Shown here: in pieces, positions 1 through 39,481 of the stretch
Layout of the letters: every line of letters starts with the position of its first letter
Numbering within the stretch: position 1 is the stretch's first letter
DNA from: a virus
Taxonomy: Duplodnaviria > Caudoviricetes
DNA length: 39,481 bases
Virus record (IMG/VR): IMGVR_UViG_3300036987_000217
Location: 1 to 39,481 of that record
Reading direction: 5' to 3' (one strand)
Translations under genes and position numbers: made by a program
Notes under the pieces: generated by a model
Databases searched by the model: none
Told to the model about the DNA's origin: nothing
Seen by the model: the letters and a program-made list of their open reading frames with translations, nothing else

Positions 1-1118
1 AAGAGAGACACGTCGTTGTTGTTGTTGGCCGTAGTGTCCTTGCCGACCGTGATCCACGTGGAGTTATCGGTCGACACTTGGATCGCGAACACGCTGTCCG
101 AGGTCTGGTTGTTGCCGTAGACGTAGACGTTTGCCGCGATCGTCTTGCCGCTCGTGTTCTGGTAGCTGGTACCGATGGTGCGCGAGCCCAAAACCGACTG
201 CCAAGTTTGGCCAGCGAACGCAACAGTCGCAATGCCGGTGAGCTGCGACCCGTCGACTGACGGGAGCTTGCCGGTCGCGTCCAGCTTCAGGAGTTTGTTG
301 GCGCCGCTCGTTCCTGTGTCGCTCTCCTTTAGAATGTTGGAGCCACCGATCTTGGGCGTCCCTGTGAAATCAGGACTGTCGATCGGCGCCTTGTCATCGA
401 GGGCGCCCTGGAGGCCGGTTACCGTCGAAATCGCTTGAGTGTGCGAAGCATCAGCTTTGCCTGAGAGACCGGCAGAGAGCTCCGCCAGGGTGTCAAATGA
501 CGCGGAAACGCCGGCACGCAGTGTGGCGACCGCTGCCGCGATGGCTCCATCCGTCTCCTCGATGGTGTAAGCACCGACCTGCGCCGCCGTCGTCATGTGC
601 GGGTTGTCGACGCGCGTGGCGTGTTCGAGGTCAGGCGGTGCCGAAACGCGCAGCCGCCAGGCGTCGAAGGTGCCCTCGCCGATGGCCGACAGAACGTCGA
701 CCATCAACAGGCCGTTCGGCCGATCATACTGGACCACTGACGCGATCATGCCGTTGTCCGGGTCGTCGACGGACGAAATCGCCACGTACTCCGTCACCAC
801 CCACGCCGCGCGCGTCTGCGGCGTGATAACGAACGTGAGCGCACCGAGCGCGATCTCGTTCTCGGTGAGGCTTTCGGCCTCGAAGCGCGCGCCGACGCTC
901 TCAAGCTGCTCGATGGCGTTCTGAATAACGGGTGTGAAGGTCTCGTTGAGCCGCTGCAGCCCGACGGACACAAGCTGCTCGACGGCGCCGTCGATCTTCT
1001 CGCCGTCAAGCTCCCGGGAGTGCATGCGGCTATCGAGGTCGTCGAAAATGCGATACCAGAGGCGCGGGTCGCCAAGGTCATCGCCGTTCTTGAAGGCGTA
1101 GTTCTCGATGCGCCGCAT
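1..1118 (-). CDS. Tail fibre protein, 3' end beyond window (absent from ORF track because no stop is in the window)
   Basis: Translated by hand from ATG 1118: MRRIENYAFKNGDDLGDPRLW...; fibre motifs DNPHMTTAAQVGAY, DTLAEL, SHTQAISTVTGLQGALDDKAPIDSPDFTGTP, LDATGKLPSVDGSQL, GQTWQSVLGSRTIGTSYQNTSGKTI; same frame at both ends. Confidence 0.88.
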   Translation of the reverse strand, partial: MRRIENYAFKNGDDLGDPRLWYRIFDDLDSRMHSRELDGEKIDGAVEQLVSVGLQRLNETFTPVIQNAIEQLESVGARFEAESLTENEIALGALTFVITPQTRAAWVVTEYVAISSVDDPDNGMIASVVQYDRPNGLLMVDVLSAIGEGTFDAWRLRVSAPPDLEHATRVDNPHMTTAAQVGAYTIEETDGAIAAAVATLRAGVSASFDTLAELSAGLSGKADASHTQAISTVTGLQGALDDKAPIDSPDFTGTPKIGGSNILKESDTGTSGANKLLKLDATGKLPSVDGSQLTGIATVAFAGQTWQSVLGSRTIGTSYQNTSGKTIAANVYVYGNNQTSDSVFAIQVSTDNSTWITVGKDTTANNNNDVSL

Positions 1119-1125
1119 TGACGGA

Positions 1126-1311
1126 TTACTCCAACTTGGTCGCGGACTCGACGGCATCGCCTAGGCCGGCGAGGCGCTTGCCCTTGAGTTTCACCTTGTC
1201 GCACGGACGCAGGACCATGCCGCCGAACGGCACCGCTCGCGTCAGCTTGACCAGGTACGTGGCCTCCGCCTCGTAGGAGGCCGCCGACGCATCGGGCTTT
1301 TTCTTTGCCAT
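1126..1311 (-). CDS. Small tail-region hypothetical protein (about 61 aa)
   Basis: Fills the gap between the 756-aa gene and the fibre; MAKKKPDASAAS...; start 1311 or 1317. Confidence 0.7.
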   Translation of the reverse strand: MAKKKPDASAASYEAEATYLVKLTRAVPFGGMVLRPCDKVKLKGKRLAGLGDAVESATKLE

Positions 1312-1356
1312 CTGCAAAGCTCCAATCTGGTTCGGGTTGAGGTGGTCAGGCGGTCG

Positions 1357-3627
1357 TTAGACCGCCCAATGGATGCGCTCGGCCACGTGGAAGGTGTTGC
1401 CGGCCGAGTTGGTCGTGCCCGTCGTCTCGATCGTGAACTGAGTGATGGGGCCGCTCGCGATGTCGAAGCGATAAAGGAACTCGAACTGCTTGCGGGCCGG
1501 ATCGGTCGACTTGACCGTGGTCGCGTCCGGCGTCTCCCAATTGGTGCCGGCGTTGCCGCGACGAATGCGGCACGCCAGGTCGTGCGGCGTGTCCTCGAAG
1601 CCCTCGACGATGAGCTTGACGTAAATCTCGTCTGAGGCGTTGCCGAGCGTCTGCAGGTCCGAAATGTGCTTGAACGCCAGCTTCGGCCGCGCGACGTAGA
1701 CCCGCGAGCCGGTAAGCTGGATGCCCGGCATCATGTCGCGAGTGCCGACGAAGCGCGCGCGGAACTGGCACAGCGGCGGTGCGGCCACAAGGCTTGCTGT
1801 GTCGTGCTGCGTCAGCGGCAACCACTCACCCGAGCCGTTGGGTCGGATTTCGTAAACCAGCTGCGTCGATTCCGGCTGGATGCAGCCGGCCAGGATGTCG
1901 ATGTTGCGGATGCCGCCGTCGAGGTTGATGGCGCCGAACTCGATCGTGACCTGCGAAGCGTTGAACTTGGCGCCCCACACTTCGAACATCAGGTCCCTCA
2001 TCAGGTCGCCCTGGTAGTAGACCGAGTCCGTCGAGTAGAAGAACGTGCCGTCGAGGTAGCTCTGCCCGTAGGTCATGCCGAACTTATGGTTCGCGCCCGA
2101 CGTCAGCACCACAGCGTAGCGCTTGCCCTTTTCGAGGAACGTCGGCGGGATTTCGACGCGGTTCCAGCCGACGACGATGTTCGCGTGCGGATAGGTCGTG
2201 TGCATGATCGTCTGCGACAGATCGGGCACGCCGAGCTTGACCTCACAGAGCGTGACGAAGATGTTTTCGGCCGCCGCTTTCGACGTGATGTAGAAGCCGA
2301 GCCGCGTCGACCACATATCGTTCGAAACGAGGAACGATTGCGCGATCTGCGCGCCGGTAATGGTGTGCTCGATCGTTTCGAGTTCCCAATACGTCTCGGT
2401 CCAGCTATCGCGCCAATAGTAGTCGTAATAGTAGATCAGGTGGCCCGGGTCGCCGTTGGTGGTGACGACGGTCTCCTCATAGGTCTCGAAGTCGGGCAAC
2501 CAATAGGGCGCCTGCTGGCCGTCGCCGTAAGAGTTGTAGCCCGCCCAGCCGTTGGTGCAGACCCAATACTGGCCGCCGTAGCGCGTGCGCTCCTTGCGGA
2601 TTTTCTTCTGCACCAGGTCGTAGGTCTGGAAGCCGTACTGCGCGATGCCGAGTTCCGAATGATATTCGCCGGTGACGATTTTCGTCTCGCTCGTGTACTT
2701 CGGCAGCAGAAAGCCGTTTTGATAGGCGGCGTTCGGATCGTTCGCCGAAAAGAGCGTCATCTCGAACTGGTCGGCGTTCGCATCCGGGAACCGCACGCCC
2801 ATCTCGACCTTGGCATCCCATCCAAGCGCCTGGCTGTTCTCGTCATCGGACTCGTCCGGCAACAGGAAGCGATCGGCGCCGTAGTCGGAGTAGGTGTCCG
2901 GCAGGTCGACGCGCTCCTTGATGCGGCCGAGGTCCTCATAGAGCCGGACAAGCTCCTGATTGGCGGCGGCCCGGCTCAACTTCGCGGCAAGCGCGGCCAT
3001 GTCCGACGCGAGCGAGGCGATGCGGTTCTCGACCGAGGATTTCCAGCCCTCCAGGACATCGGTGCGCTGGTCGAGCAGTTCGTTGCTCTCGATACGGTTG
3101 TCGAGCAGCATCGTCACCGACACGACCTGCGTCGCATCGAGCAGCACGTGCGCAATGGCGACGTGGCTCGCCGGCAGCGGCGGCGGCTGCGGGTCGGCCG
3201 ATTCCGCACCCTGCGTGAACGACAGCACCGCATCGCGCGACTTGGTCGTGGTGACGGATTGCGGTTCGACGGTGCGATTCTCGACGTCGATGAGCACGTC
3301 GCGCTCGACGAGGTCCGTCTCGTTCTCGACGCCGGACACTGAAACGACCACGATGCGCTTCGAGGCGGCGGCCAGGTGCGTCAACATGCTCTGCGTCACT
3401 GTCGAGCGCCGCGCATACATGGCGCCGGCGACATCGTAGAAGCGGCCCGGCGCGACCTGAACCTCCGCCTGGCTCGACTTGATCACGGTAAAGCCACCGA
3501 ACTTGCGGGCGGCCGTAACGACGTCGCCAATGAGCAGGTCCAGTGTCTCGCGCGTGTAGGCCTGCGCATTGGTGTGGTCGATCGACTGCTGTTCCTGGTA
3601 GTCGCGAAAGATCGCTTGCTTAAGCAT
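1357..3627 (-). CDS. Large baseplate/tail-associated structural protein (756 aa)
   Basis: Long ORF with RBS (AAGGGA), directly after gpI; N-terminal VQVAPGRFY...SADPQPPPLP..VAIAHVLL baseplate-type segment, coiled coil, beta-rich remainder. Confidence 0.8.
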   Translation of the reverse strand: MLKQAIFRDYQEQQSIDHTNAQAYTRETLDLLIGDVVTAARKFGGFTVIKSSQAEVQVAPGRFYDVAGAMYARRSTVTQSMLTHLAAASKRIVVVSVSGVENETDLVERDVLIDVENRTVEPQSVTTTKSRDAVLSFTQGAESADPQPPPLPASHVAIAHVLLDATQVVSVTMLLDNRIESNELLDQRTDVLEGWKSSVENRIASLASDMAALAAKLSRAAANQELVRLYEDLGRIKERVDLPDTYSDYGADRFLLPDESDDENSQALGWDAKVEMGVRFPDANADQFEMTLFSANDPNAAYQNGFLLPKYTSETKIVTGEYHSELGIAQYGFQTYDLVQKKIRKERTRYGGQYWVCTNGWAGYNSYGDGQQAPYWLPDFETYEETVVTTNGDPGHLIYYYDYYWRDSWTETYWELETIEHTITGAQIAQSFLVSNDMWSTRLGFYITSKAAAENIFVTLCEVKLGVPDLSQTIMHTTYPHANIVVGWNRVEIPPTFLEKGKRYAVVLTSGANHKFGMTYGQSYLDGTFFYSTDSVYYQGDLMRDLMFEVWGAKFNASQVTIEFGAINLDGGIRNIDILAGCIQPESTQLVYEIRPNGSGEWLPLTQHDTASLVAAPPLCQFRARFVGTRDMMPGIQLTGSRVYVARPKLAFKHISDLQTLGNASDEIYVKLIVEGFEDTPHDLACRIRRGNAGTNWETPDATTVKSTDPARKQFEFLYRFDIASGPITQFTIETTGTTNSAGNTFHVAERIHWAV

Positions 3628-3642
3628 GAGTGGGCTTTCCCT

Positions 3643-4851
3643 TTAGTTCGGTCGACCGACGATGAAGCTCTGACCGGCGCGAAACACCCGCCCGGCGATG
3701 AATTTGCGCTCCGGTCCCGTGCTCATGAGGATGCGGTCGGAGGCGCGCTTTGACGCCACGATGGCGTCCTGTACGCGTCGCACGCGGTCTGACGCGGTCG
3801 ACGGAATCCAGAACCTGGCCTTCATTGCAATGATGCCGTCGCCGGCGGCGAGGTCCGATCGCTTGCCCGGTATCGAGGCCTTGACGTGCGCCGTGTGGGC
3901 AGGGAAGCCGTAGCGGCCCACGCCCATGAACTGGATCGCCGGCGAACGGTTCGGCCGCGATCCGTCGAACACCGCGTACCGCTGAAAAATGCGCAGCGGA
4001 GCCGTTGACGGCACCCAAAACCCGTCGCGGCAGATGTCACCGGAAAATACGCCGGCGCCCTTTGTGCCCCGTACAACGACGCGCTCGGGCTCGCTGGTGA
4101 CGGCCGTGAGCGTTGGTCCGACCGGAGAACGCCACGGAAGCCTCGTCTCGGGCTGAATCGTGACCAGCCGCTTGCGCGCGTCCGACGGGATGAAGAATTT
4201 TCCGGGCTCGAAGGGTTCGTTGCTGAACACTTTGAGGCCGGCAGCCGCTTTGATGTGGAGGCGAAAGTAGCCGCCGAAATCGGAAACGCGCGTCTCCGTC
4301 TCAACGTCGTCGACCACCCACCGCGCGCGCCGGCGCAAGCGCTGCTGCGCGGTGGAGGGAATGGCGAACGAGCCCTCGACGAAGTGCGCCCAGCTTTTGC
4401 CGCCGTAGAACGACTTGGCGGCCGGTGCAGTGCCCGACTCTTGAATGCGCCAGGTGCGGACCTGCGGGAGCTTCGATAGCCACGCTTCGCGCTGTTCACG
4501 CGTTAGTGCGGGTCCGGAAAACACCTTCTGCGGCGGCGTCGTGATCTCGCGCACGGTGCCGCCGGCGTACCGGACGTACTCCCGCAGCGCGTAGGCGGTG
4601 CCCTTGCGTTTGTGCAGATGAATCGAGCGCGCAGTGATCGCGCGCTTTGCCGTTTCGGACCAGTCGTCGGGCCAGAAGTCGACCGATCGCTCCCATGCGA
4701 GATACGGCAGCACCGACGCCGATGTTTCGAACGGCCGGAATACCTCCCGGATCGGCGTAGGCACTTCAAGGATGCGCCGCGCCGCGCGTGCCAGCGCGCG
4801 CTCGTAGGGCGTCGCGTTCGGTGGCAACAGGTCGAAGGCCGACGCGGTCAT
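3643..4851 (-). CDS. Phage tail protein I (P2 gpI-like) with C-terminal extension
   Basis: LLPPNATPYERALA...LPYLAWERSVDFWPDDWSETAKRAI...HKRKGTAYAL is the gpI signature; follows gpJ. Confidence 0.9.
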   Translation of the reverse strand: MTASAFDLLPPNATPYERALARAARRILEVPTPIREVFRPFETSASVLPYLAWERSVDFWPDDWSETAKRAITARSIHLHKRKGTAYALREYVRYAGGTVREITTPPQKVFSGPALTREQREAWLSKLPQVRTWRIQESGTAPAAKSFYGGKSWAHFVEGSFAIPSTAQQRLRRRARWVVDDVETETRVSDFGGYFRLHIKAAAGLKVFSNEPFEPGKFFIPSDARKRLVTIQPETRLPWRSPVGPTLTAVTSEPERVVVRGTKGAGVFSGDICRDGFWVPSTAPLRIFQRYAVFDGSRPNRSPAIQFMGVGRYGFPAHTAHVKASIPGKRSDLAAGDGIIAMKARFWIPSTASDRVRRVQDAIVASKRASDRILMSTGPERKFIAGRVFRAGQSFIVGRPN

Positions 4852-4858
4852 GAAAGCC

Positions 4859-5761
4859 TCAATCGGCGATGATGGTGACGGTGAGCCCCGTCATGTATGG
4901 GATCTGCTCATCGCTGCAGACGACGTCACTTGCCGGGCCGGCGATCGCGAGCGTTTCGACGCCGGCGACGAACGCCGAGGCGGTGATGCCCGGTCGATAG
5001 ACCTCCGCCCCGATACGGTAACGGTCGGCTGCATAGCCCCGGATGCGCTTTTCGATTTCGGCCTTGATCGTGGCCGGGTCGAAGCCGAACTGCAGCTGCG
5101 CAGAAACGGTGGCCACATAGTCGACGCGTTGCGCGCGCCGCACGACGACGGTGTCCGTCAACGGGCGGACGTCTTCCCGCTCAAGACGAGTCGCGAGTTT
5201 GGCGATGATGGCGTCCGTGACAGGCGCGCCGTTGAAGCCCGCGAGGATGACGTCGACGCGGCCGTCGGCCGGCCCCTTCGGACAGTACGCCCACGCATCG
5301 GCAATCGACGGGTCGCTGGACAGCGCGTGAAAAATATAGGCGCCGCGTGAGCCGGTGGTTGCGAACGCCTCCGGTGCAAGTTGTAGCCGCCGGCGGTAGC
5401 GCTCGTCGTCCTCCATGATAGGCGCGCCCGTGTCCGGGTCGGTGCCCATCACCATGCGCGGCGTTTCGAAGTCTACGCCACGATGGTCGAGGTCGGCGCC
5501 GTGCGCGTAGGCGAGCAACACAGCGCGCACCGCGTCGTTGACGCGCTGGCGAAGCAAAAGCTCGCTATAGGCGGCGACCTCCAGGAATTTGACGGCGGGG
5601 TCGCTTTCGAGGTTCTGCACGTTGTAGGCGATGCCGAGTTCGTTCAAGCGAGCGACGCCGTCGGCCTTCATTCGGGCGAGAATGGCCTCGTAGCTCAACT
5701 CCTCGACAACGGCCGGCTTCGCCAGCGCATTGAGGCTGACGGCGGTAAAACCGATCGGCAT
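4859..5761 (-). CDS. Baseplate J-like protein
   Basis: LESDPAVKFLEVAAYSELLLRQRVNDAVRAVLLAYAHGADLD, EDDERYRRRLQLAPEAFATTGSRGAYIFHALS, VRPLTDTVVV. Confidence 0.95.
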   Translation of the reverse strand: MPIGFTAVSLNALAKPAVVEELSYEAILARMKADGVARLNELGIAYNVQNLESDPAVKFLEVAAYSELLLRQRVNDAVRAVLLAYAHGADLDHRGVDFETPRMVMGTDPDTGAPIMEDDERYRRRLQLAPEAFATTGSRGAYIFHALSSDPSIADAWAYCPKGPADGRVDVILAGFNGAPVTDAIIAKLATRLEREDVRPLTDTVVVRRAQRVDYVATVSAQLQFGFDPATIKAEIEKRIRGYAADRYRIGAEVYRPGITASAFVAGVETLAIAGPASDVVCSDEQIPYMTGLTVTIIAD

Positions 5762-5770
5762 GGCTTGTCC

Positions 5771-6175
5771 TTAGGCGGCCGCGCGGAAGCCTTCCTCGGC
5801 CATCTGGACGAGGTCGAGCACCAGCGTGTTGTCATTGGCGGGGGTCGTGTCGCCGAGGTGCCCGCGGGGGAGGTACTGGCCGACCAGGCGCAGCGTGGTG
5901 TTGCCCGCTGCGCTCGCGTCGACGAAATAGACCTCCAGCAGCTTGAACCGGGGCTCCCAACGGTCCAGCGCCTCGGCGGTGGCGACGTAAAACATCAACA
6001 GCGAGTGGTCGTTCATCGGCGCGTCGATGAGTTTCGGCAGGTCCGAGCCGTACTCGCGCCGCATGACGCGCGTGCCGACGCGCGTGGTGAGAATGTCCTC
6101 GATCGACTGCTTAACGTGCTCCCAATCGACGAGCACCTTGCCGGTCCGCCGACTGATACCGACCGAGTCCGGCAT
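5771..6175 (-). CDS. Baseplate wedge protein W (P2 gpW / gp25 family)
   Basis: EHVKQSIEDILTTRVGTRVMRREYGSDLPKLIDAPMN...EALDRWEPRF. Confidence 0.95.
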   Translation of the reverse strand: MPDSVGISRRTGKVLVDWEHVKQSIEDILTTRVGTRVMRREYGSDLPKLIDAPMNDHSLLMFYVATAEALDRWEPRFKLLEVYFVDASAAGNTTLRLVGQYLPRGHLGDTTPANDNTLVLDLVQMAEEGFRAAA

Positions 6176-6178
6176 GGC

Positions 6179-6370
6179 TCAGCCCTTCGCGCGGCGGCCG
6201 CGGCCTGGCGCCTTCGGGGTGTCGGCGACGGTCGGCACCGGCTGCATGCGATGCAGTTCGTGCTGCGCCTGCTTGGGAAAAAGGCGGATGCGCTGGCCGA
6301 CCTTGTAGAAGTCGCCGGCAAAGAAGCCGGCCTGCGTGAATTCGTAAAGCTGCTTGGCCTCGTTCGCCAT
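6179..6370 (-). CDS. Small hypothetical protein (63 aa) in baseplate cluster
   Basis: GAGGAG RBS, tight packing between PAAR and gpW. Confidence 0.7.
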   Translation of the reverse strand: MANEAKQLYEFTQAGFFAGDFYKVGQRIRLFPKQAQHELHRMQPVPTVADTPKAPGRGRRAKG

Positions 6371-6382
6371 CGGTCGTGCTCC

Positions 6383-6655
6383 TCAGTCTGAAAGTTTGAA
6401 CCAGCTTGCGCCGGAGGTCGGATGTCCGCAGCCGGCGAGGTGTCCCTGCCGGCAAACGGGAATGCCGTCGATCGAAACAAAACTCGAGCCTTGGGCCATG
6501 TTGTCCCCGCCCGGCACATGCGGGAAAAAGCCGTGCGGTGCGTTGACGTCGCCGCGCACCATCCAAAGCATGCCCTCGACCGTTACGAAGGTCTGATTGG
6601 CGCCGATCTGCGGCCCCGCGGCCGTGTCCATCGACCGGCGTGCGACCCCGAACAT
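6383..6655 (-). CDS. PAAR-like spike tip protein (90 aa)
   Basis: True start ATG 6655 (TGATG overlap); VRGDVNAPHG...PH...MAQGSSFVSIDGIPVCRQGHLAGCGH with His/Cys metal ligands. Confidence 0.85.
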   Translation of the reverse strand: MFGVARRSMDTAAGPQIGANQTFVTVEGMLWMVRGDVNAPHGFFPHVPGGDNMAQGSSFVSIDGIPVCRQGHLAGCGHPTSGASWFKLSD

Positions 6656-7047
6656 CAGGCGTCGACCGGGATGGGGCCGAAGAAGCTGGCCATGACGTTG
6701 GCGATGGCGACCGGCTGAAGCGCGGCGATCGCCGCCGTGCACCAGGTTAGAAGTTGCGCGTCGCCGAACGCGAAGGTGTTGCTGTCGAAATAGGCGTTTC
6801 CGCGCGACCAGGAGCCGTCCTCACCGTCGCCGGAAAGCATGATGATAATCGCCTTGCGCATCACCGCACTCTGCACCGTCAGAGTGGCCGTGCGCGTCAC
6901 GCTGGTCATGGGCGTCGGCACCCCGCCAACGTCGCCAACGGACGCCTCTGTGTGCTTGTCCTGGCTCACGGACACCACTCGCCACCCTCGCGCCGGGTCG
7001 ACAAGTTGGGCTTTCATGGTTGCGAGGACCTCCGCCGGCATATCCAT
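6655..7047 (-). CDS. Hypothetical protein (130 aa) between spike and PAAR
   Basis: Tightly packed with both neighbours. Confidence 0.7.
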   Translation of the reverse strand: MDMPAEVLATMKAQLVDPARGWRVVSVSQDKHTEASVGDVGGVPTPMTSVTRTATLTVQSAVMRKAIIIMLSGDGEDGSWSRGNAYFDSNTFAFGDAQLLTWCTAAIAALQPVAIANVMASFFGPIPVDA

Positions 7048-7052
7048 CGGGC

Positions 7053-7559
7053 TTAGCTCATCGGAATGTCAGAGGCGGCGACGCCTGGCTGCGTCGTGAT
7101 TGAACTGTTCTCGTTCTCGAACTCGATCTTGCCAGCCGTGACTTTCTTGCTGCCCACCGTGTGCTCGAACTTGTCGGCGGTCATAAGGATGGTGTGCTTG
7201 TCACCGATCTTTATCATCGCCTCGCCCACCTTGTTGTGCGGGCGCGGGTTCTGGTTCGAAGGCAGCGCCGTGTCGATAACCGCGTCGGTGAAATCGCCGG
7301 AATCGGACTCCACGCTCACCTGCTCGCCGACAGAAGGCGGAAAGTGCGTTTTGATGAAGCCCATCCGCTGTTCTTTCCAGGGGATCGGCGGCGACAGGTA
7401 GGGTTGGCCGGTCGCGGGGTCCTTGCCGATCGCGACGCGGGCTAAACCCTTTTCGCCGTCGACTTCGACCACTTTGCCCTTGCGCGACCGGTTTTCGAGC
7501 CGTCGCTCGACCTCCTCCATGCGGTGGTATAGGTCAACGATGACGGCGGACAACTTCAT
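7053..7559 (-). CDS. Baseplate assembly/spike protein V (gpV-like, 168 aa)
   Basis: Start ATG 7559 (ATGA overlap); GKVVEVDGEKGLARV...IPWKEQRMG...PPSVGEQV...SGDFTDAVI OB-fold signature. Confidence 0.9.
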   Translation of the reverse strand: MKLSAVIVDLYHRMEEVERRLENRSRKGKVVEVDGEKGLARVAIGKDPATGQPYLSPPIPWKEQRMGFIKTHFPPSVGEQVSVESDSGDFTDAVIDTALPSNQNPRPHNKVGEAMIKIGDKHTILMTADKFEHTVGSKKVTAGKIEFENENSSITTQPGVAASDIPMS

Positions 7560-8341
7560 GGCAGTGAGCCTGGTGCAACGGGCTGCGTCGCCGGCGTCAT
7601 CGCCTCGAATTCCGGCGAGGTCGCCTCCGCCGCGGACGGCGGCGCTAGCCGCAGCGCGCGCGCCTCGTCGAGCGTCATGCCGTATCCGGCCCGCAGGACC
7701 TGCCAAGCCGGCAACTCGACGGGCGTCCCCTCGATCAGGGCGTGCAGCGTCGGCGCGATCGGCGCCAGGTCGGGCGTCGCATCGACCAGGCCGAGGAATT
7801 TGGTCCACAGCGGGCCAGGCGTGACGCCGGGGCGCGGATCGCCGGGCAGTTGGATGGTGAGCAATAGTTGCCTTCCGGCAAAGCGAACGCCGTCGCGCAT
7901 CGACGAACCGCGGCGGTCGTGCATCTGTGTGATCGTGACGGCGAATTCGCGCCACAGTTCGGCCCATGGGTTCGCCGCGTCCATGAGCGCGACCATCACC
8001 TGGCGCGTAAGTACGCCGATGGCGAATTCCATGGCCGCATCCGTCTCTATCGGCGCCAGCGCATCGGCCTCTTGATCCTGATCGGGCAGGCGAACTTTCA
8101 TGCGCTGCGTGGCGACGATCTCGATCACAAGGTCCTGCTTGCCGCCGGCGAACAACTGGCGCGGCTCGGTAGCCGCAACGGTGCAATCGTCGGTGAACAC
8201 CAGAATTTCGGGCTCTGATTTGTCCTCGACGTAGTCCTCAATTGGCCCTTGCTCGGAATCCTTGACGCGGTTGCCGACCGCCGTCGCGCCGCGCAAAGCA
8301 CGCACGGTGCAAAGGCGAAGCGCCTCGCGAGCGAGCGACAT
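7556..8341 (-). CDS. Putative tail completion/terminator protein (261 aa)
   Basis: Start ATG 8341 (TGATG overlap), MSLAREALRLCTVRALRGAT.VGNRVKDS...PEILVFTDD; position between head closure and gpV. Confidence 0.65.
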   Translation of the reverse strand: MSLAREALRLCTVRALRGATAVGNRVKDSEQGPIEDYVEDKSEPEILVFTDDCTVAATEPRQLFAGGKQDLVIEIVATQRMKVRLPDQDQEADALAPIETDAAMEFAIGVLTRQVMVALMDAANPWAELWREFAVTITQMHDRRGSSMRDGVRFAGRQLLLTIQLPGDPRPGVTPGPLWTKFLGLVDATPDLAPIAPTLHALIEGTPVELPAWQVLRAGYGMTLDEARALRLAPPSAAEATSPEFEAMTPATQPVAPGSLP

Positions 8342-8724
8342 CAGTCGGTTCCGATCTTGCAAAGAGTGATGCGCAGGCGCGCCGGGTCCGAATGGTCGAC
8401 GCGGCCGACCTTGTATTCGGTCCAGGGCCGCTCGGGCAGCGCAACCGCATCGTCCTTGTGGACTTTCCACCCGGCCGGGAGAAGCTCGCGGCGGATTTCG
8501 GCCTCAAGCTCCTCATACGGCACCCGCGCATTGAGCTTGGCGATGTCGGCCGACGACGGGTCGATGAAATCGGCCAAGCCGATGACGTCGATGACGGGAC
8601 GCGAGCCGTCAACGGCGCGCCCGAAGTCGCCATTGGCCAGCGGCGTAATCACGATCCGCTCGCCAATGTGATCGTCGAGCCTGGTCTCCATGGCGGCGAG
8701 CGACGCCGAGAACGGCGAAGGCAT
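8341..8724 (-). CDS. Putative head closure / head-tail joining protein (127 aa)
   Basis: Size, position after the capsid genes, beta-rich C-terminus (EYKVGRVDHSDPARLRITL). Confidence 0.65.
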   Translation of the reverse strand: MPSPFSASLAAMETRLDDHIGERIVITPLANGDFGRAVDGSRPVIDVIGLADFIDPSSADIAKLNARVPYEELEAEIRRELLPAGWKVHKDDAVALPERPWTEYKVGRVDHSDPARLRITLCKIGTD

Positions 8725-9173
8725 CAGACGTCGGCCGCCTGGTGCTTCTTCAGTGCCTCAAGAAGCTCGTCCTTCCTCATGCTCTTGGCGCCCTCGATAC
8801 CGGCCACGATGGCGAGTTCGAGAAGTTCGTCCTTCAGCAAGCCGTCAAACGTTCCGGGACCCTCGCCGTCGACCTCGTCAGCGTCACCCTCGCCGTCGCC
8901 GATGTCCTGGTGATCATTGGTGCCCTCACCATCGGCGCGCGCCGCCGCGAGTGCCTCGTCGGCAGCGTGCGCGAGAACGGCCGCCTGCTCGGCGGTGAAT
9001 TGCTGCCCCGGCGGCAAGTCCGCGATCGACACCGGAATATGGACCGCGAGGCCCTGCTCGATGATCTCGCCGGCGAGCGCATCCGGGACCTCGCCGGACC
9101 AATCGCTCGGGTAGGTCTTGGATGAGACGCGATCGATTTTTACCGTCGTCTCGACAAGGAATTTAAGGCGCAT
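8724..9173 (-). CDS. Hypothetical protein with C-terminal Rho-N-like (HeH) domain
   Basis: C-terminal FDGLLKDELLELAIVAGIEGAKSMRKDELLEAL matches the Rho_N pattern, after an acidic linker. Confidence 0.75.
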   Translation of the reverse strand: MRLKFLVETTVKIDRVSSKTYPSDWSGEVPDALAGEIIEQGLAVHIPVSIADLPPGQQFTAEQAAVLAHAADEALAAARADGEGTNDHQDIGDGEGDADEVDGEGPGTFDGLLKDELLELAIVAGIEGAKSMRKDELLEALKKHQAADV

Positions 9174-9216
9174 GGTGTGTTCCCCCGTAAGTTTCGGAAA
9201 GCGAGCGGCGCTCGAC

Positions 9217-9249
9217 GCAAAGCCCGCCGGCGTGACGTCGCCGGCGGGC
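9217..9249 (-). terminator. Hairpin/weak intrinsic terminator after major capsid gene
   Basis: Perfect 11-bp stem GCCCGCCGGCG (9222-9232)/CGCCGGCGGGC (9239-9249) followed on - by only TTTGC. Confidence 0.6.
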
Positions 9250-9275
9250 GCTGAATTGAGCGTCGGGTGCGACGC

Positions 9276-10325
9276 TTAGTTGCTCGAATAACCGCGCAGA
9301 ACCAGGCGCGGCTTCTGGACCAAGAACAACGGCGCCGACTCCGTATGGATCTCCACGCCCTTGCCGTGGTCGAGTTCCTTCAGCGAGACGTACATGGCCT
9401 GGCCCGGCATGTTGACTGCGTCCAGCATCTCGCCCGGCGTGAAGTAGGAGCGGAACGTCTGACGCGTGCCAAGCGGCACGACGATGGACTCGTTCTCAGG
9501 AATGAAGCGGCGCGTCGTCGTCGTGCCGTCCTCGTTCTGATACGTCGCTTCGCCGTTGTGCTCGATGTACGTCCAGGTGCCGTGTTGGAAGTAGGTCACG
9601 CCGAGGTCGTCGAGGAACGGGTTCGGCTTGCCGACCGGGTTGTTCTGGTAGAACTTTTCGTAGGACGGATGGGTCGTGACCTTGTCGAAAAACTCGGACG
9701 AGCACAGCGCCAACTGGCGCGTCATCGTCTCGCCCTTGAGGTTCTTCTCCATGTAGCGGCGGCCGGCCTTCGAAGCGGCCAGGATGCCGTCCGAAGCGGT
9801 CGTTCCGAACTTGAAGTCGATCGACTGCTGGCTCTCGCCCATCTCGGTGTAGCAGTTGTAGAGCACGCGAACGCCGTCGGCGTCGTAGACGTCGCCGTGA
9901 AGCGCGCCCCAACGCATGTACTCGTGCGTCTGACGATAGCCGCGCTGCAGTTCCTCGAAACGCTCGGCGAGCACGTCGTCGAATGCCTCAAGGAACTGTT
10001 CGGACTCGCCAAGCGCGCCAAACATCGGAAGGTTCTGCAGGTCCGACGGCTTGACCGTGTCGTTCTGCTGCATGAACACCGACTTCATGATGCGGGACTG
10101 ACGGGTCGAGCGCTTCTTTTCGGGTGCCGGCGCGCCGCGCTCGGAAGTCGCGATCAGGTTGAGGAAACCCTCCTTGATCTCGATCTCGACGTAGGTCGTG
10201 CGGATGCCCTTTTCCGGGAACAAGCCCATCCCGGAGAGTAGGGCGTACTCGTTCGGGATTTTCATGATGGCGTCCGACACGTTGCGGACGGAGTAGCGCG
10301 GGTCGCGCAGGAAATCGAGCTGCAT
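9276..10325 (-). CDS. Major capsid protein (lambda gpE family)
   Basis: 349 aa; GLFPEKGIRTTYVEIE...LIATSERGAP...THEYMRWGALHG...GVEIHTESAPLFLVQKPRLV. Confidence 0.93.
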   Translation of the reverse strand: MQLDFLRDPRYSVRNVSDAIMKIPNEYALLSGMGLFPEKGIRTTYVEIEIKEGFLNLIATSERGAPAPEKKRSTRQSRIMKSVFMQQNDTVKPSDLQNLPMFGALGESEQFLEAFDDVLAERFEELQRGYRQTHEYMRWGALHGDVYDADGVRVLYNCYTEMGESQQSIDFKFGTTASDGILAASKAGRRYMEKNLKGETMTRQLALCSSEFFDKVTTHPSYEKFYQNNPVGKPNPFLDDLGVTYFQHGTWTYIEHNGEATYQNEDGTTTTRRFIPENESIVVPLGTRQTFRSYFTPGEMLDAVNMPGQAMYVSLKELDHGKGVEIHTESAPLFLVQKPRLVLRGYSSN

Positions 10326-10369
10326 GGTCTAAACGTTCCTTGTTCCTTGTCGCTGCGGGGCTGTGGGGC

Positions 10370-11044
10370 TTAGGCCAACTGCCGGGCGCGGAAGCCCAGC
10401 TTGGCCAGCAAGGCGAGGCCGGCGGCCTTCTTGTCCGCGTCGTCGACGGCGGCGCCCCACGTGAGGTTCAGCGCGACGATTTCCGCCTCGCCAGTGACAA
10501 CCACGGCCGGGGCATCGGCACTCGAAGCGTCGCGCGCGTCGAGCAGGATGCCGAACGGAGTGGCGCAGCCGTTGACGGCGGTCGGATCGTACAGAGCGAC
10601 CTTGCCGGAACCGGCAGCGACGGTGATGTCGAAACCGTCGCCGACCGCAAAGTCGGTGCCGACGTCCGCCATCGCGAACTTGACGTGCTTGGCGAATGCC
10701 GCGCCGCCGATCGTGTACGTGCCGATGAGCACGCCGTCGGGATCGGTGACGCTGAACATGCCGCCGTTGGCGGCGAGTCCGATGCAGCGCACCTGATAGG
10801 CGCCGGCCTTGGCGCCCTTCAGGACGGGCGTTCCGACGTCGAGCGTCAGCGAGCCACCGCCGGTGTTGCCGCCGGCCTTGGCGGCGCTGCTGGCAGCACC
10901 TACCGTGATCTTGCCGAGCACGGCGCCAGTAGTCAGGTTGCCGGTGCCGGACAGGATTACGACCTGCTGGCGGTGAATGCGGGCGTCAAGCTCATGGCGG
11001 AGCCAATCGCCGGACAGCTTCGGATAATTTGCGACGACTGCCAT
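10370..11044 (-). CDS. Head decoration protein (lambda gpD-like) with inserted beta domain
   Basis: LTTGAVLGKIT...YDPTAVNGCATPFGILL...VVVTGEAEI; directly upstream of capsid. Confidence 0.85.
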   Translation of the reverse strand: MAVVANYPKLSGDWLRHELDARIHRQQVVILSGTGNLTTGAVLGKITVGAASSAAKAGGNTGGGSLTLDVGTPVLKGAKAGAYQVRCIGLAANGGMFSVTDPDGVLIGTYTIGGAAFAKHVKFAMADVGTDFAVGDGFDITVAAGSGKVALYDPTAVNGCATPFGILLDARDASSADAPAVVVTGEAEIVALNLTWGAAVDDADKKAAGLALLAKLGFRARQLA

Positions 11045-11047
11045 CGG

Positions 11048-11539
11048 TTAGGATGCCTTCTTCTGATACTTGGCGGCGATCTTGTCGGCGAGCGAAGTGC
11101 GCGTCGCGACGGTGGAGGCTTCCGGCTTCACCCCGCCGCTGTTGCGGGCGTTGGCCATGGCCGTGGCGAGCGCATCACCGCGGGGATTGCCGGCCGCGGC
11201 CGCGCCCTCCTCGGCGGATGCGTTCAGGATGGCCTCCGCCTGTTCGGCGGAGACGTCGGTCTCCAGCGCCAGGTGATTGGCGAGTCCCTGGCGCTTCTTC
11301 GCGGCCTCACAGCCGAGAATGGCCTTGATGCGGGCGCGCGGATCTGCGGCAGCGGACGCCGGTGCGGCGGCGGCAGCCGGGGCGGCCGGTGCAGCCGCAG
11401 CGGCTGGTGTCTCAACGGCGGCGGCCGCTGGCTTCGGATTGGCGTTCGCCGAGGCGTTCGCCGCGATGGAAGTGAGCGCCGCAGCAATGACTGCGTCGTA
11501 GTCCGGCCGCGCGGCGGCCGGGGCATTCCCGTCGGACAC
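11048..11539 (-). CDS. Nested in-frame scaffold protein (Nu3-like, 163 aa)
   Basis: Internal AGGAGG RBS upstream of in-frame GTG 11539 (ACAGGAGGACGGACAGTG), at the protease/Ala-Pro linker boundary. Confidence 0.7.
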   Translation of the reverse strand: MSDGNAPAAARPDYDAVIAAALTSIAANASANANPKPAAAAVETPAAAAAPAAPAAAAAPASAAADPRARIKAILGCEAAKKRQGLANHLALETDVSAEQAEAILNASAEEGAAAAGNPRGDALATAMANARNSGGVKPEASTVATRTSLADKIAAKYQKKAS

Positions 11540-12466
11540 TGTCCGTCCTCCTGTTTTGGATTGCCCGCGCGCGCTCGAACCCGAGCCTTTGCGGATGTGT
11601 TCGAGGAGTTCCTCGAAGCTCTTGACGCCATCGGCGAGCTTTGCGGAAACCGCGCGCTCGCCCATGTAGGTACGCGCCTCGGTGTCTCGCACCGCCTGCT
11701 CATCGAGCCCGCGGTGTTTGGCAACGTGGCGAACAAAAAGGCCGTAGCTCTCGTCGATCTCGCGCGACCATTCTGCGCGCGCGGCGTGCGAAAGTGGCTG
11801 GTAGGGATTGCCGTCCGGCTTGTGACTGCCGGCGTAGAGGATCGTCGGCTCGACGCCGGATTTCTCCAGCATGCCGCCGTAGTTCATGTGCATGGCGATG
11901 ACGCCGATCGAACCGGCACCGCCGGAACGCGTCACGAAGAGTTCGTGCGCGACGCAGCCGATCGCATACGCAGCCGAAAATGCCATGTTGGCGGCGATGC
12001 CATAGACGCGCTTTTTCTTTTTGAGGTCGCTAAGCTCGCCGGCGGCGACGTCGAGCATGCCCGCGACCATGCCGCCCGCGCTGTCGATGTCGAGGATGAC
12101 GCTTTTGATCGCCTCGTCTTTGCCGAGCCGGCGGAACTGTTCCGCCAAGCCCTCGTAGCTCGTGGCCCAACCGCCCATGTCCCCGAGCCAGTCGCCGCGA
12201 TCGACGAGGATGCCTTGCACCGGCACGATCGCGATGCCCTCGTCCGTCACCCGATAACCCGAGCGATGGTCGCGAGTGCCGATGAACTTCGAGGCGCCGA
12301 GGTCGATCTGCGAGTCGAACGCGCGCTCGCGGATTTGCGATTCGAGCCAGCGCGCCGCCGAAAGTTGCATCGCGAGCGGCTGATTGGCGAACTTGGTGCC
12401 CAGCCAATAGGACAAGCCGGGGCCGCCGGGGCGGGCACTCCGCTCCGGTTCGATCATGTCAGCCAT
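11048..12466 (-). CDS. S49-family prohead protease (lambda gpC-like) with C-terminal scaffold
   Basis: ILDIDSAGGMVAG, AFSAAYAIG, GSIGVIAMH, AGSHKPDGNPYQPL, ALETDVSAEQAEAIL. Confidence 0.93.
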   Translation of the reverse strand: MADMIEPERSARPGGPGLSYWLGTKFANQPLAMQLSAARWLESQIRERAFDSQIDLGASKFIGTRDHRSGYRVTDEGIAIVPVQGILVDRGDWLGDMGGWATSYEGLAEQFRRLGKDEAIKSVILDIDSAGGMVAGMLDVAAGELSDLKKKKRVYGIAANMAFSAAYAIGCVAHELFVTRSGGAGSIGVIAMHMNYGGMLEKSGVEPTILYAGSHKPDGNPYQPLSHAARAEWSREIDESYGLFVRHVAKHRGLDEQAVRDTEARTYMGERAVSAKLADGVKSFEELLEHIRKGSGSSARGQSKTGGRTVSDGNAPAAARPDYDAVIAAALTSIAANASANANPKPAAAAVETPAAAAAPAAPAAAAAPASAAADPRARIKAILGCEAAKKRQGLANHLALETDVSAEQAEAILNASAEEGAAAAGNPRGDALATAMANARNSGGVKPEASTVATRTSLADKIAAKYQKKAS

Positions 12467-12480
12467 GTGCGTTGCTTCCT

Positions 12481-13014
12481 TTAGGCGCGTCGATAGCCAG
12501 TGACGCGAGTGCCGTCGCGGCGCGTGTATTCGCTCACCATGCCGTTGCCGCTCGACGGCGCCGCCGCCGACGCGACCCGCGGGGCCGTCAAAACCTTCGT
12601 CTGTGACGCCCGCTGTGCCGCCGCCTGGTTCAAATACGCACCCGCCGCGGCTCTAACGTTGAGCGCGAATCCCGCGCGACCTGGTGCAGTCGGCGTGCTG
12701 CCAACGCCGACCGGGGGGGCGATTGAGGTTTGCGGCCCAATGCCCTGCAGGCGCTGTAGTGCGCCGCGCTCGGCCATGAACGCCTTTGCGCGGGCGAGGC
12801 GTCGCTTATCAGCCGCTTCTCCAGCGAGTTGGGCGCCCCAAGCTGCTCCAGCCGTGAAAATCAGGCCGCCCGGCACGTCACCAATGACAAAATTGACGCC
12901 GGCGCCGATCGTGCCGAGGACCGCTGCACCTGCGCCGACGCCGGACATGACGCCGTGCATCGTTGCGCGGGTGCGCATTCGGCTGCTGTACTTCGTCGTC
13001 GGTCGCTTAGCCAT
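12481..13014 (-). CDS. Gly-zipper membrane-like protein (177 aa), putative internal virion/ejection protein
   Basis: AAGGAG RBS; hydrophobic Gly-rich hairpin GVGAGAAVLGTIGAGVNFVIG...GGLIFTAGAAWGA; C-terminal NGMVSEYTRRDGTRVTGYRRA. Confidence 0.75.
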   Translation of the reverse strand: MAKRPTTKYSSRMRTRATMHGVMSGVGAGAAVLGTIGAGVNFVIGDVPGGLIFTAGAAWGAQLAGEAADKRRLARAKAFMAERGALQRLQGIGPQTSIAPPVGVGSTPTAPGRAGFALNVRAAAGAYLNQAAAQRASQTKVLTAPRVASAAAPSSGNGMVSEYTRRDGTRVTGYRRA

Positions 13015-13040
13015 GAGACGGCACTCCTTCGGGGCGATCG

Positions 13041-14570
13041 TTAGTGCGCGCGGCGATATCCTTCGACGCGGACACCATCGCCGCGGACGTATCCAGCGAC
13101 CCAGCCATTATGCGACGCGCGCACGACCGGCTTCGGCGCCGGTTGCGTCTGTCCGCGAGCCGCAGCGACTGAATTGAGGTAGGCGCGCGCCTCGTTCGAA
13201 GCGCGCGGCATGATTGCGGGTCTGCGATCGTGCTCGGGCGGCAAGAGGATCTGCCGCGCGTAGGCGTTGCCGACCCTCAGGAGCCCACCCGTGACGCTAT
13301 CGGCCACGCCGATCGCGGCACCAGGCACACCGCCCTCTGTGTAGCCCTCATAGCCGGCATATGTGGCGGCGCCGACGATCGCCGCGGGACCGGCCTTCGA
13401 CGCGATGGCCTTGACGCCGGGAATTTTGCCGAGGGCGTTGATACCCTTTGCAATGCCGCGGCCGATCGCGATGCCGGCCGCCGCGACCGCGGCGCCAGCG
13501 CCGGCAGCAAAGGCCGCGGCTTTGGCCGTCGCGGCAACCTCGCCGTCGCCGGCGGCCATCGCCGAATTCTTCGTGGCATCGTATGCGGTCAATGCCGCGA
13601 CCAGCGGACCCGCGACAGCGATTGCGGCCGCGCCGCCGGCGACCTTCACCACCGGCTTTGCCTTCTTCACCGCGTCGACGGCGATCTTGGCCGTCGAGCG
13701 TGGCACCGGCGTTTTTGCCCTCACGTGCTTCGCTTCAGCGTCGGCGATCGTGCGAGCTTGTTCGATCGCGCCAAGGTCGCGTCCATTGACCGGCGTCGCC
13801 GGCGTGGCAACGTTCACCATGCCCTTGCCAATGATGGTGCTAGCCGCCACCGCAGACGTCGTGCCGATCGACTGGAACGCCTCGCGCGTCGTCTCGTCCT
13901 TAAACTGAGGGGCGATCACAAATCGCGACAGAGCACCCTCGGCCAGCAATACCGCGGCAGGACCGAACCCGATGGGCGCTTTGGCAGTGAATTTGGCTTT
14001 GTCGGCCGCGTTTACGATGCCGCGTAGCTTTTTGGCTGCCGCCGGCACGTTTTTGCCCGCCTCATACTTGCGGATCGTGGTTCGTGCATCCTTCGCAAGG
14101 CCGGCTAATTTCGGTGCTGCGTTCGTAACGGCCGCGTTGCGGTGAGCGTCGATAACTTTGGCATATGCGAGGCCGCCGACGACGCCGGCGCCGAGCGCGA
14201 CGGCATTGATGCCGGCCTTCCGCAGGCCCTCGCGCGATTCCCGCGCCTCTGTTTCGGCGTCAGACTGCAGCTTGCGCTCGAATTCGCGTTGACGTTCGGC
14301 CGCCTCATCGTTGCGCTTCTGCTCGTCGGCGCGCTGGCGCTCGATCTCAGCCGTCGCGCGGATTTTCTCGGCTTCAGCCTTCGCGCGCTCGGCTTCCGCG
14401 CCCGCTTTGGCCTGGTCCGCTGCGGCCCTCGCCTGGTCGGCGCGAGCCTGCGAGTTCTGATACTGCGCCCACGCCTTTTGCGTGGAATCGCCATCCTTGC
14501 CGTCGACCGTGACGTCATACCCGGCATCGCGCAGCGTCTGCTGGCGCTGCTTGATCTCCGCTTTGGTCAT
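13041..14570 (-). CDS. Peptidoglycan-binding, coiled-coil, multi-hydrophobic protein (509 aa), putative internal virion/ejection protein
   Basis: ATGA-coupled to portal; N-terminal IKQRQQTLRDAGYDVTVDGKDGDSTQKAWAQYQ resembles PG_binding_1; Ala/Gly-rich hydrophobic helices; C-terminal NGWVAGYVRGDGVRVEGYRRAH. Confidence 0.8.
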   Translation of the reverse strand: MTKAEIKQRQQTLRDAGYDVTVDGKDGDSTQKAWAQYQNSQARADQARAAADQAKAGAEAERAKAEAEKIRATAEIERQRADEQKRNDEAAERQREFERKLQSDAETEARESREGLRKAGINAVALGAGVVGGLAYAKVIDAHRNAAVTNAAPKLAGLAKDARTTIRKYEAGKNVPAAAKKLRGIVNAADKAKFTAKAPIGFGPAAVLLAEGALSRFVIAPQFKDETTREAFQSIGTTSAVAASTIIGKGMVNVATPATPVNGRDLGAIEQARTIADAEAKHVRAKTPVPRSTAKIAVDAVKKAKPVVKVAGGAAAIAVAGPLVAALTAYDATKNSAMAAGDGEVAATAKAAAFAAGAGAAVAAAGIAIGRGIAKGINALGKIPGVKAIASKAGPAAIVGAATYAGYEGYTEGGVPGAAIGVADSVTGGLLRVGNAYARQILLPPEHDRRPAIMPRASNEARAYLNSVAAARGQTQPAPKPVVRASHNGWVAGYVRGDGVRVEGYRRAH

Positions 14571-16168
14571 CGCGCGGGTTCCTCGTGGCCTGGTGCTGGC
14601 GGTGGAAGCATCAGCGGTGACGGCGGCGGCAAGCCGCGCTGCTCACGCTCAAAGGCTTCCCGCTGTAACTGGTCGAGTACGTCGAGGTAGTCGCGGCCTT
14701 CCTCGGCGCAGATGTCTTGAAGCGTCTCGGCGCCCATTTCGATGCCGAGCTTCTGCGCCTGGCGCTCCTTGACGGGGTCGAGCATTGGGGCGCCAGAGGT
14801 GATGAACGTGCCTTTGATGAGCGCATCGCGCGCATCGTAGAAATCGAGTTCCGACACGCCCTGCGGCAGCGGCATCGCACCGGAGAAGATGACCTCCTCC
14901 AGGAAGCTCGCGACCATCGGCATGGCAACGGAGCCGACTAGACGTTCGCGGCGCGCCTCATACGTCCGCCAGTTCGACGCGACGGCCATTTTGGCGCTCG
15001 AATAGTTCACGTCCGAGTAGTCCTGGCTGACAGAAATCGGGTCCGTGCCGGTGCCGGCCGCGTAAGACTTCGTCGCGTGTGCCTGAAAATCGGCGAGACT
15101 GTTCGCGCTTTGACCTGGCGTCAGCAGCTTCAGGTCCTCGCCCGGGAAAAGAATCGGCACTTTCGCGCCGTTGAAGCGGATCTGCGCCTCGTCGTGGTAG
15201 GCAATGGCCGCTTCGAGGTTCTCCAACGCGACGTCGACCAGGCTCGGAGCCTTGTCCGGTGGCGCGGCGGCGATGATTTCCATCGCGTCCTTGTAGTTCT
15301 GTTGCGACACCATCACCGCGGCGTAGGACGCCTGCAGGATAGCGGCCGCGAGCGCGGTTTCGGTGTACTCGCGACCCATTTTCATGTCGCGGATGACCGA
15401 TGCAAACTCGGACATCCCACGCGTCTGGCCAGGTCGGCCGACATCGAACGTGTGAAGTGCGATCGGGCGCCCCCAATCGGTCTGCCGGTGCACGAACGAC
15501 CAGGTCAGAAGTCGCGACCCCTGGAAACCGATGTCGGCCGGGTGGCTGTCCCGCACCCAATAGCCGACCGGCGCCGACAGATTGTCGAGCGCGACGCCTC
15601 CCTTTAGGTAGGGCGTTTCCGGCTGGCCGTGGGGATTGCTCAGCCGGTCAACGTCGACCGGCTGAAAGCAGGTGCGCCATTTGCGATCGGGCGACCACTC
15701 AACGGTGGTCAAGCTCTCGCCATCGACGAAGTCGCGATCGTGCGCGAGCGCCATCAACTGCGTGAAGCTCATACGCCGGCCGGCGTCGATGTAGCAGGTC
15801 GGCCCGTGCGCGTAATTCTCCCAAACACGCTCGAACTCTTGCCCCCAACGCACCGCCTCCTCAAAGTCGATGCCGAGAAAGCGGTGGTCCGGCCGGCACG
15901 AATAGCGCAGCTTTTTGCCGACGACGCCAAGGCGCGAAATTCGCACGGCCTGCTTGGCGTAGGGGTGGTTGCGCTCAAGATCGCGCGCCCGTGCGCGGAC
16001 CTTCGACGCGTCGCGCAGGATCTCCGCATCCGCCGAGCGCAGCGACGGCTGCCACATGGCGATGTTCTGGTCGCGCGTGCTCGCGCCGGAATAGGCCGTG
16101 TGGCCAGCATCGGCGCGCGACGCCCGCACGTGCGGCTTCGCGACCTTTTTCGATCGACCCCGTGCCAT
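14567..16168 (-). CDS. Portal protein, lambda family
   Basis: RARARDLERNHPYA, RPGQTRGMSEFA, SQDYSDVNYSSAK, LDPVKE. Confidence 0.96.
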   Translation of the reverse strand: MARGRSKKVAKPHVRASRADAGHTAYSGASTRDQNIAMWQPSLRSADAEILRDASKVRARARDLERNHPYAKQAVRISRLGVVGKKLRYSCRPDHRFLGIDFEEAVRWGQEFERVWENYAHGPTCYIDAGRRMSFTQLMALAHDRDFVDGESLTTVEWSPDRKWRTCFQPVDVDRLSNPHGQPETPYLKGGVALDNLSAPVGYWVRDSHPADIGFQGSRLLTWSFVHRQTDWGRPIALHTFDVGRPGQTRGMSEFASVIRDMKMGREYTETALAAAILQASYAAVMVSQQNYKDAMEIIAAAPPDKAPSLVDVALENLEAAIAYHDEAQIRFNGAKVPILFPGEDLKLLTPGQSANSLADFQAHATKSYAAGTGTDPISVSQDYSDVNYSSAKMAVASNWRTYEARRERLVGSVAMPMVASFLEEVIFSGAMPLPQGVSELDFYDARDALIKGTFITSGAPMLDPVKERQAQKLGIEMGAETLQDICAEEGRDYLDVLDQLQREAFEREQRGLPPPSPLMLPPPAPGHEEPAR

Positions 16169-16440
16169 CAGACGCGCCCATTGCCGACAAAGATCGCCGG
16201 CCGACCACGCCGAGCCGTCGGCGCGTCAAGCGGCTGAAGCTCGGGAAGCTCGGCCTGCGCTTGCGGGCACTGTTTCCAGAGTTGCGCATAATATTTGATC
16301 ATGTCGCCGACGTTCATGTTGGCGTACTCCATCGACCGACCTTTGTGGCCGACGCTCTGTACGCCCTCGCCGCTCATCCGCGCGTCGATCGCCGCCTTGA
16401 GCTTGCGCAGCGTCACTAGGCAGGGGCTCGGTTCGCTCAT
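16168..16440 (-). CDS. Head completion protein (lambda gpW-like)
   Basis: MSGEGVQSVGHKGRSMEY...RRGRP; between terminase and portal with overlaps. Confidence 0.8.
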   Translation of the reverse strand: MSEPSPCLVTLRKLKAAIDARMSGEGVQSVGHKGRSMEYANMNVGDMIKYYAQLWKQCPQAQAELPELQPLDAPTARRGRPAIFVGNGRV

Positions 16441-18500
16441 CGTGACCTCATCCGCAAAGCGAGCTTCGCAATGCGTTGTTTGCGGGCTTCCGCGGCGTTG
16501 ATTGTCGCCGGCGACGGCGCCGGCGTCTTGGCTTTTGGTTCGCCGACGGGCCGTTTGACCGGCGCGGCGGCGGGCGAGTTGATCGGCTGCTCGGCAGGCT
16601 TCGCCGTCTCGTCGGACTCGTCCGCGCGCATCAGGTGCACGTTGAGCATGTGCCCAACGGCCGCCTGCATTGCCTCGCAGTCGAGGAAATGATTTTCGCG
16701 GCTACGTGCGACCCATTCCGGCTGGCCGCTCGGCTTCTTGACGCGCGCCTCGGCGACGATCTGCTTGCAGAAGTCGTCGGTCGTGTCCGCCGGCAACAAC
16801 CAGGCGCCCGGCTTGTCGGGCTCCCAGCGAATGCGCTCGTGCACCCAACTCTTGAAGTAGTCGGTGTCGAGCAGCACCAGGTCGAGGCCGTACTTTTTGG
16901 CCGACCCGCGCGTGGTGACCTCGACTTTGCTCACGATGAGCGGCTTGTCCTGCGTCGCACGGCCCTTCGTCGGCCAGAGCAAGCGCGGGAACCGCCGACA
17001 AAAGTCATAGACCTTGTTCACCGGCACGTGCTCGGGCTTGCCCGGCCGGAAACCAGAGTCGATGAACGCGCGCCAGATCGTCATGTCGCCGATCGGGCGA
17101 TGAAGTAGCTCGGCGAACTCGTGCCAGATGTCGTCCTCGGTCGTCGGCCCATGAAGCTCGCCGAAGTCGATGAGCCACGAGCTTGCCCGGGCGCCCCAGC
17201 CGCGGATCGTGTAGACGATGCGCTTCTTTTGGACGTCGGCCGCCAGCGTCAGCACCTTGACGCCTGGCGGGAGTTCGAGGCGCCGGTAATTCCGCTTCAG
17301 GGCGGCGACCTCATGCCATTCGGGCACGTCGCCCGAGCCTGGCGCCCAAAGTTCACCGAAGCCGGTGTTGATGACGGCCTGCAGCTTCTCTTGGCTGCCC
17401 GAGTCCTTGGCCTCGATATAGGACGCGGCGCGCTCGCCGATCGTGACGAACGGCGAGCAAAGCCCCGACACCCAAAAGCTGATGGTCGAGGTGTCCGGCG
17501 GGTCGCCAGTGACGACGCCGTTGCGCGACACCTTCTGCCCCGGCGCCACGTAACGGCCCCGGGCGTTAAGGTCGGCCTTGTGGCGTTCCTCGACGATGCC
17601 GCCGCATTGCGGGCACTCGACGTGCGCGGTGCGCTTCGCCTCGGCGGCCGTTGCGTTCTCTGGCCACTTTAGCTGCTTGAACCGTGGCACAAAGTATTCG
17701 CCGCACTCCGGGCACGGCCAGGTGAAATGGTGCATCGTCCCGCGCTGGAATACGCGCCAGATCGGGCTTTCAATGTCCTCCGCCGGCATGCGCTTCCAGA
17801 ACTCGAGGTTCGCGACCTCGTCCCTTACGATGTCGACGTTGCCGCACTTCGGCGTTGAGGTGACGCCGCGCTTCCTGTCCTTGTGCGCAAAGCCGCGCGC
17901 GTCGACGAGCGACAGCGCGTCGCCGTCGCCCTGCACGTTTGTCACCATGCGATCTAGCTCGTCGACGAGGGCGAGCTTGGCGGTCGTGCCGGATAGCTGG
18001 GACGCCGAACCGGCCCACAGCAGTTTCACCGTCACGCCGCCAATCACTTTGCGGAACTTGGTCGACTTCTTGCCTCGGGTCGCTTTCGACCGAAGGCTAG
18101 CCGACTGGTCGATTAGCGCGGAAACGCGCGGCTCGATCTCGTCCCGCAGAAACACCTGGCTGGGGCCAACGTAGACGGTGGCGGCCGGTCGCTGGTCGAG
18201 GGTTTGCCCGATGACGTCGAGGATCGCCTCCGACTTGCCCATCTGCGAGCCGCAAACGAGGCATGACGTGTCGTAGAGGTGGTTCTCGAACGATCGAACG
18301 TAGTCGATGACGTAGGGCGTCAGCGCGGAGTCGCGCGGCCCTGGTCGGTCCGCCGAAGGCGGGTAAATCCGGTTTTCTTTCGCCCACTCGTCAGGCGGCT
18401 GCTTCTTCGTCGGCCTCGATAGGATCGACGCCCTGCGCCAGAGCGTCGCCAGCTTTCGCAAATCGGTCGGCGAGACTGTTGAGAACGTCGTCGATTGCAT
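16437..18500 (-). CDS. terL: Terminase large subunit (GpA family)
   Basis: Walker A GSQMGKS, Walker B LVDELDR, TSTP, CPECGE/CPQCG, LAADVQ, IDSG, RENHFLDCE; start uncertain (18500 chosen). Confidence 0.95.
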   Translation of the reverse strand: MQSTTFSTVSPTDLRKLATLWRRASILSRPTKKQPPDEWAKENRIYPPSADRPGPRDSALTPYVIDYVRSFENHLYDTSCLVCGSQMGKSEAILDVIGQTLDQRPAATVYVGPSQVFLRDEIEPRVSALIDQSASLRSKATRGKKSTKFRKVIGGVTVKLLWAGSASQLSGTTAKLALVDELDRMVTNVQGDGDALSLVDARGFAHKDRKRGVTSTPKCGNVDIVRDEVANLEFWKRMPAEDIESPIWRVFQRGTMHHFTWPCPECGEYFVPRFKQLKWPENATAAEAKRTAHVECPQCGGIVEERHKADLNARGRYVAPGQKVSRNGVVTGDPPDTSTISFWVSGLCSPFVTIGERAASYIEAKDSGSQEKLQAVINTGFGELWAPGSGDVPEWHEVAALKRNYRRLELPPGVKVLTLAADVQKKRIVYTIRGWGARASSWLIDFGELHGPTTEDDIWHEFAELLHRPIGDMTIWRAFIDSGFRPGKPEHVPVNKVYDFCRRFPRLLWPTKGRATQDKPLIVSKVEVTTRGSAKKYGLDLVLLDTDYFKSWVHERIRWEPDKPGAWLLPADTTDDFCKQIVAEARVKKPSGQPEWVARSRENHFLDCEAMQAAVGHMLNVHLMRADESDETAKPAEQPINSPAAAPVKRPVGEPKAKTPAPSPATINAAEARKQRIAKLALRMRSR

Positions 18501-18954
18501 TCTCAACACGCCGGCGCGTGGCGACGTCCTCTGAAGCTCGGGCCGGCACGGCGGCGAGGTCCGTGCGCAGCGTTCCAACGATGTAGTCGACGGCGGCGAT
18601 CGCCAGAGGCGTGCCGATTAGGATGCTCTCCCGCTCGTCGTTTTCGAGCTTGAGCTTGCGGGCGCGCTCGGCTTCGAACTCCGCCCGCGCGTTCTGGCTT
18701 CCGATTTGCCGCTCCACTTCCGTTTCACGGATGAAGCGGATGTAGCCCTGGACCGACGCGGCGAGTTCGTAGCGAGCCCGCCCTGCGCGGACGACGTAGC
18801 CCTTGTCGGCAAGCTCGCGCAGCCAGCGATCGGTGAATGGTTTGTCGCTTAAAATGGCGGCTAACTCCGCCGCCGACACGCTCGCGGGCTCGGGAGGTGG
18901 CGCGATTTTTTGCGGCGTTTTCTTCGACCGCTTCGCCCGCGACGTCCGTGCCAT
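18391..18954 (-). CDS. terS: Terminase small subunit (Nu1-like wHTH)
   Basis: VSAAELAAIL...DRWLRELADKG...RYELAASVQGYIRF...ERARKLKLEN; directly upstream of terL. Confidence 0.88.
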   Translation of the reverse strand: MARTSRAKRSKKTPQKIAPPPEPASVSAAELAAILSDKPFTDRWLRELADKGYVVRAGRARYELAASVQGYIRFIRETEVERQIGSQNARAEFEAERARKLKLENDERESILIGTPLAIAAVDYIVGTLRTDLAAVPARASEDVATRRRVENAIDDVLNSLADRFAKAGDALAQGVDPIEADEEAAA

Positions 18955-19010
18955 TAGCGCCTCTGTCGGCAAAGCCCCCAAAACCCGATGTTTCGGAATC
19001 GGAAGTGAAG

Positions 19011-19087
19011 AATTTTTGGCCCCAAAAATTGTCGAACCCCGGGCCGCCGCCGCGCCGCACGACGGGCGGGGGGCGGGAAAGGGACCC
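19011..19087 (-). promoter_or_regulatory. Putative cos packaging site (cosQ/cosN-like plus A-tract inverted repeat)
   Basis: - strand GGGTCCCTTTCC (lambda cosQ region GGGTCCTTTCC), then CGGCGGCGGCCC at 19052-19041 (9/12 to lambda GGGCGGCGACCT), then AATTTTTGG-gg-CCAAAAATT; intergenic, just upstream of terS. Confidence 0.7.
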
Positions 19088-19101
19088 GCGAACTCGCCCC
19101 C

Positions 19102-19656
19102 CTAGCTCACGACGCCGTCGGTGAGCCTGCGTATCTCGTGCTCAACACGGCGAGGCAGTTGGGTAGCGGTGACGGCATGGAACGCGGCAGCGCTCGCATC
19201 CTTCACCATTTCCTTCGGCACGTTCGGGCCGGCGATGCGCTCGATCGGCAAGCGCTTGCGCCCCGTGCGCCAGAACGCGTGGCCACCCAGCCGTGGCACG
19301 ATGAACGCCGAGCGGTAAGTCTTGCGGTTTTTCCACGGCGCGGCCGACACGCCCTTGCGCGTCTGGTAGGCACGGAAATGTTTGATTGGGATCGGGCCAC
19401 CTGCAGCCCGGATGGTGTACGTCAACGCCGCGTTGTTCGCGCGCAGCTTGATGATCTTGCCATAGCGCCGGATGACCGCCTGCGGCGCACCGATCTGGTC
19501 GGAGAGCGTGCGCAGCACGATGGTGTACACCTTGTCGCCGGTGTGGTTCAGCGCGCGCCGAAACGCGTTCGCTTTCTGGCCGCTCGATAGCTTCTGGCAC
19601 GCGATGGTGAGCTTCGGCACACCGTTGCCCGACCATTGCATCGTCAGCGCTGCCAT
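19102..19656 (-). CDS. Minor tail protein Z-like (lambda gpZ family), 184 aa
   Basis: RRALNHTG...PIPIKHF...SAFIVPRLGGHAFWRTGRKRLPIERIAGPNVP...LPRRVEHEIRR; start ATG 19656. Confidence 0.8.
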   Translation of the reverse strand: MAALTMQWSGNGVPKLTIACQKLSSGQKANAFRRALNHTGDKVYTIVLRTLSDQIGAPQAVIRRYGKIIKLRANNAALTYTIRAAGGPIPIKHFRAYQTRKGVSAAPWKNRKTYRSAFIVPRLGGHAFWRTGRKRLPIERIAGPNVPKEMVKDASAAAFHAVTATQLPRRVEHEIRRLTDGVVS

Positions 19657-19660
19657 GGCG

Positions 19661-19954
19661 TCAGCCCTTTTTGCCGGCCTTGGCCGCGAACGTATCGAGC
19701 GCTCCGACAAGCGGCACGACGTCGTGTACTTCACCCGGCAACTTGAACCCCAGCGACGCGGCTCGCACCAATTCGCGCTCTGCGGCGTCGAATGAGCGAA
19801 ACACCGTCGCGCTGCTCGGGCTCGTGTTCCAGGTCGTGTGGCTTTCGAAAAACGTCTCGGGGCGATCGGTGCACGTCGACCGAATTACCCAGGCGTCTTG
19901 GGCATACAGCCACAGCTTGCGCATCGTGATCGGTCCGGCCTTCTTCGCTGGCAT
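19661..19954 (-). CDS. Hypothetical protein (97 aa), first gene of late operon
   Basis: Ends 4 nt before the gpZ start; start uncertain. Confidence 0.55.
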   Translation of the reverse strand: MPAKKAGPITMRKLWLYAQDAWVIRSTCTDRPETFFESHTTWNTSPSSATVFRSFDAAERELVRAASLGFKLPGEVHDVVPLVGALDTFAAKAGKKG

Positions 19955-20175
19955 TGGCCTGGTGCGAAAAAATCGCTTGGGTGCGTGCCTGCCAGGATCG
20001 GGCCGGGATGATCTCGCGCAAATGATGCTGCGAAAGTAGTCGACGGCGTTGGCGTTCGGTGGTCATCGCCGCGCTTGGCTGCCTCACCCGCCGTGCCGCC
20101 TGGTAGTCTTGAAAACGCCTCACACGGGCTGCCGTTACATGGCGTCCTCCCGGGTTCAAGAAAGCGTCCGAACAC

Positions 20176-20205
20176 AAAAAACCCGCCGGCTTGTTCAGCG
20201 GCGGG
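20176..20205 (-). terminator. Intrinsic terminator just downstream of late promoter (tR'-like)
   Basis: - strand CCCGCCG-loop-CGGCGGG-TTTTTT. Confidence 0.8.
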
Positions 20206-20231
20206 CATTCGTCTCGTCGAGACTAGACACA

Positions 20232-20280
20232 CGACTCACCGGATTCGGCTAAGTCGTCAACGCGTTTTTAAAAAAACTTT
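20232..20280 (-). promoter_or_regulatory. Putative late promoter (pR'-like)
   Basis: AT-rich UP tract AAAGTTTTTTTAAAAA then -35 TTGACG (20260-20255); -10 position non-consensus (GAGTCG). Confidence 0.5.
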
Positions 20281-20328
20281 CGAATGGTCGCGAGCGTTGC
20301 AATTGAGACTCACGCATCCTCTGGCTCC

Positions 20329-20757
20329 TTACCACCATAGCCAGGTCACGATGAATAGCGCCGCCTTTGCAACCGACCCCTGAAGTTGAGTGAGCTGTTC
20401 GGGGCTGGCGGCGTCTGCCGTCAATGTGCACTGGACATTGAGCGGGAACATGCAAAGCGACAGCGCCCCGACGGGTGATCCGATAAGCGTAGAGAAAACC
20501 AACGTCCATAAACGCGCCCCCCGCCGCCCTGCATTGCTCAACGTTCGGCCCGAGCCTTCTTCAATGTTCCAGAGCACAGTCCACCCCGCACTGGCGAAGC
20601 CAGCATACACGGCGCCGATTATGAGAGCACCGCGGGGAAACGGGTAAGTCCACAATTGGAAGGCCCCGGTCAGAAAGGTGACCGAGATAATGCCGAAAGC
20701 CACGGCCATTGAGAAAAGAAAGCGGCTCCTAGGCGAAGCTTCAGCTGGCATCCTCAA
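20329..20757 (-). CDS. Integral membrane protein, about 4 TM (142 aa)
   Basis: Four hydrophobic stretches; last gene of accessory operon. Confidence 0.65.
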   Translation of the reverse strand: MRMPAEASPRSRFLFSMAVAFGIISVTFLTGAFQLWTYPFPRGALIIGAVYAGFASAGWTVLWNIEEGSGRTLSNAGRRGARLWTLVFSTLIGSPVGALSLCMFPLNVQCTLTADAASPEQLTQLQGSVAKAALFIVTWLWW

Positions 20758-20981
20758 CCACCAGCGCCTTCGGGTGGTGGCGTCCGCAAAGCCGCTATCG
20801 CTCCGGCGAACACGGCCCGCATGAGCGGCCCCTGATCTGCTATCAGATGCTGCTTAGCTTCGAGGTCCGCAAGCACTGCGCCCTTTGGTAGTCCATGCTT
20901 CTCTAGCGTGCCGACGACGCTCGCCAACAGCGTAACTAAGCCGCCAGCCATCTCACCGTACGCCCGTCCATCGTTAGCCAT
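20754..20981 (-). CDS. Hypothetical protein (75 aa)
   Basis: GGAG RBS, packed operon. Confidence 0.65.
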   Translation of the reverse strand: MANDGRAYGEMAGGLVTLLASVVGTLEKHGLPKGAVLADLEAKQHLIADQGPLMRAVFAGAIAALRTPPPEGAGG

Positions 20982-20992
20982 CGTTCTCCCTC

Positions 20993-21370
20993 CTACCTCC
21001 CAGCGCGGTCGCGCTCCGCGACGCGCCGGTCGACTTCGTCCCGGGCGGCGATGATCGCCTCGGCAGCAAGGCGCCCCATATAGGCGCGAGCCGTGCTGAC
21101 TTCCGGATATCTGAACACTTCACCGCTAGCGGCCGACACCGTGATGCCGCCGTTCAGGCATTCAACTTTGAAGACCCTCTGACCGTCGAATAACAAGCTG
21201 GACACGCCATCCTCGCCAGCGCGGCACTCAAAACCCCTCGTGGCGAGCTTGCTGTCGCCGAGATACTCCCAGATTTCCCGCCGCATGGCATCATCGTCCG
21301 CGCGCTGCTTCAATAGCCGTTGCTCCTGTTCGAGCACCTCGTCCAGGAAGCTTTTTTCCTTGTCCGGCAT
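20993..21370 (-). CDS. Hypothetical protein (125 aa)
   Basis: Start ATG 21370 (MPDKEKSFLDEV...) after GAGGGGG. Confidence 0.65.
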   Translation of the reverse strand: MPDKEKSFLDEVLEQEQRLLKQRADDDAMRREIWEYLGDSKLATRGFECRAGEDGVSSLLFDGQRVFKVECLNGGITVSAASGEVFRYPEVSTARAYMGRLAAEAIIAARDEVDRRVAERDRAGR

Positions 21371-21381
21371 CCATTTCCCCC

Positions 21382-21714
21382 TCAGTCCCCAGCGCCGTGG
21401 GCGCTGATCCTTGCGTATGTCCGCGTGTGCTTCGCGAAGAGGTCGGCCGCCTGCCGCCGCGCCTCTTCCGTTTCCTTGTGCGCCCGTTCTTGCCGCCGGG
21501 CACGGTCCCACGACTGGGCGCCTTGCATCACCTTGTCAATGTGGCGGTTGATGTGGTCCACTAGGCGTCGGTGCATTTCCTCCGCGCCCGGCGAATCCCA
21601 CTCTACGCCCATTTCGGTAACCTCGCCCTCGACGTCGCCCAGCTTTAGGCGCGAGCCAGGCCTTATTAGCTCATCACTCATCGTCGGCCCCGTCGTGTTG
21701 TCTTCGTTCGTCAT
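21382..21714 (-). CDS. Hypothetical protein (110 aa)
   Basis: ATGA overlap with upstream gene, GAGGAGG RBS. Confidence 0.65.
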   Translation of the reverse strand: MTNEDNTTGPTMSDELIRPGSRLKLGDVEGEVTEMGVEWDSPGAEEMHRRLVDHINRHIDKVMQGAQSWDRARRQERAHKETEEARRQAADLFAKHTRTYARISAHGAGD

Positions 21715-22076
21715 CGAATGCTCGCCTCCTCGATTTCGACAATGCGCCCGCGCACGTCAGCAATCTCGTCAATCGTCGCCTGCACCAGGTGCATTGCAGC
21801 CGGTGTCTTTGCCTCGCGTTCCAACTGCGCCCACCGCCTGCGAAGCCCGGCTAGCTCTGCCGTATCCGGCGGAAAATAGATGAGCAGCGGTGCGCCTGGC
21901 TCTTCGTCGACGCGCACCGGTGCGTCGCGTCCTGCAAAGCGGGCGAGGTCATCACGCGGCCGAATTTCCGAAGTCACCAGACTGCCATCGGCGGCAGCCC
22001 TGAACAAAACGCCCGACAGTCCGTCCGGCGCGACGCGCACGAACGGCAATCTATGCTCGCCTAATGCCGATGCCAT
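21711..22076 (-). CDS. Hypothetical protein (121 aa)
   Basis: AGGAGG RBS. Confidence 0.65.
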   Translation of the reverse strand: MASALGEHRLPFVRVAPDGLSGVLFRAAADGSLVTSEIRPRDDLARFAGRDAPVRVDEEPGAPLLIYFPPDTAELAGLRRRWAQLEREAKTPAAMHLVQATIDEIADVRGRIVEIEEASIR

Positions 22077-22085
22077 TTGCGCCTC

Positions 22086-22307
22086 CTATGCCCGCACCGC
22101 GACGTTCACCTGCAGGTCCGTTGTCGGGATGACGGCGCTGACTTCCATCGGCGTGATCGCCGGCAGCGTGAGGCTCAACGCCACTACGCGGGCGCCCTCG
22201 TCGGCCCCATGGTTCTCGATCAGCAGATCCATCGCCGATTGCGCGTCGTCGGTGCTCGTCTCGACGTCGCCAGCGGCGTTGTAGGCAATCCAAATCGTCG
22301 TTTCCAT
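22086..22307 (-). CDS. Small acidic hypothetical protein (73 aa)
   Basis: AAGGAG RBS. Confidence 0.7.
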   Translation of the reverse strand: METTIWIAYNAAGDVETSTDDAQSAMDLLIENHGADEGARVVALSLTLPAITPMEVSAVIPTTDLQVNVAVRA

Positions 22308-22321
22308 CTATCAACTCCTTA

Positions 22322-23203
22322 TCATGCGTCCCGACGTGCAACTCGCTTCATAAACCGCTGTCCCAAGGCGGTGAGCACGGCCCAATCGACGCCTACTGGC
22401 TTCTCGTTAGTAGCCCAACTGTACCCTCTACCCTCCAGTGCGATGAGTCCCTGATTTTTCAGGAGTTCGAACGCGAGTTCATTGTCGGCAAACACGGGAG
22501 CGTACAAGCGCGCATCCACCCAGTGCACCCGGTCCTTGACCGCGCGCGAATAAGCGATGGTGAACTCCATCGGCATGGTGGGATCGACATACTTGCGCAA
22601 CTGCTCAAACACTGACAGATCGCGCAACGGCACCGCCTGCCGCAATAGGTCCTTGATTTCCGGCTCCGCGCTGTAAAAGCGCTCCATCGGAAATGACGTT
22701 AAGTCCGGCGGTCCCTCCGGACGCCATAGCCAACGCAAGACGCCGCACTCACGCGCTGAAAGCTCCGAGAGTAATCGCGAGAACACAACGACCTCGACGT
22801 CATAGTCTTCCGAGGCCGACGCGATCAGCTTTGCCCAAGCCGTGGTGAGAACGTCATCTTCCGCATCTTCTAGCGATGCGCGTTCGAGGATCGGCAATAA
22901 TGCCTTTTGCGGTATGGCGCCGGTCAATGTAGCACCTTCGAGTTCCCGCGTAGCTTTGACCATGATCCTCGATAAGGTCTCGATACGTCTGCTCTGCAGA
23001 CGTCGCCTAAGATCAATGAGCCAGTCATCAACGATTCCGGCAGCGGTAACGATTGGTGCAATCGCACGCAGAAGCGCCTCGGCTTTCTCTCTTGTTACGT
23101 CTTCGGGTTCCGTCGCTTGTACGTGGCGTTCGGATTTGATCGACGCACCGAGTGCTATTTCCACTGACGCGCCGCCGGCCTTTTTTTCCCCCGCGCCCAT
23201 CAT
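22322..23203 (-). CDS. Abi-alpha (DUF4393) family protein
   Basis: IPQKALLPILERASLEDAEDDVLTTAWAKLIASA...FSRLLSELSARECGVL, C-terminal wing LKNQGLI...LTALGQRFM. Confidence 0.78.
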   Translation of the reverse strand: MMGAGEKKAGGASVEIALGASIKSERHVQATEPEDVTREKAEALLRAIAPIVTAAGIVDDWLIDLRRRLQSRRIETLSRIMVKATRELEGATLTGAIPQKALLPILERASLEDAEDDVLTTAWAKLIASASEDYDVEVVVFSRLLSELSARECGVLRWLWRPEGPPDLTSFPMERFYSAEPEIKDLLRQAVPLRDLSVFEQLRKYVDPTMPMEFTIAYSRAVKDRVHWVDARLYAPVFADNELAFELLKNQGLIALEGRGYSWATNEKPVGVDWAVLTALGQRFMKRVARRDA

Positions 23204-23445
23204 TGCTTCCCTTTCCTCGGCTCCCGGCGCCTGGTCGGCGGAACGGGGTTGATCTCTTGCAGCACCGTCAGCACCTCGGGCCGACGGTCCAGCAGTTCGG
23301 CGACGGTTGCCACCGGTCCCGGCACCTTGGCGCCCTCGGCGGTCCAGTTTTCCCCCGACTTCCGGGTTGACCGCAGCAGCAGGGCGAACCCGCCGCGCGA
23401 TAGTCCGAGCCGGTCGAGGATGGCACCGAGCCGCTGGGGGGTCAT
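23200..23445 (-). CDS. XRE-type HTH transcriptional regulator (81 aa)
   Basis: MTPQRLGAILDRLGLSRGGFALLL...NWTAEGAKVPGPVATVAELL. Confidence 0.82.
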   Translation of the reverse strand: MTPQRLGAILDRLGLSRGGFALLLRSTRKSGENWTAEGAKVPGPVATVAELLDRRPEVLTVLQEINPVPPTRRREPRKGKQ

Positions 23446-23475
23446 TTGCGTAATCCCTACTTGTTCGTCCTGGGC

Positions 23476-23504
23476 ACTATGCGAAATATTTACGGTTAAG
23501 ACAA
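23476..23504 (-). promoter_or_regulatory. Sigma70-type promoter for XRE/Abi-alpha operon with operator in spacer
   Basis: TTGTCT-17 bp-CATAGT; operator ATGCGAAATATTTACGGTT (23479-23497). Confidence 0.7.
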
Positions 23505-23514
23505 CGTCTCGTTA

Positions 23515-23543
23515 TTGACTTATGCGTAAATTTTTCGCATTAT
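23515..23543 (+). promoter_or_regulatory. Sigma70-type promoter for hammerhead/DUF1640 transcript with operator in spacer
   Basis: TTGACT-17 bp-CATTAT; palindromic operator ATGCGTAAATTTTTCGCAT (23522-23540). Confidence 0.78.
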
Positions 23544-23634
23544 CGGAAAGCAAAAGACGCGAACCGGCACGGAAGGCCTGACGGATGGCCACCAACCGCG
23601 CCGGGGAGCGGCCCAAAAGGCCGCCAGTGTTCGA

Positions 23635-23697
23635 GACGAAAGCGAAACGGTGCCCAGCGCCGTCGCGGGGTCGCGCCCCGCCTGACGAGCTTTCGTC
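23635..23697 (+). ncRNA. Type II hammerhead ribozyme
   Basis: Stem II GACGAAAGC/GCTTTCGTC (9 bp), GAAA core, stem III CGGTGC-CCA-GCGCCG, GTC cleavage triplet (23662-23664), stem I GCGGGG-TCGCG-CCCCGC, CTGACGA core (23682-23688). Confidence 0.92.
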
Positions 23698-23729
23698 AGC
23701 GTGTTAGGCTCCCATCCATGGAGAAACGT

Positions 23730-23966
23730 ATGTCGATCGACACTCTCGGTTACGTCAAACGGCTCACGGCCGCCGGCGTCGAGCAAGTGCAGGCCGAGGC
23801 GCACGCCGAGGCTTTGCGGGACCACCTGGTGCCGCAGCTTGCAACGAGCCACGACCTTGAAAAGCTTGCGAGCCGATTGGAGGCGACGCTCTGGAAGCAC
23901 TCACTGGCGGTAATCACCAGCGTGCTTGCGGTCGGCTTAGCCCTACTGCGGTTCGGCCAACACTAG
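23730..23966 (+). CDS. DUF1640/CCDC90-like coiled-coil membrane-anchored protein (78 aa)
   Basis: IDTLGYVKRLTAAGVEQVQAEAHAEAL...LATSHDL plus C-terminal TM; GGAG RBS before ATG 23730. Confidence 0.85.
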   Translation: MSIDTLGYVKRLTAAGVEQVQAEAHAEALRDHLVPQLATSHDLEKLASRLEATLWKHSLAVITSVLAVGLALLRFGQH

Positions 23967-23982
23967 GCCAGTCTGACACAGC

Positions 23983-24023
23983 GAGCCCCCGGTGCGTTCG
24001 TGCGCGCCGGGGGCTTTTTCTTT
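23983..24023 (+). terminator. Intrinsic terminator after DUF1640 gene
   Basis: GCCCCCGGTGCG-TTCGTG-CGCGCCGGGGGC-TTTTTCTTT. Confidence 0.85.
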
Positions 24024-24040
24024 GCCCACTGACAGTTCCG

Positions 24041-24081
24041 AAAAACGAAAAGCCCGGCCGGTGTTCGTGCACCAGCCGAGC
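24041..24081 (-). terminator. Minus-strand (antisense) intrinsic terminator
   Basis: - strand GCTCGGCTGGTG-CACGAA-CACCGGCCGGGC-TTTTCGTTTTT; the two + strand mismatches become G-U pairs only on the - strand. Confidence 0.7.
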
Positions 24082-24118
24082 CCTTGCGTGACCGCTCCCA
24101 TCCAAAGGAACCATCACA

Positions 24119-25180
24119 ATGACGATCGATAACATAGGCGGCCGCCTGGCCGCAATCGTGTGCGCCACCGCCCTTGGTGTTGGCGGCACGTCCCTCCTGT
24201 TCGGTGACGTCATCGCCGGCGCCGCCGACTTCACGCAAAAGCACCTGCAGACGATCTGCATCGTCGTCGCGACCACGGGCGCGTGGCTCGCGGTGACGAT
24301 AGCCGCCAAGAAACGGGCACCCATCGCCTTTATCGGCTGGCTGGTGCTCTCACTGTTCGGCACCGGCGTCATTTGCTGGTACTCGCTCGGCCGCCAAACC
24401 GAGGGGCAGTTGATGTCCGCCGACAGTCACGACAAGGCCGCCGAGGAACGCGGCCGGCTCAAAGCGAAGCTCGTCGACGAGGAAAAGGCACGCACCGCCA
24501 AGCGCAACGATGCCGACGCGGTGTGCAAGAAATACGGCCCCGAGCATCGACGATGCCTTGGCGCTCGCGCGGTGGAGGCGGTCTATGCCGATTCCCTCGC
24601 CGGCATCGAGGCACGCCTCAAATCGCAACAGGTGAAGCCGGTCGACGCTTCGGCGGAGGCATTCGGCAACCTGGTCGCCGCGCTCGGCGGCAACCGCGAC
24701 AAGGCGAAGGCCCTGGCGCTGTTGTTCATGCCGTACCTCATCACCGGGCTGTTCGAGTTGGGGTTCACCTGGTCGCTGCACGATGCGTTCCGGCCGGGCA
24801 ATGTGCGGAAAGCGAACATTGCTCCGCTGACCGAGTTGCTGACAGTCCGTCAGCAACTGGCGACGCCGGACAGTCCGGCCGTGCTCCCGAAAAATTCTTC
24901 GGGAGCAACGGACGGCCAGCGTGACGGCGGTGCGCGGACAGTCCGCCCCCAGCCGGACAGTCCGCTGCCCGCCGGACGGTGGTCCGAGGCGCAGACGCTG
25001 GCCTACGTGCGGGCCGAACTCGCCGCCGGCCGGACGGTCCCCATGCAGCAGGTGCTGGTCGGACTGTCGGGCGTCCGCAAGCAGCGGATTTCGGACTGGA
25101 TGAGCGAATGGGAGGCGGACCAACGCATCCCCATGCGCACGCAAGCCGGACGGTGCAAGGTGCTCGTCGCCGCGAACTGA
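24119..25180 (+). CDS. Membrane protein: 3 TM, coiled coil, TM, linker, C-terminal winged-HTH-like domain (353 aa)
   Basis: AAGGA RBS; hydrophobic segments; C-terminal PMQQVLVGLSGVRKQRISDWMSEWEADQRIPMRTQAGRCKVL. Confidence 0.8.
   Translation: MTIDNIGGRLAAIVCATALGVGGTSLLFGDVIAGAADFTQKHLQTICIVVATTGAWLAVTIAAKKRAPIAFIGWLVLSLFGTGVICWYSLGRQTEGQLMSADSHDKAAEERGRLKAKLVDEEKARTAKRNDADAVCKKYGPEHRRCLGARAVEAVYADSLAGIEARLKSQQVKPVDASAEAFGNLVAALGGNRDKAKALALLFMPYLITGLFELGFTWSLHDAFRPGNVRKANIAPLTELLTVRQQLATPDSPAVLPKNSSGATDGQRDGGARTVRPQPDSPLPAGRWSEAQTLAYVRAELAAGRTVPMQQVLVGLSGVRKQRISDWMSEWEADQRIPMRTQAGRCKVLVAAN
24834..25070. repeat. Cluster of CGGAC-N-GTCCG palindromes and two 10-bp inverted repeats inside the membrane-wHTH gene
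   Basis: Exact CGGACAGTCCG at 24867, 24935, 24954; near copies at 24839, 25031, 25060; IRs 24834-24858 and 24882-24907. Confidence 0.85.
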
Positions 25181-25199
25181 TCGAAAAGCCCGAATAGTT

Positions 25200-25234
25200 G
25201 CCCCGGTGCTGGTGCCCCCAGCGCCGGGGCTTTT
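25200..25234 (+). terminator. Intrinsic terminator between convergent genes
   Basis: GCCCCGGTGCTGG-TGCCC-CCAGCGCCGGGGC-TTTT. Confidence 0.8.
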
Positions 25235-25235
25235 A

Positions 25236-26141
25236 CTACACAGGTCGCAATTCCAATGGATCGAGCGCCGCGCCGTGCCGCAGAAGCGCTTTGGCCGACT
25301 TCCACTTCTTCTGTTTAATGACTCGTGCCCCCATCGGAGACAGAGACAGATCGGCGTCAGAAAGCCCCTGTAACACCCCCAGTGACAGCCGCAGCTTGCC
25401 CGTCACCTTCCTTCCGCTGCGATCGATAGCGCCATAGGGGTGCATCTCCTTCTGCGGTCGCCTTGATAGGCCAGGGACCATACGGCGGATGTTCTCCAGT
25501 TCATCCTCGGCCGACCGGTCGACGCCCCGCATTTCGACGGCTAGCGCTGAGCCGATGGGGCGGGTGTGGCGCACCGAGACCTCGTCCAATATCCCGGCGC
25601 GCCACATGGGATTCGGGAACAGCCGACACCAGACATAATCCAGGCCGACCCCGCTCATGCTCGCACGCATCAACGGCAGCACAGTTTTCAGGTGCGCTGA
25701 GGTCAGGCACGGCACCATGATCTCGACGAGATTGGAATAGCGGAAACGATATTTGCGGTTCGCGAGCGTGTGGTACCAACTAACGTAGCTGTCCGGCGTA
25801 AGGCTCGGCTGCATGAGGTCGACGCCGTAGTCGACCATGGCATCGAAAATCCGATTGACCGCCTCGGTAGTCGTCGAGATGTCGTCATCAGGGAGCCAGA
25901 TGCGCTCGTAGTCCAATAGGCGCGGGTGCTCCGTGAACAGCTTGTACAGCCCATCCCATTTTCCACCCCTATGGTCGATACGCCAAGAGTCGTCGTCTCG
26001 GAATATGTCCGTGTCCGACCCATAGTAGCTCACCACCAGATCCCAGTTTCGGGGCGCGCCACCAGAAAGCCATTGCCGGTGCAGGGATTTATCGCCTGCG
26101 CGCACTACCACTAAATTGCTCTTGGTGGCGGGAATGCTCAT
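25236..26141 (-). CDS. DUF707-family (GT-A-like) protein, 301 aa
   Basis: NLVVVRAGDKSLHRQWL...WDLVVSYYG...GGKWDGL...YERIWLPDDDI...QPSL...VEIMVPC...SGVGLDYVW...VRHTRPIG. Confidence 0.82.
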   Translation of the reverse strand: MSIPATKSNLVVVRAGDKSLHRQWLSGGAPRNWDLVVSYYGSDTDIFRDDDSWRIDHRGGKWDGLYKLFTEHPRLLDYERIWLPDDDISTTTEAVNRIFDAMVDYGVDLMQPSLTPDSYVSWYHTLANRKYRFRYSNLVEIMVPCLTSAHLKTVLPLMRASMSGVGLDYVWCRLFPNPMWRAGILDEVSVRHTRPIGSALAVEMRGVDRSAEDELENIRRMVPGLSRRPQKEMHPYGAIDRSGRKVTGKLRLSLGVLQGLSDADLSLSPMGARVIKQKKWKSAKALLRHGAALDPLELRPV

Positions 26142-26252
26142 CGGATACTCTACTGCCGTTGTCCGGCAATCATCTAATTGGTTAGTCGTATTGCGCGCGA
26201 CAATTATTTGATCTGGTGGCAATGCGGACCACCTTCAGGGCAGGATTTAACC

Positions 26253-26540
26253 GTGCGCGTTCCATACATTGCCCGGCGGCTTTTCGAATGCCTACTTTAC
26301 CATCCGTGGGTCGTGTCCGATGGCTGGCGGCGATGCCGCGGCTGCGGCGAGTGCCAAATCTGGGTATCAGACGGCGAAGATCGCAAGCGCGGACGCTGGG
26401 TCGACGTCGGGGCAAAGGGCAAGTGGTTTACTAATCCTGCGCGGCGGCGACCGCCGCGTCCGGATGATCCTTCCCTGGCTGGGTTCCCACCGTTCCCCGA
26501 TTCACCGCCCGAGACTGCGCGTCAGATGGACGACGCCTGA
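26253..26540 (+). CDS. Possible small Cys/His (Zn-binding) protein
   Basis: GTG start after AGGA; CLLYHPW...CRGCGEC; Pro-rich tail. Confidence 0.4.
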   Translation: MRVPYIARRLFECLLYHPWVVSDGWRRCRGCGECQIWVSDGEDRKRGRWVDVGAKGKWFTNPARRRPPRPDDPSLAGFPPFPDSPPETARQMDDA

Positions 26541-26576
26541 CAGCACTTTGTTTTGTTTAGCCTTTTCCGCCGGCCA

Positions 26577-27215
26577 ATGACGCCCTACGTTCCCGCGGTG
26601 CCCCGCTCCCGCTTCATCACGCCCAGCGCCCCCATCCTGCGCCCCGAGCCCCCAGCGGGCCGCGATTGGCTGCACGAGGTCAAATTCGACGGCTGGCGCG
26701 CGCAGATCCATGTCGAGGGCGCCACCGCGACCATCTACGGCAAGAATGGCGGCGACCTCACCGCACGATTCCGCAGCATCGCCCGCATTGCCGAAACGCT
26801 GCCGTTCAAGTCGGTGGTGCTCGATTCCGAAATCGTGGCGCCGGATGCGTCGGGGCGGCCGGACTTCTACGCCCTGATGCGCGGCGTGCGTGATGGCTGT
26901 TGCGCCTATTGCTTTGACGTCCTGGTATTCAACGGCGTCCCGATGTTCAACGATCCGATAGAGCAGCGCCGGGCGCTGTTGCGCCGGGTGCTCAAGCGCG
27001 AGGCGACAGACACGCTGCGCGTTTCGCACGCGTTCAAGGATGCGGACCGCGTGCTCGCCCATTGCGCCCAACACAGCCTCGAAGGCATCGTCTCGAAGCG
27101 ATGCGGCAGCCGTTACGTGGCCGGCCCCAATCCCGATTGGATCAAGGTCAAGACGGCCGCCTGGCGCGAGGCGAATAAAAGCCGATGGGAGTTGTTCGCT
27201 AGGGTGCGGACCTGA
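26577..27215 (+). CDS. ATP-dependent DNA ligase, LigD-type adenylation domain only
   Basis: Motif I HEVKFDGWR, III VLDSEIV, IIIa FDVL, IV EGIVSKR, V DWIKVK; no OB domain after motif V. Confidence 0.88.
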   Translation: MTPYVPAVPRSRFITPSAPILRPEPPAGRDWLHEVKFDGWRAQIHVEGATATIYGKNGGDLTARFRSIARIAETLPFKSVVLDSEIVAPDASGRPDFYALMRGVRDGCCAYCFDVLVFNGVPMFNDPIEQRRALLRRVLKREATDTLRVSHAFKDADRVLAHCAQHSLEGIVSKRCGSRYVAGPNPDWIKVKTAAWREANKSRWELFARVRT

Positions 27216-27484
27216 TGGGCGCTCGCGACCAGCCCTATGAGCCGGTCAGCCTCGGCGACCTACGTCGCGAGAAAATGTGGCTTCATCTGCTTTGCAACGC
27301 CTGCGGTCGCGAGCGCGAGGTTGAGCCCTCGAAGCCGCCGCTTGATGCGATGTCCGACGACACCGTCGTGCACCTGCTCGGCAAATCCATGGTTTGCAGC
27401 GGCTGCGGCGTGAAGGGCAACATCTGGAGCGTGCCTGAGTTTCACGCCGGCGCCGAGCGCCGTGCGTTCTGGCGCCGACCCTAA
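27215..27484 (+). CDS. Zn-ribbon protein (89 aa)
   Basis: CNAC...CSGC; TGATG-coupled to ligase. Confidence 0.75.
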   Translation: MGARDQPYEPVSLGDLRREKMWLHLLCNACGREREVEPSKPPLDAMSDDTVVHLLGKSMVCSGCGVKGNIWSVPEFHAGAERRAFWRRP

Positions 27485-27631
27485 AACGAGCCCGCGGGCC
27501 ACGAGCTAACGAGCGGCGCTAAGCTCGACTTCCGGCTCGCCCAAAAAAACCGCGACATGCGCCCGTTGTTGCAAGTGGCTTACCCCCGCGTTAGGCTCGA
27601 CAAATTAGATTTCATAAATTTCGAGGCTGAC

Positions 27632-27982
27632 ATGCGACTTCTGCTATCCCTGCTATTTCTGATTTCGCTCCTTAATGCCCACGCCAGCGCGCTCGATCCG
27701 GCTGCTTGCAAACGGCTGTGTCAGGGGGACTGGGCACAATGTATGAGAAACGCGGGCGACCAAGCCGCACAATGCGAAGCTAAGAAGCGCGGGGATTGTA
27801 CGACTACTTGCGGTCGCGAGTGCAATGGTGCGCCGGACCGAGAAACGCGCGCTCGCTGCAATCGACTATGCATAAATAGATGCCTTGGCTTTAGCGAATG
27901 CGGGAAGCAGCATGAGAGAGCTGGCGTGGATTGCCAGTACAAACTGTCATCTTGCCAAAATCGCTGCGGCAAGGTGCCGTGA
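27632..27982 (+). CDS. Secreted cysteine-rich protein (116 aa, 14 Cys)
   Basis: GAGG RBS; signal peptide MRLLLSLLFLISLLNAHASA; 14 Cys in the mature part. Confidence 0.8.
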   Translation: MRLLLSLLFLISLLNAHASALDPAACKRLCQGDWAQCMRNAGDQAAQCEAKKRGDCTTTCGRECNGAPDRETRARCNRLCINRCLGFSECGKQHERAGVDCQYKLSSCQNRCGKVP

Positions 27983-28004
27983 CGCGGCGCCCGTTGTTTT
28001 TTTT
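27973..28004 (+). terminator. Probable terminator after Cys-rich gene
   Basis: GGTGCCG-TGACG-CGGCGCC followed by CGTTGTTTTTTTT. Confidence 0.55.
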
Positions 28005-28119
28005 GACCTGGCGTGCCGTCCTGCGCCCTAGTCGAGGCTGATATAGGCCTCGATAAAGCCGAGTTCGCGCGCGCACCGTTAGCAGGTGCTGATCGCTCGC
28101 GGTTCGTCCAGCCGGTCAA

Positions 28120-28248
28120 TCATTCGTTCCCCCGTTCCATGTTGCGCGCCGCGCGGCGAACGCGCCGGCGGAACCGTCCTCGTTCGCAAAGTGCGAACCC
28201 AATCGCCAGCCCGACGACGCCGGCGATCGGCGCGATGATGACGATCAT
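28120..28248 (-). CDS. Small single-TM protein (42 aa)
   Basis: ATGA-coupled; MIVIIAPIAGVVGLAIGFAL plus basic tail. Confidence 0.55.
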   Translation of the reverse strand: MIVIIAPIAGVVGLAIGFALCERGRFRRRVRRAARNMERGNE

Positions 28249-28601
28249 CGTCCCCCCGCCGCTTCGGCCATGATGCGCTTGCCTTCGTCGCTGGCTTGCC
28301 AGGCCGCGTATTCCTCGGCGTAGGCCATCGCGTAAGCCGTCTCCCATGCCAGCCGCCTCGCGATTTCGAAATGGTAAAGGTGCTGCTCGTCGTCCTCGAA
28401 GCCGATTGATTCCCTCACGGCAACGAGCGGCCCGCCGCGCTCGTGCCCCCGCCGCACCTCGAAGCGAGAACTGTCGCCGTCCTGGTCCTGCACGACCACG
28501 CGGAAGGCGCCGACGGTCGTTACGGCATACTCGCTGTCGCGCGTCTCCCTGAACTGCCAGACGGCCTCGGCATATTTGCGCGTCTCTGGAAATCCGCTCA
28601 T
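28245..28601 (-). CDS. Hypothetical protein (118 aa)
   Basis: Start ATG 28601, ATGA overlap. Confidence 0.65.
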   Translation of the reverse strand: MSGFPETRKYAEAVWQFRETRDSEYAVTTVGAFRVVVQDQDGDSSRFEVRRGHERGGPLVAVRESIGFEDDEQHLYHFEIARRLAWETAYAMAYAEEYAAWQASDEGKRIMAEAAGGR

Positions 28602-29209
28602 TGCCACGCCACCTTCTTGCGTTCCTCGCGCGCCGCGTCCTCGTCGAGCTTTGCCGACAGGCCGGCGTCGTCCCACGCCCCTATCTTGAGCCGCTCCGCA
28701 ATCCCCTGGATTTCCATTTCCAGCAGCGCCAGGTCGATTTCCGGCCCGATGTCGCGGTAGCCGTTGAGCAGCGTCGCCCCCATCGCTTCCTCGCTCATGT
28801 GCGCGAGCAAGTCGGTAACGGCTTCGGCCAGGCGGTCCCGCTTCTCGACACTCGACGCCCATACGCGGATCTGCACGCCAATCCAGAAAAACGGGCTCTT
28901 GTTGTAGTTCTTGGTGATGGTGTCCGCCCACGACGCCGTCCGCGCCAGCAACGCCGGCCAGCAACCGCGGTTGTGCCCGAACCGGGCGGCGACGTTGCCA
29001 CGCTCGTCATACGTGACCACCGACACCGGCCCGTCGGTGGCGACGATGCACAGCGCCGCCGGCCCCATCTCGCGGAACGCGCGCTTCTTGGCGTAGCTCC
29101 ATTGCTCGCGCACCGCATCGTGATCGTCGACGGGCTTCGGCTTCGCCGGCAATTCGTCGCCGGTCATCAGGTTGAATTCGTCCTTTAGGCTTTTGATCGT
29201 GCTCACCAC
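28598..29209 (-). CDS. Hypothetical protein, possibly degenerate GIY-YIG/T5orf172-like
   Basis: Operon packing; weak pattern similarity only. Confidence 0.6.
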   Translation of the reverse strand: MVSTIKSLKDEFNLMTGDELPAKPKPVDDHDAVREQWSYAKKRAFREMGPAALCIVATDGPVSVVTYDERGNVAARFGHNRGCWPALLARTASWADTITKNYNKSPFFWIGVQIRVWASSVEKRDRLAEAVTDLLAHMSEEAMGATLLNGYRDIGPEIDLALLEMEIQGIAERLKIGAWDDAGLSAKLDEDAAREERKKVAWQ

Positions 29210-29562
29210 AGCCGCCCCCTGAACAATACGTTTCCCGATTCCTCGCGCGCCGGCGCAGGCTGCGTGTTGGCGATCAATTGCTCGTAGAGCGCCGGGTGCA
29301 CGTAGACGGTGCCGATGTCGGACCTGATGATGATGGCCGGCTTAGAGGCGGTCCGTGGCGCACAGCGCCGATAGCGGCGCAGCCCCTGCACGCCGGCGTG
29401 CAGGTATGGCCGCCGCGGCTTGCCTGGCCGTTTGCCGTAAGTCGGCCGCCTGGCGCGAAGCGGCTTGCGATCGCTACGCGGCACCCGCGTCATCGCCGTT
29501 TCCGTCTTGACGATCCTCATCGCCCCCCACGCCAGGTCCAGCGCGTCCCGTCGCATCATCAC
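29203..29562 (-). CDS. Basic hypothetical protein
   Basis: GTGA overlap; TVYVHPALYEQL. Confidence 0.55.
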   Translation of the reverse strand: MMMRRDALDLAWGAMRIVKTETAMTRVPRSDRKPLRARRPTYGKRPGKPRRPYLHAGVQGLRRYRRCAPRTASKPAIIIRSDIGTVYVHPALYEQLIANTQPAPAREESGNVLFRGRLW

Positions 29563-29975
29563 CAAAGGTCCTCCGAGAATAGGTCCGACGGGCTGCGCGT
29601 CTTCGTCACCTGGCCGGTGCGCAGTGCGACTTGCCGTGCCCGGAAGCGGTCGAGAAACTGGCCGTCGGAGTCGATGAATCCCTGCCCCCAATCGTTGGGG
29701 TCGACGCCCAGCATGTTTAGCGCGCTGACGAGGTTGTGATGTCGCGCCGGCGGCGGCATGGTCAGGATTACCCCCTCACGCACCAGCGCCGCCGCGGCGA
29801 TGCGACTGTCGGGCCGCCCCTGCCTCCCCGCCTTCCATGCGTGTTTTTTTGTCCCTCGGACGTAGACCACCTGTGTTGGGCAGTCGCATGAGGCGACCCG
29901 GCCGGGCGCGGCGGCGCCACACCCGCAGCATCGCCACTCGGTGTCAACGTTAGTGGCACTGTCGACGTCGCTCAT
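29559..29975 (-). CDS. Conserved phage protein (RHH...QGF...LFSEDLW type) with N-terminal Cys cluster
   Basis: PPARHH...QGFIDSDGQFLDRFRA...GQ...LFSEDLW; start ATG 29975. Confidence 0.75.
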   Translation of the reverse strand: MSDVDSATNVDTEWRCCGCGAAAPGRVASCDCPTQVVYVRGTKKHAWKAGRQGRPDSRIAAAALVREGVILTMPPPARHHNLVSALNMLGVDPNDWGQGFIDSDGQFLDRFRARQVALRTGQVTKTRSPSDLFSEDLW

Positions 29976-30988
29976 CCCTCTAGCCTCGCTGTTCGATTCC
30001 GTTCCCGCAGGGCGCGCATGCGGTCCTGCACGCTGACGTGTTGCAGCACCGGCTTGCCGTTGGCGGCACGGTGCACGCCGGCGATCGCGCCCCCGTAGAC
30101 GCGCCGCGCCGCTTCGTGGCTGCCGCCGGTGTGCTTTCTGATCGCCCGCCACGACAGCGCCGGCGTGATCGCCCGCCACACCAGCACGCATTGCGCCTGG
30201 CTCAAGGTCCAGGACCGGCGCGCGTGATGCCAAAGCTCGGGCGGGTTCAGCGCCGTGAACCAGGCAAAGGCGACGATGTAGTCGTCGAGGTCGCGCGGCG
30301 TCGGCTCGAACCGTTCCCGAGCACCATCGGCGTCGCTGGACAGAAGCGTCTCGTGAATGAAGCCCGACATGGCGCTGGACGTCTCGCTGAAGCCCGCCGG
30401 CCCGCCCTCGCGGCCGCGGATGCCATCGGTCAGGATCGCGCGCGCGACGCGCCCCTCCGCCTCGCGCACCGATACCTCGCCGGCGGCCGAGTACGTCAGC
30501 GCCTCGGTCAGCCACCATTGCCGATCGCCGGCGCGCGGTGTCTCCTCGATCGCGCCGACCTCGGCGACGATTTCGGCCCGCGTTCGCGCCGACTGGTCGG
30601 CCTGTGCGGTCATGGCGGCGTAGCGGTTCGGCCGCGGCGCCATGGCGGCGATTCCCGCGTCGCGCTCGCCGGCGACCTTCCGCGCGGCCAGCGCCTTGTT
30701 GCTCGCCTCAAGCGATGGCGTCCAGCCTGCCAGCGGCTCGGGTAGCGGCGCTTTCCAGAGGCCGGGGTGTTCCGGCCGCCAGGCGTCTGGTTGCTCGCCC
30801 CAGCGCCGTTCTTGGCCCTTGGGCGGCAACGTGACGAGCTTGTCCCCGTCCTCGGTCGCCCAGCGCCAGGCTCGAGTTTTTTTGTCGTAGATGCGGGCGG
30901 CCTTGAATTCGCGTCCGGCCCAGACGACGACGACGCGCACGTTGAGGCCGGGCGTGTCATCGGTGACCGGGTAATGGGTTTCGTTCAT
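29972..30988 (-). CDS. Putative late transcription regulator/antiterminator with C-terminal DUF6362-like (sigma region 4-like HTH) domain
   Basis: EPTPRDLDDYIVAFAWF...VLVWRA...SWRAIRKHTGGSHEAARRVYGGAI...ANG; Q-like position near the end of the early operon. Confidence 0.7.
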   Translation of the reverse strand: MNETHYPVTDDTPGLNVRVVVVWAGREFKAARIYDKKTRAWRWATEDGDKLVTLPPKGQERRWGEQPDAWRPEHPGLWKAPLPEPLAGWTPSLEASNKALAARKVAGERDAGIAAMAPRPNRYAAMTAQADQSARTRAEIVAEVGAIEETPRAGDRQWWLTEALTYSAAGEVSVREAEGRVARAILTDGIRGREGGPAGFSETSSAMSGFIHETLLSSDADGARERFEPTPRDLDDYIVAFAWFTALNPPELWHHARRSWTLSQAQCVLVWRAITPALSWRAIRKHTGGSHEAARRVYGGAIAGVHRAANGKPVLQHVSVQDRMRALRERNRTARLEG

Positions 30989-31212
30989 TGGTGCCACCCG
31001 CTCCGTCGCCAGAGTGGCCGCCGATCGGTCAGCCGCCCGTTGCGTCGCTCGTATTCGCCGGCGACGGCAAGGCCGATGGGACCCATCCAGCGGCGGATGC
31101 GCGCTTTGCGGCGTTCCTGGCGCGACGGCGTGCGCACGTCGTGGAACAGCAACGGCGCGCTGCAAAACACGCGCCGGTAGACGGCCACGAGTGCGATCGT
31201 CGATATGGTCAC
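30985..31212 (-). CDS. Hypothetical protein (75 aa)
   Basis: GTGA/ATGA coupling on both sides. Confidence 0.5.
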   Translation of the reverse strand: MTISTIALVAVYRRVFCSAPLLFHDVRTPSRQERRKARIRRWMGPIGLAVAGEYERRNGRLTDRRPLWRRSGWHQ

Positions 31213-31703
31213 GCCGCCCTCCCCGCGTCGGCTTCGATCGCGTCGGCGCGCTGGCGGCCGAACCAGGCGTCGAGCACCTGGCGCGTGCGTTCCACCAGCG
31301 ACCGTTGTTCGCGGTTGATGAGGTGACGGGCGACCAGGAACACGTCCGGCCAACTTTCCTCCGCCTCCGCTATCTCGCTCGGCGAAAGCTCCGACCAGGC
31401 GCGCCGCGCGATTCCCATCACCAGGCGATCGCGCCGGCGGTTCTCGCGCCACTCCTGGTACGTCATCAGGCCGATGCAATAGGCGACGACAACCGCCGCA
31501 AGGAGGCCGACGCCGAACATGGCACCGACGAAAAACGAGACGTCGCTGACGGCCATGATGGTCGCGCTGATGCCGTCGGCCAAGCGGTCGATCCCGTCGG
31601 CGGAATAGACCTGCTCCACCCACGGCTCAACCTCGTTCGGCGCCGGCGCCACGGGCCACAGTTGCGGCAGGTTCTCCGTCACCACCAACTTGTCGATCGC
31701 CAT
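31209..31703 (-). CDS. Hypothetical membrane protein (164 aa)
   Basis: Central hydrophobic stretch FFVGAMFGVGLLAAVVVAYCIGL. Confidence 0.65.
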   Translation of the reverse strand: MAIDKLVVTENLPQLWPVAPAPNEVEPWVEQVYSADGIDRLADGISATIMAVSDVSFFVGAMFGVGLLAAVVVAYCIGLMTYQEWRENRRRDRLVMGIARRAWSELSPSEIAEAEESWPDVFLVARHLINREQRSLVERTRQVLDAWFGRQRADAIEADAGRAA

Positions 31704-31706
31704 CGT

Positions 31707-32051
31707 CTAGGCCCCCACCTTTGCTTCGGCTTCCCTGATTTCGTCGTCGGTCCAGCCCCACGTGCGGCGATCGTCGGCGCTCGCCTCATCGTTCGCGATC
31801 TGGACCCATATTTTCCGCTTCTCACCGCATCCCCTGGCGCTGCAGGGCGTGAGCTTGTTGGCTCGGATTTCCCCGACTGTGAGGCTGTCTCGCCATTTGC
31901 TGAACGGCGCCTTGTCGAGGCGCGGTTCTCGCTCGTGACCGCAATTCCCGCACGAAATGTGCAGCCGCTTGCGGGCATCGCGCAGCATGCCGACCGTGAT
32001 GGCACCGGCCTCATCGGGCGGCAGCGGTGCTTGGCTTGCGGCTCGGCTCAC
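31707..32051 (-). CDS. Zn-ribbon protein (114 aa), paralogue of 27215-27484
   Basis: CGNC...CSARGC; GTGA overlap with methyltransferase. Confidence 0.72.
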   Translation of the reverse strand: MSRAASQAPLPPDEAGAITVGMLRDARKRLHISCGNCGHEREPRLDKAPFSKWRDSLTVGEIRANKLTPCSARGCGEKRKIWVQIANDEASADDRRTWGWTDDEIREAEAKVGA

Positions 32052-33655
32052 AGAAGTTCCCCTTGGTCGTCGACGCTGGTGCGGGCGCGTTGCATTTCCC
32101 GCACGATGTCGGGCTGCAGTTCGAGCAAGCGCACCGCCGCCTCGACGCGCCGGCAGGCGATGTCGAAATAGTCCGCGTCCTGCTCGACGCCGATAAAGCC
32201 GAAGCCCTCGCGCACCGCGGCAATGCCCGTCGTGCCCGATCCCATGAAGGGGTCGAGCACCGTGCCGCGCGGCGGCGTCACCAGGCGGCAGAGCCAGCGC
32301 ATCAGGTCGACGGGTTTCACCGTCGGGTGAATGTTGCGGTTGTTGGCGCGCTGCTGGTCGGGCTGGCCCCCGATGCCGCTACCCATCGTCGGGCGTGCCC
32401 GCTTCGGCAACGCGTCGAGGCCGAAATCGCGCTCATCTCGGTCGGCTTTGGCGGAATAGAAAAACCGCATCGCATCGCGCGCCGACGGCGGGAACGCCTC
32501 GAACACTTCGAACGAACCGTCGTGCGTCACGTTCGCCGGCCAGCGCGCATCCGGCAACAGCTTGCCGCCGGCGTTGTCGATCGCGCCGTAAGTCGCGGAA
32601 GTGTCGCGCCTGGCGTCCGTCACCTTCGGGCGCTCGCGATCGCCGACACGCGTGGCGCCGATGTTGATGGCGCCCGTCGCCCAGCGCAGCACGTTGGCGG
32701 CGATCGTGCCCTCGCTCAGCGGCTTGCGGGCAAAGCACACCGGCTCCAGCGCCGGCTTGAGCGCGGTGCCCCAATCCTCCCATTTCTTGGCGTCGTCCGA
32801 GAACGCCGCGGAGTTGTGCCCGATCTGGCCGACCTCGCCGTGGCCGAGGCCGGCGCGCCATGCGGCGGCATGCGATGGCTTCTCGTGCTGGCCGATGATC
32901 GGCCGGCGCTTCAGGTTCTCGCTTTCCACGGTGCGGCTCGCCACCAGGTCCTCGATGTCCTGGGGCACCGGCGGCAAGTGCGGCCGCAGCTTGTCGAACA
33001 TATCGGCGGTAGGGATTTCCGGCTGCTCGCCGTCCGTCAGGTAGTGGCTCGCCATGCTCGACTTCGTCACGGCGTTGATCTTTTTCCCCGTGATGCCGGT
33101 CGACCGCATCCATTCGGTGAAGCGCAAAGCGCGCTCGCGGCGCGGCCCGACAGTGTCGATTTTGTCGATGCCCTTGGCGACGTCGTAAGACTTCGGGAAA
33201 CCGGACCCGTATAGCCAGGCGATGAGGTCGCGGACCTCGAACCCGGCGTCGTCGATCGCGCCGGCGATGCGGTGATAGGTACGGCTGCCGGCGAACGCCA
33301 ACAGGTGCGCGCCTGGCTTGAGCGCGATGCGCACCGCGCCCCACGTCTGCCACTCGGCGGCGACGCCGCTCGAATCCCATCCCTTGCCCATGAAGCCAAG
33401 CTCGTAGGGCGGGTCGGTGATGCATGCGTCGATGTTTTCGAGCAGCGCCACGATGCGCCGACAGTCGCCGCGGTACATGAGCGCCGGCCCGATGCGGCGC
33501 ACGTCGTCGACGATCGGCGAGGCTTTGATTTCGTCCGGCCGATCGGGCAACGGCAGGAATCGGCCTGCTTTCACGCCTTCGAGGCGGATCGCGCGGATTC
33601 CGACGTCATAGCCGCGGGCGGAGTTGTCCGCCGCGTTGTAGCCCTTGCGTTTCAC
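32048..33655 (-). CDS. DNA N6-adenine/N4-cytosine methyltransferase (beta class), 535 aa
   Basis: Catalytic TDPPY precedes HPTVKP and SAM motif LDPFMGSGTTG; GTG start 33655 with GTGA overlap. Confidence 0.93.
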   Translation of the reverse strand: MKRKGYNAADNSARGYDVGIRAIRLEGVKAGRFLPLPDRPDEIKASPIVDDVRRIGPALMYRGDCRRIVALLENIDACITDPPYELGFMGKGWDSSGVAAEWQTWGAVRIALKPGAHLLAFAGSRTYHRIAGAIDDAGFEVRDLIAWLYGSGFPKSYDVAKGIDKIDTVGPRRERALRFTEWMRSTGITGKKINAVTKSSMASHYLTDGEQPEIPTADMFDKLRPHLPPVPQDIEDLVASRTVESENLKRRPIIGQHEKPSHAAAWRAGLGHGEVGQIGHNSAAFSDDAKKWEDWGTALKPALEPVCFARKPLSEGTIAANVLRWATGAINIGATRVGDRERPKVTDARRDTSATYGAIDNAGGKLLPDARWPANVTHDGSFEVFEAFPPSARDAMRFFYSAKADRDERDFGLDALPKRARPTMGSGIGGQPDQQRANNRNIHPTVKPVDLMRWLCRLVTPPRGTVLDPFMGSGTTGIAAVREGFGFIGVEQDADYFDIACRRVEAAVRLLELQPDIVREMQRARTSVDDQGELL

Positions 33656-34362
33656 GCGGCCTCCCGCTGTTGGATGAAAACGTCGACGTTGGCGCGGTGC
33701 ACCTTGAAGGTGACGGCGACCACCCACGGGTTACGCGCCCACGCGCTGGCGCCGTTGATGTCCTTCCACACGCCGATGAAGCGATCGCGCGAGTTCGCGC
33801 CGTGCAGATCCCGGTGCACCGGAACCGAAAAGACGCCCTCGGCCTTAGCGTCCTCAAAGCTGATGGCCTGCAGGTGCTCGACCTTCGCCGCCGTAACTTC
33901 GAGGGTGAACCGCGACGCCCAGCGCGGCATGTGGATCGCCGGAACGTTGGCGCCGCGCTTGCCGCGATAAGCGTAAAGCTGCCCCCACCGCTCGGCGGCT
34001 TCCCGCGTGTTCTCGATTTCCTCCCAATGCCCGTCGGCGAGGTAGCGGACATTTGCGATGTGCGCGTGGTCCTCGACGGCGCACACCGTCTCGCGCACCC
34101 ACAGCAAGTCACCGACGGCGAACGGGACTTCGAGCGTCGGCTCGCGCCCCATGATGTCACGGACCGCCCACACCGGCCCGGCGACGCTCCAATGGGGCCG
34201 TCCGTTGCGCGGCGGTATCCATGAGTAGCCAGAGCCCGACCGTTTGCGGACCGCGTCCTCGGATGGCGGCTGTCCCTTCAGGATTCGCCGTGTCTGCGTT
34301 TTGCGACCGGCTTCGATCGCGTAGACCATCGTGCCGGCGAAAATGATCGGACGAACCTTCAT
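33652..34362 (-). CDS. Phage ASCH/PUA-like protein (236 aa)
   Basis: RPIIF..MVYAIEAGRKTQTRR, GDLLWVRET, PAIHMPRWASR, LQAISFEDAKAEG, NPWV. Confidence 0.85.
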   Translation of the reverse strand: MKVRPIIFAGTMVYAIEAGRKTQTRRILKGQPPSEDAVRKRSGSGYSWIPPRNGRPHWSVAGPVWAVRDIMGREPTLEVPFAVGDLLWVRETVCAVEDHAHIANVRYLADGHWEEIENTREAAERWGQLYAYRGKRGANVPAIHMPRWASRFTLEVTAAKVEHLQAISFEDAKAEGVFSVPVHRDLHGANSRDRFIGVWKDINGASAWARNPWVVAVTFKVHRANVDVFIQQREAA

Positions 34363-34550
34363 GCCGCTGCCTTCCCCTCGCTGATGACTGGCGCGATTTC
34401 CATGCGGATGGTCGCCTGCACGGCGACGCCGTCGAGCCGGAACACTTCCGACACGAATTCGAGCTCTGCCCGCTCGCCGCGGTGCCGCTTGGCGCCGCGC
34501 ACCAGCACGCGCCATAGCCGCTCGATGTCCTTGAACGTGGGCGCGGCCAT
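34359..34550 (-). CDS. Hypothetical protein (63 aa)
   Basis: Coupled on both sides. Confidence 0.6.
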   Translation of the reverse strand: MAAPTFKDIERLWRVLVRGAKRHRGERAELEFVSEVFRLDGVAVQATIRMEIAPVISEGKAAA

Positions 34551-34897
34551 CACATCGCCCCCGCCAGCGCCATTTCCGGCGTCTCGCGCAGCTTGTCCTC
34601 GATCTCCTTGAGGTCCTCCAACAGCACGCCGCGCAACTGACGCGCACCAGGCACGCCGAGCCGCGCCAGGCCCATGAGGCGGCGCACCTTGTCGTTGGCG
34701 GCCGCCGCATCCGGGTCGGTCTTGGCGCGCTCCGCGTTCTCGGTGAGCCAGGTGTGCAGGATGGTGCGCAACTGCCCCCGGCCTTCCTTCGAGTGCGTCA
34801 GCCTTTCCAGCCCCCGCAGCCGTGCCCGAACACGCTGCAGCGCTTCCCACTCCATCGCGTCAACGGGCACGGCTCGCGGTGTTTCCATCGTCGTCAT
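34550..34897 (-). CDS. Hypothetical protein (115 aa)
   Basis: GAGGGG RBS region, helical protein. Confidence 0.65.
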   Translation of the reverse strand: MTTMETPRAVPVDAMEWEALQRVRARLRGLERLTHSKEGRGQLRTILHTWLTENAERAKTDPDAAAANDKVRRLMGLARLGVPGARQLRGVLLEDLKEIEDKLRETPEMALAGAM

Positions 34898-34901
34898 CCC
34901 C

Positions 34902-35264
34902 TCAGTTGAACTTGTTGCCCTTGGTGGCCTTGGGCGGCCGGCGCGCGTTGACCGTGTTCTGTGCCGCCGCGAACGCCGACGCCCACTCCCCGATCGGCCC
35001 CCCACGAGCGGCCAGCGCCTTGACGTAGGCCTGCGTGATCGCGCGGGCCTCCGTCGTCTTGTCGGTGTCCGCCTTGCGATCCTTCAGAATTTGATTGATC
35101 GCCTTGACGTCGAAGCCGTTGGATTGCGCCAGCTTCTTTTCGGCCGCGACCGCCGCCGCTGCTTTCGCTTTGTCCGCCTCGCCGATCTCGATGCGCTCGA
35201 TGATGCCGGCGAGTTGTTCGGCGGCGTTGCCGCCGAGGTCCATGTCGATGTCGTCGCCCGCCAT
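34902..35264 (-). CDS. gapR: GapR-like (DUF2312) nucleoid-associated protein
   Basis: AAEQLAGIIERIE...EKKLAQSNGFDVKAINQILKDRKAD...AITQAYVKAL. Confidence 0.82.
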   Translation of the reverse strand: MAGDDIDMDLGGNAAEQLAGIIERIEIGEADKAKAAAAVAAEKKLAQSNGFDVKAINQILKDRKADTDKTTEARAITQAYVKALAARGGPIGEWASAFAAAQNTVNARRPPKATKGNKFN

Positions 35265-35266
35265 GG

Positions 35267-35680
35267 TCAGGCCGCCTCGTCGTCGACGTCGAGCGTGGCT
35301 GCGGGGATCTCGTCTTGAGGCACCGGCAGCACCGCCGCGAGCGCCTGGCGGTTGCCGTCGGTCCAGACGTCGTCGCTTTCGAGCAGCACCAGGCCGGAAA
35401 CGCAGCACGTCACCGGCAAGGCCGTGTTTTCGTCGAAGTCGGCGGCGCAGTTATCGTCGACCGCGTTTTCCTCGTCGTGCAAATCGAGCCGGTTGCGGAG
35501 CAGTCGTGTAGCCTCGGCCATCTCGTCCTCAATGGCGCCGATGCGTGTTTTGAACGGAGCCTCCGCGCGCTCGATTTCCTCGACGATCTCGTTGCGAACG
35601 ATGGCTTGCGCCGCGATCCGCTGGCGAAGTGCCATCTGGTCGACGCGGCTCGTGTCGACGCGGTTTGTGTTGGTGCTCAT
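35267..35680 (-). CDS. Hypothetical protein (137 aa)
   Basis: ATGA overlap with upstream methyltransferase. Confidence 0.65.
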   Translation of the reverse strand: MSTNTNRVDTSRVDQMALRQRIAAQAIVRNEIVEEIERAEAPFKTRIGAIEDEMAEATRLLRNRLDLHDEENAVDDNCAADFDENTALPVTCCVSGLVLLESDDVWTDGNRQALAAVLPVPQDEIPAATLDVDDEAA

Positions 35681-36390
35681 GCTGCCTTTGCCTTTCGCTT
35701 TTTGGTTTCGTAGACGCCACCGAACCGCGCGACGTCGTCGGGCCGCATAAGTCGGCGCCGACACTCGGGCGGAATCATCACGTGTTGCCGGGGCTGGTTG
35801 CCGCCGTGGCGGCGCCAGACGAACCACGAGTAGGACGTGGCCGTGCTGCCGTTCACGACCCAGCGCCCCTTGTGCATCGGCACGCGTTCGCTGAATTGCG
35901 CCATGAGCACGGGCGAGCGCTCTGGCCGGGAGAAAATCTCGCGGTAACGGCGCTTACCCTCTGGCCACACGCTGCGCATCAGCATGGCGACGCCGACGCG
36001 CGCTTCCTGCATGGCGCGCAGGGCGAACTCGATGCCGAGATTGAACGGCGGGTTCATCACCAGCCAGTCCGGCTGCGTGGCCAGGCGCGCCAGGTCGAGG
36101 CCCGCGCCGACGAACGAGCCGACGCCGTAGCCCTTGCCGTAGTCGTGCACGTCGCTCGCGTGCACCTTGGCGAAATACTCGCCGAGCACGCCGACCATGT
36201 GCCCCTCGCCGGCGCAGGCGTCCCACGCATCGCAGCCCTCGAAGTCGTCGGGCGTCAAAACGTGCTCCATAAGCGCCCGCGTCGCCCACGGCGGCGTCGG
36301 AAAGAAATCGAGCGCGTCGGTCGGGTCGCGACGCTCGGCCATGACCGCCGAGGCGCCGTTCGCCTTGAACGACTCGGAGAACTCGCTCAT
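35677..36390 (-). CDS. Small phage DNA adenine methyltransferase
   Basis: DFFPTPPWATRAL, SAM motif WDACAGEGHM, catalytic NPPF, TATSYSWFVW. Confidence 0.88.
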   Translation of the reverse strand: MSEFSESFKANGASAVMAERRDPTDALDFFPTPPWATRALMEHVLTPDDFEGCDAWDACAGEGHMVGVLGEYFAKVHASDVHDYGKGYGVGSFVGAGLDLARLATQPDWLVMNPPFNLGIEFALRAMQEARVGVAMLMRSVWPEGKRRYREIFSRPERSPVLMAQFSERVPMHKGRWVVNGSTATSYSWFVWRRHGGNQPRQHVMIPPECRRRLMRPDDVARFGGVYETKKRKAKAA

Positions 36391-36887
36391 GCGCCACCGC
36401 CGACGTCGTCGATGAGGCCGATGTCGCCGATGTTGAACGTCGGCGGCGTCGCCGGCGCCGAGGCGCCCCGCGCGGCGCGGAGCGTCGCCAGGTCCGCAAG
36501 CACGATCATTTTCGCGCCGTCGAGCAGTTCGCGGGCCGCATCGGTTTGCGGTTTGCCAAGCTTGAGCCCGGCGAGCACGCGAACGAGGCGAAGCTCGCGC
36601 TCAGCGTTGTTCCCAGCGCGTGGCTTGACCGCTGACGGCGATTTCGTCGCCGGCGACGGCGCAGGCACCGACGCCGCATCGGCCGGCCTGGCGGCCAGCG
36701 CCTTGGCGATCGCCGGCGCGTAGGTTTCGAGGCGCCGCAACAGCAGCGGCAGGATTTCGTTCCGCTCGGCGGCGTCGTGCGCGTCGATGATCGCCGTCGC
36801 CAGGCTGTCGAGCAGCGCGTTGCGCGGGTCCTCGCGCTCGGCCGGTTCAGCGTGCGCGCGGATGTCGAGGGTGCCCTGTCCGCTCAT
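36387..36887 (-). CDS. Hypothetical protein downstream of replication initiator
   Basis: ATGA-coupled on both sides. Confidence 0.65.
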   Translation of the reverse strand: MSGQGTLDIRAHAEPAEREDPRNALLDSLATAIIDAHDAAERNEILPLLLRRLETYAPAIAKALAARPADAASVPAPSPATKSPSAVKPRAGNNAERELRLVRVLAGLKLGKPQTDAARELLDGAKMIVLADLATLRAARGASAPATPPTFNIGDIGLIDDVGGGA

Positions 36888-38047
36888 GGCGTCACCTGCT
36901 CGACGCCGTAGGTCTTCAGCATCGACCGCGTGAGGTAGTCGGACGATCGCAAGCTATCCGCGTATTCGGGGTGCTGCTCGGCGACCTTTGCGATTGCGGC
37001 ATCGAAGTCGGGCGTGCCGCGCATGATCAGGCGACCCGGCTTCGCCAGCGACCGCCGCGTCTCGACCACGGTCCGGCCCGCACGGATGGCGTCGCTGACG
37101 TCGGCCACCTTCGCGCTCCACCGGCGGTAGTGCGTGCCCGGCGTCGTGAGCAGCCGGAGCGCCTCGCCGAGTATCTCGTCGTCGAAGCCTTGCGCGAACT
37201 CGGCGAGCGTGGCGGCGGCGAAGGCGGGGTTGGGTGCTTCGAGCCGGATGGTTGCGAACAGCGGCGCTAACAGCTTGTCCACCGCCCGTGCACACTCGGG
37301 CTTCGCTGCCCGAACTTCACGAACTAGATCATCCCCCCTCTCTCGGCCCCCTTTGGGGGTAGGGGGGGAGGGGTCTTCTGAGGGGTCTAGTGAAGGGTTG
37401 GGTCCAGCCTCTGGAGGGGCGTCCGCCGGTGGCTGGAGGGGTGGGGTCCGCTGGCTGGAGGGGTGCGCCTCGGTTGCCCCTCCGCTGGCTGGAGGGGCGC
37501 CGTTCGACCCTACCCCTCCAACGGCTGGAGGGGCGTCGTAGCCGTCAGGCACCTGGCCGGCCGGGCGGACGAAGATCGCAAGCACGTTCGCCGTCCGCGG
37601 CTCTACCCGAGCATCGACGAAACTCGGCAAAGCCGCGCCCGGGACGCACACCGAAACCGGCTCGTCCTTATCGCCCTCGCGCGCCGGAATCCTGACCTCA
37701 CCGCGGCGCAGGATGTGCGTCGACGCCAGCGGCTTTTTACCCTTGCGCCGCGTGCCCGTGATGAGGCGCAGCTTGTCCGTATCGAGTTCACGAACGGTCG
37801 TCGTCTTGCCCTGACGATTGCCGAACTTGTGTGCTTTGACGATGAGGATGCCGGCTTCTTCGAGCGCGGCGATGGCCTCGCGAATGGTGCTCTCGCCGAG
37901 CCCTGTCTCGCGCCGGATTGTAGCGACCGACGGAAAGATATTCGTCCCGTCCTCATCCGCGCAGTCGCAGATTTTCTTCATCACCAGCAGCATCGCCGGT
38001 GCTGGGAAGTTGATTAGCCAGCACATGCCGGAAAGTTCGTGTGCCAC
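36884..38047 (-). CDS. Replication initiator with N-terminal HTH (HTH_36-like)
   Basis: ICDCADEDGTNIFPSVATIRRETGLGESTIREAIAALEEAGIL; Pro-rich linker with iterons; PSLDPSEDPSPPTPKGG. Confidence 0.85.
   Translation of the reverse strand: MAHELSGMCWLINFPAPAMLLVMKKICDCADEDGTNIFPSVATIRRETGLGESTIREAIAALEEAGILIVKAHKFGNRQGKTTTVRELDTDKLRLITGTRRKGKKPLASTHILRRGEVRIPAREGDKDEPVSVCVPGAALPSFVDARVEPRTANVLAIFVRPAGQVPDGYDAPPAVGGVGSNGAPPASGGATEAHPSSQRTPPLQPPADAPPEAGPNPSLDPSEDPSPPTPKGGRERGDDLVREVRAAKPECARAVDKLLAPLFATIRLEAPNPAFAAATLAEFAQGFDDEILGEALRLLTTPGTHYRRWSAKVADVSDAIRAGRTVVETRRSLAKPGRLIMRGTPDFDAAIAKVAEQHPEYADSLRSSDYLTRSMLKTYGVEQVTP
37403..37533. repeat. Iterons / putative phage replication origin
   Basis: CTGGAGGGG at 37411, 37433, 37455, 37489, 37525; two form CCCCTCC-N7-GGAGGGG palindromes. 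Confidence 0.85.
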
Positions 38048-38178
38048 GCGGCCCCCGTCGTCTGTTCACATCGACGGTGGGGGCTTGAATCAGCGCGGCG
38101 CGTATGAGAATTTGATCGCGTCGCGGGCAGGCCCCCTGCCCGTCAAATCGGAGCGTTCCCTACGCGCTCCGAACATCG

Positions 38179-38219
38179 TGAGCCTCCCGGGCTGGCACCC
38201 GCGGAGGCTCAAGTTTTTT
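38179..38219 (+). terminator. Plus-strand (antisense) terminator upstream of rep
   Basis: TGAGCCTCC...GGAGGCTCA-AGTTTTTT. Confidence 0.55.
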
Positions 38220-38413
38220 CAGTCGTCGAGCAGGTCGGCCTCATAGCCCTCGCGCGTCGGTGGCGGTGGCAGACGCCCCTCCTTCGCCTCGGCGACGTGC
38301 ACGGCCTCGATGGCGCCGGCGGCGCCGGCGATCGGCGCGCCCGCGGCCAGGTTGCGGGCTGCAGTCAGCCCCGTGTTCACGATGTCGGCGACGGTCGTTT
38401 TGGTCGTGCTCAT
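38219..38413 (-). CDS. Hypothetical protein (64 aa)
   Basis: ATGA overlap with VRR-NUC gene. Confidence 0.55.
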   Translation of the reverse strand: MSTTKTTVADIVNTGLTAARNLAAGAPIAGAAGAIEAVHVAEAKEGRLPPPPTREGYEADLLDD

Positions 38414-38853
38414 TGCAGAAGCCCCCAGTCCCTCAGTGTGTCGAGTGCGTAGTCGAGCCCACGCGCGACCGCGTAGGTGCAGCCGGCGCGTTCCGCCCGG
38501 TGCTCGAAGTGTTCCTGCGCCGACGACTGAACGCCGCCGGCAACTTTGATTTCGAGAAAGTAGGTGTGCCCGCGGTAGTGGAGGACGATGTCGCCGACCC
38601 CCTCCAATACGCCCATGGCCTTGAGCTTCGCGGCGACCGCCTTGTGCCGCAACTCGCCGTTCGGCACGTGATAGAACAGCAGATCCTTGACGGCGCGGCG
38701 TTGCAGCCACTCGATAACGGTGCGTTGAATTTGCTCCTCGGTCGGGCCAGGAGCGCGCACCGCGCTCGCGCCGCGTTGCTGGCGCTTGCGCGGTCGGCGC
38801 TCAACGATGACGGCGCGGTCGACGCGCTCGACCTTGTCGACGAAGCCGCTCAT
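38410..38853 (-). CDS. VRR-NUC domain nuclease
   Basis: TEEQIQRTVIEWL...YHVPNG...GVLEGVGDI...FLEIKV..GVQSSAQ. Confidence 0.9.
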   Translation of the reverse strand: MSGFVDKVERVDRAVIVERRPRKRQQRGASAVRAPGPTEEQIQRTVIEWLQRRAVKDLLFYHVPNGELRHKAVAAKLKAMGVLEGVGDIVLHYRGHTYFLEIKVAGGVQSSAQEHFEHRAERAGCTYAVARGLDYALDTLRDWGLLQ

Positions 38854-39481
38854 GCCGCGGCCCGCTTTCTCGGCGCGACTTCCTCGCCGATGACGATGTC
38901 AGCGCCCCTGCCGACGGGCTGCTGCCGCTTTTTCGCGGCAAGAGCGCTGACACCAGCCGGCACATGCACGCCGACTTCCTCGCCAATCGTGTAGAACATC
39001 GTGCGCGCCGGTGTGCCCGACGGCAGCTTGATCACGCGGCCGTTCTCGTCCTTGAGGCGCGCGCGCTCTTTACCGACGCCGGGATGGTCGTTCAGGGCGC
39101 CGAGAAACTTGTTCGAGGGGATGGGGAACGTGCGCGTGTCGCGCGTGAACCAGTCGTACCAGTTGCCGACTTCGGCAGCGGAGTATCGACCGGCAAAGCC
39201 GTGGTCGCGCATCCAACGGACGAACTCGACGGCGTGCGCGTGCGCGTTCATCTGCATGCGGTAGGGCGGGTCGTCATTGGCGGGGCCACGATCCGCGACC
39301 GTGGCCGCACCTATGCCGGACCGCGGACTCCGCTGGACGGTGGCGGTCGCGACCAGGACTCGCGACGGTGGACTCGCTGCGACCACCCTGGACTCACGCC
39401 GCAACAGGATGCGCATACCGATGGCGCTGACGGCCATCGCCCCCAGCGCGAACGCCAAAATCAGATCAGGTCGCGCCTCCA
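38850..39481 (-). CDS. Hypothetical protein with N-terminal TM; start at or beyond right edge
   Basis: Frame stays open to window end (..EARPDLILAFALGAMAVSAIG..). Confidence 0.65.
   Translation of the reverse strand, partial: EARPDLILAFALGAMAVSAIGMRILLRRESRVVAASPPSRVLVATATVQRSPRSGIGAATVADRGPANDDPPYRMQMNAHAHAVEFVRWMRDHGFAGRYSAAEVGNWYDWFTRDTRTFPIPSNKFLGALNDHPGVGKERARLKDENGRVIKLPSGTPARTMFYTIGEEVGVHVPAGVSALAAKKRQQPVGRGADIVIGEEVAPRKRAAA

Follow-up and report, generated by a model that had tools for sequence, protein, structure and literature searches.

A type II hammerhead ribozyme that is very probably active lies upstream of a small gene in the 39,481-nucleotide stretch of viral DNA analysed here (the window), and it runs into a short tail, UCGUCAG, that is exactly complementary to its catalytic core strand. 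Tails able to pair with the core are enriched among phage hammerheads, and the tail base facing core position 7 co-varies with it. Taken alone, the ribozyme is of an ordinary kind: type II hammerheads preceding small phage genes have been known since 2011 (Perreault et al. 2011). The novelty would lie in the selected masking tail, in the balanced form that it takes here and in an RNA three-way junction encoded upstream. A tentative reading, which taken as a whole is rather unlikely, is that there is a subclass of phage hammerheads, making up about 29% of the group with short stem I hairpins (21/72), that carry a selected core-pairing tail, that the window has a finely balanced version of it, in which stem II was lengthened to 9 bp by a copy of core sequence so that the tail faces two near-equal partners, and that together with the upstream junction it would form a conformationally switched hammerhead controlling a phage early gene.

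Identity of the hammerhead

An earlier note on this DNA, made from the letters alone, had proposed a complete type II hammerhead at this place, and the anatomy bears this out: all 13 core bases are canonical, stems I, II and III are intact and stem II consists of nine perfect pairs (Table 1). Measured against the published consensus (PMC3088659), the window hammerhead shows C3 U4 G5 A6 N7 G8 A9, G12 A13 A14, the A15.1-U16.1 pair and H17, its flanking pairs 10.1-11.1, 1.1-2.1 and 15.1-16.1 are G-C, G-C and A-U, and its topology is that of type II, with stem II open and stems I and III closed by loops. The 63-mer 23635-23697 is predicted to fold into exactly the hammerhead three-way junction (MFE -34.9 kcal/mol, z -3.7). 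On 300 shuffles of the whole window, the structural descriptor found no match in its strict form, in which all three stems have at least 5 bp, and three in its loose form.

The covariance-model check proposed in the same note gave a divided answer. Rfam RF02276 matched 23640-23698 with 24.1 bits (E 0.02 for the 801 bases searched, E 1 for the whole window), below its cut-off of 37 bits, and an Rfam search at gathering threshold left the window region without any match. A model built from nine other phage hammerheads, excluding the element of the window and those of its two relatives, gave the site 50.2 bits (E ~6e-12 by a rough calibration), the next match reaching 12.2 bits. The RF02276 model under-scores the short-loop subclass, because other short-loop phage hammerheads score 31-40 bits where listed or go unlisted, three of the nine sources being without a hammerhead match.

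Two IMG/VR phages, L001 and L002, keep the hammerhead before the same gene (protein identity 73-79%). Across the three phages, two of the nine stem II pairs change on both sides, six are invariant and one becomes a U10.1-U11.1 mismatch in L002, a variant reported as tolerated (PMC3088659); in a shuffle control these compensatory changes are not significant (54/500; three sequences). Variation is confined to the proximal 4 bp; the distal 5 bp, which are also constrained by pairing to the invariant core, stay constant. It is very unlikely that the motif is an inactive relic, or a look-alike that misfolds, with its hairpin derived from an inverted duplication. Such an origin would fit the score below the Rfam threshold, the strong competing fold described below and the report that 4 of the 18 consensus hammerheads assayed in PMC3088659 were inactive, but against it stand the invariant core and compensatory stems of the three phages and, in many phages, a tail that co-varies with core base 7. 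Related hammerheads are reported to self-cleave in vitro and in vivo (PMC3088659, PMC8782182).

At 9 bp, stem II of the window exceeds that of all 141 sampled hammerheads (2-6 bp, one of 8), a length that comes from the repetition of core bases 5-9 in the 5' arm; the tail thus has two partners. Lengthening stem II slowed one ribozyme (PMC3088659). There is one hammerhead each in the window, G001 and G002 and two in G003, so that the clustering typical of prophage hammerheads is absent from the window. Arrays of three to five occur in L004, L005, L349, L353, L373, L381, L439 and L457, most of them about 29 nt before a start codon. Many short-loop hammerheads, among them those of L336, L383, L465 and L473, show GAC-UA on the 5' side of stem II and GUC on its 3' side; the extra pairing would lengthen stem II past a UA bulge, and this bulge may be a tertiary-contact partner of loop I.

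Table 1. Features of the hammerhead region, in window coordinates
Feature	Position	Strand	Remarks
Abi_alpha-domain gene, cargo of the divergent operon	22322..23203	-	Pfam PF14337, 35.1 bits (cut-off 29); not in L001/L002
81-aa Cro/Xre-like helix-turn-helix (HTH) gene	23200..23445	-	Look-alikes are HTH proteins; 42% identical to the L002 ORF at the same place
Single operator-like half-site	23479..23488	+	The pattern, derived from the site itself, matches 3 times in the window, each time within 23479-23540 (3 matches arise in 8/100 shuffles)
Sigma70-like promoter TTGACT-17-CATTAT	23515..23543	+	Inverted repeat 23522-23540 in the spacer
Three-way-junction RNA	23556..23631	+	Linkers GAA, GGA, CA/CU; in the predicted 5' cleavage product, directly after the promoter
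Stem II, 5' arm	23635-23643	+	First five bases repeat core positions 5-9
GAAA (23644-23647), stem III (23647-23663, 7 bp), U16.1, C17 (23664)	23644-23664	+	
Stem I hairpin	23665-23681	+	6 bp and one U-G pair, short loop; the 5'-OH mRNA is predicted to begin here
Catalytic core strand CUGACGA (C3-A9)	23682-23688	+	
Stem II, 3' arm	23689-23697	+	Perfect 9-bp pairing with 23635-23643
Self-masking tail UCGUCAG	23693-23699	+	Exact core complement; 7-bp alternative hairpin, mutually exclusive with stem II
Leader box GCUCCCAUCCA, then GGAG ribosome site	23708..23723	+	Predicted in a 4-bp hairpin
78-aa DUF1640/CCDC90-like gene	23730..23966	+	Hydrophobic C-terminus; likely start ATG 23730, GGAG at 23720
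Intrinsic terminator-like hairpin	23983..24016	+	15 bp plus U run; similar hairpins in L001, L002
Second leader-box copy	24094..24105	+	
353-aa gene	24119..25180	+	Hydrophobic N-terminal segments; 54% identity to L001, 28% to L003

The core-complementary tail among phage hammerheads

The tail competes with the 9-bp stem II for pairing, its partner being the core CUGACGA. Its sequence is the same in the three phages, in contrast to the four loop bases that separate it from the core. Its wider occurrence was surveyed in IMG/VR type II hammerheads retrieved with a pattern that, downstream of the core, constrains no more than three bases. The sample comprised 147 stretches from 10 of the 64 collection parts; the stem filter kept 141 distinct ribozymes, and an additional set brought them to 146. 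The commonest tail 4-mer was UCAG, present in 23/141 as against 5-6 in control windows, and a core-tail helix of at least 6 bp was possible in 22 of the 146 hammerheads not selected for a tail, whereas 2000 shuffles averaged 2.5 such cases and never exceeded 9. The sampled phages are not independent; after thinning to below 75% similarity the enrichment stood at 11/75 (mean 1.1), and after thinning to below 65% at 2/22 (p 0.057).

The base facing core position 7 co-varies with it (C-G 15, U-A 7, U-G 2, C-A 0, U-C 1, U-U 1), with a Fisher p of 1e-4 for the unthinned and 0.06 for the thinned set, the sequences again not being independent. When tail-selected cases are included, the 30 tailed ribozymes form 12 loose clusters from loci of 38-65% GC, and both states occur within single clusters. 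The tail is confined to hammerheads with short stem I hairpins (21/72 vs 1/74). The possibility that it is a mere extension of stem II was rejected, as this fails for L110, L246 and L439, which have no upstream partner, and for the base-7 covariation.

No description of a masking tail was found in the main texts of the mostly open-access literature covered. A tailed-hammerhead pattern run against 401 genomes of the G004 order matched 20 places in 19 genomes, and by eye none of these matches had hammerhead stems; the tailed hammerhead of L435 had no relevant BLASTN match, and BLASTN of the window region against cultured phages returned chance-level pieces only. One further contig, L118/L221 (IMGVR_UViG_3300047160_002917), has four spaced GAAAC...CUGAYGA...UCRUCAG matches that the strict descriptor does not call and that are possibly core variants with masking tails.

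Predicted competition between the active and masked folds

When stem II is just complete in the window transcript, the computed P(active) is 0.69; 10-25 bases later it has dropped to 0.25-0.30 while P(masked) has risen to 0.54-0.64. The two folds lie within 1 kcal/mol of each other, and longer window transcripts are computed to take other mixed folds. Of the two relatives, L001 leans active and L002 masked (P active 0.005 ten bases later). In the other tailed hammerheads stem II is mostly 4 bp long, and the computation gives the masked fold the upper hand in the majority of their precursors. Substituting tail bases 23698-23699 abolishes the masked fold of the window in silico.

These computations bear on whether the tail acts before or after the cut. 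As a pre-cut switch, it would leave a short co-transcriptional window for cleavage before the masked fold takes over, and only a fraction of the transcripts would be cut, unless the balance were shifted by pausing, a ribosome or a protein. This is possible if rather unlikely. The shift in fold probabilities over the 10-25 added bases and the near-equality of the two folds in the window speak for it, as do the win of the masked fold in L002 and most short-stem-II cases and the median distance from hammerhead to start codon of 29 nt (120/146), which is near the size of a ribosome footprint. A role before the cut is also favoured by the 4-bp stem II of most tailed hammerheads, which would need no help in release, taken with the win of the masked fold in their precursors. 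Against it, the active fold mostly stays ahead in L001, and the folding model leaves tertiary contacts and Mg2+ out of account, with a similarly low P(active) for untailed hammerheads (median 0.018 vs 0.004, p 0.17). Because of these omissions, and because untailed hammerheads also score poorly, the folding models show a competition rather than its outcome.

The other reading, whose chances are about even, places the cut first: co-transcriptional cleavage would be followed by refolding of the tail, leaving a locked, 5'-OH, double-hairpin mRNA. With the divergent HTH protein off the DNA, transcription would start from the 23515-23543 promoter, and the cleavage-competent fold would dominate as stem II is completed (computed P ~0.69). 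In hammerhead cleavage, the 5' RNA ends in a 2',3'-cyclic phosphate and the 3' RNA starts with a 5'-OH. The predicted cut after C23664, which follows from the anatomy and this chemistry, would thus release a structured 5' product of 115 nt and a 5'-OH mRNA, as the earlier note had anticipated. On the 3' product, the tail (23693-23699) would then pair with CUGACGA, the masked hairpin gaining ~6 kcal/mol by computation. This pairing would strip the 9-bp stem II, free the 5' piece and block re-ligation. The cleaved pair is computed to be 9.6 kcal/mol more stable than the separate products (standard state), so that release of the 5' piece would also depend on dilution. In all three phages, the 3' product is computed to fold as two adjacent hairpins from its first base, and by analogy with RiboJ the DUF1640-like mRNA would acquire a fixed, fully paired 5' end.

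Counting against cleavage followed by locking are the Rfam score below threshold, the long stem II, the stability of the cleaved pair and the uncertain state of the tertiary contact that gives speed: the pseudoknot between loop I and the 3' tail has 3 bp in the window and 4 bp in L001 and L002, without covariation (three sequences). A pseudoknot of at least 4 bp at this place is a majority, though not universal, feature of type II hammerheads. Mutual exclusion of pseudoknot and masking tail received no support in the tests made (p 0.35 and 1.0).

Predicted fate of the cleavage products

After the predicted cut, the ribozyme would likely be locked off and the RNA protected by its hairpins, a 5'-OH message with two stacked hairpins being likely to resist 5'-end-dependent decay. 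The converse, in which the cut destabilises the message and the membrane protein is made in a brief pulse, is decidedly improbable, although Alphaproteobacteria have a 5'-3' exonuclease, RNase J, that could serve it. The glmS ribozyme offers a precedent for such decay (PMC6765202), but the 3' product here would begin with a paired base and two hairpins, and cleavage in RiboJ raises mRNA (PMC6206723). For a protected message, it is relevant that RNase E is reported to cut RNA with a 5'-hydroxyl less readily than RNA with a monophosphate, and that the stem-loop at the ompA 5' end prevents cleavage that depends on that end; internal entry of RNase E occurs as well, direct entry being common (PMC4191395). 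During T4 infection, 5'-OH ends are reported to need a kinase before RNases E and G act (PMC3014915).

The three-way junction in the predicted 5' product is the MFE fold in the window and in L002, and partly so in L001. Its linkers and all three helices are kept in the three phages despite strongly different helix sequences in L002, and a descriptor derived from these three matches them and two other places in 0.95 Mb. This conservation, together with the lack of an Rfam match for the junction, raises the alternative that the cut serves to free the 115-nt RNA as a small RNA or cis signal, the mRNA end being secondary. Such a purpose is improbable: only three sequences are involved, the fold z-scores are -2.3, 0.2 and -0.4, and the junction was not found upstream of the other sampled hammerheads. 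There is likewise no special complementarity to either leader, and a role of the 5' product as antisense to them received no support, none of six duplex tests falling below 6% of shuffles.

Promoter, operon and virus context

The window record is classed as a virus and carries lambda-like head genes, P2-like baseplate genes and an O-like initiator; no integrase was found among the subset of window ORFs scanned, so that the prophage named in the earlier note is no more than possible, and the record of the closest relative is classified as a provirus. Among chromosomal homologues of the downstream protein, the nearest belongs to a Hyphomicrobiaceae genome, which suggests an alphaproteobacterial host. 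A stand-alone 220-aa ATP-dependent DNA ligase domain (LigD-like) is encoded at 26553-27215, in the accessory region.

The unit begins with the divergent HTH and Abi_alpha genes, after which come the promoter, the 76-nt three-way junction, the hammerhead, a leader box with GGAG and the 78-aa gene; 3' of the latter follow a terminator, the second leader box, the 353-aa gene and a terminator. The promoter claimed in the earlier note, some 85 nt upstream of the ribozyme, is present at that site and distance, but it is no better than chance, with one found where 1.4 are expected in 6 kb. At the corresponding position of L001 and L002 the same scan detects no promoter on the plus strand; by eye, each shows there a promoter-like site with its own inverted repeat.

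A small divergent DNA-binding gene adjoins the promoter in all three phages (an HTH gene in L002, a weak ribbon-helix-helix match in L001). The 81-aa HTH product of the window, which has no Pfam match, is likely the repressor of the hammerhead promoter, and with the inverted repeat in the promoter spacer and the neighbouring DNA-binding gene, repressor control of the transcript is plausible. By eye, no LexA-type box was seen at this promoter. The stop of the HTH gene overlaps the start of the Abi_alpha gene (22322-23445), and the relatives have other cargo behind their DNA-binding gene. A functional link between the hammerhead and the Abi_alpha gene was rejected, the latter being absent from both relatives.

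The leader box, GCUCCC(AU/UA)CCA, lies just before the ribosome site and occurs in exactly two copies in each of three phages (window 23708-23719 and 24094-24105; G001 30950 and 31325; G002 10201 and 10565). The two copies change together in G002, whose second gene is a different one, which hints at a shared factor binding both boxes. A role of the cut as an on/off switch of the ribosome site was rejected, GGAG being predicted to pair with the local CUCC before and after cleavage; a long-range GGGAG/CUCCC pairing is absent from the predicted folds of full transcripts. Between the two small-gene leaders, at 24048-24085, lies a long hairpin scored as a minus-strand terminator, with similar ones at the same place in L001 and L002. 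The 353-aa protein gave no family match above cut-off and, as a single query, retrieved no viral locus, though homologues exist in L001 and L003.

Relation to DUF1640 genes

The earlier note had placed a DUF1640/CCDC90-like gene 33 nt downstream of the ribozyme. The distance is correct, whereas the family match is weak, Pfam CCDC90-like PF07798 scoring 22 bits against a gathering threshold of 33.5. The downstream protein, for which an alternative start at 23718 would give 82 aa, can be regarded as a short relative of this family because 11 of its 29 homologues carry PF07798. DUF1640 proteins are described as coiled-coil membrane proteins related to MCUR1 (PMC7519068).

The cassette of ribozyme and DUF1640 gene proposed in that note holds for the two closest relatives and does not extend into a general one. 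When 81 DUF1640-type loci were searched, several of them with short flanks, 79 were without a hammerhead, one weak 17.6-bit match lying far from the gene; the DUF1640-hammerhead link is lineage-limited (2/81 loci). L003 carries a pair of hammerheads with no DUF1640 gene between them, of which the second precedes a homologue of the 353-aa gene, and in L006 the hammerhead precedes ardA, a context reported in 2011. The 79 empty loci, L003 and L006 together indicate that the ribozyme belongs to the small-gene operon of the phage lineage and not to DUF1640 as such.

Among 79 distant DUF1640 homologues (L009-L087), 22 have a GTTC-N7-GTTC or GAAC-N7-GAAC box in the 120 bases upstream, as against 0/73 control windows. 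Such a box corresponds to the alphaproteobacterial LexA box, and on this identity many DUF1640 genes may be SOS-regulated. No box of either form was seen by eye at the gene of the window.

Significance and comparison with known systems

The biological role of bacterial and phage hammerheads has been described as open (PMC6765202, PMC6155905). A selected core-pairing tail would give a handle on it, as two of its bases pair only with the core and can be changed without touching the ribozyme; such a change would separate the product lock and mRNA cap from a pre-cut switch. The locus is a good test case because it offers a single ribozyme, a short unit with a predicted promoter and terminator, near-balanced folds and two natural variants.

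With the type II hammerheads (RF02276; PMC3088659) the element of the window shares the open stem II, the closed stems I and III, the consensus core and the position just upstream of a small phage gene, and the U10.1-U11.1 variant seen in L002 is also described there. It differs from RF02276 in its single copy, 9-bp stem II, short loop I, pseudoknot of at most 3 bp and core-complementary tail, scoring 24 bits. The type II hammerheads of Desulfovibrio vulgaris studied by cyPhyRNA-seq (PMC8782182) likewise lie near hypothetical, phage-like and DNA-binding genes. Their cleavage products are reported from cells, one locus being inconclusive by read ends; the passages of that study covered here make no mention of a masking tail.

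The glmS ribozyme (PMC6765202) also self-cleaves in a 5' leader to give a 5'-OH mRNA, but it has another fold, uses a metabolite cofactor and its cleavage leads to decay. In the RiboJ insulator (PMC6206723), as proposed here, a hammerhead cuts off the leader, and the remaining message is capped by a hairpin upstream of the ribosome site; RiboJ is reported to have raised mRNA about twofold. RiboJ is, however, engineered, derived from sTRSV and provided with an added hairpin, whereas in the window the second hairpin would be formed from the ribozyme's own core.

Follow-up and report, generated by a model that had tools for sequence, protein, structure and literature searches.

The 3′ tail of a type II hammerhead motif in the leader of a phage transcript matches the catalytic core of the same motif, and this match is considered to act as a built-in timer and lock that would need no outside factor, a reading to which we assign a probability of roughly 0.45. 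The element lies in a 39,481-nt stretch of a Caudoviricetes virus record (IMG/VR IMGVR_UViG_3300036987_000217), which was analyzed whole and is referred to here as the window. Assignment of the leader element to the type II hammerheads follows from its motif, and it is expected to be active on account of its canonical core. Sequence comparison with other phage hammerheads leads to the conclusion that pairing between core and tail is selected, and that it is the RNA, in the ribozyme strand, on which selection acts.

The terminase, portal, major capsid, and baseplate genes of the 39-kb virus record are on the minus strand; the hammerhead element is on the plus strand, 3′ of a sigma-70-type promoter (23515..23543, plus), divergent from an 81-aa gene (23200..23445, minus), and 5′ of a 78-aa ORF and a terminator. 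One promoter site was found, against a mean of 0.1 in shuffled sequences, and transcription is predicted to start near 23550 on the plus strand; an operator-like imperfect palindrome in the promoter spacer (23522-23540) was spotted by eye. The 81-aa gene shares 42% identity with its positional counterpart in a relative of the window (L100), has no match in Pfam or PHROG, and is likely a DNA-binding regulator of the hammerhead-leader promoter. A second relative (L099) carries at this place a 47-aa gene that is weakly RHH-like (E 0.019, below the cut-off); the divergent regulator therefore looks swappable, with a homologous gene in L100 and an RHH-like replacement in L099. Operator-like repeats at 23478-23494 and 23522-23540 lie over the promoter beside this divergent small gene, and directly behind the gene is a 293-aa ORF (22322-23203, minus) that contains an Abi_alpha domain (Pfam PF14337, E 1.7e-8); the accessory region also encodes a stand-alone ATP-dependent DNA ligase domain (PF01068, 220 aa; 26553-27215, plus). 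The 78-aa ORF (23730..23966, plus), the message of which would begin at the hammerhead cut site, is weakly CCDC90-like (Pfam PF07798, E 1.6e-4, below the cut-off) and matches phrog_17872, of unknown function. An intrinsic terminator-like hairpin follows (23983..24016, plus); it resembles a second long hairpin at 24048-24085 in the same intergenic region, both varying with compensation in L099 and L100, and a 353-aa ORF (24119-25180, plus) lies beyond them. Two DNA runs contained no variant letters over the leader.

All core bases of the hammerhead are canonical, with CUGANGA, GAAA, and GUC (NUH) at a three-way junction; loops cap stems I and III, and stem II is open. The 5′ strand of stem II (23635..23643, plus) leads into a segment placed by RF02276 alignment and by descriptor search (23644..23664, plus), which comprises G12-A13-A14-A15.1 (GAAA, 23644-47), the stem III hairpin, and the GUC triplet (23662-64); cleavage is predicted between 23664 and 23665 on the plus strand. 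Stem I (23665..23681, plus) has 6 bp and the loop I TCGCG (23671-75), and is followed on the same strand by the catalytic core C3-A9, CTGACGA (23682..23688; N7 is C23686), the 3′ strand of the 9-bp stem II (23689..23697), and the tail (23698..23705); the pair G10.1-C11.1 is present in the window. Alignment to the whole Rfam model RF02276 scores 24.1 bits (E 0.1) and does not reach the gathering score of 37, which is a database cut-off and not a mechanistic feature; scanning the whole window at the gathering score returned no Rfam match, and the descriptor search of the window found this one hammerhead only.

The core doubles as the 5′ arm of a rival hairpin, termed OFF here, with the hammerhead fold termed ON. 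CTGACGA (23682-23688) pairs with the core-masking arm TCGTCAG (23693..23699, plus) through 7 Watson-Crick pairs across a 4-nt loop (GCTT, 23689-92), at −8.5 kcal/mol. A first-pass annotation made from the sequence had reported this perfect 7-bp complement, and its letters and coordinates proved exact; it had also held that the hairpin involves the stem II 3′ strand as well as the core and so excludes the active fold, which is correct. Perfect complements at a loop of 3-13 nt are found for 95 of the 39,451 7-mers of the window (0.24%), and the a-priori chance of one for CTGACGA is about 7e-4. Five of the seven masking bases, TCGTC, are at the same time the distal half of stem II: the distal GACGA of the stem II 5′ strand duplicates the GACGA of the core, and 23693-97 in the tail have two possible partners, 23635-39 (ON, in the 9-bp stem II) and the core (OFF). 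As the ON partner of the tail is a 5-bp copy of the core, the toggle is explicit at this locus. The remaining two bases, A23698 and G23699, also fit a pseudoknot between loop I and the tail; all seven masking bases thus have a role in the ON state, due to which the single locus is not decisive and comparison must decide. A second OFF hairpin (23680-87/23702-09), favored in some folds of the window, was considered and rejected; it contains 3 G-U pairs and is broken in L100.

Close homologues were sought in viral contigs with the 78-aa ORF as query, which gave three loci, two of them true relatives (L099 and L100), and both carry the hammerhead. All 7 pairs of the OFF hairpin are intact in 3 of 3 homologues, with changes confined to the 4-nt loop. 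Stem II differs between the homologues at 23689, 23691, and 23692, with compensation at two of these positions; its proximal pairs show compensatory changes in both L099 and L100, and 23693-97 are invariant. This local invariance is weak evidence, as there are n = 3 homologues and the whole stretch 23660-23730 is highly conserved. L100 has U-U at stem II 10.1-11.1 and has lost the pair, a variant known for type II hammerheads (PMC3088659). Further searches added no member to the family: blastn of annotated phages for close homologues gave 1 chance match, the 353-aa ORF as query gave no further close homologue, and searches with two DNA patterns yielded no member of the family of the window besides L099 and L100 (structural hammerheads being present in 16/42 and 2/36 loci). 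In 48 more distant relatives of the ORF (metagenomes, 8/64 parts; genomes, 59/64) neither the hammerhead nor the 11-nt repeat described below was found (0/48 for each).

A different pseudoknot, between loop I and CGCGA at 23558-62 near the 5′ end, had been put forward in the first-pass annotation and is abandoned here; the complement is perfect in the window only (1 of 3 homologues), and CGCGA is commonplace, occurring in 343 of 1,314 90-nt windows of the sequence (26%). The pseudoknot of type II hammerheads joins loop I with the 3′ tail and not with the 5′ end (PMC3088659), and the candidate partner here is AGCG (23698-23701), which forms 3 pairs with loop I in the window and 4 in each of L099 and L100, where loop I ends in U. 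Such a tertiary contact is frequent in type II hammerheads, though not universal. The CGCG of the abandoned motif belongs to the 5′ arm (23556..23561, plus) of P0, a predicted leader-closing helix whose 3′ arm (23700-05) overlaps AGCG within the tail; P0 has 6/6 pairs in the window, L099, and L100 (3/6 G-U), with two one-sided changes in L100. L011, L040, and L060 combine a similar loop with a similar tail. In L344, L348, L353, L365, and L422 a core-like UGAC is found inside loop I, so that the tail can pick either an activating pseudoknot or the core.

These pairings bear on one alternative, that the OFF hairpin is a coincidence of this locus in which TCGTC is merely stem II and AG merely the start of the pseudoknot strand. 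The ON-state role of all 7 bases is in keeping with it, as are the loop I pairs with AGCG, Watson-Crick at all 4 positions in L099 and L100, and the recurrence of similar loop and tail in L011, L040, and L060; however, coincidence leaves unexplained why stem II reproduces the core in its distal half, which is fixed while the proximal pairs covary, and why the same arm occurs in unrelated hammerheads that have a 4-bp stem II and no pseudoknot, and it is considered distinctly improbable.

The comparison across phage hammerheads relied on two pattern scans of viral contigs in which the tail was unspecified, the second covering 5/64 parts; together they gave 266 structural type II hammerheads in 205/230 loci, of which 234 were unique, in 121 clusters, and 117 clusters were scored after dropping 4 with tails shorter than 40 nt. 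A helix anchored at C3 with at least 6 pairs is present in 13/117 clusters, against a mean of 2.6 and a maximum of 9 in 300 shuffles of the tails and 4/117 in a downstream control; with 7 pairs it is present in 4/117, against a mean of 0.4 and a maximum of 4 in shuffles. Permuting the cores gives a mean of 2.7 and a maximum of 12 (400 permutations) versus 14 observed, and the most enriched 5-mer is GTCAG (10 versus 1.1). Pairing of 5 bp in any register is not enriched (25 versus 16.9, maximum 26; downstream control 26).

A further scan specified TCAG only, leaving free the base that faces N7, and returned 80 structural hits (124 loci, 41 clusters, 32 parts); a control with the reversed 4-mer returned 49 (121 loci, 53 parts), making TCAG about 2.5-fold commoner. 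N7 is catalytically free in the hammerhead core. Among the 39 scorable of the 41 clusters, which were cut at 78-80% similarity and are not fully independent, C7 faces G in 17/18 and A in 1, and U7 faces A in 9, G in 5, and another base in 7, a covariation between N7 and its partner with a Fisher value of 5.7e-4 among purines. Double changes are also seen within clusters (L317 versus L339, L328 versus L360) and between two ribozymes of phage L271. In the pooled set (170 clusters, 49 with TCAG) the covariation is found in clusters without a pseudoknot (35 clusters, p 1.5e-4) and in those below 50% G+C (24 clusters, p 1.6e-4); it is not significant at 50% G+C or more (25 clusters, p 0.33) or with a pseudoknot (14 clusters, p 1.0). 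The G+C of the flanks is the same for C7 and U7, and a G+C confound is rejected for the clusters below 50% G+C.

The strand on which the mismatches fall is informative as well. G8 faces C or U in 33/40; G-U is tolerated on the ribozyme strand (U7:G 9, G8:U 10), A-C is almost absent (1/20), and the helix can be extended past C3 in 6/40 only, meaning that it ends flush against stem I. An inverted repeat acting at the DNA level, either as a protein site or as the product of template switching, would suit the perfect or near-perfect 16-bp palindromes of L044, L074, and L088; it is nevertheless the least probable of the alternatives by far, given a spacer of variable length, mismatches that are G-U on the ribozyme strand, and a symmetry that ends at C3. 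An upstream GAC, a possible ON partner of the tail, is found in 17/40 hammerheads with the tail versus 23/121 (p 0.005), this being 1 of 5 patterns tried, the others giving p 0.007-0.23. Some class members are elaborate: on the single contig of L250/L251, some 2 kb contain five type II hammerheads, all of them with the start of the core repeated upstream and with a core-complementary tail. L271:882 and L271:1237 display an A-C opposition at 11.1/10.1, and an 8-bp core complement with covariation from one copy to the other; directly after the tail comes a further core-like heptamer.

Folding was modeled as secondary structure only, with the pseudoknot and tertiary contacts left out. The minimal precursor of the window, ending at 23699, is predicted to be ON at 0.68 and OFF at 0.01, and the cut 3′ product is predicted to be OFF at 0.83; this predicted dominance of the OFF hairpin in the cleaved 3′ product and not in the minimal precursor is a point that the first-pass annotation had missed. 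For a transcript from the predicted start, ON is predicted at 0.5-0.7 for 3′ ends between 23694 and 23702; OFF then reaches 0.6-0.7 at 23704-08, as P0 forms, and is 0.25-0.4 from there up to 23730. Without the P0 arm, OFF is predicted to stay near 0.1 in the window; in these predictions P0 promotes OFF only in the window, coexisting with ON in L099, while L100 is mostly OFF with or without it (0.75 in the full leader). A tertiary bonus of 2 kcal/mol returns ON to 0.74-0.90, and the throttle at this locus may therefore be mild. Addition of 23698-99 changes the predicted association of the two cleavage products from −8.1 to −4.9 kcal/mol, and with P0 it returns to −8.7. Among the precursors of 40 class members, OFF is predicted to be favored by more than 2 kcal/mol in 26 and ON to be favored in 8; OFF exceeds 0.5 in 38/40 of the 3′ products.

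It had been suggested earlier that the ribozyme may be switchable, by co-transcriptional timing or by a trans factor. This suggestion is supported in part: the OFF hairpin is conserved in 3/3 homologues, enriched in the class, and covarying, and timing is plausible from the predicted folds. The 5′ pseudoknot is not supported, and there is no indication of a trans factor.

Given the anatomy of the element, its selection, and the predicted order and fractions of its folds, the timer and lock would work as follows. The active ON fold would form first, while the 3′ end of the nascent RNA runs through 23694-23702; the emerging 23700-05 would then pair with the 5′ end of the transcript, removing the pseudoknot partner and allowing OFF to rise, and the tail would compete for the core, slowing cutting and lowering the fraction cut. 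Once cutting has occurred, the core of the 3′ product would be sealed by the hairpin, and the grip of stem II on the 5′ product would be weaker by about 3 kcal/mol. Full-length hammerheads re-ligate, and a hidden core would block this. Two stacked hairpins, stem I and the OFF hairpin, would be left at the 5′-OH end of the message of the small gene; a 5′-OH hairpin end resists nucleases. Cut and uncut leader would be expected in a fixed ratio, with cutting irreversible and no external factor needed. In yeast, helices in competition exchanged rapidly when 9 bp or shorter, and a ribozyme was inhibited by competitors placed downstream (PMC2817708); although this is a different system, such rapid exchange makes invasion of the 9-bp stem II plausible.

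Ranking close behind the timer and lock is a role confined to the product, which we regard as possible but somewhat doubtful: the precursor would be ON and cut constitutively, and the hairpin would be selected for what follows the cut, whether release of the 5′ product, prevention of re-ligation, or shaping or protection of the 5′-OH message. The contrast between 0.01 OFF in the minimal precursor and 0.83 in the product fits this, as do the 38/40 class products above 0.5, the recurrence of elements with which the tail could pair in the ON state (an upstream GAC, or loop I), and the small tertiary bonus that suffices to restore ON. It does not account for the 26/40 class precursors in which OFF is favored by more than 2 kcal/mol, most of which have a 4-bp stem II that should dissociate unaided, or for the full leader of L100 with its predicted 0.75 OFF.

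A regulated switch, in which a protein, an antisense RNA, or a ribosome occupies the 5′ end of the leader or the stem II 5′ strand and tips the RNA OFF or ON, is unlikely. Near-equal ON and OFF in the full leader would suit such a device, as would a conserved structured 5′ domain and the stop codon close upstream in most class members (33/40); however, that adjacency is unchanged in hammerheads lacking the tail (87/117), the family of the window has no conserved upstream ORF, and no factor has been identified. A 40-codon frame with a Shine-Dalgarno-like site (23585-23707) crosses the ribozyme; a 43-codon frame in L099 shares its stop, and the frame is interrupted in L100. Translation coupling was accordingly rejected, stop codons being equally close without the tail and the uORF not being conserved; as the locus has no conserved upstream gene, ribosome coupling cannot be the general explanation.

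The structured 5′ domain (23563..23625, plus), predicted to consist of a bulged stem with a hairpin, a GGAG linker, and a second hairpin, has the same predicted architecture in 3/3 homologues despite sequence change, and would stay on a released 115-nt 5′ product; Rfam gave no match for 23563-23625. Downstream, an 11-nt repeat precedes both ribosome-binding sites: copy 1 (23708-18, plus) is predicted to form a 4-bp hairpin over the Shine-Dalgarno at 23720-23 (feature span 23708..23723), and copy 2 (24094..24104, plus) lies 5′ of the ribosome-binding site of the 353-aa ORF. There are exactly two copies per record, identical within each record; L099 and L100 carry the repeat at the same places, and both copies change together in L100. 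Leader bases complementary to the repeat are predicted to be exposed in the 5′ domain. An antisense role of the 5′ product is a possible lead that cofolding does not support, binding being no better than with shuffled sequences in 6/6 tests (18-99 of 100 shuffles equal or better; kissing loops are outside the model), and the leader loop of L100 fits the non-cognate repeat better. A much broader reading, which we hold to be speculative and rather unlikely, is that natural strand-displacement switches make up a widespread subclass of the type II hammerheads of phages, in which the tail strand chooses between the core (OFF) and a core mimic upstream or in loop I (ON); here the 5′ end of the transcript would decide, and the cut would set the amount of small-gene message freed and release a structured 115-nt RNA regulating both ribosome-binding sites that carry the 11-nt repeat.

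A selected hairpin aimed at the catalytic core offers a concrete handle, as one free base (N7) breaks or restores the pairing; furthermore, activity measured on constructs cut short at stem II may differ from that of the natural RNA. The roles and control of bacterial and phage hammerheads are called largely open in reviews (PMC6765202, PMC6155905). Type II hammerheads in prophages are already known; the core-complementary tail appears to be new, as we found no description of it in searches of full-text literature, most subscription papers lying outside that search. It is not mentioned in the portions of the main text of PMC3088659 that were covered, the supplements of which gave no match to the tail letters and the alignment of which is not searchable, so that a note there is possible; nor is it mentioned in the available portions of PMC6765202, PMC6155905, PMC8782182, PMC13481778, PMC5737381, and PMC2864571. 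The last of these lists the c4 antisense RNA and c4-a1b1 motifs of P1-like phages, and no c4 family model is among the 6 Rfam matches at E up to 10 in positions 22000-26000.

Several known systems are nonetheless instructive. The c4 RNA of P1-like phages is a structured phage leader processed from a longer transcript, as the leader in the window would be, and in both cases a short repeat lies before two ribosome-binding sites; the exposed leader bases complementary to the repeat are likewise reminiscent of c4 antisense control. In viroids and satellite RNAs, hammerheads can refold into another, inactive structure, which likewise ties up strands of the ribozyme, either once cleavage has taken place or in place of it; the competing structure there belongs to a circular genome that replicates, whereas the window has a local 7-bp hairpin on the core in the message of a DNA phage. 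The closest relatives are the type II hammerheads described by Perreault et al. 2011 (PMC3088659; RF02276), which share with the window an open stem II, a canonical core, a GUC site, a phage context upstream of a small gene, and a candidate pseudoknot between loop I and the 3′ tail. Relative to the hammerheads as described in that paper, the window differs in its 9-bp stem II, the distal half of which copies the core, in its core-complementary tail, in its promoter-proximal non-coding leader, and in being a single copy in a 39-kb fragment, with a score of 24.1 versus 37 bits, the latter a database threshold. Competition itself has a precedent in the engineered ribozyme-competitor mRNAs of Mahen et al. 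2010 (PMC2817708), in which a ribozyme helix faces competition, as transcription proceeds, from a helix next to it on the downstream side; those constructs are artificial and were studied in yeast, whereas the competitor in the window is natural and pairs with the catalytic core.
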